A stretch of 64,000 nt of DNA from Chitinophagales bacterium (GCA_046329575.1 JAXLUJ010000006.1:166121-230120); one strand, 5' to 3'. Positions 1-64,000 are shown, counted from the stretch's first letter. Notes: generated by a model not told the origin, from the letters alone. Made by a program: numbers and translations.

Positions 1-3000
1 TGCTGTAGGTAGCATTCACTGCGCCTGAAATGGAACTATTGCCTTTTTTCCATTGGTAAGTAAGATTAGCGCCGGAAGCCACTACGTTGAAATTTACTAA
101 TGAACCCGTGCAAGTAGTTTGTGAAACCGGATTAGTAGTTATTGCTGTAGCCGGATTTACCAAAACTGTTGCAATTGCCGATGTTTTACTGCCACAAGTT
201 CCGGTAATCAGCACGGTATAATTGCCTGAAACTCCTGTTGAAGCGCCGCTTACACTATAGTTGTTTGCAGTAGCAGAAGTAATATCGATGTTATTGCGTT
301 TCCATTGATAGCTCAATCCGGTGCCGGAAGCAGTTACAGAAAGATTGAGATTTCCACCTTCGCAAATGGTTGCGGCAAGCGGTTGTTGCATAATAATTAT
401 GGTGTCGTTTACGGTTACTAATTTCGAAGCTGAAGCCGAACAATTGTTGCCATCGGTTCCGGTAACGCTGTAAGTGGTGCTTATTGAAGGAGAAACATTT
501 TTGGTATTGCCTGAGCCCAAACCGTTGCTCCAATTGAAAGTGAGCGCGCCACCGGCAAGAAGCGTAACCGCACTTCCCTGACAAGTGCTGGTTGCTGTGG
601 ATGGCAAAATCGTAATCACCGGAAGAGCATTCACACTCACCAAACGCGAAGCAGTGGCCGAGCAGTTGGCATCGCTCACCGTAACTGTATAGGTAGTATT
701 TCCCGATGGCGAAACCGTTACTGCCGCATTACTTCCCAAACTATTACTCCATGAATAAGAGGTTCCCCCACTAGCGGTGAGAGTAGTTGAAGTACCTGCG
801 CAAATGGCCACTGAAGATGGCGTGATAGTTGCCGGCGGAAGAGCATTAACGGTAACGATTCGTGAAGCGGTTGCCGTACAGTTATTGGCATCAGTGCCGG
901 TAACCGTGTAGGTGGCTGTATTTGCCGGACTGAATGTGGCAGCAGCATTATTCCCTCCTGAATTGCTCCAATTATAGGTTGAAGCGCCACTAGCCGTGAG
1001 CACTGCAGAACTGCCCGCGCAAATACTGGCCGAGGCCGGTGAAATGGTTACAATGGGTAATGCGTTCACCGTAACTAAACGACTGGCGGTAGCGGAACAA
1101 TTCGCATTTGATACCGTTACGGTATAAGTTGTAATTCCTGTTGGCGAGAAGGTAGCCGCTGCTGCGTTTCCGCCGCTATTGCTCCAACTATAAGTTCCAC
1201 CACCTGATGCAGTCAGCGTAGCCGATGCACCGCTACAAATCGTAACGGTTGCGGGAGTAATAGCAGCCGTTGGCAAAGCATTCACGGTAACAAGGCGCGA
1301 TGCAGTTGCTGAGCAGTTATTTCCATCAGTAACCGTTACCGTGTAGGTAGTGGCGATGGTTGGCGAAACAGAAACCGATGCATTGGTACCAAGCGAATTG
1401 CTCCAGTTAAAACTAGTTGCTCCGCTTGCCGTTAGCGTAGTAGAAGCACCGGCACAAACGGCTGCACTGGCCGGACTAATTGCCGCTACCGGATTGGCAT
1501 TTACATTCAGGCGGCCGATGTTAGAAACGATAGCGCCGCAACTGCCGCCGCCAACCGTAAGCGTATAATTTCCGGAATCAGAAACGGCTACAGCAGCAAT
1601 AGTTAGCGTTGCCGTGGTTGCTCCTGAAACCGCACCTCCGTTTGAAATGGTTACGCCATTTTTCTTCCACACATAAGAAGTTGGTGAGGCACCGGTTGTA
1701 GCAGCAGTAAAGCTTACAGCCGTTCCAACACATTTATTTTGAACTGCAAGAGGCTGTGTGGTAAAGGAAATATTGTTGGCCGACAAAGTGAGTTTTGCTG
1801 TTTTCGATTCTGAACCGTAACATCCATTCAATACAATACAACTATAGTTACCACTATCGCTCAGCGCCAGATTGTTCAGCGTAAGCGAAGCGCTATTTGC
1901 GCCAATAATATCTACTCCATTTTTCTTCCATTGATAAGATAATCCTGTTCCAACTGCAGCAACCGTAAACGTGGCACTATTGCCGCTGCAGGCCGTAACA
2001 TTAGCCGGCTGTTGTGTAATGGCAGGCGCTTCCATCATAGCGCTGATTTCTGTAGCATCTAAAGCGCGATTGTAAATACGAACATCATCAATGGCTCCCT
2101 GCAACACATTACCGCCGCCTTGATCGGCACCAATAATCAATGGATTGCTGTTATTGGTGATGTTTCCTGAAGCAGCGGTGGTGAGAATTAAAACCCCATT
2201 GATGTATTGCTTTACATTGGCGCCATCGTAAGTGCAGGCCAAATGATACCAGGTATTGCTGGAAAGCGAATTGGTAGGATGATAGGCATTACCAAGCATG
2301 ATAACGCGAGGACGGCTCAGGTAAATGTCCATCAAAAAGTTGTTGGAATTATTCTTATCGATCAGGCGCTGATTCGAAGAAATGCTGCTCGATTTCATCC
2401 AGCACGACATGGTAAATTGATTGGTAAAACTTGCGATTGGCACAGCAGAGTTAACACTGGTTTGATTGGGTACCTGAAGCGCAGCATTCGCTGTTCCGTT
2501 ATGATCAGTAGTGTACGCTGCACCTGCTGCCAGTAAGTGAAGTGCATTACCGCTAACATCGTTTACGGCTGCGCCATTTCCCATGGGATAGTGCACTACC
2601 AATCCACTTGCCAATACCACCGATGCCGTTCCGAAATTAATTTTCGCCACATTCGAAGTGGCAGCAGCGCCGTTGCAGTTGGTTACTACGCAAGTGTAGC
2701 TGCCGCTATCGGCATAACTTACATTATTGATTAATAGGGTATCGTTGGTTTGGCCGGCAAGCGCAACATTATTTTTCTTCCATTGGTAAGTACAAAAAGG
2801 AGATGTACCTATGGTAAAAGAAACAGATCCGCCTACACAAGCGGTTTGATCAACCGGCTGATTGGTTATTTGAACGGTTGTAGAAAAACGAAGATGCGCG
2901 GCACTGCTGGTATCGCTGCCACAGGAATTTGTAGCAATCACTTTGTAAAATCCGGTATCGGATGCAGTAACATTTACAAACGAAATGGAATTGGTATTCA

Positions 3001-4693
3001 CACCGCTTAGGTTACCGCTGTTCGCCAGCAGCACATTATTTTTATACCAGGCGTAGCTCACCGCATCGCCATCTACAACAGCGGAAAGGGTGTGCGAAAC
3101 ACCTAAACAAATGCTACTATCGGAAGGAGGAACTGCTACAATGGGTGCACAGCCAATCTTGGCAAGATAACCATCAGTACCTACACTGTTAGTGAATGTA
3201 TTTTTTGAAAGTGTAATCACATTACTAAACCGACCTTCTACGTTCGGACGGTCGTCGAACCCCGACATCCGAAGCGTATGCGTTCCGGTGTTCTTCACCT
3301 TTACATACTTTTCCCAGGTTGCATTTCCGCCGCCTGTATATTTCATTCTGAAAAACAAGGTTCCGTAGTTGGCATTGTTGATAGGATTTAAGGCGGCGCT
3401 TCCGGCAGCAAATGCAGGTGTAAAATTCATGCTTTCCGCACCGGCGCCATTTGTGGTAATGGCCAGCCAAACGCGTCCTGTGGAATCGTAGCAGATACTG
3501 CTTGCAGCGATCTGTGAGTTGTATCCTGAAGAAGCAATATCGTTTTGCCAAACATCTACGAAAGAAGTGTTCATAGCCCGAACATAAATGTGCGTAGGCT
3601 GTGTAGCGAACGATCCGCCTTCGTAGGTGTACGCAATTTCATCGGTTGACTTATTGATGGCCATATCGGTAAGCGTAGTTGGAATGGTGGCCGATAACTG
3701 AAGATTTCCTGTAGAGGCCACATTGCCCAAACTGCCATTTACACGGAAGATACGACCGTAGCGGTTTGAATTTCCTGAAGAAACAGCAAGCGGACCGCCT
3801 CCTGAAAAGGTGAAGGCGCTGGCATTTATAAAATCACATGCAATCAACAAATTGCCGGAGTTATCGGCGGCCAAGGCCTTGATAAATTCCTGTCCGGTAG
3901 TGCCTACGGCACTCATACCAATCCGCTGCGAGGCTACATAATAGCCATTGTCAATATTCACAATTCCATAAAACGCTTCGCGAAAACCGGTGTTGTCGCA
4001 ATTGCCCAAACCGGTAACTACCGCAGGCGAACTTCCCGGACTATAGTGAGAACTGTTATAGGAAGTGTTGGTGGTTGTAGTAGAGAATGCAAAGAACAAT
4101 TTGTTGCGATAACGATTGATGGCCAACTTCATCATATCTACATTTCCCTTTTCGCATTTAAAGCGATTGGTCCATTTTGCAACACCGGAACTATTCAGTT
4201 TGGTGATGTAACCATATTTTTCGTTTACAGGTGTTACACCGGCCAGAAAATAAGTAGTGTCGTTGCCATTGGCAAAGTAGGCACTGCCGTAAGCCACAGG
4301 CGAATAACCACCATAATAAACGTTGGTGTTGCTATCCACAACTATTGAAGATGCTTCAAGCACACAAGTGCCGTTATCAGTGGGCGTGTGCAGCCAGATG
4401 AGATTGCCCGAGGGATTGAATTTGGCCACGAACGGCAGGAAACTGGACGGTGAAACTGTCGAAATACTTTGCGCACCAATAGTGAGTGTGCCGCTGTAAC
4501 GGCCCAGTACATATACGTCGCCATAACGGTCGTGAGTCACATCGGTAGTGTAAGCGTAGCCGCCATTCGAAATTTGTTTAGCCCACTCCCACCCCAATTG
4601 GGCTGTTAGCCGATTGGAACTGAATAAAAAAACGCAACACAGCGCAAAAAAGAACGTCCGCTTTCTTCCTTTTTTGTAAGTATCTAAGTCCAT
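1..4693 (-). CDS. Giant secreted multi-domain surface protein (adhesin-like, probable T9SS cargo); the C-terminus runs off the window edge, so it is missing from the supplied ORF track
   Basis: My own minus-strand translation from the ATG at 4693 (MDLDTYKKGRKRTFFFALCCVFLFSSNRLTAQ, signal-like) stays in frame to position 1; I checked the frame at 4693, 2611 and 4. It contains a LamG/concanavalin-like segment (WYHLACTYDGANVKQYINGV...GAIDDVRIYNRALDATEI, approx 2040-2610) and Ig-like modules with YQWKKNG motifs. About 5 tandem ~76-aa modules (RLVTVNALP..I.P....IC.G.S..LTASG..Y.WSN) lie at approx 400-1500. Confidence 0.85.
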   Translation of the reverse strand, partial: MDLDTYKKGRKRTFFFALCCVFLFSSNRLTAQLGWEWAKQISNGGYAYTTDVTHDRYGDVYVLGRYSGTLTIGAQSISTVSPSSFLPFVAKFNPSGNLIWLHTPTDNGTCVLEASSIVVDSNTNVYYGGYSPVAYGSAYFANGNDTTYFLAGVTPVNEKYGYITKLNSSGVAKWTNRFKCEKGNVDMMKLAINRYRNKLFFAFSTTTTNTSYNSSHYSPGSSPAVVTGLGNCDNTGFREAFYGIVNIDNGYYVASQRIGMSAVGTTGQEFIKALAADNSGNLLIACDFINASAFTFSGGGPLAVSSGNSNRYGRIFRVNGSLGNVASTGNLQLSATIPTTLTDMAINKSTDEIAYTYEGGSFATQPTHIYVRAMNTSFVDVWQNDIASSGYNSQIAASSICYDSTGRVWLAITTNGAGAESMNFTPAFAAGSAALNPINNANYGTLFFRMKYTGGGNATWEKYVKVKNTGTHTLRMSGFDDRPNVEGRFSNVITLSKNTFTNSVGTDGYLAKIGCAPIVAVPPSDSSICLGVSHTLSAVVDGDAVSYAWYKNNVLLANSGNLSGVNTNSISFVNVTASDTGFYKVIATNSCGSDTSSAAHLRFSTTVQITNQPVDQTACVGGSVSFTIGTSPFCTYQWKKNNVALAGQTNDTLLINNVSYADSGSYTCVVTNCNGAAATSNVAKINFGTASVVLASGLVVHYPMGNGAAVNDVSGNALHLLAAGAAYTTDHNGTANAALQVPNQTSVNSAVPIASFTNQFTMSCWMKSSSISSNQRLIDKNNSNNFLMDIYLSRPRVIMLGNAYHPTNSLSSNTWYHLACTYDGANVKQYINGVLILTTAASGNITNNSNPLIIGADQGGGNVLQGAIDDVRIYNRALDATEISAMMEAPAITQQPANVTACSGNSATFTVAAVGTGLSYQWKKNGVDIIGANSASLTLNNLALSDSGNYSCIVLNGCYGSESKTAKLTLSANNISFTTQPLAVQNKCVGTAVSFTAATTGASPTSYVWKKNGVTISNGGAVSGATTATLTIAAVAVSDSGNYTLTVGGGSCGAIVSNIGRLNVNANPVAAISPASAAVCAGASTTLTASGATSFNWSNSLGTNASVSVSPTIATTYTVTVTDGNNCSATASRLVTVNALPTAAITPATVTICSGASATLTASGGGTYSWSNSGGNAAAATFSPTGITTYTVTVSNANCSATASRLVTVNALPIVTISPASASICAGSSAVLTASGASTYNWSNSGGNNAAATFSPANTATYTVTGTDANNCTATASRIVTVNALPPATITPSSVAICAGTSTTLTASGGTSYSWSNSLGSNAAVTVSPSGNTTYTVTVSDANCSATASRLVSVNALPVITILPSTATSTCQGSAVTLLAGGALTFNWSNGLGSGNTKNVSPSISTTYSVTGTDGNNCSASASKLVTVNDTIIIMQQPLAATICEGGNLNLSVTASGTGLSYQWKRNNIDITSATANNYSVSGASTGVSGNYTVLITGTCGSKTSAIATVLVNPATAITTNPVSQTTCTGSLVNFNVVASGANLTYQWKKGNSSISGAVNATYS

Positions 4694-4759
4694 TTTGATT
4701 TTTGTTTGATGCAAAAGTCTGGCCCTGTAACTTTTTAATTTCAGTCACTTCACGAACGG

Positions 4760-4848
4760 TAGGTTTCAGTTCACAAGCAGCAGGCCCTTTTCAGAAATCC
4801 GACTTCGGTGCTGCATTCCGACCGCTCAGAATGGTCAGGTGTTTCAAA
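4760..4848. repeat. Probable degenerate copy (reverse orientation) of the GC-rich interspersed element family
   Basis: The reverse complement contains GCAGCACCGAAGTCGGA...AAAGGGCCTGCTGC. This resembles GGAGCACCGAAGCGATAGCGGA...AAAGCGCGGGTGCCGC in the 44139-44242 copy. Confidence 0.4.
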
Positions 4849-4850
4849 CT

Positions 4851-5003
4851 CGCAGCTCATAGCTCAAAGCTCACAGCTCAAAGCTTTCCTCTTGCATCTT
4901 GCATCTTGCATCTTGCGTCTTGTGCCTTGCATCTTGCGTCTTGCGTCTCGCGTCTCGCATCTTGCATCTTGCGTCTTCCTCTCCCCTCTCTTCCTCCTCT
5001 CTT
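4851..5003. repeat. Heptamer-block array, left arm: AGCTCAN block, CTTGCRT block (about 12 units), CT-rich block
   Basis: 7-nt periodicity read directly from the sequence. It is a module-level reverse complement of 5941-6071. Confidence 0.85.
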
Positions 5004-5031
5004 TTTATAAATTAGCCGGCAATCTGAAATC

Positions 5032-5940
5032 ATGATCAAAAAGTGGCATATCAAGGCTGTTGTGCAGAAAACTATTTCCTGGCTGCCTTACAAGCATTCC
5101 ATAAATTATTTATTTCAGCGGTATGTTACACGCGGCGTCTTACTTACTGATGCCCTTTTTACTGACAAGTTGGAACATCTTCGATTTCATATTGAAAAGC
5201 AGCGTAAATACAGCCACGTGCCTTGTGATGTGTTGGAAATTGGAACCGGCTGGTATCCGGTAATTCCGTTGGGAATGCTGCTGGCCGGGAATAGAAGCGT
5301 ATCCACATTCGATATTGTTCAACTGGTTACTTCACAACAAGTCCGCGATACCTTGCGCTGTTATGTGAGGTGGCATGAAGCGGGCAAGCTGGAATCATAT
5401 ATTCCCAATTACGATCATGCGCTGATTGAAAAGTTTCGCGATGTACTTAAAGAAGAACATCGCGACCCGTTGTTGGAATTCGGCATTCAGTATGTATCGG
5501 GAAATTTTCCGGATGCTTTCAAAAAGCCGGAAGCATTTGATCACATCTGTTCCAACAACACTTTCGAACATATTTATGAAAATGCGCTTCGCGAAACGCT
5601 TTCCATCTTTCGAAAAATTCTTAAACCAAATGGTGTGATGAGCCATCATATTGATATGTCTGATCACTTTGCGCATCTCGATAAAACCATCACCCCATTT
5701 AATTTTCTTCAGTTCAATGATGCCGATTGGCAATGGATTGACAATACCGTTCAACCACAAAACCGACTGCGTTGTTCCGATTTCGAAAAAATGATACGAG
5801 AGGCCGGCTTTGAGATTTTGGAAGAACATCAACTGAGTGGTTCGCTTCATGATTTAGCAAAGATCAGCTTAGCTCAAAAATACAGCCACTACCGGCCGGA
5901 AGATCTTGCGGTGACTCATGTGTATTTTACGTGCAGATAA
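5032..5940 (+). CDS. Class I SAM-dependent methyltransferase
   Basis: 302-aa ORF with motif I VLEIGTGWYP, followed by ICSNNTFEHI and LKPNGVMSHHID (Methyltransf_11/23-like pattern). Confidence 0.8.
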   Translation: MIKKWHIKAVVQKTISWLPYKHSINYLFQRYVTRGVLLTDALFTDKLEHLRFHIEKQRKYSHVPCDVLEIGTGWYPVIPLGMLLAGNRSVSTFDIVQLVTSQQVRDTLRCYVRWHEAGKLESYIPNYDHALIEKFRDVLKEEHRDPLLEFGIQYVSGNFPDAFKKPEAFDHICSNNTFEHIYENALRETLSIFRKILKPNGVMSHHIDMSDHFAHLDKTITPFNFLQFNDADWQWIDNTVQPQNRLRCSDFEKMIREAGFEILEEHQLSGSLHDLAKISLAQKYSHYRPEDLAVTHVYFTCR

Positions 5941-6071
5941 AGGGGAATTTTAGGAGAAGAAGGCGCAAGACACAAGAGGCAAGACACAAGATGCAAGACA
6001 CAAGACACAAGACACAAGAAGCAAGAGTAAAGCTGTGAGTTTTGAGCTATGAGCTATGAGCTACGAGCTGC
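5941..6071. repeat. Heptamer-block array, right arm: AG-rich block, GCAAGAY block (about 9 units), TGAGCTN block
   Basis: It starts on the base after the methyltransferase stop codon. It carries the same three modules as 4851-5003 in inverted order. Confidence 0.85.
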
Positions 6072-6184
6072 TAGTAGGGAAATTCAAACCACTTGCCGGG
6101 AATAACTGACAAACTGGACGTGAAAGACATACAGCGGATTATTGAATCGAACACAACTTCTTATCTTAACATCAAATCTGCATC

Positions 6185-6910
6185 ATGAAAGAAAAACTAC
6201 TATTCATCGCCCTGCTGCTGAGCACCATTCTAAATGCGCAAACTCTTAATGATATAGACGGCGATGGAACGGTGAATTCAGCTGATAATTGTATGTTCTT
6301 TCCTAATCCCGGACAAACTGATTCCGATAATGATGGTGTTGGCGATGCCTGCGATCCTTCGCCAATGGTGGCCAATCCGGTGTGCGATCGGCCCGGTAAT
6401 TCATTCACCTATGTGCAGCCCGACTCTGTAATTTCGGTGGGAACGAAAGTCACCTTTCAGGTTATTACACAACGTCCGGATTCCATAATATGGTATAAGA
6501 ACAATGTTGCTGTAGGAACCAATAGCACTTCTTACGTCGATAGCACGCTAAGCAATTCCGATCGTATTTGGTGCAGTATTGTAATCAACGATGCGTGCCA
6601 TGCGAACCGCATAGAAGTAAAAGGCAACGAGATACAAATGACAGTACATCCATTACACACCGGTGTGGAGGAAGTGCAACCGTCTGTTTCAGTAACCTTG
6701 ATTCCAAATCCTGCTCATGGCCAAATGCAATTGTTTTGCAATCAAAAAATCACCAAGGTTTCGATCATAAATAATATTGGCGCCAAAGTTTCGGAATGGG
6801 AACAACCTGCCTTCTCCCATTTCGATATCAGCAATTTACAGAATGGCATTTATTCTGTTTTGGCAGAACATTTCAATGGAAGAACAGCCGTTCGACTGGT
6901 TGTGGAATAA
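6185..6910 (+). CDS. Secreted protein with thrombospondin type-3-like Ca-binding repeats and a T9SS C-terminal sorting domain
   Basis: Signal peptide [19 protein letters not shown]; [31 protein letters not shown]; C-terminus [13 protein letters not shown]...[22 protein letters not shown]. Confidence 0.8.
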
Positions 6911-6984
6911 CTGATTCAACTTTTCTTCCATCTGGTTTTTACATACACTAAGACGGCTGCTGTTTTCGTTCTATCAAAAACGAT

Positions 6985-7350
6985 ATGAGAAAATTTTTGC
7001 CAATTATTTTTATCACCGTTGTTGGTACAGCTTCCGCTCAAAGCGATTTTAGAAAAATGGGTGGAACGATGTCGAAGGGCGAAGTCTTAAATTTATGGGG
7101 TGTAGAAGCCAAACTTCCCGATTTTGAATACGATGCCAAGTTCACGGTAACTCATTTCGATTTTGTATTACTGAAAAAATCAGGCGAGTTACTTTCAGCC
7201 GATAATTCCGGTGCATTCTTTTCCGACAAAATAAAAAAGTGGCTACGCCAAACCCAGCCGGGCGATATATTGTTTTTTGAGAACATCAAAGCCGTTGGCC
7301 CCGATCGTTTGGAGCGGCATTTGGGTAGAATTGTAGAGAAGGTGTATTGA
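6985..7350 (+). CDS. Small secreted protein; function unknown (a tentative GldM C-terminal-like pattern)
   Basis: Signal peptide MRKFLPIIFITVVGTASAQ. The pattern F.F.L..K.G....ADNSG.F......I......PGDILFFENIKAVGPD is recognised from memory only. Confidence 0.6.
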   Translation: MRKFLPIIFITVVGTASAQSDFRKMGGTMSKGEVLNLWGVEAKLPDFEYDAKFTVTHFDFVLLKKSGELLSADNSGAFFSDKIKKWLRQTQPGDILFFENIKAVGPDRLERHLGRIVEKVY

Positions 7351-7489
7351 GGTATGCAAAAAGTCTGGCTTTGAACAAAAGACCTCTAAACGATTCCGTT
7401 TACAGTTTAACTTTCCGAACTTTTCTGCTACTGTGAGATTTGCGAAGCCATCTCATGAGAGCGGGTAATGATTGGGCAATTTCCTATTG

Positions 7490-9043
7490 TTATTCTTTTA
7501 TAAACGTCCTTGCGATTACGCCGCTACTTCCTTTTAAGGTCAGCACATATGTTCCTTTAGAAAGCGTACTCGTATTCAAAATATACTGAACACCGGTAGT
7601 GATGTGCGATTGCTCCAGCACTTCACGGCCATCTATAGTGGAAACAGCTACATCGTATGCTTTATCCTGCGAATTTCCTGTTACATAAAAATAGAGCACA
7701 TTCGAAGTAGGATTTGGCGACAGGCGAATCTCCGCCAATTCTTTAGTGGATTCCGTAACACCCAAATCGTTTTGGCAACCTGGCACCAGACAACCAAAGC
7801 TATCTAGTTTAATAATCCAGCCGCGTTGGTAAATAGAGTCGTTGGTGTTTTTAGTGTCGCCACAAGCAATTAAACTGCCATCCGGTTGCTCCACTATGTC
7901 GTACAAACTACTGATTTGCGCGTTGCTTAGAGCGCGGTAAGAGCGTTCCCATATAATTTTTGCACTATCGGATTCATCCGAAAACTTAACCAGATAACCT
8001 GCAACATAAACAGACGTATCTTCCGGATTAAGGATGTTTCGCCCAACTGCCACATAATTACCATCATGAACTTTCTTAATACTGAACATGGTGGTAACTG
8101 TTTCAAAGGTAAATTGGGGTATAGGTCTGGTTAACTTCTTATGCCATCGCAGAACCCCGGTGCTTCCTACTTTGCCGATCAATGGTTGATAAGCCAAAAG
8201 GTCCACGGTATTAGAATGATCGAACCAGCTGCTACAAAATACCATAGATTGATCGGACGTATCAATCACAGCCGAGGCAATACCCTGAATACTGTCGGGT
8301 AAAATGAACCTTCGTATTTCGTTGCCCGATGAATCAATATAAAAAACGACGGGATGAAATATAGGAGATACGCTAGCAAGCGGCGTATAACCTGCAACCA
8401 AATGCTCACCGTACCTGGATGGCTTAATGATCTGTGGTACAAAGTCGGCATCAGCAGGTTGAGGATACCAGCGAGTCCAAAGAATAGCACCCGAACTGTC
8501 AAAACAATAAATCCGGATCCTGACCTTTTGATCGGTTAAACTCCGTTGTAAGCCATTGAGAACAAGAGTGGTGTTAAAATCCGTCGGACTAAAATCATAG
8601 AAATAATTGGCTTTATAATTTGAGTCGAAAACGTTTACAGCAAAAACAATGTTTCCGGTAGTGTCAAAAAGGTCTAAAAAATTATAAAATGATCCATCAG
8701 CATATCTTATTGCTGAGCCTCCAATTATCAATTGATTCTTTGAATTAATCCGGGGAGTGTTCTCCACCACAAAATACGTTGCCGCTGTGTCTTGAGTTCC
8801 ACTATTCCACAAAAAGGAAATAGAGCCATTATCATTTAATCTTCCCAATACTACATTTGACTTGGGCTCTGTACCGGAGCTATCGAAATAGTTAAGACTC
8901 ACAAAAGACTTATCAGCTATATTTTTTACACCCGAAACTATGGTGTTTCCATGCACAAACTGATTGGTGACATTATACCCTTGAGCATTTGCATCACTCA
9001 TCCTAATGAATAAGATTATTAATATCAATTTGGCTGTGTTCAT
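7490..9043 (-). CDS. Secreted protein with T9SS C-terminal sorting domain
   Basis: 517 aa with an N-terminal signal peptide. C-terminus LSPNPTSNVLYFYV...KGTYVLTLKGSSGVIARTFIKE. Confidence 0.8.
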   Translation of the reverse strand: MNTAKLILIILFIRMSDANAQGYNVTNQFVHGNTIVSGVKNIADKSFVSLNYFDSSGTEPKSNVVLGRLNDNGSISFLWNSGTQDTAATYFVVENTPRINSKNQLIIGGSAIRYADGSFYNFLDLFDTTGNIVFAVNVFDSNYKANYFYDFSPTDFNTTLVLNGLQRSLTDQKVRIRIYCFDSSGAILWTRWYPQPADADFVPQIIKPSRYGEHLVAGYTPLASVSPIFHPVVFYIDSSGNEIRRFILPDSIQGIASAVIDTSDQSMVFCSSWFDHSNTVDLLAYQPLIGKVGSTGVLRWHKKLTRPIPQFTFETVTTMFSIKKVHDGNYVAVGRNILNPEDTSVYVAGYLVKFSDESDSAKIIWERSYRALSNAQISSLYDIVEQPDGSLIACGDTKNTNDSIYQRGWIIKLDSFGCLVPGCQNDLGVTESTKELAEIRLSPNPTSNVLYFYVTGNSQDKAYDVAVSTIDGREVLEQSHITTGVQYILNTSTLSKGTYVLTLKGSSGVIARTFIKE

Positions 9044-9052
9044 AACTCGAAC

Positions 9053-9397
9053 CTATTTAGCGACGACAAATTGCCTTACAGTAGAAAATCCATTGTCACT
9101 TTGAAATCTAATAAGGTAGCTGCCATTGCTCATGTTTGCAAGTTTCAAGTTTTCTATTCCAAAACCTCGGTTTATTTCCCCTTTTTGAATAAGCCGCCCT
9201 GCTAAGTCGGTAATCTGAAAATAGTTATGGGCAGATTTTGGCATAAAAAATTGTATGGTAATTTGAGTTGTTGCCGGAATCGGATAAATTTTGAAAATAT
9301 TATGTGTAAATTTCTTTTTAACGTACGAAAACTCCTTCTCTTTATTAAACGTCCCTTCTTCTGGGAATGTAGAACTCCCGCGATATTTTCCAAGCAA
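9053..9397 (-). pseudogene. Stand-alone T9SS C-terminal domain, probable remnant of a larger cargo gene
   Basis: The ORF encodes only a CTD (IYPIPATTQITIQF...GSYLIRFQSDNGFSTVRQFVVAK). It has no signal peptide and no upstream passenger domain. Confidence 0.4.
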
Positions 9398-9430
9398 TCT
9401 TGCAAGAGCTGAACCTCACGACATTCCTGA

Positions 9431-9462
9431 AAATAAAAAAAGGCTGCCTTTTCAGACAACCT
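9431..9462 (-). terminator. Rho-independent terminator after tRNA-Pro
   Basis: The minus strand reads AGGUUGUCU-GAAA-AGGCAGCCU, a 9-bp stem with 2 G-U pairs, followed by a U-run. Confidence 0.7.
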
Positions 9463-9469
9463 TTCTAAG

Positions 9470-9544
9470 TCGGGGTACCAGGATTCGAACCTGGGACCCC
9501 CTGCTCCCAAAGCAGGTGCGCTAACCGGGCTGCGCTACACCCCG
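9470..9544 (-). tRNA. tRNA-Pro (anticodon TGG)
   Basis: Manual cloverleaf: CGGGGTG acceptor, anticodon loop TTTGGGA, T-loop TTCGAAT, discriminator A. Confidence 0.9.
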
Positions 9545-9552
9545 AACTTACG

Positions 9553-9641
9553 CGGTGAGAGAGGGATTCGAACCCTCGGTACAGTTTAACCCGTACGTCA
9601 GTTTAGCAAACTGGTGGTTTCAGCCTCTCACCCATCTCACC
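9553..9641 (-). tRNA. tRNA-Ser (anticodon GCT), class II with long variable arm
   Basis: GGTGAGA acceptor, anticodon loop TTGCTAA, long variable arm, T-loop TTCGAAT, discriminator G. Confidence 0.85.
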
Positions 9642-9748
9642 GGGGCGGCAAATATAAAAACCTTTTTTTTTAACCCAACATTCACCTCCATTTTTTCCTT
9701 CCTCCTGCAATATTTCCCAATCCCGGTCGTTTTCTGCCAAATTGTTTT

Positions 9749-10168
9749 ATGAAAAAAATCCTCCCGCTACTCTTGGTATGCACATTGTTTTCCTGCAGAA
9801 AAGATCTACGCTCCAAAACCTATACCCTGCGTGGTTATAACCACTCCGGCGCCACCGGAACCGTTAAGTTTCTCGAAACCTCAGATAAAAATTTTACTAC
9901 CGTATACCTTGAAGCGCATGGCCTTCGCCTCGATACGCTTTACCGCGGCCACCTCCATACCGGCGTTCCGGGAAACCTCACCGGAACACTCCTTTACTTT
10001 GATGCGTTGCGTACGCACACGGGTTCACTCACCTACACCATAAACTGGAATGAAACTTATGATAATGCCATCAACAGCAATACCTGCGTGACCCTTCATA
10101 ATCCTGATTTCTTTTCGAATGATACGGTTGGATATGCGCTGGCCGGCGGCACCGGGAAAAATGAATAA
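9749..10168 (+). CDS. Lipoprotein, possibly CHRD-like
   Basis: Lipobox LLLVCTLFSC. The motif GHLHTGVPGN resembles the CHRD HIH.G motif, but this is a weak match. Confidence 0.6.
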   Translation: MKKILPLLLVCTLFSCRKDLRSKTYTLRGYNHSGATGTVKFLETSDKNFTTVYLEAHGLRLDTLYRGHLHTGVPGNLTGTLLYFDALRTHTGSLTYTINWNETYDNAINSNTCVTLHNPDFFSNDTVGYALAGGTGKNE

Positions 10169-10171
10169 ACC

Positions 10172-11203
10172 CTACTCTTTTATCGGAACAACAGCTCTGC
10201 CCGAAACGCCAACATAATCGGCAAATATGCCTGCCGATAAAAATTTATGATAATTTCCAATTCCCTGAGTGGCATGTAAAATGCCTCGATTTGCAGGTAC
10301 GTAAGCCACCAACTCGCCCGTAGCAGCATTCATTACAAAATGCTCGTAAGTTAAGCGATAAGCCTCACCGGTACTTACTATGGCCGGCGTAATCTCGATA
10401 TAGCAAATATTACTTTTACTGAAAATAGAATTCACTAGCGTATTATAACTTACCACCTCAAATGAATCAGCATAAAAACTCTTGACGTCCTCGGGTTGTA
10501 AACCTGACTGATATAAAAGATCGGATTTAATCATCAATACCGAATGAAATAGCGAACCCTTACTGAATTTTGCCAAATCAAGTGTAGAAAGTTCATATCC
10601 ATGCTCTAACGATTGCATTAACGAAAGCTGCATAAACTGAACTGCAAAAGCTATATCTTCTTTCAAAGGCCATAAATTCGCAATAGTTCGTTGAGCCAGA
10701 TGTTCACTGCTCCCAAACTTCGAGCATCGATCTAAACAAAACCCTGTGAAATATTCAAAATAGTCTCTCTTTTCATTGATTTTGTATAGATCGGGGAAGA
10801 AGTTTAATCCCTTTCGCTCCATTTTTTCAAAATAAGCCTGGTTATTTGGGAAATTGCCTGAATACAGTAAGAGGTAATCTTCGGAATGATTCCGGATCAG
10901 TGGCTCCACTTCAGCCCAAGTTTTGTATTCCACTTTTTGATTAAAAACCCAAAAGGAATCCACCACCTGACGAATACTTCGATTATAATTATCAATCGAT
11001 TTCAAATAAGCTTCCTGAGTAGCAGCGGTCCACTTTTTGGGTATATCCCGGCGTGGACTTTCCAAAATCACAATCAGTGTTTGCTTGCGGTAGCGTTCCA
11101 TTTTTTCTTTAAATGAACCAGCAAACAAAGCATCTACTGCCGAACACATTGCGAGCAATAAACAGCATACTCGAATCATACCGATCTGTTTTTTAAAATG
11201 CAC
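10172..11203 (-). CDS. Hypothetical secreted protein
   Basis: 343-aa ORF with an N-terminal hydrophobic signal (IRVCCLLLAMCSAVDALFA). I recognise no family. Confidence 0.7.
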   Translation of the reverse strand: MHFKKQIGMIRVCCLLLAMCSAVDALFAGSFKEKMERYRKQTLIVILESPRRDIPKKWTAATQEAYLKSIDNYNRSIRQVVDSFWVFNQKVEYKTWAEVEPLIRNHSEDYLLLYSGNFPNNQAYFEKMERKGLNFFPDLYKINEKRDYFEYFTGFCLDRCSKFGSSEHLAQRTIANLWPLKEDIAFAVQFMQLSLMQSLEHGYELSTLDLAKFSKGSLFHSVLMIKSDLLYQSGLQPEDVKSFYADSFEVVSYNTLVNSIFSKSNICYIEITPAIVSTGEAYRLTYEHFVMNAATGELVAYVPANRGILHATQGIGNYHKFLSAGIFADYVGVSGRAVVPIKE

Positions 11204-11608
11204 TTACTTCAAATAATTTTTCCTAATCCGATAAACCGGCCCCGGACATTCTTCCATATGACAGGTGATGCAACTCTTCACCACTATATTGTACTGTGCT
11301 CGCCGGGCCGTATCGCTTTCCGTTTTTTCATACGCATCCAACTCCTTGTAAAACGTGCCAATGTACGCCTCGTGAGCGTCAGACAAATGTTTGGTTTCCG
11401 TTGCTTTCGCCTTTAAGAATTTGGCCTGCTTCACCGGAAATTTCGCCTGCGGCTTGCCTTCTTTCAACCGTACATTTTCTTTCTCCAAATACCACTCCAT
11501 CTTCTGCATCAATTTACTCATCTCGCTTTCGCCTTCGGCCGGCAGGGCTGCAGCTATCAATCCCAACGCCATGATGGCCCAAATTAGTAGCAATACTTTC
11601 GTTTTCAT
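11204..11608 (-). CDS. Class II-type c cytochrome (single C-terminal CxxCH)
   Basis: I re-called the start to MKTKVLLLIWAIMALGLIAA (ATG at 11608). The heme motif CITCH lies about 20 aa from the C-terminus of a ~134-aa helical protein. Confidence 0.65.
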   Translation of the reverse strand: MKTKVLLLIWAIMALGLIAAALPAEGESEMSKLMQKMEWYLEKENVRLKEGKPQAKFPVKQAKFLKAKATETKHLSDAHEAYIGTFYKELDAYEKTESDTARRAQYNIVVKSCITCHMEECPGPVYRIRKNYLK

Positions 11609-11720
11609 GCTGCAAATTAAGCAGTTCCCCAATCGCCCGAAAGCGAAAATTCTGTTAAACAGCCGCCCTTTGCTTTCTTACATAGCGAAAATTCGCTCCA
11701 TTCGTTTTTTCTTTGTATTC

Positions 11721-12677
11721 ATGAAAACACTATTGCGCATCCTGATGGTACTGTTGTTGCTGCCTTGCCTGGTAGCAGCGGGCTTTGTTTACTTGCGGCC
11801 CAATCGCATAGTTTCCAAAAGCGAAGCTATTCAGAAAATTGCCGTTCCAACCTCACACTTTACCATCTGGCGGGGCGCGTCAGTGCACTACACCGATGAA
11901 GGCTCGGGAATTCCGGTGCTGATGATCCATGGCCTTGGCGGTTCCTTCCATAATTTTGATAAACTGAATGCCTTGTTGCCCAAAGATAAATACCGCTGCA
12001 TACGCGTGGATCTTCCGGGTTTTGGATTATCGGATTTTCCAAAAGTGACGGAAGGCGAGAACTACGTAAACGACTATCGCGATTACCTCAATTTTATGAT
12101 TGATGAGTTGCATCTCGATTCGGTTTATGTGATCGGAAATTCAATGGGCGGCGGTATCGGCTGGCTGATGGCGGGCGATCATCCCGATAAAGTAAAACGA
12201 TTGGTATTATTGGGCGCAGCAGGCTATGATACGAAAGAAGTAGCCCATAAACTCTGGATGTTTAAATACAGCGGGCTCGACAAACTTTTCGAACGCGGCG
12301 CACCGCTTTTCTTTTCCCGCCACAATGCCGAAATGTGTTTTTGTGATAAAAGCAAGATCAGTCAGCAGGCGGTTTTTATGAATAATATTTCTACCAATAA
12401 AGAAGGAAACATTCCGTTTCTTTTTCAATTGGCGCGCGCCAATAACTTTCCCGATAGCGCACTGATTCAGCGCGTGGCTTGCCCTACGCTTATCATCTGG
12501 GGCAGGCAAGACCGTATTGTTCCTGTTGAACATGCCGAACGCTTTCATCGCGATATCAAAAACAGCAGCGTGTTATATTTCGATAGCTGCGGTCATGTTC
12601 CTATGATTGAAAAATCAACTGAAACGGCTGCGGCAGTTACCCGTTTTTTTGAAAAGAAACGGAATGCTGACAACTGA
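11721..12677 (+). CDS. Alpha/beta-fold hydrolase
   Basis: I re-called the start to MKTLLRILMVLLLLPCL (ATG at 11721). It has the HGLGGS oxyanion region and the nucleophile elbow GNSMGG, with CGHVPMIE near the C-terminus. Confidence 0.8.
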   Translation: MKTLLRILMVLLLLPCLVAAGFVYLRPNRIVSKSEAIQKIAVPTSHFTIWRGASVHYTDEGSGIPVLMIHGLGGSFHNFDKLNALLPKDKYRCIRVDLPGFGLSDFPKVTEGENYVNDYRDYLNFMIDELHLDSVYVIGNSMGGGIGWLMAGDHPDKVKRLVLLGAAGYDTKEVAHKLWMFKYSGLDKLFERGAPLFFSRHNAEMCFCDKSKISQQAVFMNNISTNKEGNIPFLFQLARANNFPDSALIQRVACPTLIIWGRQDRIVPVEHAERFHRDIKNSSVLYFDSCGHVPMIEKSTETAAAVTRFFEKKRNADN

Positions 12678-12748
12678 TACCCCTTTTGCTGATTTCTGAA
12701 TCTACCTTCTATACAATTTCAGCGCTTAAAAATTCGTTCTTTTACGGT

Positions 12749-13756
12749 ATGAAACAATTGGCAGTTTGCTGTTTGCTGCTTCTGGCACTGGCTAGCGAGG
12801 CTCAAAAAAACCCGGGCAATTTCCGCAAACCCGCGCCATCAGCGCTTTCCCAGCTGCCGGCTACCCCTCAACTATCGCGTAACAACCTAATCGCCATCAA
12901 AAAAATGGAAGACAGTCTTACCCAACTGGCGAATATTATTATGCTGGATACGGTAGATCTCAACAACCGCAAACTGGCATGTTATCAGTTTATTCCTAAA
13001 CTGATTCGTGCGCTGAAATTTGATAACTCTTTTTATTACCCTTTCGATTCACTTTATAATGTATCCCGCATCTATCCGCCCGACAGCAGTTTCCGGCTGC
13101 TTACCTGGCAATTGCATTATCCCAAAGGTCATTTCCGCTATTATGGCATTCTGCAAATGAAATCGCAGAAAATGAAAATATTTCCTCTCAAAGACCTGCG
13201 CGATACGCTGCCTTTCCATACGCAGCAGGTACTCACTAATGAGAATTGGTACGGCCAAATTTACTACCGCATCATTGAGAAAACAGTAAACAAAAAAACC
13301 ATCTACACTTTATTCGGTTTCGAAGCGGCCGATTTTATTTCGAAAAGAAAAATTGTGGATGTGTTGACCTTCGACGAAAAAGGCAGTCCGCATTTTGGAG
13401 CGCCGCTCTTTCAATTTAATTATACCGACAGTTCGTTGCTGAAGATGAAAGATACGCTCAGCCGTTTCTTTATTGAGTATAAATGGAGCGCTATGCCTAC
13501 GTTAAATTACGATGATGCGCTCAACCTGATTGTTTACGATCATTTGGCGCCGCCTGATAAGCGCGCCAAAGGCGCCTACTTTACCTATGTGCAGGACGGC
13601 ACTTACGAAGGTTTTAAATGGACAGGCGATCACTGGCAGTGGGTTGAAAAAGTGTTCACCTTTTCGATTGACGAAGATGACAATCCGCCTATTCCGGCGC
13701 CGTTGTTTAGTACGCCAAAAAAACAACCCGTCCTTCCCGGCGAAGGCGGGAAGTAA
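12749..13756 (+). CDS. Hypothetical secreted protein
   Basis: I re-called the start to MKQLAVCCLLLLALASEAQ (ATG at 12749). I recognise no family. Confidence 0.7.
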   Translation: MKQLAVCCLLLLALASEAQKNPGNFRKPAPSALSQLPATPQLSRNNLIAIKKMEDSLTQLANIIMLDTVDLNNRKLACYQFIPKLIRALKFDNSFYYPFDSLYNVSRIYPPDSSFRLLTWQLHYPKGHFRYYGILQMKSQKMKIFPLKDLRDTLPFHTQQVLTNENWYGQIYYRIIEKTVNKKTIYTLFGFEAADFISKRKIVDVLTFDEKGSPHFGAPLFQFNYTDSSLLKMKDTLSRFFIEYKWSAMPTLNYDDALNLIVYDHLAPPDKRAKGAYFTYVQDGTYEGFKWTGDHWQWVEKVFTFSIDEDDNPPIPAPLFSTPKKQPVLPGEGGK

Positions 13757-13785
13757 CGGGCTGCATCATTTTTCTATCTAAAAAC

Positions 13786-14355
13786 TTAGGAAGCCTTGCG
13801 AGGGGTGGTGATCTTTTTAACCGCACCACTTGGTTTTGCCGTAGCCTTTGTTTTTGTAGCCGCCGTAGCCTTAGGTTTAGCTTCTTTCTTTGGCTTGTCT
13901 TCTTTGGCGGCTTTTTCCTTTTCCGGTTTTTCAGTGCCTTCAGCAGCCACTTCTTTCTTCTCGTCGGCAATCAATTCCTCAATCAAATTCTTGCCATTAA
14001 GGATATTGTACCAGCTCACCATCTTCTTGATATGACTTACATACACTTTTTCCTTATCGTAATCAGGAACTACTTTCCCAAAATAGGCTTTCAGTTCCTC
14101 ATCCGTCTTTAAATTAGTTGGAGCATCTTTTTTCTCCATTTTTTTCATGGCAGCGAAGATTTCTTTCAATTCGCGGTTGTCGCCGGTAGTGTAAACAGTA
14201 ATATTGTCCAGCGTGCTGAACAAATGCTGACGGCCTGAAACAAATTTGGTTTGGCCATCTACTAATGAGGTAACAATCAAGCCATCGTTGCGCTTGGCGC
14301 CTGCCTTGTAAAGCCCCGGCAATCCGGTAATTGAAACTACTTCTGAAAGCGTCAT
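13786..14355 (-). CDS. DUF5606-family protein with Lys/Ala/Pro-rich (histone H1-like) C-terminal tail
   Basis: I re-called the start to MTLSEVVSITGLPGLYKAGAK (ATG at 14355). The N-terminal pattern is typical of Bacteroidota DUF5606. The tail reads KPEKEKAAKEDKPKKEAKPKATAATKTKATAKP. Confidence 0.7.
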   Translation of the reverse strand: MTLSEVVSITGLPGLYKAGAKRNDGLIVTSLVDGQTKFVSGRQHLFSTLDNITVYTTGDNRELKEIFAAMKKMEKKDAPTNLKTDEELKAYFGKVVPDYDKEKVYVSHIKKMVSWYNILNGKNLIEELIADEKKEVAAEGTEKPEKEKAAKEDKPKKEAKPKATAATKTKATAKPSGAVKKITTPRKAS

Positions 14356-14456
14356 ATCGAAATTATTTCCGGCGAAAATAGAAAATCGTGGTTGGGCTGC
14401 AAGAAAAAAAGGGCGTCCCGTGAAGGACGCCCATAAACCCAACTACCCTTAAAAAT

Positions 14457-14804
14457 TTATGATGCTTTCTTTACAATCTTGCCGATCTTCAATTTGGCCA
14501 GAAACGTTTCTTGTTCCAACCTTCTAATCCGTTCACGGAATTTGTTGGTTTGCAATACATCTTCCTGTTCAATTGCTTCTTCCTTTCCCTTATATTTTTC
14601 AAATAAGAAGCGCTGCGCCTGATCCAGATCAGTAATCAGAATTTCCAACCGGTTCCGCATTTCTACCAACAACATTTTTGATTCGTGGAAAAAAGCGGCC
14701 TCAGGCGCCAGAATGTCCAGTTCCTTCTCATAGTTCTTCACCATATCCTTCCACATCAGGAAACGGTCGAAAAACCGCCCTCCGTTAAAACTTACCGTAG
14801 TCAT
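14457..14804 (-). CDS. Hypothetical coiled-coil protein
   Basis: The start is placed at the internal MTTVSF by arithmetic from the ORF track. The sequence is heptad-like and charged. Confidence 0.5.
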   Translation of the reverse strand: MTTVSFNGGRFFDRFLMWKDMVKNYEKELDILAPEAAFFHESKMLLVEMRNRLEILITDLDQAQRFLFEKYKGKEEAIEQEDVLQTNKFRERIRRLEQETFLAKLKIGKIVKKAS

Positions 14805-14817
14805 AAAACTTCCTTCT

Positions 14818-15177
14818 TTACAAAAACAACAAACTTCCTGCATTGAGTTTAATCAACAGCAGCGCCTGTTCAGCAGCAGCCGTCATTTTTTTAATGTTTA
14901 AAATCAATCCGGGGTGGTTAAGTGAGGAGGTTTCTGAAATGCGTTTCCTGAAAACCCGCAACTGGGTTTGCAATACGGTCAATTTATTTCGTTCCGTCAG
15001 CACCTGCGCCTCTACATATTCAACCTGTTGATAGGTGCCGGTTTCGAACGACTTTAATTTGGCGGAACGCAGTTCTGTACGAAGATGATCCAACTCGCTT
15101 AACAGTTGCGTCACCCTCCGATCGGCCTTCCCTAAACGGCGAAATAAATGCGATTCACGAAAAGTTTGCGCTTTCAT
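14818..15177 (-). CDS. Hypothetical coiled-coil protein
   Basis: 119-aa ORF directly upstream of and co-directional with 14457-14804. Confidence 0.5.
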   Translation of the reverse strand: MKAQTFRESHLFRRLGKADRRVTQLLSELDHLRTELRSAKLKSFETGTYQQVEYVEAQVLTERNKLTVLQTQLRVFRKRISETSSLNHPGLILNIKKMTAAAEQALLLIKLNAGSLLFL

Positions 15178-15287
15178 ATCCTCTCCTTTTACAACTAACG
15201 TATAAAATGATGTGCCAGTTTGTAAAAACGTTGGACGATTAACAAATCCTTAGAGATTTGACAGTATAATGACAAATGAAAAAGAAG

Positions 15288-17092
15288 CTATCCGGTCCCT
15301 TCTGTAAATGCCTTTAACACCAGCGCCGCCTTAGATTTGCCAACTACAGCGGCAATTTCTTCCTCTGAAGCAGCCTTTAACTTCTTAATACTTTTAAAGT
15401 GCTGCAATAAACTTTCAAAAGTTTTTTCGCCAACACCCTTGATTTGGGTAAGTTCAGAAGTGGTGAAATTTCGGCTGCGCTTGTTGCGATGCGCCGTAAT
15501 GCCAAAGCGGTGCGCTTCATCGCGCAATTGCTGAATCAACTTCAAACTTTCCGATTTCTTATTAATGTAGATCGGAATGGTATCGCCCGGGAAATAGATT
15601 TCTTCCAGGCGTTTCGCAATACCTATCACCGGAATTTTGCCATAAATACCCAGCTTTTCTAAACTTTTCACGGCTGCGCTTAATTGTCCTTTTCCCCCGT
15701 CGATGATTACCAGATTCGGTAATGGCTCGCCTTCTTCCAGCATTCGCCGGTATCTTCTAAACACGGCTTCTTCCATAGTGGCGAAGTCGTCAGGACCTTC
15801 CACTGTTTTTACATTGAAGAACCGATAATCTTTTTTCGAAGGTTTGGCATCGCGAAAAACCACTATAGAAGAAACGGCATTCGTTCCCTGAAAGTTCGAG
15901 TTATCGAAACATTCGATATGGCGGGGCAGGTCTTGCAATTTCAAGTCGTCTTTTAACGTACGCATAATTCGGAATGCGGGCTTTTTTTCTTCAGCCGTCA
16001 TGCTCTGATTGATGCGTTCTTGTTTCATGTAGAGCGAATTTTTGGTTGCCAGATCTACCAGCTTTTTTTTATCACCCAATTGCGGAACCGTAATGGCCAC
16101 ATTTTCGAATTCCATATCCACTTCGAAAGGCAACAAAAATTCTTTGCTTACTTTTTCGTGGGCAAAACTCATTTCGCTGATGGCCATGGTCAGCAATTCT
16201 TCCCGGCTTTCGTTCAGCACTCTGCGGATTTCCGAAGAACGCACCTGAACGATAGTGCCATTCGCAATACGCATGTAGTTGATAAACGCAAAGCCTTCGG
16301 TTTCAGCATAACCATAAACATCTACTTCATTCAGCCGTGGATTTACGATGGTGCTTTTGCTTTGATAGCGCTCCAGCGTTTCTATTTTTTCTTTAAACTC
16401 ATTCGCCTTTTCAAACTCCAGATTTTCAGCAAAGGCATTCATTTTTTTGGTGAGATAATTCAATACCGTATTGAAATTACTTTTCAGAATTTCCCGAATA
16501 TTCTGAATGCTTTCGTTGTATTCTTCTTCGCTTTGAAGCGCTTCGCAAGGCCCTAAACAATTTTTCAGATGGTATTCCAGACACACTTTGAACTTGTGCG
16601 CTTCAATATTTTTCTCGGTTAATGCCAAACTGCAATTGCGGATGGGGAAAATGGAAATCAGCATTTGCAAAATAGTTCGCACCTGCATTACCGAAGTGTA
16701 AGGACCCAGATATTCCGAACCATCCCGGATGTATTGTCGGGTAAGAAATACGCGCGGAAAGCGTTCCTTTTTGATAACGATGTAAGGATACGTTTTATCG
16801 TCGCGCAGGCTCACATTATACCGCGGCTGATGTTGTTTAATCAAACTATTTTCAAGCAACAGCGCATCCTGTTCGGTTTCTACGATGGTGAATTCCAGTC
16901 TTTCGATGGAATGCACCATCAGCCGGATGCGATTGGTATGGTCGTTCTTTGTAAAATAGCTAGACACGCGTTTGCGAAGGTCCTTAGCCTTACCGATATA
17001 AATAATTTGCCCTTCGGCATTGAAATACCGATACACACCGGGCTGATTGGGAATGGTGTCGCGATAGCGGGCTACAAATTCATCGTAATTCA

Positions 17093-17093
<1 letters not shown>
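15288..17093 (-). CDS. uvrC: Excinuclease ABC subunit C
   Basis: GIY-YIG N-terminus (GVYRYFNAEGQIIYIGKAKDLRKRV), a UvrBC-interaction region, and a C-terminal endonuclease with (HhH)2. Confidence 0.95.
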
Positions 17094-19210
<2,117 letters not shown>

Positions 19211-19410
19211 TTAAGGTTTCCCGATTTTTATCATTTTCCGGCAAGAAGTTTTAAAACGAGGCCGGCCCTGTGCGATCAGGTCAGCGCCTTGTTTTTCACA
19301 ATGAAAATGGCCCGTTTTAACTGCGTTTACTTTGGCCACAAAATCACAAAGATTTGTTAAACATTAGCTAAAAATACTATTTGGCCAATTGCCCGACACA
19401 AAAAAGGCAC

Positions 19411-19418
19411 TACATTTG
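19411..19418 (+). promoter_or_regulatory. Candidate Bacteroidota -7 promoter box (TAnnTTTG)
   Basis: TACATTTG lies 43 nt upstream of the 19461 ATG. Confidence 0.35.
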
Positions 19419-19460
19419 TCAGGTATCAAATCGTAATCAAATTATCAAACAAAATTTACA

Positions 19461-20018
19461 ATGAAAATGAAAAAGTTCTTTCTGATGATGGCTATGGGTG
19501 CTTCTCTGTTCACCTTTGCTCAAACTCCGGCCACAGCTACAACACCGGCTCCGGATCCTAATGCTCCTGAAATTAAGTGGGAAAACATGACGATCGACTA
19601 CGGCAAAGTGAAAAAAGGCGACGAGAACAACTCTACCCGCTACTTCAAATTCACTAACGTAGGTAAAACGCCGCTGATCATTTCTTCTTGTCATGGTTCT
19701 TGCGGTTGTACGGTGCCTCAGTGTCCAACTGAGCCCATCCTTCCAGGCAAACAAGGTGAAATCAAAGTTCATTACGACATTAACCGTTTGGGTAACTTCA
19801 CTAAAACTGTTAGCGTTTCTTCAAATGCAAAAAACAATAACGAAACGTTGAAAATTACCGGTGAGGTATTTGAAGAAGCTGCTGCTCCGGCACCGGCTCC
19901 TGCAACACCAATGGTAACGCCAACTTCAGCTCCTGCTGAGAAAAAAGCAGAGCCTTCAAAACCAGTTGAAAAGAAAGGCACTAAACAAGCTTCTGAGAAA
20001 AAACCGGCAGGCAAATAA
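19461..20018 (+). CDS. DUF1573 domain protein with Ala/Pro/Lys-rich tail
   Basis: Signal peptide. The core motif is F.FTNVGKTPLIISSCHGSCGCTVPQCPTEPILPGKQGEIKV. Confidence 0.8.
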   Translation: MKMKKFFLMMAMGASLFTFAQTPATATTPAPDPNAPEIKWENMTIDYGKVKKGDENNSTRYFKFTNVGKTPLIISSCHGSCGCTVPQCPTEPILPGKQGEIKVHYDINRLGNFTKTVSVSSNAKNNNETLKITGEVFEEAAAPAPAPATPMVTPTSAPAEKKAEPSKPVEKKGTKQASEKKPAGK

Positions 20019-20041
20019 TTATCCGGTTTCATAACATTTCA

Positions 20042-20073
20042 AACGGGTTCCCAACGGAACCCGTTTTTGTTTT
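20042..20073 (+). terminator. Rho-independent terminator
   Basis: 10-bp perfect stem AACGGGTTCC / GGAACCCGTT with loop CAAC, followed by TTTGTTTT. Confidence 0.8.
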
Positions 20074-20087
20074 CGTACTTTTACAAA

Positions 20088-21137
20088 GTGGAAAAACGGA
20101 CCGACATACGAAAACTGAATCGCGATCAATTAGCGGCGGCCTTTAAGGAACTGAACGAGCCAGCCTTCCGCGCCAGGCAAGTGTACGACTGGCTTTGGAA
20201 CAAATCGGCGCGCAGTTTCGATGAAATGACCAATCTGTCGAAATCGTTACGCGAAAAGCTGCAACAGCAATTTGATTTTTATGCGGTTGAAGAAAGTATT
20301 CTTCAGAAAAGCAAGGATGGCACGCTGAAGCTAGGCATGAAATTAAGCGACCACCGATTGGTGGAAGGTGTGATGATTCCCGATGAAGACCGGAACACCG
20401 CCTGCGTTTCGTCGCAGGTAGGTTGTTCGCTGAGCTGCACCTTTTGCGCCACCGGCTTTTTGAAACGCGAACGCAATCTCGATTTTGGTGAAATTTACGA
20501 TCAGGTGGTTTTGCTCAACAACCGAGCAAAAGAAACCACAGGCCGCGGCCTTACCAATATTGTGTATATGGGCATGGGCGAGCCTTTGCTGAATTACGAC
20601 AATGTGATGCAAAGTATCAAACTGATTACGTCACCGGAAGGTTTGGGAATGGCGCAGAAACGGATTACGGTTTCTACTTCGGGCATTTCCAGAGGTATTC
20701 GCCGCTTAGCCGATGAAGACATGAACTTTAATTTGGCACTGTCGTTACACGCGGCTACCAACGAGAAACGCAATGAGATTATGGACATCAACCGCAGCAA
20801 TCCGCTGGAAGAAGTGATGGAAGCGCTGCTGTACTTTAATGAAAAGACCGGCAACAAAATCACGTTTGAATATATTTTGTTCGACCGGTTCAATGACCGT
20901 ATTGATGATGCGGAGCATTTGGTGAAGCTGGTGAAAAAAGTACCGGCCTTTGTAAATCTTATTGAATACAACAATGTAGAAGGGGTTACGCTGAAACGCG
21001 CCAAACCTGAGCGGCGCGATGCCTTTTTAAGGCATTTGCACCTCAATGGCATTAGCGCTGCGGTGCGCCGAAGCCGCGGCAAAGACATTGATGCTGCATG
21101 TGGGCAGTTAGCGAATAAAGCCGGAGAAAAGAACTGA
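20088..21137 (+). CDS. rlmN: 23S rRNA/tRNA A2503/A37 C2-methyltransferase (radical SAM)
   Basis: CSLSCTFCATG radical-SAM cluster and the MGMGEPL motif. I moved the start to the GTG at 20088 because the track start at 20067 lies inside the upstream terminator. The exact start is uncertain. Confidence 0.9.
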   Translation: MEKRTDIRKLNRDQLAAAFKELNEPAFRARQVYDWLWNKSARSFDEMTNLSKSLREKLQQQFDFYAVEESILQKSKDGTLKLGMKLSDHRLVEGVMIPDEDRNTACVSSQVGCSLSCTFCATGFLKRERNLDFGEIYDQVVLLNNRAKETTGRGLTNIVYMGMGEPLLNYDNVMQSIKLITSPEGLGMAQKRITVSTSGISRGIRRLADEDMNFNLALSLHAATNEKRNEIMDINRSNPLEEVMEALLYFNEKTGNKITFEYILFDRFNDRIDDAEHLVKLVKKVPAFVNLIEYNNVEGVTLKRAKPERRDAFLRHLHLNGISAAVRRSRGKDIDAACGQLANKAGEKN

Positions 21138-21160
21138 AAGTTGAAAGTTTATAGCTGAGT

Positions 21161-21244
21161 TGCGTGAGCGGGCGCAGTGAAAAGCCCGCAAGCGAGCGAG
21201 GAACGAGCGAGTGCGGACTTGTAACGAAGCACGCGACCCCGGGC
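21161..21244. repeat. GC-rich interspersed element copy, flanked by short GAAAGTT-type heptamer arms (21137-21160 and 21247-21270)
   Basis: Hairpin GCGGGC-(10 nt)-GCCCGC at 21068+100 offset, i.e. 21168-21189. GAGGAACGA and GTAACGAAGCAC are shared with other copies. Confidence 0.55.
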
Positions 21245-21338
21245 AATTACTTTTAATTTGAATATTAGTTACGGCCAAAAGCCCGGGGGCACGCCATAAA
21301 AAATAAATTTCGCAAAATTGCTTTTAGAATAAGGCGGT

Positions 21339-22274
21339 TCACTTCTTTTCGATTTTCTTCTTAATCTTTAACCGAAGTTCATCGTATTCTTCGTTATAGC
21401 GTTCGCTGCGCAGATACAGATAAAAAGAAAAAATGGAAAGTCCGTTGAACAAATGCCATAAACTGTGCGGACTGATCCAGGCATTGGGATCGCACATCAG
21501 TTTTTTGATGTCGAATTCGAAGAAAATACCGGCCAACAGAATACAACAAATGGTAGCCATCAGGTAATCTTTATTGGTTTGGCCCGGGTCGCGGCGTTCC
21601 AGATAGAATCCGAAGCCGATAATAAAGAAGATGATGCCGGCCACAATCAGATGTACCTGATGCATGGGAATTACAAAGGTGAGCAATATGTAGAGCGAAC
21701 CAAATACGGAAATCATGATAATGCGTTCGTTCCAGTGTTTTACATTGGTAGGTTTACCCCGAAGCACCAGGGTAAGGCGATGGGTGAGGTACATTAACGG
21801 AAATAGCGTGATGCTGTACACTGCCGAAAAATCCATTTTAGAAGCCGAGAGCGCCAGTGAGGAATGAAAGAACGAACTGCTGATGAACACATACAGCATA
21901 ATGATGGAATACACAAAAGAATAGAAGTGATTTGCGGTAATGAGATTGTAGTTGCGGTTGCGCTTTTTATCTTCTAACCCTTTGCTGAACGAATAAATAC
22001 AGAGCACCAGATAAATGAAGTTGGTGAAGGTGTTCATAGGCTGCCTGATCACCCGGTTCATATCGGTATATTCGCAAAACCAATGGCCGATATTGGCTTC
22101 GGTGACCCAATTATCCCAAATGTGGCTGGGATAGAAGATATTGTTGATAATGGTTATCAGCGTTCCGAAAATGACGGTGGCTACGAATGAAATCAGAATC
22201 CGCTGGCGGTAAGCTTCCCAGAAATAGTGGCGGAGAAAGGCAAGGTGGCGACGCAAACGGTAGCGAACTGTCAT
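21339..22274 (-). CDS. Ceramidase-family (alkaline phytoceramidase-like) integral membrane protein
   Basis: I re-called the start to MTVRYRL (ATG at 22274). It is multi-TM, with WFCEYTD...QPMNTFTNFIYL and a C-terminal SLWHLF motif. Confidence 0.6.
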   Translation of the reverse strand: MTVRYRLRRHLAFLRHYFWEAYRQRILISFVATVIFGTLITIINNIFYPSHIWDNWVTEANIGHWFCEYTDMNRVIRQPMNTFTNFIYLVLCIYSFSKGLEDKKRNRNYNLITANHFYSFVYSIIMLYVFISSSFFHSSLALSASKMDFSAVYSITLFPLMYLTHRLTLVLRGKPTNVKHWNERIIMISVFGSLYILLTFVIPMHQVHLIVAGIIFFIIGFGFYLERRDPGQTNKDYLMATICCILLAGIFFEFDIKKLMCDPNAWISPHSLWHLFNGLSIFSFYLYLRSERYNEEYDELRLKIKKKIEKK

Positions 22275-22353
22275 GGCTGTAATTAGCAAGGTGAAAATAG
22301 CAGTAATAAAAATTAAGAAACAAGTTTCGGGCAGCTTGTTACATTTGCCGCCT

Positions 22354-22782
22354 ATGAAAAAACTTTTTGTGTTAGCGCTTCTGTGCGGAGTAATGCTCAC
22401 AGCCTGCCGCAAAAAAGGCAATCCCAATGCCGGATTACCTGCTTCTATTTTAAAAGATACCACCACCATTCAGTTTGAGGAAACCGAATACAATTTCGAT
22501 ACCATCAAACAAGGTGAGAAGGTGACGCACATTTTTAAAGTAAAAAACACCGGCGAGCGCGACCTGATTATTGCCAATGCAGTAGGTTCGTGCGGCTGCA
22601 CGGTTCCTGAATATCCTAAAGAACCGGTGGCCAAAGGCGCTACGGCCGAAATTAAAGTTACGTTCAATTCGGAAGGCAAAAGCGGCGAACAACACAAATC
22701 GGTAACGCTTCAGGTGAATACCGCACGCCATAACGAAATGATTTTCCTTAATGGTTTTGTAAACGCTCCAAAAGAAGACTAA
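22354..22782 (+). CDS. DUF1573 lipoprotein
   Basis: I re-called the start to MKKLFVLALLCGVMLTAC (ATG at 22354). Core motif F.VKNTGERDLIIANAVGSCGCTVPEYPKEPV. Confidence 0.8.
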   Translation: MKKLFVLALLCGVMLTACRKKGNPNAGLPASILKDTTTIQFEETEYNFDTIKQGEKVTHIFKVKNTGERDLIIANAVGSCGCTVPEYPKEPVAKGATAEIKVTFNSEGKSGEQHKSVTLQVNTARHNEMIFLNGFVNAPKED

Positions 22783-23054
22783 TGGATCCAAAAATGAATT
22801 TTCTGTTTATCGGCGGCATGTTGGCCGTGATGTATTTCTTTTTCATTCGCCCGCAAAGCCAAAAGGTGAAAAAGGAAAAAGAGTTTGTAGATGCCTTAAA
22901 AAAAGGCGATAAAGTAGTGACCACGGCCGGAATCCATGGCACAGTTGAGCGCGTGGAAGACGACGCGATTATTCTGGAAATTGCCAAGGATGTAAAAATC
23001 AAAGTGGCCAAAGCGGGCATCTCGGGCGAAATGAGCCAGACAAGCGCAAAGTGA
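22782..23054 (+). CDS. yajC: Preprotein translocase subunit YajC
   Basis: One TM segment, then IRPQSQKVKKEKEF...LKKGDKVVTTAGIHGTV. Confidence 0.85.
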   Translation: MDPKMNFLFIGGMLAVMYFFFIRPQSQKVKKEKEFVDALKKGDKVVTTAGIHGTVERVEDDAIILEIAKDVKIKVAKAGISGEMSQTSAK

Positions 23055-23166
23055 AAAGTTATAAGTTCTGAGTTCTAAGTTCTGAGTTCTGAGTAAAAAT
23101 GGAGCGTTCAAACTCCGTGACCCAATTACCCTTAATTTTAAACTTATAACTTGTAACTTAAAATTA
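23055..23166. repeat. Self-contained heptamer-array hairpin (RAGTTCT-type arm, approx 37-nt centre, inverted AACTTRT-type arm) directly after yajC
   Basis: Left arm 23055-23094, right arm 23132-23166. The complementarity is imperfect and tolerates register shifts. Confidence 0.75.
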
Positions 23167-23173
23167 CCTGCGC

Positions 23174-24436
23174 ATGATTCCATTGCCGGAGCGGCTGCGG
23201 CCGAAGCGTTTTGAAGATTTTGTTGGGCAGCAACATTTGTTGGGCGAAGGCAAAGTGCTTCGAAAACTGATTGAATCGCAGGCCATTCCTTCCATGATTT
23301 TTTGGGGGCCTCCGGGGGTGGGCAAAACTTCTATTGCTCGTTTTATTGCCGAAAAAGCTACGCTTCCTTTTTATGCGCTTAGCGCCATTGATGCCGGCGT
23401 GAAAGAAGTGCGCGCCGTGATCGAAAAGGCCACGCAGCAAGGTCAGGCCATTCTGTTTATTGATGAAATTCATCGTTTCAACAAGGCGCAACAAGATGCA
23501 TTGTTAGGCGCTGTGGAACGCGGCACCATCATCCTGATTGGCGCCACTACCGAAAACCCGTCATTCGAAGTGATCTCAGCGCTGTTGTCGCGCTGCCAGG
23601 TGTACATTTTAAAATCACTGGAACGCAGTGAGCTGGAACAATTGGTGCATAGTGCGTTGCAAAAAGACGAATGGCTACGTACGAAAAATGTGACTATTGA
23701 AGAAACAGAAGCCTTGCTGCGCTATAGCGGCGGCGATGCGCGGAAGTTGCTGAATGTACTGGAATTGGTAGTGAAATCGTTTGACGAAAATCAACAACCT
23801 AAAAACATCACCAATGCTTTTGTGGAATCGGCCATTCAACAAAAAATGGCGATTTACGATAAAAGCGGAGAACAGCACTACGACATCATTTCAGCCTTTA
23901 TCAAATCCATTCGGGGCAGTGATCCCAATGCGGCTTTGTATTATTTAGCCCGAATGATTGAAGGCGGTGAAGACCCGAAGTTTATTGCGCGGCGTTTACT
24001 GATTCTAAGCAGTGAGGATATCGGCAATGCCAATCCGAATGCGCTGCTGCTGGCCAATGCCTGTTTTCAGGCGGTAACTACCATTGGCTATCCCGAATGC
24101 CAGCTCACCCTTTCACAAACTGTAATTTATTTAGCTACGTCTCCGAAAAGCAACAGCGCCACCACAGCCATTGGCGAAGCCCGCGCTAAGGTGCGCGAAA
24201 CCGGCGATTTGCCTGTTCCGCTGCATTTGCGCAATGCACCAACCAAACTGATGAAACAATTGAACTATGGGAAAGATTATCAGTATGCGCACAGCCATGA
24301 AGGCAATTTCATAGCCGATGAGTTTTTACCCGAAAAAATAAGCGCCACCAAATTTTATGAACCGGGCAACAACGCCCGCGAAAATGAAACCCGCAAACAG
24401 TTACGCCAGTGGTGGAAGGAGAAGTACGGATATTGA
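23174..24436 (+). CDS. rarA: Replication-associated recombination protein A (AAA+ ATPase)
   Basis: Walker [10 protein letters not shown], Walker [13 protein letters not shown], and the MgsA C-terminal region [12 protein letters not shown]. Confidence 0.9.
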
Positions 24437-24496
24437 AAGGGGAAAGTTGAAAGTTTCAAGTGAAAAATTTTAAGTGGAAAGAGAAAGTTGGAAGTC
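24435..24496. repeat. Heptamer-block array (GTTGAAA/GTGAAAA/GTGGAAA type), left boundary of the AT-rich island
   Basis: Reads GAAAGGGGAAAGTTGAAAGTTTCAAGTGAAAAATTTTAAGTGGAAAGAGAAAGTTGGAAGTC. Confidence 0.7.
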
Positions 24497-24608
24497 TTTC
24501 ATGTTTTTAAGACGCAAGAAATAGAAATCGAAACCCAAATGTCGAAAACAATATTTCAGCTTAGGAAAAGCGAGTTTAGGTAAAACAAAAAAACTAATAA
24601 TTGCTTTC

Positions 24609-24869
24609 CTAATTTACCTTCACCAAATCACTAAGAGATAAGTCAAGAGCGTCTGCGATTTTTTTTAGAGAACAAATAGAGACATTTAATTCACCACGTT
24701 CAATCCGGCCAATTTGTTCAGCGTGATTATTAATTCTCACGGCTAAGTCCAACTGAGTATATCCTTTTGAAAGACGAACGGAGCGAATTCTTCTACCTAG
24801 TAGTTCTAAAAAGCCATCATCTTTTACCGATTGCACTCCACAACAATGGGTCCCTAAGCCAAGAAACAA
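24609..24869 (-). CDS. XRE-family helix-turn-helix transcriptional regulator
   Basis: LGRRIRSVRLSKGYTQLDLAVRINNHAEQIGRIERGELNVSICSLKKIADAL. The track start is a TTG inside the palindrome; a GTG at 24836 is an alternative start. Confidence 0.8.
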   Translation of the reverse strand: MFLGLGTHCCGVQSVKDDGFLELLGRRIRSVRLSKGYTQLDLAVRINNHAEQIGRIERGELNVSICSLKKIADALDLSLSDLVKVN

Positions 24870-24892
24870 TAGAACATATATGTTCTATTGTT
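24865..24892. promoter_or_regulatory. Perfect 28-bp palindrome, candidate operator of the XRE regulator
   Basis: AACAATAGAACATATATGTTCTATTGTT equals its own reverse complement. It sits at the 5' end of the XRE gene in the divergent intergenic region. Confidence 0.6.
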
Positions 24893-25038
24893 AAATAATT
24901 CTCTTATCTTCGAAAAAATCTTCGCCTATGGTATGACAAACGAAAATTCTGTCCTTTGATTTGCGGACAAAAATTAAAGCAAATCGAGCGTTCGCCGAAA
25001 AGCTATATAGAGTAGGTGTCAACTAACCAAAAATCAAA

Positions 25039-25494
25039 ATGAAAAAACTAATTTTAATTTGTTCGTTATCTATTGCATCCGTAAATTTTTGTAGTGCACT
25101 CGCATATGTCTGCTATTCTACTTCATGGGGGCCAAACTGTTTTGGATCAAATGGTAACTGTGACTATTTCTATAGCCATGGATGTAATACAAACTGCACG
25201 TGCACACAACTTTTACAATATCAACCAATTTGGAATAGAACAGATTTCACTTTCGGTTCAGAAAAGGAAAACTCTGTTTCCATAAAAAATTCTGAAGGAA
25301 AAATTATTGCCAATTTAGAACTCAATGACATTCCGGAAGGATCAGTTTTCCGTATAGATTATATCGAAAGTCTTAATATTATGTGCTTCCGCTTTTACAA
25401 CGGTGTTTTGCTTTCAAAAATTTCGGATATAAAAAATGCTAGTCCGTGTGAATTCGATGAGGCTTTGGTTAAAGAGATTAAAATATCTATTTAA
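25039..25494 (+). CDS. Small secreted Cys-rich protein, unknown function
   Basis: Signal peptide MKKLILICSLSIASVNFCSA. The Cys-rich stretch is YVCYSTSWGPNCFGSNGNCDYFYSHGCNTNCTC. Confidence 0.6.
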   Translation: MKKLILICSLSIASVNFCSALAYVCYSTSWGPNCFGSNGNCDYFYSHGCNTNCTCTQLLQYQPIWNRTDFTFGSEKENSVSIKNSEGKIIANLELNDIPEGSVFRIDYIESLNIMCFRFYNGVLLSKISDIKNASPCEFDEALVKEIKISI

Positions 25495-26308
25495 CTTTCT
25501 AATAATAAAACAAGGAGGAATCATTTGGGTCTTCCTTGTTTTATCAACAAAACTGATAGCCCAAAGCAATCTGGTTCAGAACGGAGATTTCGAAAGTCTA
25601 TTGAAAATCCCCGCAATTAATCTCTCGAACGGACCGCAGAGCGGGGCGGTTATAATTGAAGATTCATCGGTAGGATGGCAGGTTTCAAATCGTGAATTGG
25701 TTCCGGTAATATCTGATTTCTGGAATTTTTCTGACATGAATAACCGTGTTTGTTGCAATGCTTTTTACAGTGATTCCAATATTGCATATAGTGGCAAGGT
25801 GTTTTCCTATTGCTATCTCATCAATATGATTTCAGAAAAAGAAGGTTCAGCAGTTTTGCTGATCGGAACTCTTGCTCAGCCTTTGCAATCAGGCAAACTG
25901 TATCGCCTCTCATTTAAGGCAAAATACTTTTCCGGGACGGTTACAAGCGACAGCATCGCCGTTGGCTTAACAAAAAAACCACCAATTCAAGAAGTGAACT
26001 ACACTTCAAGAAATGATCGCTTGCTTTCAAATGCTGCATCATGGTCAAATACTCGTTTGCCTATGAGGAGAGAAATTGATGACTACCAATTGCTCACCTT
26101 TGAATTTAAAGCGAAAGGCAGTGAAAAGTATATCGCCTTAGGCGCTGACGGAAATTTCAAATTCAAGAAATTAAAAAAACCATTTGGCAAATTCCGAAAC
26201 GACAATCACCTACCCTTTTTGATGATAGCGATAGACGATGTACGTGTTGAACCCATAGAACCTGAAAAAAATGGTTTAGGTAAAACCATAATCAGAAGTG
26301 CGGAATAA
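25457..26308 (+). CDS. Secreted protein with N-terminal NLVxNGDFE jelly-roll (CBM4_9/galactose-binding-like) signature
   Basis: Hydrophobic leader IIWVFLVLSTKLIAQ followed by SNLVQNGDFE. The start is uncertain (25436 or 25457), and the ORF overlaps the upstream ORF. Confidence 0.6.
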   Translation: MRLWLKRLKYLFNFLIIKQGGIIWVFLVLSTKLIAQSNLVQNGDFESLLKIPAINLSNGPQSGAVIIEDSSVGWQVSNRELVPVISDFWNFSDMNNRVCCNAFYSDSNIAYSGKVFSYCYLINMISEKEGSAVLLIGTLAQPLQSGKLYRLSFKAKYFSGTVTSDSIAVGLTKKPPIQEVNYTSRNDRLLSNAASWSNTRLPMRREIDDYQLLTFEFKAKGSEKYIALGADGNFKFKKLKKPFGKFRNDNHLPFLMIAIDDVRVEPIEPEKNGLGKTIIRSAE

Positions 26309-26410
26309 ACTATCTGAGATGTCTTGAATCTTACAGCAACTGCCCTTAGTTTCTCCATCAGAATCGATGAAACTAGTTTTAACTTCAGCGTAGATTACAA
26401 ACACCAAGCT

Positions 26411-26447
26411 AAATCAATTTTTCACTGTCCACTTAAAATTTAAAACT
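26411..26447. repeat. Inverted heptamer-block arm, right boundary of the AT-rich island
   Basis: Its reverse complement AGTTTTAAATTTTAAGTGGACAGTGAAAAATTGATTT carries the same GTGAAAA/TTTTAAGTGGA blocks as 24435-24496. Confidence 0.6.
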
Positions 26448-27350
26448 CTAAAACAGTCCGAAAAGCTCCGTATTCACGCGGTGGATTACATCTGACAGCG
26501 CGTTTTCATCTTCGGCAAAGTTGGTTTGATCAACATCAATAATCAATAACCTGCCGGTGTAGGAACTAATCCATTTTTCGTAGAATTCGTTCAGTCTTTT
26601 CAAATAATCTAAACGAAGATTATCTTCATACTCGCGGCCACGCTTCTGAATTTGATTCACTAAAGTGGGTACCGATGCACGCAAATAGATTAACAAATCT
26701 GGCGGACGAATCAGCGAACCAATAGTTTCAAACAAACGCGTATAATTTTCAAAATCGCGAGTGCTCATCAACCCCATGCTGTGCAGGTTGGGGGCAAAAA
26801 TGCAAGCATCTTCATGAATGGTGCGATCCTGAATCACTACTTCTTCGCCTTTCTGGATTTCGATGATTTGACGGAATCGCGAATTGAGGAAGAACACCTG
26901 AAGGTTGAACGACCATCGCGGCATATCTTCATAAAAATCGTTCAGATAGGGATTGTTTTCTACATCCTCATAATGAGGTAACCAACCGAAATGTTTGGCC
27001 AGCAAACGCGTGAGCGTACTTTTGCCGGCACCAATGTTTCCGGCTATGGCAATATGCCTGATCTTATCTTTCGGTATTCTTGGTACGCCTTTATTTGCGA
27101 CACTTTTCTCCACTTCCGCCACCGGTTTTTTGGCAGCCGGAATTTTCACTTTTGCGGCAGCCTTGGGAGCAGGTTTCGCAGCCGGTTTTGGAGCAGGTTT
27201 CGCAACTGCTTTGGCCTTCACTGCCTTTTTTGCAGGCGCTGCGGCTTTCTTCAAAGCCTTCTTCGCCGGCTTTTTGGCAACTGATTTAGGGGCTGTTTTT
27301 TTCTTCACTGGCATACCGAGGGATTTGGGAAGCATTGCTGCTCCATTCAT
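26448..27350 (-). CDS. Deoxynucleoside kinase with an approx 95-aa Ala/Lys/Pro-rich N-terminal extension
   Basis: P-loop [14 protein letters not shown], then [27 protein letters not shown] and a DR motif region. The N-terminus reads [42 protein letters not shown]. There is no ATG between that region and the kinase core. Confidence 0.8.
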
Positions 27351-27394
27351 AATTAGGTGCGCCGAAAATAGAAAAATTCTTCTCCAGTATTTGC

Positions 27395-27402
27395 TATTTT
27401 TG
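27395..27402 (+). promoter_or_regulatory. Candidate Bacteroidota -7 promoter box (TAnnTTTG) for gcvP
   Basis: TATTTTTG lies 25 nt upstream of the ATG at 27427. Confidence 0.35.
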
Positions 27403-27426
27403 CGGCCTAAAATTCTACGGCTTTCT

Positions 27427-30303
27427 ATGCTGAATTTACGTTCTACCGACGCGTTTGTAAACCGTCACTTAGGTCCCAACTCACACGAAACTTCTGAAAT
27501 GCTCAAAGCCATTGGCGTAGCCAGTGTGGATGAACTGATTGCACAAACCGTTCCGGCAGCCATTTTGCGCAACCGACCGTTACAGTTACCTGAAGCCCAA
27601 AGCGAATACGACTACCTTCGCTTTCTTCGTCAGAAGGCCGCAAAAAACAAACTCTTCAAAAATTTCATCGGTTGCGGTTATTACGGCACCATCACTCCTG
27701 CTGTGATCCGGAGAAATATTCTCGAAAATCCGGGTTGGTACACCCAATACACACCTTATCAGGCCGAAATCGCACAAGGCCGCCTGGAAGCATTGCTGAA
27801 TTTCCAAACTATGATCAGCGACCTCACCTCCATGCCGGTGGCCAATGCCTCGCTGCTGGATGAAGGTACGGCAGCCGCCGAAGCCATGCACATGTTCTGG
27901 GGAGTAAAGAATAAACGCGAAGCAGAATTCAATAAGTTTTTTGTATCCGAAAAATGTTTCCCGCAAACTATTGATGTAATCAAAACCCGCGCACACATCC
28001 TGGGTATTGAAGTAGTAATTGGCGATCACAACACTATTGCAATTGACCAGCAATTCTTCGGGGCTTTACTGCAATATCCGGCTATTGATGGAAATGTTCA
28101 CGATTACAGCCCTTTTGTAAGTAAATGTAAGGCGGTGGAATGTTATGTGACGGTAGCCGCCGACCTGCTCGCACTCACGCTCCTGACGCCGCCGGGCGAA
28201 TGGGGCGCTGATTGTGTAGTTGGAAATTCTCAGCGCTTTGGAATCCCGATGGGTTATGGCGGTCCGCATGCCGCATTCTTCGCCACGCGCGACGACTTCA
28301 AACGCATTCTTCCCGGCCGTATCATTGGCGTTTCGATAGATGCGCAACAACAACCCGCCTTGCGCATGGCGCTGCAAACGCGCGAGCAACACATCCGCCG
28401 CGAAAAAGCTACTTCCAATATTTGTACGGCTCAGGCCTTGTTAGCCATTATGGCGGGCATGTATGGCGTTTACCACGGCGGCACAGGTATTAAGGCTATC
28501 GCACTTCGTATCAACACCCTGGCGCTTACACTTCATCAGGAATTAAAGAATCTGGGATTTGAAGTGAACCAACAGCCATTGTTCGATACCGTTTGTGTGA
28601 ACACCAAAGGTTCGGAAAAATTGCACGACAAGATCCACCACATGGCGCTGGAACGCGAAATGAATTTCTTTTACGATGTGCACGCTATTTATATTTCGGT
28701 TGATGAAACCACATCGCCCGAAGATGTTACTGCCATTTGTGGTTTGTTTGCCGAAGCACACGGAAAAACCAATTATGCTTTTGCTATCGAAAAAGCGGCT
28801 GCGGCCGTAAAACCTTATGCACCGCGCACTTCGGCGTATCTCACTCATGCAGTGTTCAACACCCACCGCAGCGAAACCCAATTGATGCGCTACATCAAAT
28901 CACTGGAGAATAAAGACCTAAGCCTCACCAAAAGCATGATACCGCTGGGAAGCTGCACCATGAAACTGAATGCGGCAGCTGAACTGGAGCCCGTGAGCTG
29001 GCCGGAGTTTGGCGGATTGCATCCTTTCGTGCCACAGGAACAGGCTGCGGGATTTCAGGAAATCTTACGTGAATTGGAAAGTTACCTCAGCGAAATTACC
29101 GGCTTTGCCGGAACTTCGCTGCAACCCAACAGCGGTGCTCAAGGCGAATATGCCGGATTGCAGGTAATTCGCGCCTATCAAAAGGACAACGGACAAGCCC
29201 ATCGCGATGTAGCCCTCATTCCGGCTTCGGCGCATGGCACCAACCCCGCTACAGCCGTAATGTGTGGATTAAAAGTGGTAGTGGTAGCTACGAATGAAAA
29301 AGGCGAGATCGACTTTAACGATCTGATGAAAAAGGCAGAGGAACACCGCGATAACCTCTGCTGCCTCATGGTTACTTACCCTTCTACGCATGGCGTTTTT
29401 GAACACAACATCAAAGAAGTTTGCGATTTGATTCACGCACATGGCGGACAAGTTTATATGGATGGCGCGAATCTGAACGCTCAGGTAGGATTGACCGGCC
29501 CGGGTTTCATTGGCGCTGATGTGAACCACATCAATCTGCACAAAACCTTTGCTATTCCTCACGGTGGCGGCGGTCCGGGCATGGGTCCTATTTGTGTGGC
29601 CGAACACCTCACACCTTATCTGCCGGGTAATCCGCTTATCCAAACCGGTGGCGAAAAAGCAATCACGGCTATATCATCAGCGCCTTATGGCAGCGCCAGC
29701 ATTTTGCTAATCTCCTACGGTTATATCCGTATGCTGGGCGCCGAAGGCTGCACGGCTGCTACGAAGTATGCCATTCTAAACGCCAACTACATTAAAGCGC
29801 GGCTGGAAGATCACTTCCCGGTTTTATACACCGGCGATATTCACGGCCGCGTGGCGCATGAACTGATTGTTGATTTCCGCCATTACAAACATACCGTAGG
29901 CATTGAAGTGGAAGACGTGGCCAAACGGTTGATGGATTATGGTTTCCACGCGCCAACGGTTTCGTTCCCGGTTGCCGGAACGTTGATGATTGAACCTACT
30001 GAAAGTGAAGATAAGGCCGAATTGGACCGTTTGTGCGATGCGCTGATTGCTATCAAAGGCGAGATTGAAAAAATTCATGGAAAGGTGTGGGATGCCACTA
30101 ACAATCCACTGAAAAATGCACCGCATACGCTCGAACTGATTACAGCTAACGAATGGACTCGTCCTTACACCCGCGAAGAAGCCGCGTTCCCGCTGCCGTG
30201 GGTTCGCCATAACAAGTTCTGGCCAAGCGTAAGCCGGGTGAACAACTCACATGGCGATAGAAATCTGATTTGTACTTGCCCGGCAGTGGAGGAGTATATG
30301 TAG
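27427..30303 (+). CDS. gcvP: Glycine dehydrogenase (aminomethyl-transferring), glycine cleavage P protein
   Basis: 958 aa from [18 protein letters not shown]. It has the [25 protein letters not shown] and [18 protein letters not shown] motifs. The track ORF's earlier start is an antisense artefact. Confidence 0.95.
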
Positions 30304-30305
30304 AT

Positions 30306-30387
30306 ACAATTCACAATGGACAATGAACAATGAACAATGAACGATGAACGATGTGTCATAAGTCATTGTAAATTGTGAATTGTAAAT
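30306..30387. repeat. Self-contained heptamer-array hairpin (ACAATGA arm / TCATTGT-AATTGTR arm) directly after gcvP
   Basis: Left arm 30306-30352, centre TGTCATAAGT, right arm 30364-30387. Confidence 0.75.
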
Positions 30388-30669
30388 GGCGTTGTTGCAT
30401 GAAATTATAGTCTAAACAGGATTTTTATTTTTGCGGATGCCGGGCTGTTCGCTGCAAGTCCTCAGCCGCGGCCTAACTTTTGTGATCCTTGAAATGCAGC
30501 AGTGGCGCGGCTTCCGGGCTTTCCGCTACCATCCCTACCGCGGTTTGCCAAAATATAAAGCCAAACTCATTTTGAACAACACACACAAGTCCTTTTAAAT
30601 ATTTCATCACCTTTTATGAGGCAATGCCCATCCTTGGCGCGTCTGAATTATTCATGCAACAACGCCATT
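30385..30669. mobile_element. MITE-like 285-bp non-coding insertion with 19-bp perfect terminal inverted repeats; contains a GC-rich family element (approx 30436-30545, reverse orientation)
   Basis: AATGGCGTTGTTGCATGAA (30385-30403) is the exact reverse complement of TTCATGCAACAACGCCATT (30651-30669). The flanks on both sides are ATTGTRA heptamers that would be contiguous without the segment. Confidence 0.45.
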
Positions 30670-30704
30670 GTAAATTGTAAATTGTGAATTGTGAATTGTG
30701 AATT
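30667..30704. repeat. ATTGTRA heptamer array (about 5 units), left arm of the 30.7-31.9 kb cassette
   Basis: Reads ATTGTAAATTGTAAATTGTGAATTGTGAATTGTGAATT. Confidence 0.8.
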
Positions 30705-30913
30705 TTCACAAGGTGTATCATACCAAGTATCACTTTAACAAGGTTATTGCATCACCAACCCTTTCAGCAGGTATCAGCTACAAAATAAATTCCCGAATGA
30801 ATCTCAGGATTGAACCTGAATTCCGGTTCAGCGCTATACCGTTGGAAAACGCTCCGATTCACGAATATTTGTATAGCGGCGGGCTGAACATCAGCTACCT
30901 TTTTGGCTTGTAA
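30698..30913 (+). pseudogene. Possible C-terminal fragment of an outer-membrane beta-barrel protein
   Basis: The 71-aa ORF ends in an alternating beta-strand pattern, GGLNISYLFGL. It has no signal peptide and the 5' end lies inside the repeat array. Confidence 0.3.
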
Positions 30914-30926
30914 CGCCAATGTACTT

Positions 30927-31664
30927 CTACCAATTCCGGAAGGCGCGGACATCAACATTCGAATTGTTGTTGTCGATGAAATCGCCGCTAATGCTATCGC
31001 CATTAAGTGTGCCCAGGATTTTTCCGCTGTCGTCTAAAAGCTGATTGGAAGAATTAATGGGCGATGGTCCAAATGTGGAACTGCTATTCGAGGTTGTGGC
31101 ACGCGAGCTGCCGCCATACAGTTTGGCCGTGCGCGAAAGCAGCACATTAAATGTGCCTCTCTCATTTACCGCGCCATTTTTTGTAGTGACGTAAGAACCC
31201 AGAAAACACTCCACTAAGTTGGAGGAAGTTTCTTTATACACATCAAAACTGGCGGTAGGATGGCCTGGAATATTGCTGGAAACCACCACCGGATTAGCTC
31301 CTGTTGGATCAACCGAAAAGGTAACCGAAACCGGATTGCCGTTGTAGGTTCCTGTGAAATCGCTCACATAAGGCTGTCCGGCCGACCATGACACCGCAGC
31401 GGTTAGTACAGTAGTGATGCCATCTAACACCATAGTAGCTTTTATGGTAGAACCGCTATTCAGTATGTCGAACATAATAGTTCCGGTGCTGCCGATGATC
31501 ACGCCTTTATACACGCCTTTGCTGCTATTGTCATTTGCCGCCAGCGCATCCGGTTTGGTAACACAGGTTTTACAGGTATTAGGCGCAGTGCTGTTTTCCG
31601 ACTTTTTACAACCGGAGTTGAAGAGCAATATTATAAGAATGAGAATAGCCGAAACATTTTTCAT
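30927..31664 (-). CDS. Hypothetical lipoprotein
   Basis: Lipobox ILLFNSGCKK. The protein is Ser/Thr/Gly/Asn-rich and I recognise no family. Confidence 0.7.
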   Translation of the reverse strand: MKNVSAILILIILLFNSGCKKSENSTAPNTCKTCVTKPDALAANDNSSKGVYKGVIIGSTGTIMFDILNSGSTIKATMVLDGITTVLTAAVSWSAGQPYVSDFTGTYNGNPVSVTFSVDPTGANPVVVSSNIPGHPTASFDVYKETSSNLVECFLGSYVTTKNGAVNERGTFNVLLSRTAKLYGGSSRATTSNSSSTFGPSPINSSNQLLDDSGKILGTLNGDSISGDFIDNNNSNVDVRAFRNW

Positions 31665-31785
31665 AGTGCTTTGATTTTAGCACGAATGTAAAAGCTGCGT
31701 TTTTTAACGGCCTTCCGAATTCCGGCAAAATCTTACCGCAGAAAAGAAGACTTTTTTTGAGGGGTTTTTGTTGGGGATTAGAGTA

Positions 31786-31895
31786 GGCCCGGCTTCGAAG
31801 CGGCCGGGATTGGAATGGTGCCGCCGAAGGCGGCAGTGCGTAGTGAAACGAAGCACCGGAGCGATAGCGAAGCCATGCAAAGCCCGTAAGCCGCC
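31786..31895. repeat. GC-rich interspersed element copy
   Basis: About 80 percent identical, by my manual alignment, to 44139-44242 (GATTGGAATGG...AGCACCGGAGCGATAGCGAAGCCATGCAAAGCCCGTAAGCCGCC). Hairpin TGCCGCC-GAA-GGCGGCA at 31819-31835. Confidence 0.75.
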
Positions 31896-32017
31896 AAAAT
31901 TCAATTTACAATGAACAATACACAATGGACAATGGACAATGAACAATGAACAATGAACAATGAACAATGAATAATGAATAATGAATAATCGACAATGGAC
32001 AATTCAAAATTTAAAAT
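31896..32017. repeat. ACAATGA heptamer array (about 17 units), right arm of the 30.7-31.9 kb cassette
   Basis: 7-nt periodicity with variants ACAATGG, ATAATGA and ACAATAC. It is the reverse complement class of 30667-30704. Confidence 0.85.
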
Positions 32018-32109
32018 GCACGATAAACAAGGAGTGTGACTATTTGCAATACATGCTGAAGGATGGTAGTTCAACCAGGTATAAGAGAACGGAAAAACCT
32101 TCTAAATTC

Positions 32110-34533
32110 ATGATTATGTATAGAAAAAACTTTCACTCACTTGTTTTGCTTTTATACGTATGGATACCCCATGCATTGTTTTCGCAACAGGCTAACGATA
32201 CCATCAACGCACAACAGTTCAATGCTGCCTTTGCGGAAAAAGTATTTTTGGAAGAAGTAAATCGCTTTCGCAATTCCTCGGGAATCGACCCTTTAATTTC
32301 AGATGAAGCGCTTCAAAAATCTGCTAACGATCAGGCACAATATTGCCGTTACAATAACAAACTTACCTATACTCAGGAACGCAATACCGAAAAGGCTGAT
32401 GCCGTGAAACGCGCGCGGTACTTCAAGTCTAACGCTTTTTTAATAGGCGAATCGAACGCTATGGTGTTCGTTCGCCAACCGTTTACGCACCCGGTAACGC
32501 ATGCGCCTACCACGATCGAAACGTACAAGCAACTGGCACAATATCTGTTTTCTATTTGGTGGAAAAACAAAAACGATAACGGTCCAATTGCAGACGGCAC
32601 CTACGTTTCAACAGGTTTGGGATTCAGCTTTAGCGACAACGGTCATCTTCTTTTTGTAGTGCAATCGCTGGGCTCGGCATCTTATAAGCCGATGAAAAAT
32701 CGTTTGGTTTACAGCGATACTACTTTTGGCATTCACGATTATTCCGGGCGGTGTAAAGTGCCCGACGACAACAATTTTCTCGCTCACATTTTATCGAATT
32801 ATCTGGTAAGGCGGGATGATAGTCTGTTCATTTATTACATGGCCGAGCAGCGGTTCAAAAGACTCATTCAACGGCCCAACGACGGCATTGCCGTAGATTT
32901 ATTATTCAGCGATCAGTTCAGTTGCAAAGGCGAAAACAATTTACATCCGTCATCAGTATTCGACGGCTATTTGTTGCCTCCGGTATATCGCGATGATCTT
33001 ATCAAAAACGATGAATTTAAGGACGAACGGTTTTTGTCGTTTGTAGGTGTAATTCCGGCTGCTGTGGCCAACGCGCCCGATTTGCAGTTCAACACCTTAC
33101 TGATTCAAAACGGCAATTTGTGCCGGTATTCGTTTCCGGTAGAAGTGCTTTCCGATTTGATAGAAGATGTTTCCATTGCGCCGCAGTGGTGCGAAGAGCA
33201 GGGAACTATTAAAACCGGGAAAGCTGCTTTTGTAAAGGAATTTGAAATTCCATTTGAACGAAATGAAACCAATGCCGACAGTTTTTATTTTGAAAAGCTG
33301 GACCGATTGATTGATGTTTTCGGCACCAGCATTCATCATATCGAAATTACGGCATACAGTTCAGTAGAAGGCAAGGAGGCCATCAATTTAAGCTTGCAAA
33401 CCCAGCGCGCCGCCTTTTTGGAGAAGTATATTTCAGAACGTTTGCAGAAAAAGGTTCCCATTGCAAAAAAGGCGGAAGAAAACTGGAATTTGTTTTATGA
33501 GCAAGTGAAGGGAACGCCCTATGCGCGCGACTTTCAGGGCATGACTACGGAACAGATCCGCACTGCGGTAAACAGTTCGGAAAGTGCGGTAATTCAGCAT
33601 TGGCTCGATTTGCAGCGGCATTCCACCATTCGCATTTATGTTGAAAAGGAGTACAATCAATGGAGTCCGGCAGGAGATATGCCGTTAGTGCTTTACGATG
33701 CCCTGCAACGCAACGATACATCGCAGGCCCGGATTGCATACACTAAAATAATCAAGGCTGTAGAGCGTAATGAGATCAGGAAGTATTACCTCACTGCAGT
33801 TGAGGTGCCTTTAAAAGAAGCGTATTTGCCACTGATCAGCAATTACCTGGCTTCGATTATTGTAGAATCCGATGTTTTCAATTACAGCCATTTCAGCAGC
33901 GGGTATTTCGATTATATCGACAGCGCCCAAAGGCGTTTCCCTGATTTTGTGCCCTTGCTATTCAATCTGGAAATTTTCAAAATGCATTGTTATTTGCGCG
34001 GACTGGCGTATAACGAACGCCAAACGAATGAAGAGACTTTTAGAAGAATTTCTGCAGGATTATTGAAATTAAAGCAGACCGGGCTAATTGACACTGCTGT
34101 TATGAATGCGGCGTTTTACAATTATTATTTGACTGCCGCAGTTTACTACCGCAATATTTATAGGTATAAAGAAATGGGCGAATCGTTCGACAAGTTGAAA
34201 CCGTATTTGCCATTAAGCAAACTCAACGCAGCCGATGTATTTACGATCGGGAAGTTCTTCAACTATTTTTACCGGTTAGACATGACCATTGATTTGCTGG
34301 AGCGTTATGAAAAAATTTATCCTGACGATAAGGACCTCATCTATCTGTATGTGAGCAGTGGCGCGCTATTTATGATGGATGAAAGTTCCAGGAGCAAGAA
34401 ATACTATGAGAAACTGGATCAATTTTCGAAATATGATAAGAGCCGCTTCTGCGAATGGATTAATAGTAATTATCAACTGCTGCGTTATGAAAAAATGAAG
34501 GCATTGGCTTGTGGTGTTTGCGGCAGAAAATAG
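32110..34533 (+). CDS. Large secreted multi-domain protein (N-terminal CAP/SCP-like region; central OmpA-C-like signature; helical repeat C-terminus), function unknown
   Basis: I re-called the start to MIMYRKNFHSLVLLLYVWIPHALFSQQ (ATG at 32110), because the track start lies in the heptamer array. Signatures: EEVNRFRNSSGIDPLISDEALQKSANDQAQYC and IEITAYSSVEGKEAINLSLQTQRAAFLEKYI. Confidence 0.7.
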   Translation: MIMYRKNFHSLVLLLYVWIPHALFSQQANDTINAQQFNAAFAEKVFLEEVNRFRNSSGIDPLISDEALQKSANDQAQYCRYNNKLTYTQERNTEKADAVKRARYFKSNAFLIGESNAMVFVRQPFTHPVTHAPTTIETYKQLAQYLFSIWWKNKNDNGPIADGTYVSTGLGFSFSDNGHLLFVVQSLGSASYKPMKNRLVYSDTTFGIHDYSGRCKVPDDNNFLAHILSNYLVRRDDSLFIYYMAEQRFKRLIQRPNDGIAVDLLFSDQFSCKGENNLHPSSVFDGYLLPPVYRDDLIKNDEFKDERFLSFVGVIPAAVANAPDLQFNTLLIQNGNLCRYSFPVEVLSDLIEDVSIAPQWCEEQGTIKTGKAAFVKEFEIPFERNETNADSFYFEKLDRLIDVFGTSIHHIEITAYSSVEGKEAINLSLQTQRAAFLEKYISERLQKKVPIAKKAEENWNLFYEQVKGTPYARDFQGMTTEQIRTAVNSSESAVIQHWLDLQRHSTIRIYVEKEYNQWSPAGDMPLVLYDALQRNDTSQARIAYTKIIKAVERNEIRKYYLTAVEVPLKEAYLPLISNYLASIIVESDVFNYSHFSSGYFDYIDSAQRRFPDFVPLLFNLEIFKMHCYLRGLAYNERQTNEETFRRISAGLLKLKQTGLIDTAVMNAAFYNYYLTAAVYYRNIYRYKEMGESFDKLKPYLPLSKLNAADVFTIGKFFNYFYRLDMTIDLLERYEKIYPDDKDLIYLYVSSGALFMMDESSRSKKYYEKLDQFSKYDKSRFCEWINSNYQLLRYEKMKALACGVCGRK

Positions 34534-34545
34534 ACGGACCGGTTA

Positions 34546-34923
34546 AGGGAGAGGCAAGACACAAGATGCAAGACGCAAGAGGCAAGCCATGAGCCGATAG
34601 TTATGAGCTGCGAGCTACAACACACTCACGCTACCAATACACCGATACACGGATACACGTTTAGATGCAAGACGCAAGACACAAGACGCAAGTCGCAAGC
34701 TGTGAGCTGAGAGTTATGAGCTGTGAGCTTCAACACACTAACTCTACCAATACACCGATACACGGATACACGTTTAGATACAAGACGCAAGACACAAGAT
34801 GCAAGACGCAAGAGGCAAGCCATGAGCCGATAGTTATGAGCTGTGAGCTTCTACACACTCACCAAACTTACCAAACTCACCACACCTACCACACCTACCA
34901 CACCTACCACACCCACCATACCC
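34546..34923. repeat. Composite tandem array: three 113-bp units, each made of a GCAAGAC block, a TGAGCTN block and an ACACAC/ATACACGGATACACG block; the last unit ends in CACCTACCA 9-mers
   Basis: Unit starts are at 34554, 34667 and 34780. 34554-34610 is identical to 34787-34843 (57 nt), and 34631-34666 is identical to 34744-34779 (36 nt), by my reading. Confidence 0.9.
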
Positions 34924-34925
34924 TT

Positions 34926-36065
34926 TTACAAAGCCTTTCCGTACAACATTCTGAAATCGGCGCGACTTACCGGTTTTGGATTGTTAGGATGTGCGAAATC
35001 GGCAAAAGCTAGATCGGCCAACGTTTCCAGATGCTCCTCCTTCACATGAATATCGCGCAGGCGATGCGGAATGCCAATTCGAGAGTTCAAATCGAAAAGG
35101 TATTTCACTACAGCCGCGCCATGCTCTTCTTTCAGTTCAAGCGTGCGGGCTATCCTTTTAAACTTTTCTTCAAACCCTTCAATATTGTATTCCATGCCAT
35201 AAGGAATGTTTACCGCATTGGCCAAACCATGGTGTGTATCCAGCAAACTGGAAAGCGGATGCGCCAGAGAATGCACCACTCCTAAGCCTTTCTGAAATGC
35301 GATAGCGCCCATCATCGAAGCCAATAACATATTCGATCGCGATTCCACATCCGGTTGTTTCACAGCTTTTTCCAGCGAAATAGAAATCAGTCGAATTCCC
35401 TCCAATGCAATACCATCGCAAATCGGATGATAATTCTTCGCCAAAAATGCTTCCATGTTATGCGTCAACGCATCCATTCCCGTGGCAGCTGTGATAAATC
35501 CCGGCAAATCCATGGTGAGCATCGGATCGGCAAAAACGATTTTCGCCAATAATTTAGGCGAAAACAAAATCTTCTTTTGGTGCGTTTCATCATCGGCAAT
35601 AATGGCGCTTCTGCCTACTTCGCTACCTGTTCCCGAAGTGGTGGGAATAGTGATGAAATGCGGTACATCATTGGTTACATACACATCGCCACCAATCAGG
35701 TCGTCATATTTAAAAAGATCTTCGCGATGGTGCGTACGCAATACGATAGCGCGCGCCACATCCAAAGCGGCGCCCCCACCAATGCCAATTATACAATCGC
35801 TTCGATACTGATCAAAAGCATCTGTACCCTTATACACATCACTTTTAACGGGGTTTTTATGAATGTTTGAAAAAACTTCAACTCCTAAACCGGCGCTTTT
35901 CAAATCGCTGACAATTGCTTTCAGAAAAGGCAATTGTGCCACCGTAGGATCGGTAACGATCAGCGGATTTTTAAGTTGATTTTTCTTGAGATATTCCGGA
36001 AGTTCCTTTACCACACCTGCACCAAAACGTATGGTGGTGGGAAAATTAAATTGTGAGATCGCCAT
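34926..36065 (-). CDS. Iron-containing (group III) alcohol dehydrogenase
   Basis: 379 aa with GGGAALDVAR, TTSGTGSEV and His-rich metal site motifs (HNMEAF, HSLAHPL). Confidence 0.85.
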   Translation of the reverse strand: MAISQFNFPTTIRFGAGVVKELPEYLKKNQLKNPLIVTDPTVAQLPFLKAIVSDLKSAGLGVEVFSNIHKNPVKSDVYKGTDAFDQYRSDCIIGIGGGAALDVARAIVLRTHHREDLFKYDDLIGGDVYVTNDVPHFITIPTTSGTGSEVGRSAIIADDETHQKKILFSPKLLAKIVFADPMLTMDLPGFITAATGMDALTHNMEAFLAKNYHPICDGIALEGIRLISISLEKAVKQPDVESRSNMLLASMMGAIAFQKGLGVVHSLAHPLSSLLDTHHGLANAVNIPYGMEYNIEGFEEKFKRIARTLELKEEHGAAVVKYLFDLNSRIGIPHRLRDIHVKEEHLETLADLAFADFAHPNNPKPVSRADFRMLYGKAL

Positions 36066-36124
36066 GCGTCAAAATTAATTTTTTTCTTCCGAAGCCGGGC
36101 CGTTTCACTGATGAAAAAGCAGCA

Positions 36125-37483
36125 TTAAATGATCTCGAAATAGCGTTTCATTTCCCAATCGGTCACCGCCTTAGAAAACTGCCGCCACTCCCACTCCCGG
36201 GTTTGTGTAAAGTGCTGCACAAAAGTTTCTCCAAACAATTCTTTGGCAATTTTCGAATCGCGCATTTTCACCGTAGCCTCGTGCAGATTCTTTGGAAATT
36301 TTCCGTAGCGCTCTTCACGATAGCCATTGCCCAAAACCGCAGGCTGCTTCAGTTGCAATTTATGCTTCACACCATATAAACCTGCGGCCAAACAAGCCGC
36401 CATAGCCAGATAGGGATTACTGTCGCTACCTACCACTCTGGTTTCCAGCCGCGATGATTTGCTACCGCCAGGAAGCGCCCGTAAAGCCACCGTACGGTTA
36501 TCTACGCTCCAGGTGACCGTAGTGGGCGCCCACGCTCCTTCTACCAAACGTTTATAGGAATTTACCGTTGGCGCTACCATAGGTAAAATTTCGGGAAGGC
36601 AATAGAGTTGTCCGGCCAGATAGCTCCTGAACACCGCACTCATTTTGAGTGGATCTTTATCATCGTGAAAAAGGTTTTTCGAACCTTTTTTATCCCACAA
36701 ACTTTGGTGCACATGGCCGCTGCAACCGGGTAAATTTTCAGATATCTTGGCCATGAATGTGGCGATAATGCCATAATGATATCCAATTTCTTTAGCTGCG
36801 GTTTTGAACAACACAGCGCGGTCAGCAGCTTCCAGCGGTGCCGAATAGGTGATGGCCGCTTCATAAACTCCCGGACCGGTTTCGGTATGCAAACCTTCCA
36901 ATGGTATGCCGAAATTTTTCATTCCATCGAACAACGCATTGAAATAATCGTTGCGGTAAGTGCTGCGTAATATAGAATAGCCAAACATTCCCGGAGTGAG
37001 CGGTTGCAATTTTTGGAAGTTTTTTTCCTGAAGGCTCTGAGGGGTTTCTTCAAAATTGAACCATTCAAATTCCTGCGAAAAGCAAGTGGTGTAGCCGGCT
37101 TTATCGGCCTGAGCAATGATTTTTTTCAGCAATTGGCGCGGACAAATTTCAAGCGGTTGCTCCCCGCCTGAAATAAATTCGCCCAAAAAGAATGGCACAT
37201 CGTTTTCCCAAGGAATCTTGCGAAAAGTGGAAAGATCGATTCGAGCCTTGGCATCAGGATAACCACTGTGCCATCCGGTAAACGACGCATTATCGTAAGC
37301 TACATCGGCAGCGTCCCACCCAAAAACCACATCACAAAATCCAAAATCGGAATTCGCTACAGAAAGAAATTTTTCTGCGCTCATGTACTTTCCCCGCAGC
37401 ACGCCATCTATATCGGTAATGGCTACTTTTACTTTCCCCGATGGATGTTTGGCTACGTAATCCAGAATCTGTTTGGTTGTCAT
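36125..37483 (-). CDS. Glutamine synthetase-family gamma-glutamyl-amine ligase (PuuA/GlnA4-like)
   Basis: I re-called the start to MTTKQILDYV (ATG at 37483). GS beta-grasp N-terminus and catalytic domain (FEWFNFEE, PGCSGHVHQSLW, NSYKRLVEG, SRLETRVVGSDSNPYLA). Confidence 0.8.
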   Translation of the reverse strand: MTTKQILDYVAKHPSGKVKVAITDIDGVLRGKYMSAEKFLSVANSDFGFCDVVFGWDAADVAYDNASFTGWHSGYPDAKARIDLSTFRKIPWENDVPFFLGEFISGGEQPLEICPRQLLKKIIAQADKAGYTTCFSQEFEWFNFEETPQSLQEKNFQKLQPLTPGMFGYSILRSTYRNDYFNALFDGMKNFGIPLEGLHTETGPGVYEAAITYSAPLEAADRAVLFKTAAKEIGYHYGIIATFMAKISENLPGCSGHVHQSLWDKKGSKNLFHDDKDPLKMSAVFRSYLAGQLYCLPEILPMVAPTVNSYKRLVEGAWAPTTVTWSVDNRTVALRALPGGSKSSRLETRVVGSDSNPYLAMAACLAAGLYGVKHKLQLKQPAVLGNGYREERYGKFPKNLHEATVKMRDSKIAKELFGETFVQHFTQTREWEWRQFSKAVTDWEMKRYFEII

Positions 37484-37535
37484 ATCGCTAAGTTTCTTTT
37501 GCAAGTTCAGGAATCTAATTATGAAAATTGATGTA

Positions 37536-38834
37536 TTATTTAAACAACTTAAACACCACAAAACTCACGGCCAGCAATCCAAAGAAAAGCAACGCCAGAA
37601 AAGCGTTATACCAGGCCAAGGCAATTACGGCTACAACCGCAATACTAAGAGCAATTAATGGTAGAATAGGATAGAACGGCACCCTAAAAGGCCGTTCCAG
37701 ATCGGGTTCGGTACTGCGTAATTTGATTATAGAAAGACAGGAAAATATGTAGAGCAGCAGCGCACCAAACACGCTGAGTGTAATAATATCGCCGGTGCGT
37801 TTGGTGAATAGCGCTACAATGCCTATGGCCATATTGAACACCAGGGCGTAATGTGGCGTTTGAAAGCGAGGGTGCACTTTTCCCAGTTGGGATGGGAAAT
37901 GTTTGGTACGGCCAAACTCATAAGTGGCGCGGCCTGCAGCCAACAGCAATCCATTGAACGAGGCCAGAAAGCCAAACAGACCGATGCTTACCAGCAGATG
38001 ATACATTAAACCTCCCTCGCCGGTGATTTGCGCCAACGCCATGGGCAGTGGCGAATCACTTACGGCACCATTCTTATCATAAACAACTTTTTCCCAACCG
38101 CCGATTCCTACGGAAGCCGCAAACGTAATCGTAGCCAGAATTCCCAATGTGATCATACTATAAGCAAACCCTTTGGTGATATTTTTTTGCGGATCAATCG
38201 TCTCTTCTGCCACATTCGCCAATCCTTCCATTCCCAAAAAGAACCAGATTGCAAAAGGTATGGCGGCAAATATGCCCGGAATGCCATGTGGCAGCGGATT
38301 TTGCACGATATGCCGCCATTCAAAATGCGGTAAAGTGAGCGATGCATACAAGCTCAACTCCCCTACAGCAATAAGGGTAACCACCAGTTCCAGCATAGCG
38401 GAAAGGTGGACGCCAAGCACATTCACCGTAGTGAAAAAAAAGTAAGCGATTACCGCAAAATACAATTGATCAACAGCCGGAAAAAGCAAGTGAAAGTAAG
38501 CGCCAATGCCCAGCGCAATGGCCGGAGGGGCAAACACAAATTCGATCCACTGCGCCATACCTGCTATAAAACCTACATCTTTTCCAAAAGCCCGCGCGGC
38601 ATAGTCGAACGCGCCACCGGCCTTTGGTATGGCACAGGCCAGTTCAGAATACGAAAGTGAAAAAGTGATGTACATCACCAGAATAAAAAAAGTGGCAATG
38701 GCCAGGCCCAGCGTTCCGCCTTTATCAAGCCCAATATTCCAGCCGAAATACATGCCGCTGATTACATAGCCCACGCCCAGTCCCCACAACATGAGTGGAG
38801 TAAGCGTTCGTTTCAACCCCTGCGTTTCGCTCAT
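37536..38834 (-). CDS. APC-superfamily amine permease, ethanolamine-permease (EAT)-like
   Basis: 12-TM protein. The N-terminus LMLWGLGVGYVISGMYFGWNIGL...AIPKAGGAFDYA matches my memory of EAT-family permeases. Confidence 0.75.
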   Translation of the reverse strand: MSETQGLKRTLTPLMLWGLGVGYVISGMYFGWNIGLDKGGTLGLAIATFFILVMYITFSLSYSELACAIPKAGGAFDYAARAFGKDVGFIAGMAQWIEFVFAPPAIALGIGAYFHLLFPAVDQLYFAVIAYFFFTTVNVLGVHLSAMLELVVTLIAVGELSLYASLTLPHFEWRHIVQNPLPHGIPGIFAAIPFAIWFFLGMEGLANVAEETIDPQKNITKGFAYSMITLGILATITFAASVGIGGWEKVVYDKNGAVSDSPLPMALAQITGEGGLMYHLLVSIGLFGFLASFNGLLLAAGRATYEFGRTKHFPSQLGKVHPRFQTPHYALVFNMAIGIVALFTKRTGDIITLSVFGALLLYIFSCLSIIKLRSTEPDLERPFRVPFYPILPLIALSIAVVAVIALAWYNAFLALLFFGLLAVSFVVFKLFK

Positions 38835-38923
38835 GTAGTGAATGTAAAATTATTTTTTGCCGAATAGAGCGATGGCCGCACAGTTCATTAAACTTTCAAT
38901 TATATTCACCTTACGCAAATCAG

Positions 38924-40369
38924 ATGGAAATGGAAGCAACAATGGCACCGCCGGTACACACCAGCGCTAATACCGATATAAAAGAAGTGAAACGCCTGTA
39001 CGACCTGCAAAGGTCTAACCTGCAAAATCTGAAAAACGAACGGATAGCCGATCGGGTTTCTAAGATTGAAAAATTGCAAAAGGCAGTGCTGGCCAACCGC
39101 GAAAAAATTGAAAAGGCGCTGTATGATGATTTCCGCAAACCGGCAATTCACACTGCCTTCAGCGAAATTTATCCCGTTGTGGCCGACTGCCGGACCTATC
39201 GCGCCAATTTGCATCAATGGGCCGAACCGGAAGAAATTGATGTACCGCTGGTATTCACCGGAACAACAGCAAAACTGGTTTATGAACCCAAAGGCCATTG
39301 CCTCATCCTTTCGCCGTGGAATTACCCGTTCCAAATTCCGGTACGGGCCCTCATCAGCGCCGTTGCGGCCGGCAATGCGGTGTTGCTGAAACCATCGGAG
39401 TTTACACCACATACTGCCGAAATTTTAAAACTGATTCTAAAAGAAGTATTTTCTGAGAACGAGGTAGCAGTAATCACCGGCGATCTTTCGGTTTCTCAGG
39501 CCGTGCTGGATATGCGTTTCGATCATATCCACTTTACAGGAAGCCCGGCCATAGGAAAGCAGATCATGAAAAAAGCTGCCGAAACGCTTACCAGTGTTAC
39601 CCTCGAATTGGGTGGAAAATCGCCATTCATTATCGACGAAACCGCTAACCTGCAAAAGGCTGCGCGAAACATCGTTTTTAGCAAGTATATGAATAACGGC
39701 CAAACCTGCATTGCTGCCGATTACATTTTGGTGAAAGAAGAAGTGAAGGATGCATTTGTTACCGCCCTGCAAAAAGAAATCACCAAATCGTTTGGCGCCG
39801 ATCCTAAAACGTCGTCGGCTTATTGCCGTATGGTGAATGCCAAACACCATGCTCGTGTTGCAAAACTGATGGAAGATGCCATTCTGAAAGGCGCAAAAAT
39901 TGAAGCCGGCGGACAAACCGACATCGCAGAAAATTATATTGCACCAACCATTCTCACCAACGTAACAGCCGATATGCTGCTGATGCAGGAAGAAATTTTT
40001 GGTCCGGTGCTGCCGGTGCTCGGTTTCAAAACCATTGAAGAAGCCATAAACCTGGTTAACGCGGGCGAAAAACCTTTGGCGCTGTATATTTTCAGCAAGC
40101 GGAACAGCGCGCAGCAATATATCATTAACAACACTACGTCCGGAGCGGTTTGCATTAATGATTCTATGATTCAGAACAGCTATGCCGGTTTGCCGTTTGG
40201 CGGCGTCAACAATTCCGGAATTGGCAAAAGTTATGGCATTTGGGGCTTTAAAGATTTCAGTAACGAAAAACCGGTGGTGAAAGCCTACATTCCGCCTACT
40301 GATTTGCTAACCCCGCCCTACAATAAAATGAGCGAAACACTGGTGAACGCCATGCTTCGTTTTTTATAG
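38924..40369 (+). CDS. NAD(P)-dependent aldehyde dehydrogenase (class 3-like)
   Basis: FTGSPAIGKQIM, ELGGKSP, catalytic QTCIAADY, and EEIFGPVLPV. Confidence 0.9.
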   Translation: MEMEATMAPPVHTSANTDIKEVKRLYDLQRSNLQNLKNERIADRVSKIEKLQKAVLANREKIEKALYDDFRKPAIHTAFSEIYPVVADCRTYRANLHQWAEPEEIDVPLVFTGTTAKLVYEPKGHCLILSPWNYPFQIPVRALISAVAAGNAVLLKPSEFTPHTAEILKLILKEVFSENEVAVITGDLSVSQAVLDMRFDHIHFTGSPAIGKQIMKKAAETLTSVTLELGGKSPFIIDETANLQKAARNIVFSKYMNNGQTCIAADYILVKEEVKDAFVTALQKEITKSFGADPKTSSAYCRMVNAKHHARVAKLMEDAILKGAKIEAGGQTDIAENYIAPTILTNVTADMLLMQEEIFGPVLPVLGFKTIEEAINLVNAGEKPLALYIFSKRNSAQQYIINNTTSGAVCINDSMIQNSYAGLPFGGVNNSGIGKSYGIWGFKDFSNEKPVVKAYIPPTDLLTPPYNKMSETLVNAMLRFL

Positions 40370-40405
40370 AACGAAATTCCTATTATTACGAATTCAATTG
40401 ATTCG

Positions 40406-40858
40406 ATGAAAAATTTTGTTGCGATATTCTTTGTTCTTCTTGCATTGGCAGGGGCTACATCTTGTAAAAAGACGAGCGAGATGGCTATTTCAGAACCCAT
40501 TACTATTGTAACTCCTGATTCTAATTTCATCAGGCTGCTGCCCGGCCGCGATCAGCCGCTGGACATTCGTTTCACTACCGATCGTCCCATTCAATTTGTA
40601 AAAGGCATGTATGAAATCGACAGCGTAGAAATTCCCGGCCATGTTTATACGTTTCCTGATACGTTGTTCTACACTATTCTCGACTCGGTGGGCGTAACCA
40701 CCAAAGTGAACAAATACCAATACACCGGAACATTCCATGTGCCTGATACGCTTTTGGGCGAAGAAATTATTCGCTTCCGCATTAGCATGCAAGCTAAGAA
40801 CGATGCGGCTTCCAGCACCATCAACTATCAGAAGGAATTCAAGATTGGAGTAAAATAG
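40406..40858 (+). CDS. Hypothetical lipoprotein
   Basis: Lipobox LALAGATSCKK. I recognise no family. Confidence 0.65.
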   Translation: MKNFVAIFFVLLALAGATSCKKTSEMAISEPITIVTPDSNFIRLLPGRDQPLDIRFTTDRPIQFVKGMYEIDSVEIPGHVYTFPDTLFYTILDSVGVTTKVNKYQYTGTFHVPDTLLGEEIIRFRISMQAKNDAASSTINYQKEFKIGVK

Positions 40859-40956
40859 TTATAAGTTATAAGTGGAAAATTGAAAGTAAAATTGAAGTGG
40901 CTGAGATTTTGCCAATCGTCCATTTTACATTTTCAACTTTCAACTTTTAATTTAAT
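40859..40956. repeat. Self-contained heptamer-array hairpin (GTGGAAA/TTGAAAG arm, 19-nt loop, inverted arm)
   Basis: Left arm 40859-40900, loop 40901-40919, right arm 40920-40956. Confidence 0.75.
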
Positions 40957-41070
40957 GGCGGCACCCGCGCTCTACGTTCCAATCTTTTTGCGCGGCCACT
41001 GATTCATTACTTCCGAGGTTGCGGAATGCCGCGCAAAAAGGATTTCCACTTCGATCGCTGCCGCGGTTGG
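40957..41070. repeat. GC-rich interspersed element copy (reverse orientation)
   Basis: The reverse complement starts CCGCGGCAGCGATCGAAGTGG and ends AGCGCGGGTGCCGCC, like the 44139-44242 copy. The internal hairpin has a 13-bp perfect stem, CTTTTTGCGCGGC (40984-40996) / GCCGCGCAAAAAG (41028-41040). Confidence 0.7.
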
Positions 41071-41160
41071 TCACAAAACGGAAAGGTCAAATCACGCATA
41101 AAATCACCGGCATTTTCTTTTCCGGTTATTTCCATGAGAATTGCTACTTTTTCGCATTGA

Positions 41161-41883
41161 TTGAACATGGAAAAAAAGCTACGCATCGGCCTCACCTTTT
41201 CTGAAACGCGCTACGAAAATTATCCGAAATGGCTACTGGAAGATCCGCGGGTGGAACTGGTGGAACTGCATTGGAAAAATCACAATGATGATGAAATTTG
41301 GGAAGCCGTGGAAAGCTGCGATGGCCTGGTTTTGAGCGGCGGCGTGGATATTCACCCGCAATTTTACGACAATGAAAATCTCACCTTTCCCAATGGTGAT
41401 GGTAACTTCAACACCGAACGCGATGAATTTGAAATGCATGTTTTTGAAACGGCCCTCAATTTTCACTTGCCGGTGCTGGCCATTTGCAGAGGATTGCAAT
41501 TAGTGAACGTGGCCCTGGGCGGCGATTTAATTCAGGATCTGGAAGCGGCAGGCAAGAAAAACCACCGGAGGATAAACAACACCGATGATCGTCATGCCAT
41601 AACTATTGAAAACGAAAGTTTATTGTTGGCTATTGCAGGTTCACCAACAGGTGAAGTAAACGGCGCACATCATCAGGCTACCGGCCTTATAAGTGAAGAA
41701 CTCACCCCTACGGCATGGTCGGCCGATGGCGTAGTAGAAGCGCTGGAATGGAAGGACAAAGCCGGCGCAAACTGGCTGCTGGCGGTGCAATGGCATCCGG
41801 AACGCATGATGGATAAGGATTCCAATCCACTTTCCAAAAATATCAGAGAGGCCTTCTTAAATGAAGCGATGAAACATGAATAA
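41161..41883 (+). CDS. Gamma-glutamyl-amide hydrolase (peptidase C26 / class I glutamine amidotransferase, PuuD-like)
   Basis: LAICRGLQLVNVALGG (nucleophile Cys), and HHQA...VQWHPE. Confidence 0.8.
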   Translation: MNMEKKLRIGLTFSETRYENYPKWLLEDPRVELVELHWKNHNDDEIWEAVESCDGLVLSGGVDIHPQFYDNENLTFPNGDGNFNTERDEFEMHVFETALNFHLPVLAICRGLQLVNVALGGDLIQDLEAAGKKNHRRINNTDDRHAITIENESLLLAIAGSPTGEVNGAHHQATGLISEELTPTAWSADGVVEALEWKDKAGANWLLAVQWHPERMMDKDSNPLSKNIREAFLNEAMKHE

Positions 41884-42553
41884 CTTCCATTTGTATTTGG
41901 ATGTTGCTGCGTTTATCGCACTTATTTTTGCGTTGTTCCTTTTCTACAAACAAAAAAAAGTTCAAAGTGGCGATGCGGCTCGTTTGCAGCAGGAATTGAA
42001 CTTGTTGCAATCGCAAATCAATCCGCATTTTTTGTTCAACACATTGAACAGCATTTACGCATTGGCATTAAAAAAAAGCGACAGCGCTCCTCAGGCGGTG
42101 CTGAAGCTATCGTCGCTAATGCGCTACACTATTACCGATGCGCGCCAACAGTTAGTTGCGGTGGAAACCGAAGTAAAACAACTTCAGGCTTACATTGATT
42201 TGCAGCGGCTGCGATTAAATGCCAATACCGAAGTGAAATTTGAAGTAAGCGGCGTAACGCATCAAATGATAGCGCCGGTGTTGTTACTGCCTTTCGTGGA
42301 AAACGCCTTCAAGTATGGCGCTGCCGCAGTAGAACAAACTACAATTGCCATAACATTGAAAATGGAACCCGATGGATTGCACTTTACCTGCTGGAACCGC
42401 ATTTTTGACAATCCCGAAGTGCGAAAAGAAAGTTCCGGCCTGGGCATCGAAAATGTGAAGCGGCGCCTGGAGTTGCTTTATGCCGGCAAATATCATCTGG
42501 ATATTCGCCAGATTCCCAGCGATTTTTTTGTAGAATTGAAGATCAATTTATGA
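41876..42553 (+). CDS. Sensor histidine kinase, LytS/YehU-type (His_kinase + HATPase), single N-terminal TM
   Basis: QINPHFLFNTLNSIYAL and LLLPFVENAFKYG. The start overlaps the PuuD-like stop codon (ATGAATAA). Confidence 0.8.
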   Translation: MNNFHLYLDVAAFIALIFALFLFYKQKKVQSGDAARLQQELNLLQSQINPHFLFNTLNSIYALALKKSDSAPQAVLKLSSLMRYTITDARQQLVAVETEVKQLQAYIDLQRLRLNANTEVKFEVSGVTHQMIAPVLLLPFVENAFKYGAAAVEQTTIAITLKMEPDGLHFTCWNRIFDNPEVRKESSGLGIENVKRRLELLYAGKYHLDIRQIPSDFFVELKINL

Positions 42554-43239
42554 TTAAATGCGTTGCCATTGACGACGAACCGCTGGCGCTGGAACTGATG
42601 CGTGAGCATATCAGTTCTAAACCCAGTATTGAACTGATTGCTACTTTTAATAATCCAATTGAAGGCCGCGACTTTTTAAGGGACCATAAAGTGGATCTGC
42701 TTTTCCTGGACATTCAAATGCCGGGCATGACGGGAATCGAACTTTTGAAATCGATTAATGCTCCGGAAGCAGTGATTTTCACTACCGCTTATCCGCAGTA
42801 TGCAGTTACCGGCTATGAACTGAATGCGCTGGACTTCCTGCTTAAGCCCATTGAACCGGAACGATTTGAAAAGGCCGTAACCAAGGCGCTTCAGTATTTT
42901 CAATACACCCGTCAGCTCAGCGGCCGCGAGTTCATATTTGTGAAAAGTGAATATCAGCTCATGAAGATTGATGTGGGTGATATCCGGTACATTGAAGGCC
43001 TGGACGATTATGTGAAAATTTACGTACAGGGTCCACGGCCGATACTTTCGCACATTACTATGAAGGCGTTGCACGAAAAATTGCCTAAAGAAAATTTCAT
43101 AAGGGTGCACCGGTCTTTTATAGTGCCGCTGAGCAAGATCGAATCGGTGCGCAACAAAAAAATCAGAATCGGTGAGAAAGAAATTCCTTTGGGAGAAAGT
43201 TATCAGGAAGAATTTATGCGCATTTTCATGAAAGGCTGA
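42550..43239 (+). CDS. LytTR-family response regulator
   Basis: Receiver domain (CVAIDDEP...DLLFLDIQMPGMTG) plus a LytTR C-terminus (IRYIEGLDDYVKIY...FIRVHRSFIV). Confidence 0.9.
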   Translation: MIKCVAIDDEPLALELMREHISSKPSIELIATFNNPIEGRDFLRDHKVDLLFLDIQMPGMTGIELLKSINAPEAVIFTTAYPQYAVTGYELNALDFLLKPIEPERFEKAVTKALQYFQYTRQLSGREFIFVKSEYQLMKIDVGDIRYIEGLDDYVKIYVQGPRPILSHITMKALHEKLPKENFIRVHRSFIVPLSKIESVRNKKIRIGEKEIPLGESYQEEFMRIFMKG

Positions 43240-43269
43240 CTTATTTCGGAAGTTGTAGGGCTTAGTTGT

Positions 43270-43277
43270 TATTTTTG
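43270..43277 (+). promoter_or_regulatory. Candidate -7 promoter box (TAnnTTTG) implying a leaderless or near-leaderless mRNA
   Basis: TATTTTTG ends 4 nt before the ATG at 43282. Confidence 0.35.
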
Positions 43278-43281
43278 TGCT

Positions 43282-44061
43282 ATGATTAAAAATATACTGC
43301 CTTTAGTTGCAGTGCTCCTATTTGGTTGCAACCATCAGCCGGCTACACCACCGGCAGCGAACCTTCACTTCACTACTAAAACCATTATAAAGAGTACGGG
43401 ACCTTGCAAAGACTCGGTATCGGTTTGTGCCAAAGTAACTTTTGAATTTCCGGTGTTTGAAGGCGAAGATGCCGATAGTTTAAATGCTTTGGTGGCTTTA
43501 AAGATGGGCGCCGGATATCTCGACACGCTTCACCATAGTAACTACAAGGAAGTAGCAGAACAATTCCTTAGTAGCTATGATACTATTTTAAAGCAGATGA
43601 CTGATTATACGCTGCCTTGGGAATGGACGAAGAAGGTGGAAGTGTTTTCGCAATCAAATGGCCTGATAACGTTGCACGTTTATAATTACGATTTTGCAGG
43701 TGGCAATCACGGAAATGAGTATAACGAATATCTTCACTACGATTTGTTGCAACATCGTTCGTTGCATTATACCGATGTGATTGAAACCGGGAAAAGCACC
43801 GCTTTTACTGCTATTGCCGAAAATATTTTTCGGGAGAATTTTCATTTAAAAAAGGATGAGCCCCTGGATAGCGTGGGATTTTTCTTTGACGAAGGAAAGT
43901 TCACCCTTCCTGAAAACTATTGGTTTACCGACACCGGAATTGTTTTTCATTATAACGATTATGAATTGCGATCGCATGCCGAAGGTCCTTATGATTTAAT
44001 GATTCCATATGATGCCTTCGATTCGTTGCGAAAAAAGGCAGCGCCCGAAAAAAATTCCTGA
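43282..44061 (+). CDS. DUF4163/DUF3298 (RsiV/PdaC N-terminal-like) lipoprotein
   Basis: Lipobox VLLFGCN and the characteristic FAGGNHGNEY motif. Confidence 0.7.
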   Translation: MIKNILPLVAVLLFGCNHQPATPPAANLHFTTKTIIKSTGPCKDSVSVCAKVTFEFPVFEGEDADSLNALVALKMGAGYLDTLHHSNYKEVAEQFLSSYDTILKQMTDYTLPWEWTKKVEVFSQSNGLITLHVYNYDFAGGNHGNEYNEYLHYDLLQHRSLHYTDVIETGKSTAFTAIAENIFRENFHLKKDEPLDSVGFFFDEGKFTLPENYWFTDTGIVFHYNDYELRSHAEGPYDLMIPYDAFDSLRKKAAPEKNS

Positions 44062-44138
44062 ACTGAGTTTGAGTTCGTTCACCTTGCTGTATATACTGGC
44101 TTGGTTAGGCGTGAAGAGCAACTTCCGTTTGATGTTGC

Positions 44139-44242
44139 CCCGCGGCAGCGATTGGAGTGGCGCTCCTGAAAGGAGCGGTGCGCAGGGAGGAACGACCGGA
44201 GCACCGAAGCGATAGCGGAGCCACGCAAAGCGCGGGTGCCGC
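44139..44242. repeat. GC-rich interspersed element, reference copy
   Basis: CCGCGGCAGCGATTGGAGTGG, then hairpin CGCTCC-TGAAA-GGAGCG (44161-44177), then ...GGAGCACCGAAGCGATAGCGGAGCCACGCAAAGCGCGGGTGCCGC. Confidence 0.75.
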
Positions 44243-44248
44243 AAAAAT

Positions 44249-44345
44249 AGTTACAAGTGATAAGTTGAAAGTTACAAATTTAAAATGCAAAATTTCCAGA
44301 AGCTGCGCTTTCCACTTTCATCTCTCATCTCTCATCTCTCCACTC
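44249..44345. repeat. Heptamer-block arrays (AAGTTRA type, then inverted CATCTCT/CCACTTT type) abutting the cytochrome c stop codon
   Basis: 44249-44287 and 44308-44345. They are inverted at the module level only, and nucleotide complementarity looks weak by eye. Confidence 0.55.
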
Positions 44346-45335
44346 TTAAAGTTCTTCTTTGTCCCACTGGCGGTTCACTTCGTTTTTGAGGGCGGGAACG
44401 CTGTGCAAATAGGTCCAGATGGCATGAATTTCGGCATCGGTCATTGCATTGTAAGCAGGCATTGGCATGCGAAGCTGACGCTGATTTTTAGAAATACTTT
44501 TACGCATGGCATTGGCGAAATCGGTTTCGGTCCATTTGCCAATTCCGGTTGATTCATCGCAAGTAATATTGGCGGTATAAATCAGGTTTCCGGCAGCAGT
44601 TACCATCGCATTGCCGCCGCCCAAATAACCGCCACTGTGCTCGGGCGTTTGCATGTCCATGCTTTTGAAATCGGCAGAATGACAAGGAAAACAGTCGTAA
44701 CGCGCACAAACCAAATACCGCCCAAAAGCCGCGGCATCATTGCTATCGGGCGTTTCGACAGACGACTTCGGATAATCAACTTTTCTAAAATTATCGGTTT
44801 GACTAAGAAACTTGGTCATCAAACTATAATGCGAAGGTACCGAAGCGATTTCCGACGATTGAACTACGGGATTTTCGGAACGAAGAAAAGTAATGATACC
44901 GCGGAGGTCATCATCGCTCAGCCGCGGATACTTGGGCATGATAGGCGAAAATGTTCCTGAGGGTTTTACACCGGTGCGAAGAAAATAAACCAATTGTTCG
45001 TCGGTCCAGTTACCAATACCATGCGTTTTGCTATGAGTAATATTTGCCGAATACACCTCGCCAAAAATTTCAGGCAGCTCCGTTATTTTCCTTCCGCTTA
45101 GTTTTCCATCGCTACCCATATGACAAACCACACATTGCACGGCGGCAATTTTTTCGCCTTTAGCCAATGATGCAGCATCTTTCACGGAGGTATCAAAATG
45201 AATTTTCTCTACCTCATAAACCGGAAGGCCTCTAAAGTGCAGATAGGCCATCGCACTAATCAAAATCACGGCCACAGCGGCCACCAGCAACAACACCATG
45301 CGTAACCCTTTGTTCATATTACGGATTATTTTCAT
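44346..45335 (-). CDS. Membrane-anchored dihaem c-type cytochrome
   Basis: Two CxxCH motifs (CVVCH, CFPCH) and an N-terminal TM segment. I moved the start to the ATG at 45335 (or 45317), because the track TTG start lies in the ftsZ terminator U-run. Confidence 0.8.
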   Translation of the reverse strand: MKIIRNMNKGLRMVLLLVAAVAVILISAMAYLHFRGLPVYEVEKIHFDTSVKDAASLAKGEKIAAVQCVVCHMGSDGKLSGRKITELPEIFGEVYSANITHSKTHGIGNWTDEQLVYFLRTGVKPSGTFSPIMPKYPRLSDDDLRGIITFLRSENPVVQSSEIASVPSHYSLMTKFLSQTDNFRKVDYPKSSVETPDSNDAAAFGRYLVCARYDCFPCHSADFKSMDMQTPEHSGGYLGGGNAMVTAAGNLIYTANITCDESTGIGKWTETDFANAMRKSISKNQRQLRMPMPAYNAMTDAEIHAIWTYLHSVPALKNEVNRQWDKEEL

Positions 45336-45357
45336 GCAATATAGAAGTCTGCCGAAC

Positions 45358-45386
45358 AAAAAAAAATCCCGGCGTTACCGGGATTT
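45358..45386 (-). terminator. Rho-independent terminator closing the dcw operon after ftsZ
   Basis: The minus strand reads AAATCCCGG-TAACG-CCGGGATTT, with the stem running into a 9-U run. Confidence 0.85.
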
Positions 45387-45393
45387 ATGGGAG

Positions 45394-47100
45394 TTAATCA
45401 ACGTTATCGTGGAGATGTCGGTTATCGCGCCGCATTTCGGGGCGGCCGGTGCTGTAATCTTGCCCGATCGAAAACCTCGACATTTCGGTTTGTTCGCTTG
45501 GCATGCTGGAGTTCACTTCCACACCTTTGCGCATATAAGCAGGTACACTTTCCAGTTCGCTCATTTTCGATTTATTCAGCGAGCGGAAGCTGAGGTTGGC
45601 CAGAATTTTTTTGCGATCCTGCAGCACTTGTTCCTGAGTAGGTTTTGTATTTGAAACGGTGTTGGAGTGTTCATAGCTCTTCACCTTAAACACTTCAAAC
45701 ACTTCTTCTTCTTTTTCTTCACCTTTCAATTTTTCTAATTCAGAAGTGCTTTGTTCGGCAGCGGCGGTTAATGCTTCAATTGAAGGCATTTCTACCACTT
45801 CTTCATTTGTTTTTTCCGGCGTTTCGAATTCGAACACTACTACATTTTCGCGGGTCGTTTCTTCTTCGTTGGAAAGCATGGAGAAGAGCGAATAGCTTTC
45901 TTCTTCAGCCAGCAAGGGCGTTTCTACAGTGGTTTCTGTTTTTGCCAGTGGTGTTTCCAATACTTGTTCCTGCGCCGTTTCCAACGGTTTTACTTCTTCT
46001 TCATCTAACAAAAGTACGTTTGCTTTTGGCGCTTCCACTTTTACCACTTCTGCCACAGGTGCCGAAACGGTTGTAGGTTTCACTTCATCAAGCTCGCGCA
46101 CCACGCGGTTCACCGGTGTGAGGTAAGCCGGTTTGTAAGTAGCTTCAAACCCTGTAGCGATAAGGGTTACAGAAATTTTCTGACCCAGATTTTCATCGTC
46201 GCAGGTTCCGAAAATAATATCGGTATCTTTAGCTACTTCCTGAATATATTCATTGATCTCGGTAATTTCATCGATAGTAACTTGTTCGCTACCTGAAGAA
46301 ATATTCACCAGTATTTTCTTTGCGCCGCGAATATCATTATCGTTCAGCAATGGCGAATTCAATGCTGCTTTTACGGCATTAAGCGCGCGGTTTTCGCCTT
46401 CGGCCACTGCGCTGCCCATAACAGCGGCGCCGCCGTTGGTCATTACGTGTTTCACATCGGCAAAGTCAACGTTGATATATCCGGGAACGGTGATGATTTC
46501 GGAAATACTTTTTGCTGCTGAGGCCAGAATATTGTTGGCATGATTGAAGGCATCGCTTTGGCGGGCATTGCCATACATTTCGCGAATCTTATCATTCGAA
46601 ATCACCAGAATGGTATCTACATGGGCTTTTAGGCGCTCAATGCCTTCCAAGGCCTGATTGTACTTGCGTTTTCCTTCAAACGAAAATGGCGTAGTTACGA
46701 TACCCACGGTGAGGATGCCCATTTCTTTGGCAATGCGGGCTACTACCGGAGCGCCACCGGTTCCGGTGCCGCCGCCCATACCGGCTGTAACAAAAACCAT
46801 TTTGGTATTCTTGGCAAGAATTTCTCTTACCTCTTCAATAGATTCTTCTGTGGCCTGCATTCCGCAATCGGGATTGGATCCGGCGCCCAAACCTTGCGTG
46901 AGTTTAGGGCCCAACTGAATTTTATTGGGAACGCGGCTGAGGTCAATGGCCTGCGAATCGGTATTGCACACCACGAAATTTACGCCAATGATACCTTGAT
47001 TAAACATATGATTTACGGCATTGCTGCCACCGCCGCCAACGCCTATCACTTTGATGATGGAGGATTGATCTTTTGGAAGATCGAACTGTAGATTCGTCAT
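45394..47100 (-). CDS. ftsZ: Cell division GTPase FtsZ with long acidic linker
   Basis: GVGGGGSNAVNHM and GMGGGTGTGGAPV, with a C-terminal conserved peptide region containing VPAYMRKG. Confidence 0.95.
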   Translation of the reverse strand: MTNLQFDLPKDQSSIIKVIGVGGGGSNAVNHMFNQGIIGVNFVVCNTDSQAIDLSRVPNKIQLGPKLTQGLGAGSNPDCGMQATEESIEEVREILAKNTKMVFVTAGMGGGTGTGGAPVVARIAKEMGILTVGIVTTPFSFEGKRKYNQALEGIERLKAHVDTILVISNDKIREMYGNARQSDAFNHANNILASAAKSISEIITVPGYINVDFADVKHVMTNGGAAVMGSAVAEGENRALNAVKAALNSPLLNDNDIRGAKKILVNISSGSEQVTIDEITEINEYIQEVAKDTDIIFGTCDDENLGQKISVTLIATGFEATYKPAYLTPVNRVVRELDEVKPTTVSAPVAEVVKVEAPKANVLLLDEEEVKPLETAQEQVLETPLAKTETTVETPLLAEEESYSLFSMLSNEEETTRENVVVFEFETPEKTNEEVVEMPSIEALTAAAEQSTSELEKLKGEEKEEEVFEVFKVKSYEHSNTVSNTKPTQEQVLQDRKKILANLSFRSLNKSKMSELESVPAYMRKGVEVNSSMPSEQTEMSRFSIGQDYSTGRPEMRRDNRHLHDNVD

Positions 47101-47155
47101 AGCTCCTGTTTTTGTTTTTTAATCGGCCGGGCGAAGGTGAAATGAAATTTTATTC

Positions 47156-48556
47156 TTAATTAAAATCGTTATTAACACTCTCGTCTTCGAACCAGTCTTT
47201 CACATTGGTGAGCAAACCTTTGATCCACGACGTGTTTTTCTTTTTGTGCTGTTCATCGGCAGGCTGCTTGTAAACCGGCTCTGATGTTTGTTCTGCTTCT
47301 ACCAATTCTTGTTCCGGTTCGGCAACAGTTTGCTGTACCGGAATTTCCACAACTTCCTGTACCACCTGTTTTGGTTTGCGGCGGTTTAGTTCGCGCTCTT
47401 GTTCGTTCAGTTCTTCAAACCCTTTTATGATCAAACCGATACCGGTAGCATAAATCGGGTTCTTCAATTCATCTTTGGTACCTTTCGAAAGATATTCTGT
47501 TGGGTATCCGATACGCGCATTCAGTCCGGTTTCAAACTCCATCAATTGCTTGAGATGTTTCATTTGCGAGCCGCCGCCGGTAATTACAATACCGCCGATG
47601 AGCTTATTGGCATATCCGCTGCTGCGGATTTCGAAATACACTTGCTGGATGATCTCTTCCATGCGGGCATGGATGATTTCAGAAAGCGTTTTCATCGAAA
47701 TCTCTTTGCGCTCGCGGCCGTTTATGCCGGGTATAGAAATGATTTCATTCTCATGAGCTTCATTCGGCAAGGCGCTACCGAAGCGAACTTTAAGTTTTTC
47801 CGCTTGCTTTTTCAAAACCATGCAGCCGGTTTTGATGTCTTCGGTAATAATGTTTCCGGCAAACGGAATCACGGCTGTGTGACGGATTATTCCATCCTGG
47901 AAAATGGCGATGTCGGTAGTTCCGCCGCCTATGTCAACTAAGCACACACCGGCTTCCATTTCTTCATCGTTCAAAACCGCTGCTGATGAGGCCAGGGGTT
48001 CCAGGATCAGTCCCAGCATTTCCAGTCCGGCGCGTTCGATACATTTTTTGATGTTTTGAGCAGCGGCCACTTTACCGGTGATGATATGGAAGTTGGCTTC
48101 TAAACGGCTGCCGCACATACCTACCGGCGTTTTAGTAACCGGATTTCCATCCAGGAAAAACTCTTGCGGCAACACATGAATAATTCGCTCGCCGGGCTCC
48201 AGCGCCAAACGGTGCATATTGGCGATCATGGCTTTGATATCGCTATCGGCCACTTCAGTATCCGGATCAGGAAGTGTATAGATATCGCGGTTTTGTTTGC
48301 TGGAAATGTGTTCGCCGGCAATACCAACGTACACCACTTTGATTTCCACGCCCGACTGTCTTTCGGCCTCTGCCACCGCTTCACGAATGGCTTTCACCGT
48401 CATTTCGATGTTCACCACTTCGCCACGGGCCACGCCATACGAATCGGCGCGACCGATGCCAAGGATGTTGAACTTTCCGTATTGATCTTGCTGGGCTACT
48501 ATTGCCGCAATTTTGGTGGTTCCGATGTCGAGTCCTACTACAATGGGTTGCTCCAT
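47156..48556 (-). CDS. ftsA: Cell division protein FtsA
   Basis: Actin-fold motifs VGLDIGTTKIAAIV and DIGGGTTDIAIF. Confidence 0.95.
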   Translation of the reverse strand: MEQPIVVGLDIGTTKIAAIVAQQDQYGKFNILGIGRADSYGVARGEVVNIEMTVKAIREAVAEAERQSGVEIKVVYVGIAGEHISSKQNRDIYTLPDPDTEVADSDIKAMIANMHRLALEPGERIIHVLPQEFFLDGNPVTKTPVGMCGSRLEANFHIITGKVAAAQNIKKCIERAGLEMLGLILEPLASSAAVLNDEEMEAGVCLVDIGGGTTDIAIFQDGIIRHTAVIPFAGNIITEDIKTGCMVLKKQAEKLKVRFGSALPNEAHENEIISIPGINGRERKEISMKTLSEIIHARMEEIIQQVYFEIRSSGYANKLIGGIVITGGGSQMKHLKQLMEFETGLNARIGYPTEYLSKGTKDELKNPIYATGIGLIIKGFEELNEQERELNRRKPKQVVQEVVEIPVQQTVAEPEQELVEAEQTSEPVYKQPADEQHKKKNTSWIKGLLTNVKDWFEDESVNNDFN

Positions 48557-48601
48557 GACTGTGTTATTAAGCGTTTGAGTTTTGAGGTGTATTTTTAAAA
48601 A

Positions 48602-49555
48602 TCAATTTGTTGTTAAACTATCTTTCACTATGGTTGCTGAGGTGAGCGTATCCGGTAAGGTGAGCGCGGCTGCCGGGCGTCTTTCACAAACCACCTGGCC
48701 GTTGTACTTCACATTCACGCGGCTGTATTTTTCCCATCCCATTTTGGCTAGTCCTTCCCGGTAAAAGATTTTAAGGCGATCGAACTTCTCTGCCATTTGC
48801 TCATCGGCTCTGCCAAATTCCACCACATGACCACCCCATTTCGGATGGATGTCTAATTCGCCTCTTACATTCACCGTTACATGATCTACCATGGCATTCA
48901 AAAAAGAATCGGCGCTCACATACTTCGCGAAATGATAGAGCTCGTCCAAAATAATGCTGTCGCCATACAGGTCTTCCCGGGTTTCTACCGTACCAATAGC
49001 TAAAAGAACGTTTGCTGTAAAATTATCTGATAACGGTATGCGCTCGTTCTTATCGGATATATAATAACTCACACCATCGTTGTTAATTACACGAATTAGC
49101 GGCTGCTTCTGGGTTACACTGGCATGAACGATCTGTTGTTGATCGGAATACACTTCGGCATGATCTACATAAGGATTGCGGCGAAGTTCGCGCTCCAATG
49201 TCCTGAAATCCACTGCCGACAAGGGTTTCCCTTCAATTTGACCACCGCTCAATTCATTGATTTTGGCCACCACATCTTCAGCAGAAATGAAGTTGATGCC
49301 GTTTTCGAAGTGCACATCGGCATGTACACCTTTACATACAAGGCCACGTTGTTTCTGCACGGCTGCTGTTAATATCACCACGAAAGCGCCAACACCCAAT
49401 ACGGAGCCGGTAATTACCAGCACTTTTAGCATTATGGTCTTAAATCGTTTCACGTTAAGCGGTAAGGCGCTCCATCGCCTGTTTGATTTTCGGAACCAGT
49501 TTATCAATATCTCCTGCGCCAATGGTAACCACCACTTGCGGTTTAGCTTTTTCAA
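48602..49555 (-). CDS. ftsQ: Cell division protein FtsQ (POTRA-containing)
   Basis: Position in the dcw order, a single TM segment (VLVITGSVLGVGAFVVILTAAV) and a POTRA-like region. The start is uncertain: the longest ORF overlaps murC by 101 nt, and an alternative ATG lies at 49432. Confidence 0.75.
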   Translation of the reverse strand: MKKLNRKWWLPLAQEILINWFRKSNRRWSALPLNVKRFKTIMLKVLVITGSVLGVGAFVVILTAAVQKQRGLVCKGVHADVHFENGINFISAEDVVAKINELSGGQIEGKPLSAVDFRTLERELRRNPYVDHAEVYSDQQQIVHASVTQKQPLIRVINNDGVSYYISDKNERIPLSDNFTANVLLAIGTVETREDLYGDSIILDELYHFAKYVSADSFLNAMVDHVTVNVRGELDIHPKWGGHVVEFGRADEQMAEKFDRLKIFYREGLAKMGWEKYSRVNVKYNGQVVCERRPAAALTLPDTLTSATIVKDSLTTN

Positions 49556-50849
49556 TATGCGAAACTACCTCCTCCTTTTGAACGATCTTTTTTACCGATG
49601 AGGTGGCTTTATCAAGAATCAGTTTGCTGGTAACGCCTTCCATGGGCAGTTCACGGGCCGGATAAATATCAAGCAGCAACAGCTCATCGGCAATGCTTAA
49701 GGTGCTGGCGAATTCAGTTGCAAGATCTTTTGTTCTGGAGAACAGATGCGGCTGAAACACAGCAGTGATCTTGCGTTCAGGATAACGTTCCTTTACCGAT
49801 TCCAGAAAAACACGAATCTCTTCGGGGTGATGGGCATAATCATCAATATACACGCCGTTTTCGTTTTCTACTACTATTTCAAAGCGGCGTTTGATGCCGG
49901 AGAAAGAAGCCAGTCCGTCTTTGATTTCTTCATTGCTTAACTGTAATTCTTTGCAAATGGTAAATGCGGCCAGTGCATTTTCTATATTGTGAAAACCGCC
50001 CACATTCAGCCGGAAACCCACATATTCCTCACCGAAATAACTGATGGTGAAAATGTACCCTTTCTCGGTTACCCAGTATTTTTTGCAGAACACATCGGCA
50101 GTTTCATGATGAAGATCGTAGAAAGCTTTGTCGAGAGTGGGCAATTGCTCTTGAATGCTTTGATCTTGTTTAATCACCAAAAAACCTTCTTCATCAATAC
50201 GACTAGTGAATTCAAGAAAGGCTTCATCGATCTTTTCTTTCGAACCATAAATATCGAGATGATCGGTATCAACGGCAGTAATCACGCCCATGTTAGGTTT
50301 CAACCTATGAAAAGAACGATCGAACTCATCGGCCTCCAACACTACTGCTTCTTTTATCAGTTTGTTCACTGCTTTCGGTTTCGCAACCGGAACCAGATAG
50401 TTAGAGTTGTAATTGGTAGCGATACCTCCTAAAAAGGCATGAACATTTCTTCCGGAATGAATGAGAATATGGGCAATCATTGCGCTTACGGTAGTTTTAC
50501 CATGTGATCCTGCCACTGCAATTGAAAAGTTCTCATTGCTGATTAAACCCAATACCTCACTGCGTTTCATTAAAGGAATTGCACTTTCGCGGTAGCTATT
50601 CCACCCCACATGATCTTTGGGAATTGCCGGTGTGTAAATCACCAGATCCACATCGTTAGGATAGTTGGAAAGCTCGTCTTCAAAAACTATGGGCATTCCT
50701 TCCGCGCGCAATGCATCAGTTAGCGAAGTGGATGTGCGATCATAACCCATTACTTCTTTCCCTTGCATTTTGAAATAACGTGCCAGCGCCGACATTCCGA
50801 TGCCGCCAATTCCGAGAAAAAAAATCCTTTTTACATTTTTCAATTCCAT
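49455..50849 (-). CDS. murC: UDP-N-acetylmuramate--L-alanine ligase
   Basis: FLGIGGIGMSALA and AVAGSHGKTTVSAM, in Mur ligase architecture. Confidence 0.95.
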   Translation of the reverse strand: MELKNVKRIFFLGIGGIGMSALARYFKMQGKEVMGYDRTSTSLTDALRAEGMPIVFEDELSNYPNDVDLVIYTPAIPKDHVGWNSYRESAIPLMKRSEVLGLISNENFSIAVAGSHGKTTVSAMIAHILIHSGRNVHAFLGGIATNYNSNYLVPVAKPKAVNKLIKEAVVLEADEFDRSFHRLKPNMGVITAVDTDHLDIYGSKEKIDEAFLEFTSRIDEEGFLVIKQDQSIQEQLPTLDKAFYDLHHETADVFCKKYWVTEKGYIFTISYFGEEYVGFRLNVGGFHNIENALAAFTICKELQLSNEEIKDGLASFSGIKRRFEIVVENENGVYIDDYAHHPEEIRVFLESVKERYPERKITAVFQPHLFSRTKDLATEFASTLSIADELLLLDIYPARELPMEGVTSKLILDKATSSVKKIVQKEEVVSHIEKAKPQVVVTIGAGDIDKLVPKIKQAMERLTA

Positions 50850-50851
50850 AT

Positions 50852-51925
50852 TCAGAGAGAAAGAATTTCGTCAACAATTCGTTCCGCAGCGTTGCTAATG
50901 GCCATGGCTGCAATGTTTGCGCTGAGGGCCGCTGTTTGCTTATCGTCTTGCAATAGTGCCAGCGCGGTATTCATCAACTTCAATTTTGCTTCAGCATCTT
51001 TAACCAATATGGCGGCTTGCCTATGCACCAAAGCCATGGCGTTATGTGTTTGATGATCGTCAGTAACATTCGGGCTTGGCACCAGAATCACGGGTTTGCC
51101 AATATTCTGTAATTCGGAAACCGAAAGGGCGCCTGCTCGGGAAATAATCACATCTGCCGCGGCATAAGCCATTTCCATTTTTTCAATAAAAACCAATTGA
51201 CGTACCTGCGGCAACTTACGGTCGGCCTTCTGCCATGTTTTACCCGTTTGCCATATTATTTGAACATTTTCATGCCCGCTTTCATTAAGAAAAGCATCCA
51301 CACTTTCGTTCAATGTTCGCGCGCCCAAACTTCCACCTGAAACAAAAATGGTTTTTACCGATTCGCTCAAACCAAAGTAGTGTAAGGCTTCTGACCGGTT
51401 CACTTTATTTTGAAGAATTTCTGCACGAACCGGATTTCCTGTAAGTATCACTTTTTCTTTTGGAAAAACACGATCCATTCCGGAATAGGCTACGCAGATT
51501 TTTTTTGCGAAGCGCGATAGTATTCGGTTGGTAACGCCGGCAAAAGAATTTTGTTCTTGAATTAAGGTAGGAATACCGCATAGCGTAGCGCCAAAAAGAA
51601 GTGGTCCGCTGGCATAGCCTCCTACGCCAATTGCAGCATGGGGTTTAAAGCTTTTTAAAATTTTTATGGCATCCCATTCACTGCTGATAATTTTGAAAGG
51701 AAGAGACCAGTTTTTCCAAATGGCGGTACGCTGAAATCCGGCAATATTCAATCCGCGTATTTTGTAGCCGGCATTGGGCACTTTCTCCATTTCCATTCTG
51801 CCATTGGCTCCTACAAACAAAATTTCACAACCATCCACCCGCTTTCGCAAGGCGTTGGCAATGGCCACTGCGGGGAATATATGCCCGCCGGTACCACCTC
51901 CACTGATGATGAATCGGGTTTTCAT
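50852..51925 (-). CDS. murG: Undecaprenyldiphospho-muramoylpentapeptide beta-N-acetylglucosaminyltransferase
   Basis: ISGGGTGGHIFPAVAIA N-terminus and a GT28 C-terminus. Confidence 0.95.
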   Translation of the reverse strand: MKTRFIISGGGTGGHIFPAVAIANALRKRVDGCEILFVGANGRMEMEKVPNAGYKIRGLNIAGFQRTAIWKNWSLPFKIISSEWDAIKILKSFKPHAAIGVGGYASGPLLFGATLCGIPTLIQEQNSFAGVTNRILSRFAKKICVAYSGMDRVFPKEKVILTGNPVRAEILQNKVNRSEALHYFGLSESVKTIFVSGGSLGARTLNESVDAFLNESGHENVQIIWQTGKTWQKADRKLPQVRQLVFIEKMEMAYAAADVIISRAGALSVSELQNIGKPVILVPSPNVTDDHQTHNAMALVHRQAAILVKDAEAKLKLMNTALALLQDDKQTAALSANIAAMAISNAAERIVDEILSL

Positions 51926-53184
51926 GCTGTTGCCAATGCTCCTTCTGTTTCGTTTTCCTCTTCCTCCGCTTCTTCGCTTTGCAATTCAATGTTCCGGCTT
52001 ACACTCATAATAATTCCGAAGGCCAGACTGGTAAACACCACCGAGCTGCCGCCCATGCTCACCAGTGGCAGGGTTACCCCGGTAACCGGAAACAATCCAA
52101 CGGCAACGGCCATGTTAATCATTGCCTGTAACACCAAACTAACGCCAAGGCCCACGGCCAAAAAAGCGCCAAACGCTTTGGGTGCTTTTAAAACAATTTT
52201 AATGCAGCGGTACAACAAAAGCAGGTATAGGAATAAAATGAAAATCCCGCCTATGAGTCCGTACTCTTCAATAATGATGGCGAAAATGAAATCGGAATAG
52301 GCTTCCGGTAAAAAATGTTTTTGCATGGAATTGCCCGGTCCGTTTGGCAACAAGCCGCCGCGTGCAATGGCAATACGAGCCTGCATTTGCTGATACTCAG
52401 CATCAGGACTTACTTCCTTTTTTATAAAGTGTGTTTCTACGCGTTTCTTCCATGTAGGCATCCTTCCCACTAACATACTATCGGGAAGTGCAAACAGCAA
52501 CGCCAAAAACAGACCTAGTAACAAACCACTGGCGCCAAAAAGCATGGCGATGTGTTTAATAGCCATTCTTCCGATGAACATGATAAAAACAGAAGTAAAA
52601 AATAAGATCAGCGCGGTTGACAAATTATCCTTGGCTATCATGATAACGGGTAAAACCACTAAACCCAATATCGGTAGCACGGTCTTTTTAAAATCGGCGA
52701 TCTCATTCTGCTTAAGTGAGAGCATGCGCGCCAGAAACATAATCACCGCCAATTTGGCGAGATCGGAAGTTTGAAACGTCCATCCAATTCCCGGAAGTTT
52801 GATCCAACGGCTGGCGTTATTGATCTTTGCTCCCCAGAACATCGTATAGAAAAGAAGAGGAATCGAGATGATCCACAGGATTTGCGCTAACCGCGAATAG
52901 TATCGGTAATCAACCAGATGGGCCATATACATCAACAGAATGCCTCCCAATGCGCTCAGTACCTGTTTCACTAAATAATGCGAAGCGTTGCCATCGGCTG
53001 TTTTGAAAGCCAGTGAACTGGATGCACTATAAACTGCAAGCATAGAGAACAAAAACAGCGACACCACAACCAGCCAAATGACTTTGTCGCCCCGAAACGT
53101 AGACACAGCGCCATTTACATCCAGCACATCCCTGAACTTTTCTGACGTAAAATCAGACATACTCTGTTGTGAGCGATTGGCCAT
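51922..53184 (-). CDS. ftsW: Lipid II flippase / SEDS glycosyltransferase FtsW
   Basis: Polytopic SEDS protein (PEAYSDFIFAIIIEEYG, TGVTLPLVSMGGSS) in the dcw position. Confidence 0.9.
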   Translation of the reverse strand: MANRSQQSMSDFTSEKFRDVLDVNGAVSTFRGDKVIWLVVVSLFLFSMLAVYSASSSLAFKTADGNASHYLVKQVLSALGGILLMYMAHLVDYRYYSRLAQILWIISIPLLFYTMFWGAKINNASRWIKLPGIGWTFQTSDLAKLAVIMFLARMLSLKQNEIADFKKTVLPILGLVVLPVIMIAKDNLSTALILFFTSVFIMFIGRMAIKHIAMLFGASGLLLGLFLALLFALPDSMLVGRMPTWKKRVETHFIKKEVSPDAEYQQMQARIAIARGGLLPNGPGNSMQKHFLPEAYSDFIFAIIIEEYGLIGGIFILFLYLLLLYRCIKIVLKAPKAFGAFLAVGLGVSLVLQAMINMAVAVGLFPVTGVTLPLVSMGGSSVVFTSLAFGIIMSVSRNIELQSEEAEEEENETEGALATA

Positions 53185-53186
53185 TA

Positions 53187-54527
53187 CTATAGTTCGATTA
53201 CTGCTTCTTTGAATTTCTTTCCGCGGTCTTCATAATTTTGGAACAAATCGAACGAAGCGCAAGCCGGCGAGAGCAACACGGCATCGCCAGGATTACCAAG
53301 TTGGTAACTCATTCTAACCGCATCGCGCATGTTGTTGCAGTTCACCACCACATCCACCATTTTGCTGAATGCGGCATGCAACTTCGTATTGTCGGTACCT
53401 AAACAAATCATCGCTTTCACGTGTTTCTTTACCAACGGTTCCAGAATGGCATAGTCGTTACCTTTGTCAACACCACCGGCAATCCATATTACCGGCCGGC
53501 TCATGCTTTCGAGCGCAAACCAGGTGCTGTTCACATTAGTTGCTTTTGAATCGTTGATGAATTCAATGCCGCGCACTTTGGCCACTGTTTCTAAACGGTG
53601 TTCCAGCCCTTTGAAGTTCATCAAACTTTCACGGATCTGTTCTTTGCGCAGTCCGTATGGATTTACTGCGATGCCCGCAGCCATGGAGTTGTACACATTG
53701 TGCCTCCCTTTGATTCCGATTTCCTGAATTGACATGTTAAATGGATTGTGGTTTTTTAATGTTATATAAATGGAATTGTCTTTCACATAAGCGCCTTCTT
53801 CAACCTGCTTCTCGTAACTGAACGGCACCATTTTGGCGCGGATACCGAACTTTTCAATATTGGCCATGGTGATCTCATCGTCTAACGAATAGATGAACAG
53901 ATCATCAGCAGTTTGATTTTTAGCAATTGCGAACTTGGCAGCTACATAGTTGGCCAGTTCGTAATTGTAACGATCGAGGTGATCGGGAGTAATATTGGTT
54001 AGAATGGCGATGTGAGGCCGGAAGGTCTCGATATCGTCTAACTGAAAACTGGATATTTCCAAAACATAATGCTGGTGCGGATCGTGGGCCACCATCATCG
54101 CAAAACTATTTCCGATGTTACCGCCTAAACCTACATCTATACCTCCTTCTTTAAGGATTTGATAAATCAAGCTGGTAGTAGTGGTTTTACCATTCGAGCC
54201 GGTGATGGCAATAATTTTGGAAGAAGTGAACCAACTTGCGAATTCAATTTCACTTACTATGCGAATCCCTTTTTCACGAAGCTTTTTAATAATGGCGGCC
54301 TTCTCCGGAATTCCCGGACTTTTCACAATCAGGTCGGCATTCAAGATTTTCTCTTCGGTATGTGTGTTCTCTTCAAAAGAAATACCCCGCTGCTCCAGCT
54401 CTTTGCGGTAAACTTCCTTGATGGCGCCGGCATCACTTACAAAAACGTCATAGCCCTGCTGCAAGCCCAATGCTGCTGCACCTACTCCACTTTCTGCTGC
54501 CCCTAAAATTACCAAGCGCCCTTTCAT
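53187..54527 (-). CDS. murD: UDP-N-acetylmuramoylalanine--D-glutamate ligase
   Basis: ILGAAESGVGAA and ITGSNGKTTTTSL. Confidence 0.95.
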   Translation of the reverse strand: MKGRLVILGAAESGVGAAALGLQQGYDVFVSDAGAIKEVYRKELEQRGISFEENTHTEEKILNADLIVKSPGIPEKAAIIKKLREKGIRIVSEIEFASWFTSSKIIAITGSNGKTTTTSLIYQILKEGGIDVGLGGNIGNSFAMMVAHDPHQHYVLEISSFQLDDIETFRPHIAILTNITPDHLDRYNYELANYVAAKFAIAKNQTADDLFIYSLDDEITMANIEKFGIRAKMVPFSYEKQVEEGAYVKDNSIYITLKNHNPFNMSIQEIGIKGRHNVYNSMAAGIAVNPYGLRKEQIRESLMNFKGLEHRLETVAKVRGIEFINDSKATNVNSTWFALESMSRPVIWIAGGVDKGNDYAILEPLVKKHVKAMICLGTDNTKLHAAFSKMVDVVVNCNNMRDAVRMSYQLGNPGDAVLLSPACASFDLFQNYEDRGKKFKEAVIEL

Positions 54528-54530
54528 GGC

Positions 54531-55784
54531 TTACCGAATCTTTAATGTTACAATGCTCAAAACCGCCAATAGAATCCCGATGATCCAAAACCTGGATACG
54601 ATCTTGCTTTCATGCCATCCCAACTTCTGATAATGGTGATGCAATGGCGACATCAAAAAAATGCGCTTGCCTTCACCCGTTTTTCTTTTTGTGTACTTGA
54701 AGTAACTTACCTGAATCATCACACTAATGTTCTCTATCAAAAAAATACCGCACATCAGTGGAATCAGCAATTCCTTTCTTACCGCTATGGCCAGTGTGGC
54801 AATTATTCCACCAAGCGCCAATGAGCCGGTATCGCCCATAAATACCTGAGCCGGAAAAGCATTCCACCATAAGAAACCAACACAAGCGCCAACAAATGCA
54901 GCAATAAAGATGGTGAGCTCCGCACAGTGCGGGATGTACATAATGTTGAGGTAATCGGCAAAAATGATGTTACCCGATACGTAGGCAAACACCAACAGCG
55001 TAGCGCCAATAATGGCCGAAGTGCCGGTGGCCAAACCATCAATACCATCGGTAAGGTTGGCGCCGTTCGATACGGCCGTAATAATGAAGATTACTATGGG
55101 AATGAATACCAGCCAGGCGTACTTCGACCAATTTTCATTGATAGAAGTAACAATCAGCGAATAATCAATTTCATGTGTTTTGAAAAAAGGAATGGTAGTG
55201 GAAAGGTCTTTCACACGAACCATATAGTGCAAATCACCACGCTCATCGCGAAGTTGAGTGATATCTTCTTTAGCATAAGCGCTGATTTTAGAAGGATCGA
55301 TTTCCTCCTTCGTATAAACATTCTTGTTGAAATACAATACGATTCCCACTATAAGACCCAAGCCTACTTGACCTATGATTTTGAATGTTCCGGCAAGGCC
55401 TTTTTTATCTTTTTTGAACACTTTAATGTAATCATCAGCAAAACCGATAGCGCCCAGCCATACAGTTGTTACCAGCATCAGGATGATATAAACGTTCTCG
55501 AGTTGTGCGAGCAATAAGGTAGGGATCAGAATAGCTGCGTGAATAATGAAGCCGCCCATTGTTGGTGTACCGCGCTTCAGGTTTTCGCCTTGCAACCCCA
55601 GTTCACGAATATTTTCACCAATCTGCTTGCGTTGCAGCATCGCAATGATGTTCTTTCCATAAATCATGGAAATCATCAGCGACAACACAATGGCCAAAGC
55701 CGCCCGAAACGAAATGTATCCGAACAGCCCCGCACCGGGAATGTGATAGTGTGCGTTAAGGTATTTGAAAAGATAATATAACAA
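54531..55784 (-). CDS. mraY: Phospho-N-acetylmuramoyl-pentapeptide transferase
   Basis: [29 protein letters not shown] and PLHHHYQ. Confidence 0.95.
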
Positions 55785-55806
55785 GTGGGTAGTTTTTAAG
55801 TTGGTT

Positions 55807-57270
55807 TTAATGTGTTTCTAATCCTAATGCATGCCTCAGTTCGTCTTTATCATCAAAAGGGAATTTCACGCCCTTTATTTCCTGATATTTTTCATGGCCT
55901 TTGCCGGCAACCAGTATTACATCATTAGGCCGGGCCATCATCACTGCTGCCCGAATAGCCTCTCGCCGGTTGGTAATGGCTAACACCTTCTGTCTGGAAA
56001 CCACATCCACTCCTGCTTTCATTTCTTCAATAATAGCCTCGGGATTTTCGCTGCGTGGATTATCGGAAGTAAGAACACAATGATCAGAGTAATGTGCTGC
56101 AACCTGCGCCATTACTGGCCTTTTGGCCGCATCGCGGTCGCCACCGCAACCCACTACGGTTATAAGTTTGCCATTGCCATTGCGGATACTGTTGATGGTT
56201 TGCAACACGTTTTTCAACGCATCCGGAGTGTGAGCATAATCAACTATGGCAGTAATTTGTTTTTCGGTTGAAACCACCTGATCGAAACGACCTTCAGGTG
56301 GCGCAATAGCGCTTAAGGCAACCAGCGCCTCCATTTTATCGGTACCCAGTAAACGGGCAGCGCCATACACCGCTAGTAAATTGTAGGCGTTGAACTCACC
56401 AATTAAACGAGTGAAGAATTCCGCGCCATCCATTTCGAGTTGCAAACCGTTAATGCCGTTCTCTACAATTTTCGCTTTAAAATCGGCTGGCGACTTCAAC
56501 GCATAACTTACTTTTTTTGCAAGCGTATTCTGCAACATCACTTTCCCGTTCCGGTCGTCAATATTGCTCAAGGCAAATGCCGATTCCGGCAGTTGGTCGA
56601 AGAACTGTTTCTTCGCTTTCAGATAATTATCGAACGTTTTGTGATAGTCGAGATGATCGTGGGTAAGGTTGGTAAAAATGCCTCCTGCGAAAGGTATTCC
56701 TGCAATGCGATTCTGATGAACAGCATGACTGCTTACTTCCATAAAACAATAACTGCATCCGGCTGCAGCCATCCGGTGCAACAATTCACTTAATTGAACA
56801 GCATCAGGGGTGGTATGGGTAGAAGGAATTACCGTATCGTCGATCTGATTCTGAACAGTAGAAAGTAAGCCGCAGTGTTCGCCCAAACTGCGATACAATC
56901 GAAACAAAATGGTGGCCACAGAAGTTTTTCCATTCGTTCCGGTTACACCAACAATTTTCATCTTCTTACCGGGATGGTTATAAAAGTTGGCAAGCATCAA
57001 GCCAAGAGCTTTCGACGAATCTTCTACCAGCACCACAGTAATAGCAGTGAGATTGGCAGGCAGTTCTTCGCAAACAATTATGCTCACGCCTTTGCGCAAA
57101 ACATCTTGTATGTAACCATGTCCATCAGCGTTCACACCGCGCACAGCCACAAAAATATCACCGGGCTGCACCTTGCGCGAGTCCATCGAAATGCCATGCA
57201 CCGGCACATCACGCAAACCGTGAATTTCCCGCACCGGCACCCCTTCCAATATGTTTTCCAGCGTATGCAT
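55807..57270 (-). CDS. murE: UDP-N-acetylmuramoyl-L-alanyl-D-glutamate--2,6-diaminopimelate ligase
   Basis: VTGTNGKTS, a DNPR motif ([10 protein letters not shown]), and Mur ligase architecture. Confidence 0.9.
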
Positions 57271-59363
57271 CAGCCTAATAATATTTTTATGGTAGAACCC
57301 TTATTGATCTTTTCACCGGCATTGATACTTTGCCGGCGCACATTTCCATTTCCTTCAAACTGCACTTTCAATCCGCGCGATTCCAACAGATAAAGCGCAT
57401 CTTTCAAACCCATTCCTACCACATCGGGAACTGTATTAGCTTTCATTTCATTTGCCGCAAATTGCTTATCACCACTAGCCTTTACCCATTCTCCCGCCAC
57501 TGCCGGAGCGGCAAATCCGAACTGCGCATAAATTTTTTCTACATCGTAATAATGCGCGCTCTGCACTTGAGGGGCATAGGTAATTTGACCGGTATTAACC
57601 GGACGGTGCATATCCAAAGAAATGGAGTACACTTTATCGGCCACTTCACGGAAAACCGTTCCGGCTACTACGTTTCCGTAATAAACGCCATTGCTTGGCG
57701 AGTTCACTACCACAATCATGGAATACTCTGGTTTCTCGGCCGGGAAATAGCCAACAAAACTGGCCTGATACTTTTTGTTACCGCGATAGCCATGGTTCGA
57801 AATCACAGCAGTACCGGTCTTACCCGCAATTTGCAGATAGTCGTTCTTCAAATTTCTGGCGGTTCCATTCGCTACCACGCCTTCAAGAATATCACGTAGT
57901 GCTTTCACCGTTTTTTCGCTCAATAAATGCTCATTCAGCACCATTGCGCCCGGCGAATCAACTGTAGTGTTATATTCCCTGATCTTCTCGATTAACGTGG
58001 GCTTAACCATTACGCCACCATTGGCAATAGCATTATAGAATTGGAGCGTGTGCAATGCAGAAACCTGAACTTCGTAACCATGTGCAATAAATGCGCTAGA
58101 TACACCCGACCATTTTTTCGCCGGTGCCAGCACCGGCCGCGCACTTCCGCCCAACTCAATACTCACCGGCTCGGTGAAACCAAAGGCCTTCAAATGATCG
58201 TAGAATTTTGAAGGTTTTGCGGAGTAGTTGGCAAAAGCCAGTTTTGCAATAGCAACATTAGAAGATACTTCTATGGCGCGCTTCAGTGAAAGCGATGGCG
58301 TTTCAGGCGCCTCATGATCTTTTATGGTTAGATTGTAGAATTGCTTCACCCCATTTTCGCAATCCACTGAAGTGTTTTCGTTTACCAATCCGTCTTCCAT
58401 CAAAGCCGCAACTGTAGCCAGTTTGAAGGTAGATCCGGGCTCTGTAGCTTCTCCAATTGCATAGTTGAAAAGCTCTTTATAGTTTGCCGAATCTTTCCTG
58501 CCTAAATTGGCAATAGCACGGATTTTTCCGGTTTTCACTTCCATTAAAATGGCACATCCGTGTTCAGCATTAAAACTGGTGAGCGAACGGCGCAAGGCAT
58601 CTTCAGCAACATCCTGAAGGTTCACATCAATGGTAGTATAAATGTCGCGGCCCGATTGCGAAGCCACATCATCTTTTGTGTCCAACGGCTTGGAAGCGCC
58701 ACCGGAAAGTTTGCGATACAACTTCATTCCGGCCAAACCGCTAAGATCTTTGTTGTATTTTAATTCCACGCCCGATGAGTAAATACCGTCGTGATTTTCG
58801 TCGCTTCCTAAAGTGCGGAGCGCGATATCGCCAAAGGGATGGTCGCGCCATTCTTTGGTTTCCACTATCATGCCAGAAGTATTTTTGCTTTGCCGAAACC
58901 ACGGCCATTGCTTCATGGCATTCAACTCGGCCAGCGAAATGTTGCGCTTCAGCAAATAATACGCATCTTTCTTTTTACGATGAAAAACAAACTCGCGGCG
59001 ATAGTCTTCCTTTGATTTATCGCCAAAAGTTTCGGCCATCATCATCGCCACCGAATCTACATTCTGATTGCTGAACACCTTATCGGTTAATCCATCAGCA
59101 TTAAAGTCAATGTGCACATCAAAAATGGGAAGTGAACTGGCCAGCAGCTTTCCATCGCACGAATAAATATTGCCGCGCTCAGCCTCAACTTTTTTCGGAA
59201 AAATCGTCAAACTATCAGCATGGGCAATTAAAGCCGGACCATCATAAATTTGCGTTTGTGCCGCTTTGAAAATGATGCCGGCGCCAAGCAATGCGATAAA
59301 TACGAATCCAATGTAGATTCGCACCATCACTTCCCGCTTTTTGTTGCTGCCTTTCATTTCCAA
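57270..59363 (-). CDS. ftsI: Peptidoglycan D,D-transpeptidase FtsI (PBP3-type)
   Basis: N-terminal TM, PBP dimerisation domain, transpeptidase motifs STFK (GSTFKLATV), SSN (EVSSNVA) and KTG (GKTGTA), and a C-terminal PASTA-like tail. Confidence 0.9.
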   Translation of the reverse strand: MEMKGSNKKREVMVRIYIGFVFIALLGAGIIFKAAQTQIYDGPALIAHADSLTIFPKKVEAERGNIYSCDGKLLASSLPIFDVHIDFNADGLTDKVFSNQNVDSVAMMMAETFGDKSKEDYRREFVFHRKKKDAYYLLKRNISLAELNAMKQWPWFRQSKNTSGMIVETKEWRDHPFGDIALRTLGSDENHDGIYSSGVELKYNKDLSGLAGMKLYRKLSGGASKPLDTKDDVASQSGRDIYTTIDVNLQDVAEDALRRSLTSFNAEHGCAILMEVKTGKIRAIANLGRKDSANYKELFNYAIGEATEPGSTFKLATVAALMEDGLVNENTSVDCENGVKQFYNLTIKDHEAPETPSLSLKRAIEVSSNVAIAKLAFANYSAKPSKFYDHLKAFGFTEPVSIELGGSARPVLAPAKKWSGVSSAFIAHGYEVQVSALHTLQFYNAIANGGVMVKPTLIEKIREYNTTVDSPGAMVLNEHLLSEKTVKALRDILEGVVANGTARNLKNDYLQIAGKTGTAVISNHGYRGNKKYQASFVGYFPAEKPEYSMIVVVNSPSNGVYYGNVVAGTVFREVADKVYSISLDMHRPVNTGQITYAPQVQSAHYYDVEKIYAQFGFAAPAVAGEWVKASGDKQFAANEMKANTVPDVVGMGLKDALYLLESRGLKVQFEGNGNVRRQSINAGEKINKGSTIKILLG

Positions 59364-59379
59364 TTTTCAGTTTCAGTTT

Positions 59380-59724
59380 TCAATTTTCCGCTTTCACTTC
59401 AATCAGGTAGGGCGGCTGATGGAGTTCTTTCAATCCATACGGCTCTACCAGTTTGGCCACTTCGCCTAACCGGCTTTTCTTCATCAGATTGTTCGTAGTT
59501 TCCATGTACTCCCACCTTAGGTTTCTCACCTGCTTGTCGGTCCGCGCGATCTGCCGCGCATAGCTTTCTGCCAGGTGATTGTTGGCTATATGCAGAAATC
59601 CCAAAACCACAAGAAAAAGCACAAATGGCAGGCTCATCACAATGCTGCGAAAGCCTTCGCCCTCTACAATGTCGAACACCTGCAGAAAACGTCCTATCCC
59701 TTTCTTATTTTTTTGTTCCTCCAT
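59380..59724 (-). CDS. ftsL: FtsL-like small bitopic division protein
   Basis: I re-called the start to MEEQKNKKG (ATG at 59724, abutting the rsmH stop codon). One TM segment plus a coiled coil, in the dcw position. Confidence 0.7.
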   Translation of the reverse strand: MEEQKNKKGIGRFLQVFDIVEGEGFRSIVMSLPFVLFLVVLGFLHIANNHLAESYARQIARTDKQVRNLRWEYMETTNNLMKKSRLGEVAKLVEPYGLKELHQPPYLIEVKAEN

Positions 59725-59725
59725 T

Positions 59726-60676
59726 TTATGTTCGTTCCGCCACCCGCAATTTGGCCGATCGCGAGCGGCTGTTTTCCTTTTGTTCGCTATCGCCTGCCAC
59801 AATGGGCTTTTTGGTGATCAGCTTCCACTTTCTTTCCGTTTTTCCAAAGGCGTCTTTTTCCGGCTCATCTGAAAAATTGCCATGCTTCATATAGTTCTTC
59901 ACCAATCGGTCTTCCAGTGAATGAAAAGTGATCACGCATAACCGACCTCCGGTTTTGATGATCTCCTCACTTTGCAAAAGCAGTGCTTTCAATGCATCCA
60001 GTTCGCCGTTCACTTCAATTCGCAAGGCTTGAAATACCTGAGCAAAGTATTTATGCTTTTCGCCTATGGCATGCTGCTCCAGCAGTTGCACCAAATCAGC
60101 AGTTCGGCGGAATTCACGCACTTTCCGTTGCGCCACAATTGCTGCAGCAAGCGTTTTGGCATTTCGCACTTCGCCATAGCTTCCTAAAACTTCCTGCAAC
60201 CTTGCAGCAGGAAATTCGTTTAACACCATAGCTGCCGTTGTGGCGGCCCGAACGTTCATGCGCATATCCAAAGGTCCGTCGAAACGAAAACTGAATCCGC
60301 GATGCGGCGTATCGAACTGAAAAGAACTAACACCTAAATCGGCAAGCAATCCGTCCAGTTGCTGCACGCCATGCAATCGCAGAAACTTTTTTATTTGACT
60401 GAAATTGCTGTTCACGGCAGTAAACCGGTCGTCTTCAATGGCGTTGGCCAGCGCATCCGCATCCTGATCAAAACCCAGCAAACGACCCTGCGCACCCAGG
60501 TGCTTTAGGATTTCGCGCGAGTGACCGCCGCCGCCAAATGTGGCATCGGCATAAGTGCCATCAGGCTGCAACTGAAGTCCTTCCAGACATTCATGTAAAA
60601 GAACGGGTATGTGATAAGCCGCTGCTTTCTCTTCCTGTTCCGAATGAAAGCGCTCGTTCGGTTTATCCTTTTTCAT
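59726..60676 (-). CDS. rsmH: 16S rRNA (cytosine1402-N4)-methyltransferase
   Basis: HIPVLLHECLEGL, DATFGGGGHS, and ITFHSLEDRLVK. Confidence 0.95.
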   Translation of the reverse strand: MKKDKPNERFHSEQEEKAAAYHIPVLLHECLEGLQLQPDGTYADATFGGGGHSREILKHLGAQGRLLGFDQDADALANAIEDDRFTAVNSNFSQIKKFLRLHGVQQLDGLLADLGVSSFQFDTPHRGFSFRFDGPLDMRMNVRAATTAAMVLNEFPAARLQEVLGSYGEVRNAKTLAAAIVAQRKVREFRRTADLVQLLEQHAIGEKHKYFAQVFQALRIEVNGELDALKALLLQSEEIIKTGGRLCVITFHSLEDRLVKNYMKHGNFSDEPEKDAFGKTERKWKLITKKPIVAGDSEQKENSRSRSAKLRVAERT

Positions 60677-61118
60677 CTAAATATTTCGAAACCACATCTG
60701 CCAGATGCGAGATATTTCCATGCTGCGAAGCAATGAACTGATCGTATTTCGAACTCTCCCATATCTGGATCTTATCGAACATTCCTTTCAGCACCACTTC
60801 CTTCGCATTTCCGATATAACGCATCAATTGTTTTGAGATCAGAAACCTTCCGCTGTTGTCAAACTCCACTTCGGTAAGGCCGGCGGTAATTCCATTAATG
60901 AAATTCCGGTGCTCGGGGTTATAGGTATTCAGCTTGCGAAGTTTGGCCTCTTGCTCCGCCCAGGTTTGCATAGGATAAATCACCAGACAATCGTCAATAT
61001 CCTTGGCGATATAAAAACAGCCCTTATCCTCAGCAGGGAACTGCTTGAAAAACGATGAAGGCATCTTGATTCTGCCTTTGTCGTCAACCGTGCATGTGAT
61101 CTCTCCGAGAAACTTCAT
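60663..61118 (-). CDS. mraZ: Transcriptional regulator MraZ
   Basis: I re-called the start to MKFLGEITCTVDDKGRIKMP (ATG at 61118). It has two SpoVT/AbrB-like halves (DDKGRI.. / DNSGRF..). Confidence 0.9.
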   Translation of the reverse strand: MKFLGEITCTVDDKGRIKMPSSFFKQFPAEDKGCFYIAKDIDDCLVIYPMQTWAEQEAKLRKLNTYNPEHRNFINGITAGLTEVEFDNSGRFLISKQLMRYIGNAKEVVLKGMFDKIQIWESSKYDQFIASQHGNISHLADVVSKYLDEKG

Positions 61119-61130
61119 TCTGATGATTAC

Positions 61131-61183
61131 TTCCCACAAAAGTAGAACTAATTCCCACTTTGAACCACTATCTACCACTTTTT
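61131..61183 (-). promoter_or_regulatory. Candidate MraZ operator: direct repeats of AAGTGG(T/G) with 10-bp phasing
   Basis: The minus strand reads AAAGTGGTAG-ATAGTGGTTC-AAAGTGGGAA. CCAC on the plus strand lies at 61155, 61165 and 61175, with a fourth box (TTGTGGGAA, 61134) 21 bp closer to the ATG. Confidence 0.55.
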
Positions 61184-61355
61184 TAGACAGAAAGTTGTCA
61201 ACAGCATTCAAAAAACCACACAAACCATTGTGTATCCTACGTTTCAATGGTGGTAAAAAGTGGGATAATTAATGTTGAAAACGTATTTTCAAGCTTTAAA
61301 CGTGCATATACATCCACTTTTTAACATCTTATCCACAATTTGAAGAAGTTCATTA

Positions 61356-61522
61356 GGCTGTAAATTCATTGAAAACCAAGGTGTCTACCACCCTATCGGG
61401 AATCCAAAAGAGAAAACAGGTGCTGTAAATTCATTGAAAACCAAGGTGTCTACCACCCCTACGAACTTTGTGAGGCTCAGAAAGCATGCTGTAAATTCAT
61501 TGAAAACCAAGGTGTCTACCAC
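61356..61522. CRISPR. CRISPR-like mini-array: 3 perfect 36-bp direct repeats with two unique spacers (29 and 30 bp); no cas genes in the window
   Basis: GCTGTAAATTCATTGAAAACCAAGGTGTCTACCACC occurs at 61356, 61421 and 61487. The spacers are CTATCGGGAATCCAAAAGAGAAAACAGGT and CCTACGAACTTTGTGAGGCTCAGAAAGCAT. An AT-rich flank lies at 61262-61355. Confidence 0.45.
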
Positions 61523-61546
61523 CATAGTTTTCTGTTTCTTTGCAGA

Positions 61547-61972
61547 ATGAAACGAACCTTAGGGCTTTTGCTGGTAGTAGCCGTTCTATTTGCAGGCTAT
61601 TTATGGGTAATGAAACCCAAGCCCCCAGTATGTAAAGGATTGGAAAAAGTAAGTTTCGACTCGATTTCACCAACCGGCCGCGAACTTAAGGGGGAACTGT
61701 TATTTGCAAACGAATCGAAACTGCGAACGCAATTGGGTGAAATTGAGTTTAAGGCAAAGATTAACGGTACAGAAGTAGGCGCCATCCATCAGGAAGTAAG
61801 CAGCGGCATTTCAAAACAGGAAACGTATCGCTTGCCTTTCCAACTTCGATTTTCGACCGACGAAATTGTGCTGCAACCGCCTTACCGTATCGAAGTGACC
61901 GGCGAAGCGCGTTCTACCACTTTGTTCGCCAACTATCGCGCACCAATTCAAATCAATCTGGAAATCCAATAA
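61547..61972 (+). CDS. LEA_2 (LEA14/NDR1-HIN1-like) family membrane-anchored protein
   Basis: N-terminal TM, then a pattern typical of bacterial LEA_2 proteins (F.A.ING.EVG....). This assignment is moderately confident. Confidence 0.6.
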   Translation: MKRTLGLLLVVAVLFAGYLWVMKPKPPVCKGLEKVSFDSISPTGRELKGELLFANESKLRTQLGEIEFKAKINGTEVGAIHQEVSSGISKQETYRLPFQLRFSTDEIVLQPPYRIEVTGEARSTTLFANYRAPIQINLEIQ

Positions 61973-61973
61973 C

Positions 61974-62432
61974 GTGAGAATATTTTTTTTCATGGCCTTA
62001 TTGGCCACTGCCCTTTCTTCCTGTCACATCACAGCTCCTATTTATAAGCGTACCGAAAATTTCGATTTCCACCGCGTTGACCAAGTGGGATTTCATTTGG
62101 GCGCCAATGCCATTTTTTATAATCCGAACAAAGTAAAGTTCAAAATCGAAAAGCTTACGATGGACATCTATTTTGACGGAAAAAAAATTGGCACCATTGG
62201 CGACAGCTCTCAGGTTCGTATCGAAAAGCGCTCGGAGTTTGCCATACCCATGAATATTGTGGTAAACCCCGAGGTTACCTTACCACAGGGTTTGAACACG
62301 CTCTTTAAAGTACTGGCTACACTTGAGGCTACTGTTGACTTGCGCGGCGTAGTAGTTGTAAAGGCATACGGACTAAAATTCCCAATTACCGTAAACGAAA
62401 CGCAAAAAGTAGATCTCACGAAATTGCGTTGA
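61974..62432 (+). CDS. LEA_2 family lipoprotein (paralogue of the upstream gene)
   Basis: GTG start and lipobox LATALSSCH. NPNKVKFKIEKLTMDIYFDGKKIGT. Confidence 0.6.
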   Translation: MRIFFFMALLATALSSCHITAPIYKRTENFDFHRVDQVGFHLGANAIFYNPNKVKFKIEKLTMDIYFDGKKIGTIGDSSQVRIEKRSEFAIPMNIVVNPEVTLPQGLNTLFKVLATLEATVDLRGVVVVKAYGLKFPITVNETQKVDLTKLR

Positions 62433-63389
62433 TCAGCCTTTCACAAATTGCTGCAGCCATCTGCAATCTTCATGCTCAATCTGTAAAAAATACGTTCCCT
62501 TTTTTAAATCAGAAACATCAATGCCTTCCGCATTTTCTTTCAAACGGCGATCAGCAATCAGTTTGCCGGTTTGATCAAAGATTTGAACACGCCCCGGCAC
62601 CTTTTTACTGTCACTCCAATAAATCATGTTGGTTGCCGGAACGGGAAAAATTCGGATATCACCATTCCATAAAGCATCTACCGCAGCAGGCTGCACTACA
62701 TGCTCAAAACGAAAAACGGTTCCCGGAGCGGGAACGCCATACAATCCCGGAAGGGAAACGCTATGCGACGAATCGGCCTGAAAAGAACTGGAATCGCCGG
62801 TGAGCCAAATTTTTTCATAAACCGTGGTCAAATCATTTTTGGCAAAGATCAATCCCGTCTTTGGTCCATTTGATGAATTGTAACCATCGAAATTTCCGGT
62901 TGATGGACCGAAGTGATATTCTATGCTTCCGGTATTGCGATACATCCATATCTGAAAGCTCAACTCGTTATCGGCAGGTCCGTTTCTAAATTTAAAATGT
63001 TCCCATTCCACCTTCAGAATACTTCCGGTTCCGGAAATTTCAGTACTGTAAGAAATCTGCGAGGACGCATCAATGGAATCCAGCCGTCCGCGCAATCCGT
63101 TTAACGCAACAATATTTTGAGGATCTTCTATATCCAGAAATCCATCGGCTGAAATGCCAATATAGGTAGTGGTATCATTCATCAAATGGTTGCTACCAAA
63201 TAACGAGAAGTTTTGGCCGTGCAGCGGTATTCGAAAAACATCACCCGAACTACCGGCCAGGCCGTTCACCGCAGTACCCACCGTTAAGGCGTGATAGGGC
63301 TGTTGTAAAATTTGTAGCGAATAGTAATTATTTTGAGCAGATGCCATTAAATAACAGCAAAACGCTAATGCAGAAAAAAATCGTTTCAT
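62433..63389 (-). CDS. Secreted protein with T9SS C-terminal sorting domain
   Basis: Signal peptide MKRFFSALAFCCYLMASAQ. C-terminus IRIFPVPATNMIYW...KKGTYFLQIEHEDCRWLQQFVKG. Confidence 0.8.
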   Translation of the reverse strand: MKRFFSALAFCCYLMASAQNNYYSLQILQQPYHALTVGTAVNGLAGSSGDVFRIPLHGQNFSLFGSNHLMNDTTTYIGISADGFLDIEDPQNIVALNGLRGRLDSIDASSQISYSTEISGTGSILKVEWEHFKFRNGPADNELSFQIWMYRNTGSIEYHFGPSTGNFDGYNSSNGPKTGLIFAKNDLTTVYEKIWLTGDSSSFQADSSHSVSLPGLYGVPAPGTVFRFEHVVQPAAVDALWNGDIRIFPVPATNMIYWSDSKKVPGRVQIFDQTGKLIADRRLKENAEGIDVSDLKKGTYFLQIEHEDCRWLQQFVKG

Positions 63390-63505
63390 GGCTTTTTTTC
63401 TTCAAAGCTGAAGTATTGCAAATGCCATGAATTGTATAAAAGCAGCGCGGTAGAGGCTAAAGGTTGCGCCGGCTACATGTGATTGACAATGAACCTAAAG
63501 ATTTT

Positions 63506-63539
63506 ATTAAAAAAGCCCCGCTTCGAATAGAAGCGGGGC
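63506..63539 (-). terminator. Rho-independent terminator after tRNA-Leu
   Basis: 10-bp perfect stem GCCCCGCTTC / GAAGCGGGGC (63515-63539) with a 5-nt loop, followed by a U-run on the minus strand. Confidence 0.8.
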
Positions 63540-63624
63540 TGGTGCCCAGGAAGGGACTCGAACCCCCACACCTTGCGGCTCTCGCACCTGAAACGAGCGC
63601 GTCTACCAATTTCGCCACCTGGGC
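63540..63624 (-). tRNA. tRNA-Leu (anticodon CAG), class II, encoded CCA
   Basis: GCCCAGGTGGCGAAATTGGTAGACGC 5' half, anticodon loop TTCAGGT, long variable arm, T-loop TTCGAGT, and 3' ACCA. Confidence 0.9.
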
Positions 63625-63832
63625 GCTTAGCTCTGCAACAGCGAGCTACGCTAAATTTCAGTGGCGCGAATGTAAGCAAAGATTGGAATTGCGCAACCAA
63701 CCCACATCAATTAATACAATTGGATTTTGCACAATTTTATTGGATGATCACAGTCATACGCTCCACGAATTCCGAAAATCCGGCACCGCCCCGGCAAGCT
63801 CCCTTATTTCAGTCCTAATGTTTATCCCTAAA

Positions 63833-64000
63833 CCCTTGCGTCTTGCATCTTGCGTCTTGTGTCTTGCGTCTTGCGTCTGGACGTGTATCCGTGTATTAGT
63901 TTATCCGTATGTTCGTGTGGCATAGCTAAAAGCTCATGGCTCACGGCTCACGGCTCGCAACTTGCCCCTTACGTCTTGCCCCTTGTGTCTTGCGTCTTGC
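63833..64000. repeat. Composite heptamer-block array, reverse-complement orientation of the 34546-34923 family; continues past the window edge
   Basis: GTCTTGC block, then ACGTGTATCCGTGTAT (the reverse complement of ATACACGGATACACGT at 34.65 kb), then an AGCTCA/GGCTCAC block, then a GTCTTGC block. Confidence 0.85.

What the first reader, a model, noticed from the sequence alone, without database searches (positions are those of the whole stretch)
61356..61522. CRISPR-like mini-array (3 x 36-bp perfect repeats, 29- and 30-bp unique spacers) beside the mraZ promoter, sharing an 8-mer with the MraZ boxes
GCTGTAAATTCATTGAAAACCAAGGTGTCTACCACC occurs three times without mismatch, at 61356, 61421 and 61487. 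The copies are separated by unrelated 29- and 30-bp sequences, and an AT-rich leader-like stretch precedes them. This is the classic 36/30 geometry of Bacteroidota CRISPR arrays such as types II-C and VI-B. However, there are no cas genes within the window, and the array lies in the divergent region between the dcw operon and two LEA_2 genes, ending 24 bp before the ATG at 61547. Each repeat ends in TCTACCAC. That is the same 8-mer as the plus-strand form of the strongest MraZ-type box 180-340 bp away (61171-61178, minus-strand AAGTGGTAGA). Two hypotheses follow. The first is an orphan or trans-served CRISPR array. The second is a set of distal high-affinity sites for the multimeric MraZ regulator, or for another factor, that merely mimics CRISPR geometry. 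Either would be unusual at this locus.
Basis: partly seen in the sequence, partly recalled or inferred. Interest (0 to 1): 0.7.

Follow-up and report, generated by a model that had tools for sequence, protein, structure and literature searches.

The report
Strain-variable mini-CRISPR array beside mraZ
Three perfect 36-bp repeats separated by two unrelated 29/30-bp inserts sit in the control region between the cell-division operon and a small LEA_2 operon of an uncultured Chitinophagales bacterium; a 99.2%-identical strain carries one repeat and no insert there, so this looks like a very young CRISPR-type array far from any cas gene, possibly born by off-target spacer insertion.

Summary

New evidence:
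- Independent k=31 assemblies of the same strain break exactly 30 nt into the outer repeats, so the array is not an artefact.
- A strain with 0.8% divergence has leader, one repeat and trailer, with no spacers. The locus therefore differs by whole repeat-spacer units.
- The 64-kb window has no cas gene, no further repeat copy and no anti-repeat.
- The repeat and both spacers are absent from GTDB representative genomes, JGI metagenomes, IMG/VR, phages and plasmids.
- The repeat matches no Rfam CRISPR family and folds weakly. It resembles type VI-B repeats only in its termini and central U-run.
- The 36-mer is built from words of the adjacent MraZ-box-rich control region. GTGGTAGA is this clade's distal MraZ box.

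Best reading (about 0.65): an integrase-made, cas-distant mini-CRISPR array. I lean towards a "neo-CRISPR" born by off-target integration into native promoter DNA, over an ordinary isolated array that collapsed in the other strain. The idea that the triplet is a designed set of MraZ sites is not supported. This is a new member of a known kind, of moderate interest. The decisive test is a scan of the whole MAG for cas genes and its canonical repeat.

The parts
61357..61392 (.). Repeat 1 (36 bp). The transcribed strand is undetermined.
   Evidence: Exact copy. The Logan contig L044 from the left side stops at 61386, 30 nt into this repeat.
61393..61421 (.). Spacer 1 (29 bp): CTATCGGGAATCCAAAAGAGAAAACAGGT
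   Evidence: Unique in the window. Unrelated to spacer 2 and to both flanks. No match in IMG/VR, phages or plasmids. Absent from the strain in DRR438477.
61422..61457 (.). Repeat 2 (36 bp)
   Evidence: Exact copy. Absent from the strain in DRR438477.
61458..61487 (.). Spacer 2 (30 bp): CCTACGAACTTTGTGAGGCTCAGAAAGCAT
   Evidence: Unique in the window. No match in IMG/VR. Its central 22-mer is not in JGI metagenomes. Absent from the strain in DRR438477.
61488..61523 (.). Repeat 3 (36 bp)
   Evidence: Exact copy, not degenerate. The Logan contig L035 from the right side starts at 61494, 30 nt before the end of this repeat.
61266..61356 (+). AT-rich, leader-like left flank. It holds a Bacteroidota -7-like box, ACAATTTG, at 61339-61346, 10 bp before repeat 1. 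A second candidate, TAATGTTG, lies at 61270-61277.
   Evidence: Read from the sequence. GC is 33%. Promoter function is inferred, not shown. Identical in L001 apart from one SNP at 61301.
61524..61546 (+). 23-bp right flank up to the orf141 ATG. It contains TAGTTTTC (61525-61532, 7 of 8 matches to TAnnTTTG), 22 bp after the TTG inside repeat 3. This could be a composite promoter that survives array growth.
   Evidence: which reported TTGAAA-17-CATAGT at 61500-61528. This is inference only.
61547..61972 (+). orf141, a secreted or lipoprotein-like distant LEA_2 paralogue, and the first gene downstream of the array (GenBank MFN8309648.1, locus tag U0T73_06765)
61992..62432 (+). LEA_2 family gene (MFN8309649.1)
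   Evidence: Pfam LEA_2
61154..61178 (-). mraZ operator with three GTGG[GT] boxes at 10-bp spacing. The distal box is GTGGTAGA, the 8-mer shared with the repeats.
   Evidence: The layout is conserved in 28 Chitinophagales loci.
61137..61144 (-). -7 promoter box of mraZ, TACTTTTG
   Evidence: Relatives have a box in the same position.
60663..61118 (-). mraZ, the first gene of the dcw cluster
   Evidence: Pfam MraZ, E = 2.4e-26
61250..61264 (+). Inverted second pair of MraZ-type boxes, GTGGTaaaaaGTGGG, pointing towards the array and orf141
   Evidence: Inverted repeat I3

Best explanation
This is a very young, strain-variable mini-CRISPR array of 3 repeats and 2 spacers that lies away from any cas gene. 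It was made by Cas1-Cas2-type spacer integration acting in trans. Each integration inserts a 29/30-bp fragment and duplicates the 36-bp target, which gives perfect repeats around unrelated inserts.

Within that reading I lean, at roughly 55:45, to a 'neo-CRISPR'. On this view the 36-mer was originally an ordinary single-copy piece of the MraZ-box-rich control region upstream of orf141/LEA_2, as still seen in the strain from DRR438477. It resembled the host's real 36-bp repeat well enough at its ends to be used twice as an off-target integration site. The alternative within the same reading is an isolated array carrying the genome's canonical repeat.

The array lies between candidate rightward promoters and the orf141 ATG, so it is probably co-transcribed as a 5' leader. 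The last repeat stays next to the right flank, so orf141 expression need not be disrupted. Because the repeat lacks the hairpin of known 36-nt repeats, I expect little or no functional crRNA: a scar of adaptation rather than a working defence locus.

Shown: the repeats, the unrelated spacers, the one-versus-three polymorphism, and the absence of cas genes in the window.
Inferred: the integrase mechanism, the direction of change, transcription, and the lack of function.

The confidence of 0.65 is for the general claim of an integrase-made, cas-distant array. The neo-CRISPR sub-claim alone is about 0.35.
For: 1. Three exact 36-mers surround unrelated 29/30-bp inserts. Identical repeats around mutually unrelated inserts cannot arise by tandem duplication followed by divergence.

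2. Locus polymorphism by whole units. L001 (DRR438477) has 10 SNPs over 1278 bp, all silent or intergenic. It reads left flank, one repeat, right flank.

3. The same pipeline on same-strain samples behaves differently. Contigs stop exactly k-1 = 30 nt inside repeat 1 (L044) and repeat 3 (L035). Logan uses k = 31 and keeps every 31-mer only once per accession. The array is therefore real in those samples, and the single copy in DRR438477 is very probably real too.

4. The array looks young. All repeats are perfect, and there is no degenerate terminal copy.

5. The 36/30 geometry equals that of Bacteroidota II-C and VI-B arrays, where II-C Cas1-Cas2 serves a second array in trans (PMC8092290).

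6. Off-target integration is a recognised origin of cas-distant arrays (PMC13142298 citing Shmakov 2020; Nivala 2018 as described in 10.1101/148544).

7. Evidence for the neo-CRISPR lean:
- The 36-mer shares CATTGAAA, TTGAAAAC, TCTACCAC and TACCACC with the adjacent 238-bp control region (p about 0.002-0.03).
- GTGGTAGA is the clade's distal MraZ box.
- The repeat is in no collection and in no Rfam CRISPR-DR family.
- It resembles VI-B repeats only at the termini and the U-run: 16/36 identities to the literature-verified PspCas13b repeat (p about 0.01). It lacks their hairpin (-0.8 against -7 to -11 kcal/mol).
- Neither flank is a normal leader: coding sequence starts 23 bp to the right.
Against: - No cas gene lies within 61 kb to the left or 2.5 kb to the right. 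The rest of the 313.7-kb contig and of the MAG could not be read, so an active Cas1-Cas2 with a 36-bp ruler is assumed, not shown.
- No protospacer was found for either spacer.
- With only two alleles and no outgroup, the direction of change is unknown. Gain of two units and recombinational collapse of three repeats to one are equally compatible (relatives at 58-64% protein identity have non-homologous upstream DNA).
- The single-copy allele rests on one short k=31 contig.
- The word-sharing statistics are post hoc and modest.
Confidence: 0.65

Rival explanations
1. This is an ordinary isolated or orphan CRISPR array, a sub-variant of the general integrase-made reading. The 36-mer is the canonical repeat of a CRISPR-Cas system encoded elsewhere in the genome or since lost. 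The array is served in trans, and the single-repeat allele in the other strain is a collapse by recombination between identical repeats.
For: The geometry and the polymorphism are the same as for the best explanation. Cas-distant arrays are common. The left flank is AT-rich and leader-like, with a -7-like box 10 bp before repeat 1. The termini and central U-run are weakly VI-B-like.
Against: The exact repeat is absent from 185,579 GTDB species representatives, JGI metagenomes, IMG/VR, phages and plasmids. It matches no Rfam CRISPR-DR family. It has no stable repeat hairpin. The terminal repeat is not degenerate. The array sits 23 bp from a start codon, inside a box-rich promoter region whose words it shares.
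Confidence: 0.28
2. This is a regulatory repeat rather than CRISPR. The three 36-mers are binding sites for MraZ or another factor that controls mraZ and/or orf141-LEA_2, and they only mimic CRISPR geometry.
For: Each repeat carries GTGGTAGA, the clade's distal MraZ box. The region has 9 GTGG[GTA] boxes in 238 bp, against 1.05 on average elsewhere. The array lies between two divergent operons.
Against: There is one box per repeat at 65/66-bp spacing, while the conserved operator has three boxes at 10 bp. Binding sites are not normally 36 bp long and 100% identical while the DNA between them is unrelated. A 99.2%-identical strain has one copy. Relatives have none. No mechanism other than integrase-type insertion explains the unrelated inserts.
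Confidence: 0.1
3. The array is an assembly artefact or a chimera of strain variants in the MAG.
For: The source is a metagenome-assembled genome. Short repeats can be mis-joined.
Against: Two independent k=31 assemblies, from runs SRR26348420 and SRR26348422, are 100% identical to the window. They break exactly 30 nt into the outer repeats from both sides. That is what a repeat with several sequence contexts must produce.
Confidence: 0.04

Closest known systems
Neo-CRISPR arrays and mini-arrays from off-target Cas1-Cas2 integration (Nivala, Shipman & Church 2018; Shmakov et al. [quoted passage not shown] I know both through citing papers and from memory; the originals are not held.
   Same: A repeat-length duplication of a chromosomal sequence surrounds spacer-length inserts. 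The copies are perfect, there are very few units, there are no adjacent cas genes, and an 'empty site' allele with one copy exists.
   Different: The host's canonical repeat and its Cas1-Cas2 are unknown here, so similarity of the site to the true leader-repeat junction is untested. Two successive insertions have occurred at a site inside a cell-division and LEA_2 control region.
Bacteroidota type II-C / VI-B arrays with in-trans adaptation (Flavobacterium columnare, PMC8092290)
   Same: Repeats are 36 bp and spacers about 30 bp. An array without its own cas1/cas2 is filled by another system's integrase. The + strand 5' end GCTGT resembles the shared leader-distal GTTGT. The minus-strand reading, G-TGG...GTTTT...ACA-C, resembles VI-B repeats (16/36 identities to PspCas13b).
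   Different: There is no cas13b or cas9 nearby. The termini GGUG and CAGC do not pair like GUUG and CAAC. The whole-repeat hairpin is essentially absent (-0.8 against -7 to -11 kcal/mol).
Isolated or orphan CRISPR arrays (for example P. aeruginosa CR3 and Y. pestis YP3; PMC13142298)
   Same: The array is far from cas genes and its spacer content varies between strains.
   Different: Those arrays share repeat and leader with the cas-adjacent arrays and often sit on mobile DNA. Here the repeat is found nowhere else, and the site is core chromosome beside the dcw cluster.
MraZ operator of the dcw cluster
   Same: The repeats share the GTGGTAGA word and lie close to the genuine operator.
   Different: The operator is three boxes at 10-bp spacing directly upstream of the -7 box. 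The repeats carry one box each, 65/66 bp apart, and their copy number varies.

Membership tests
CRISPR array (generic) | Three or more near-identical direct repeats of 23-55 bp | tested here: met
   Three exact 36-mers
CRISPR array (generic) | Unique spacers of nearly constant length between the repeats | tested here: met
   Spacers of 29 and 30 bp, mutually unrelated
CRISPR array (generic) | Spacer content differs between close strains by whole repeat-spacer units | tested here: met
   L001 has 1 repeat and 0 spacers; the window has 3 and 2. The strains are 99.2% identical.
CRISPR array (generic) | cas genes next to the array | tested here: not met
   No Cas model matched any of 62 ORFs in the window.
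CRISPR array (generic) | cas genes, at least cas1-cas2, somewhere in the genome | not testable with these tools
   The source MAG (locus-tag prefix U0T73, contig 313,724 bp) is not in the searchable collections.
CRISPR array (generic) | Spacers match mobile genetic elements (protospacers) | tested here: not met
   There were 0 exact 29/30-mers or 21-mers in IMG/VR, and 0 hits for the 22-mer in JGI metagenomes. Phage and plasmid hits were at chance level only (E >= 2). The negative is weak because the lineage is poorly sampled.
CRISPR array (generic) | Repeat belongs to a described repeat family or has a stable repeat structure | tested here: not met
   No Rfam CRISPR-DR match at E <= 10. The minimum free energy is -3.1 or -5.6 kcal/mol, with z about 0.
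CRISPR array (generic) | AT-rich leader with a promoter on one side | tested here: inconclusive
   The left flank is 33% GC and has a -7-like ACAATTTG. There is no exact TAnnTTTG. The right flank is only 23 bp long before coding sequence.
CRISPR array (generic) | Processed crRNAs | not testable with these tools
   No RNA data are available.
Type VI-B (Cas13b) array | 36-nt repeats and about 30-nt spacers | tested here: met
   the PspCas13b repeat is 36 nt
Type VI-B (Cas13b) array | GUUG and CAAC termini that pair, and a whole-repeat hairpin with a U-rich loop | tested here: not met
   The termini are GGUG and CAGC. The enforced fold is -0.8 kcal/mol, against -11.3 (Psp), -11.2 (Bz) and -7.0 (Pbu).
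Type VI-B (Cas13b) array | cas13b adjacent to the array | tested here: not met
   The only ORF above 1000 aa is GcvP.
Neo-CRISPR (off-target integration) | An 'empty site' allele: the same sequence in single copy, with identical flanks, in a close relative | tested here: met
   L001. Collapse of an array would give the same allele, so this feature is necessary but not sufficient.
Neo-CRISPR (off-target integration) | The repeated unit is native local sequence rather than the canonical repeat | tested here: inconclusive
   There is an excess of shared 7- and 8-mers with the adjacent control region (p 0.002-0.03), including the clade's MraZ box. The canonical repeat is unknown.
Neo-CRISPR (off-target integration) | Duplication length and insert length equal the repeat and spacer lengths of the host's active system | not testable with these tools
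   This needs the rest of the genome.
MraZ operator | Two or three GTGG[GT] boxes at 10-bp spacing just upstream of the -7 box | tested here: not met
   This holds for 61154-61178 but not for the repeats, which have one box each at 65/66-bp spacing.
MraZ operator | Conserved at orthologous loci | tested here: not met
   No 36-mer-like sequence exists in 33 related mraZ loci (13 or more mismatches), nor upstream of orf141 homologues. The near-identical strain has one copy.

The most novel reading that the evidence does not exclude
This is a natural birth of a CRISPR array caught between two 99.2%-identical strains. An ordinary 36-bp piece of an MraZ-box-rich promoter region served twice as an off-target site for the host's Cas1-Cas2. 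That created a neo-array, tripled an MraZ-type box, and lengthened the 5' leader of a LEA_2 operon next to the cell-division cluster.
Probability: 0.35. Interest if true: 0.6.

Novelty: new member of a known kind. Interest (0 to 1): 0.45.

Why it matters
If the neo-CRISPR reading holds, this locus offers both the empty site and the filled site in natural strains. That pairing is the direct evidence natural surveys of cas-distant mini-arrays usually lack. It would also reveal which features of a non-repeat sequence a Bacteroidota integrase with a 36-bp ruler accepts. It further shows that adaptation can scar core regulatory DNA beside the dcw operon. If the array is instead an ordinary isolated array, it is routine.

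Tried and rejected
- **Exact-repeat scans.** GTDB representatives, JGI metagenomes and IMG/VR gave 0 hits. A central 21-mer in IMG/VR also gave 0.
- **Spacer searches.** Full spacers and four 21-mers in IMG/VR, and a 22-mer in JGI metagenomes, gave 0 hits. blastn against phages and plasmids gave only chance hits (E >= 2). Neither spacer has a second copy in the window.
- **Rfam.** No CRISPR-DR family matched at E <= 10.
- **Orthologous loci.** 33 mraZ loci from GTDB genomes (MraZ <= 69% identical) contain no repeat-like sequence and no orf141/LEA_2 neighbour. Loci of orf141 homologues (57-64% identical) have non-homologous upstream DNA. No outgroup is therefore available to polarise gain against loss.
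- **Reaching the source genome.** Exact-protein look-ups returned only short Logan contigs, so a genome-wide cas search was not possible.
- **Diverged tandem duplication.** Rejected, because the spacers are unrelated to each other.
- **tracrRNA-like anti-repeat or degenerate extra repeat in the window.** None found.
- **Other arrays in the window or in fetched loci.** None found.
- **Type V-A (Cas12a) similarity.** None.
- **Paper search for the MAG study.** Nothing found. Nivala 2018 and Shmakov 2020 are not held.

Full report
**1. The observation**

The 36-mer GCTGTAAATTCATTGAAAACCAAGGTGTCTACCACC occurs three times without mismatch, at 61357-61392, 61422-61457 and 61488-61523. Nothing else in the 64-kb window matches it at up to 3 mismatches, and no shuffle produced a match. 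The best other alignments on either strand have 14-15 mismatches, which equals the null for shuffled repeats. There is therefore no degenerate flanking copy and no anti-repeat.

The intervening 29-bp and 30-bp segments are unrelated to each other and to either flank. This rules out a tandem duplication that later diverged. The array ends 23 bp before the ATG of a 141-aa ORF at 61547.

**2. Context**

- mraZ is 60663-61118(-), followed by rsmH, ftsL, the PBP and mur genes and ftsZ.
- To the right lie orf141, which has no Pfam hit but is a distant paralogue of its neighbour, a LEA_2 gene, a T9SS-tail protein and a tRNA.
- PADLOC and Pfam scans of 62 ORFs found no Cas protein. The 1102-aa ORF is GcvP.
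- The source is an NCBI MAG of an uncultured Chitinophagales bacterium (orf141 = MFN8309648.1, locus tag U0T73_06765, contig 313,724 bp). The closest species representatives have MraZ only 69% identical.

**3. The key new evidence: a strain polymorphism**

Exact-protein look-ups recovered Logan contigs of this locus.

| Contig | Run | Relation to the window | Behaviour at the array |
|---|---|---|---|
| L035 | SRR26348420 | 100% identical | starts at 61494, exactly 30 nt before the end of repeat 3 |
| L044 | SRR26348422 | 100% identical | ends at 61386, exactly 30 nt into repeat 1 |
| L001 | DRR438477 | 10 substitutions in 1278 bp, all silent or intergenic | runs through left flank, one repeat, right flank, with no spacer |

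Logan assembles with k = 31 and keeps every 31-mer once per accession. Contigs that stop after k-1 = 30 nt of a 36-bp element are the expected signature of an element with several contexts. The array is therefore real in reads from those samples.

In L001 the same pipeline broke at the repeat when the array was present, yet passed through it here. So the single-copy allele is very probably genuine. I put the alternative, that both spacer paths were lost from the graph, below about 10%. The two strains thus differ by exactly two repeat-spacer units (131 bp).

**4. What was not found**

- The exact repeat is absent from GTDB representative genomes, JGI metagenomes and IMG/VR. Phages and plasmids gave only chance-level hits, none of them an array (E >= 2).
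- Neither spacer, nor sub-spacers of 21-22 nt, matches IMG/VR or JGI metagenomes. Phage and plasmid hits are at chance level, and neither spacer has a second copy in the window.
- No Rfam CRISPR-DR family matches, even at E <= 10.
- Related mraZ loci and the loci of orf141 homologues carry nothing like the 36-mer. In the relative GCA_046329555.1, mraZ and the orf141 homologue are three genes apart. No outgroup is therefore available to polarise gain against loss.

**5. Nature of the 36-mer**

It folds weakly, at -3.1 or -5.6 kcal/mol with z about 0.

Read on the minus strand it is GGTGGTAGACACCTTGGTTTTCAATGAATTTACAGC. This shares 16-18 of 36 in-register positions with three Cas13b repeats (p about 0.004-0.011). 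The shared positions are mainly the termini, G-TGG and ACA-C, plus the central U-run.

The defining whole-repeat hairpin closed by GUUG/CAAC is essentially absent: -0.8 kcal/mol when enforced, against -7 to -11 for real VI-B repeats. On the + strand the 5' end, GCTGT, is one mismatch from the GTTGT motif shared by Bacteroidota II-C and VI-B repeats. The 36-mer is therefore a look-alike at the ends, not a member of that family by structure.

**6. The 36-mer speaks the local regulatory language**

Across 28 Chitinophagales loci, the mraZ operator is three GTGG[GT] boxes at 10-bp spacing, followed by a TAnnTTTG -7 box. In the closest relatives the distal box is GTGGTAGA(A), the very 8-mer found in the repeats. 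In the window, the operator is at 61154-61178(-) and the -7 box at 61137-61144(-).

The 238 bp between mraZ and the array hold 9 GTGG[GTA] boxes, against 1.05 per 238 bp elsewhere. They include an inverted pair at 61250-61264(+).

Besides TCTACCAC, the 36-mer shares CATTGAAA, TTGAAAAC and TACCACC with this region. That is more than in control segments or shuffles (p about 0.002-0.03). The test is post hoc and modest, but it fits a native origin of the repeated unit.

As an MraZ site array the triplet fails. It has one box per unit and 65/66-bp spacing, it is not conserved in relatives, and its copy number varies between near-identical strains.

**7. Mechanism**

Perfect 36-bp copies around unrelated 29/30-bp inserts, changing by whole units between strains, are the footprint of Cas1-Cas2 integration. 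The enzyme makes staggered attack at both repeat ends, a spacer is inserted, and gap repair duplicates the repeat. This is established knowledge of CRISPR adaptation.

The 36/30 geometry is that of Bacteroidota II-C and VI-B arrays. In these, one integrase demonstrably fills a second array that lacks cas1/2 (PMC8092290). Cas-distant arrays are thought to arise in three ways: transfer on mobile elements, loss of the cas operon, or off-target spacer acquisition. Off-target integration has been shown to spawn 'neo-CRISPR' arrays in E. coli, with circumstantial natural cases.

I lean to the off-target origin for five reasons:
- The repeat is unknown elsewhere.
- It lacks repeat structure.
- It is made of local regulatory words.
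- It has no degenerate terminal copy.
- It has no proper leader on at least one side, since coding sequence starts 23 bp to the right.

The single-copy allele would then be the empty site. The alternative is a canonical isolated array that collapsed to one repeat in the other strain. I cannot exclude it without the rest of the genome.

**8. Likely expression (inferred)**

Candidate rightward Bacteroidota-type -7 boxes lie at three places:
- 61270-61277 (TAATGTTG), just after the inverted MraZ boxes.
- 61339-61346 (ACAATTTG), 10 bp before repeat 1. This resembles the CAATTTG box directly upstream of orf141 homologues.
- 61525-61532 (TAGTTTTC), 22 bp after the TTG inside repeat 3.

With either upstream promoter, the array would be part of the orf141 5' leader. 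With the last one, the promoter is rebuilt at the final repeat after every insertion, so array growth would be neutral for orf141.

On the minus strand, each repeat forms a small hairpin followed by UUGGUUUUC, which is terminator-like. The hairpin is weak.

**9. Verdict**

The feature is real, and the CRISPR-type origin is supported. I estimate about 0.65 for an integrase-made array. Within that, about 0.35 is for neo-CRISPR and about 0.28 for a canonical isolated array. The regulatory-site reading gets about 0.1 and an artefact about 0.04. It is a new member of a known kind and of moderate interest. It would rise in interest if the whole-genome check shows a different canonical 36-bp repeat, because the locus would then document both the empty and the filled state of a natural array birth.

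Noticed in passing
window 4844-4977, 5965-6069, 23056-23094, 30306-30353, 30667-30704, 31908-32003, 34550-34923, 63821-64000: Many intergenic regions carry tandem arrays of 7-bp units (TCTTGCA x12.6, ACAATGA x13.7, CAAGACA, AGCTATG, CTTGCGT and others). At 34550-34859 a 113-bp unit built of heptamers is followed by 9-mers (ACCACACCT). Units on the two sides of a gene are often reverse complements, for example TCTTGCG before and CAAGACA after the ORF at 5032-5940.
   Followed up: no
window 61137-61178 (-); loci L002-L029 and L038 upstream of mraZ: The Chitinophagales mraZ operator is conserved: tttaGTGGTannnaGTGGTannaaGTGGGa, followed by a TAnnTTTG -7 box. A TTGTTGAAAAAT-like motif often lies about 18 nt upstream.
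   Followed up: partly
window 61250-61277 (+): A second, inverted pair of MraZ-type boxes (GTGGTaaaaaGTGGG) is followed by TAATGTTG. It forms an 84%-complementary inverted repeat with the real operator (I3). This may be a divergent MraZ-controlled promoter towards orf141/LEA_2.
   Followed up: partly
window 61904-61931 (inside orf141): A 28-bp segment is 75% identical to the mraZ operator segment 61162-61189 and includes TCTACCACTTT (D3). It is possibly chance.
   Followed up: no
L038 (GCA_046329555.1, JAXLUK010000001.1) 6376-11588: In the nearest genome with an orf141 homologue, three genes (DUF6134, a 460-aa ORF and a fatty-acid hydroxylase) separate mraZ from it, and an IS110 transposase follows it. 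The mraZ-orf141 junction in the window is therefore a lineage-specific rearrangement.
   Followed up: partly
window 61377-61395 and 61443-61459 (-): Read on the minus strand, repeats 1 and 2 score as intrinsic-terminator-like: a GGUGG...CACC hairpin followed by UUGGUUUUC. The stems are short, at -5.6 kcal/mol.
   Followed up: partly
window 40959-41066 (-): A Flavo-1 RNA (Rfam RF01705, 52.5 bits) was found. tRNAs lie at 9470-9641(-) and 63543-63624(-).
   Followed up: no
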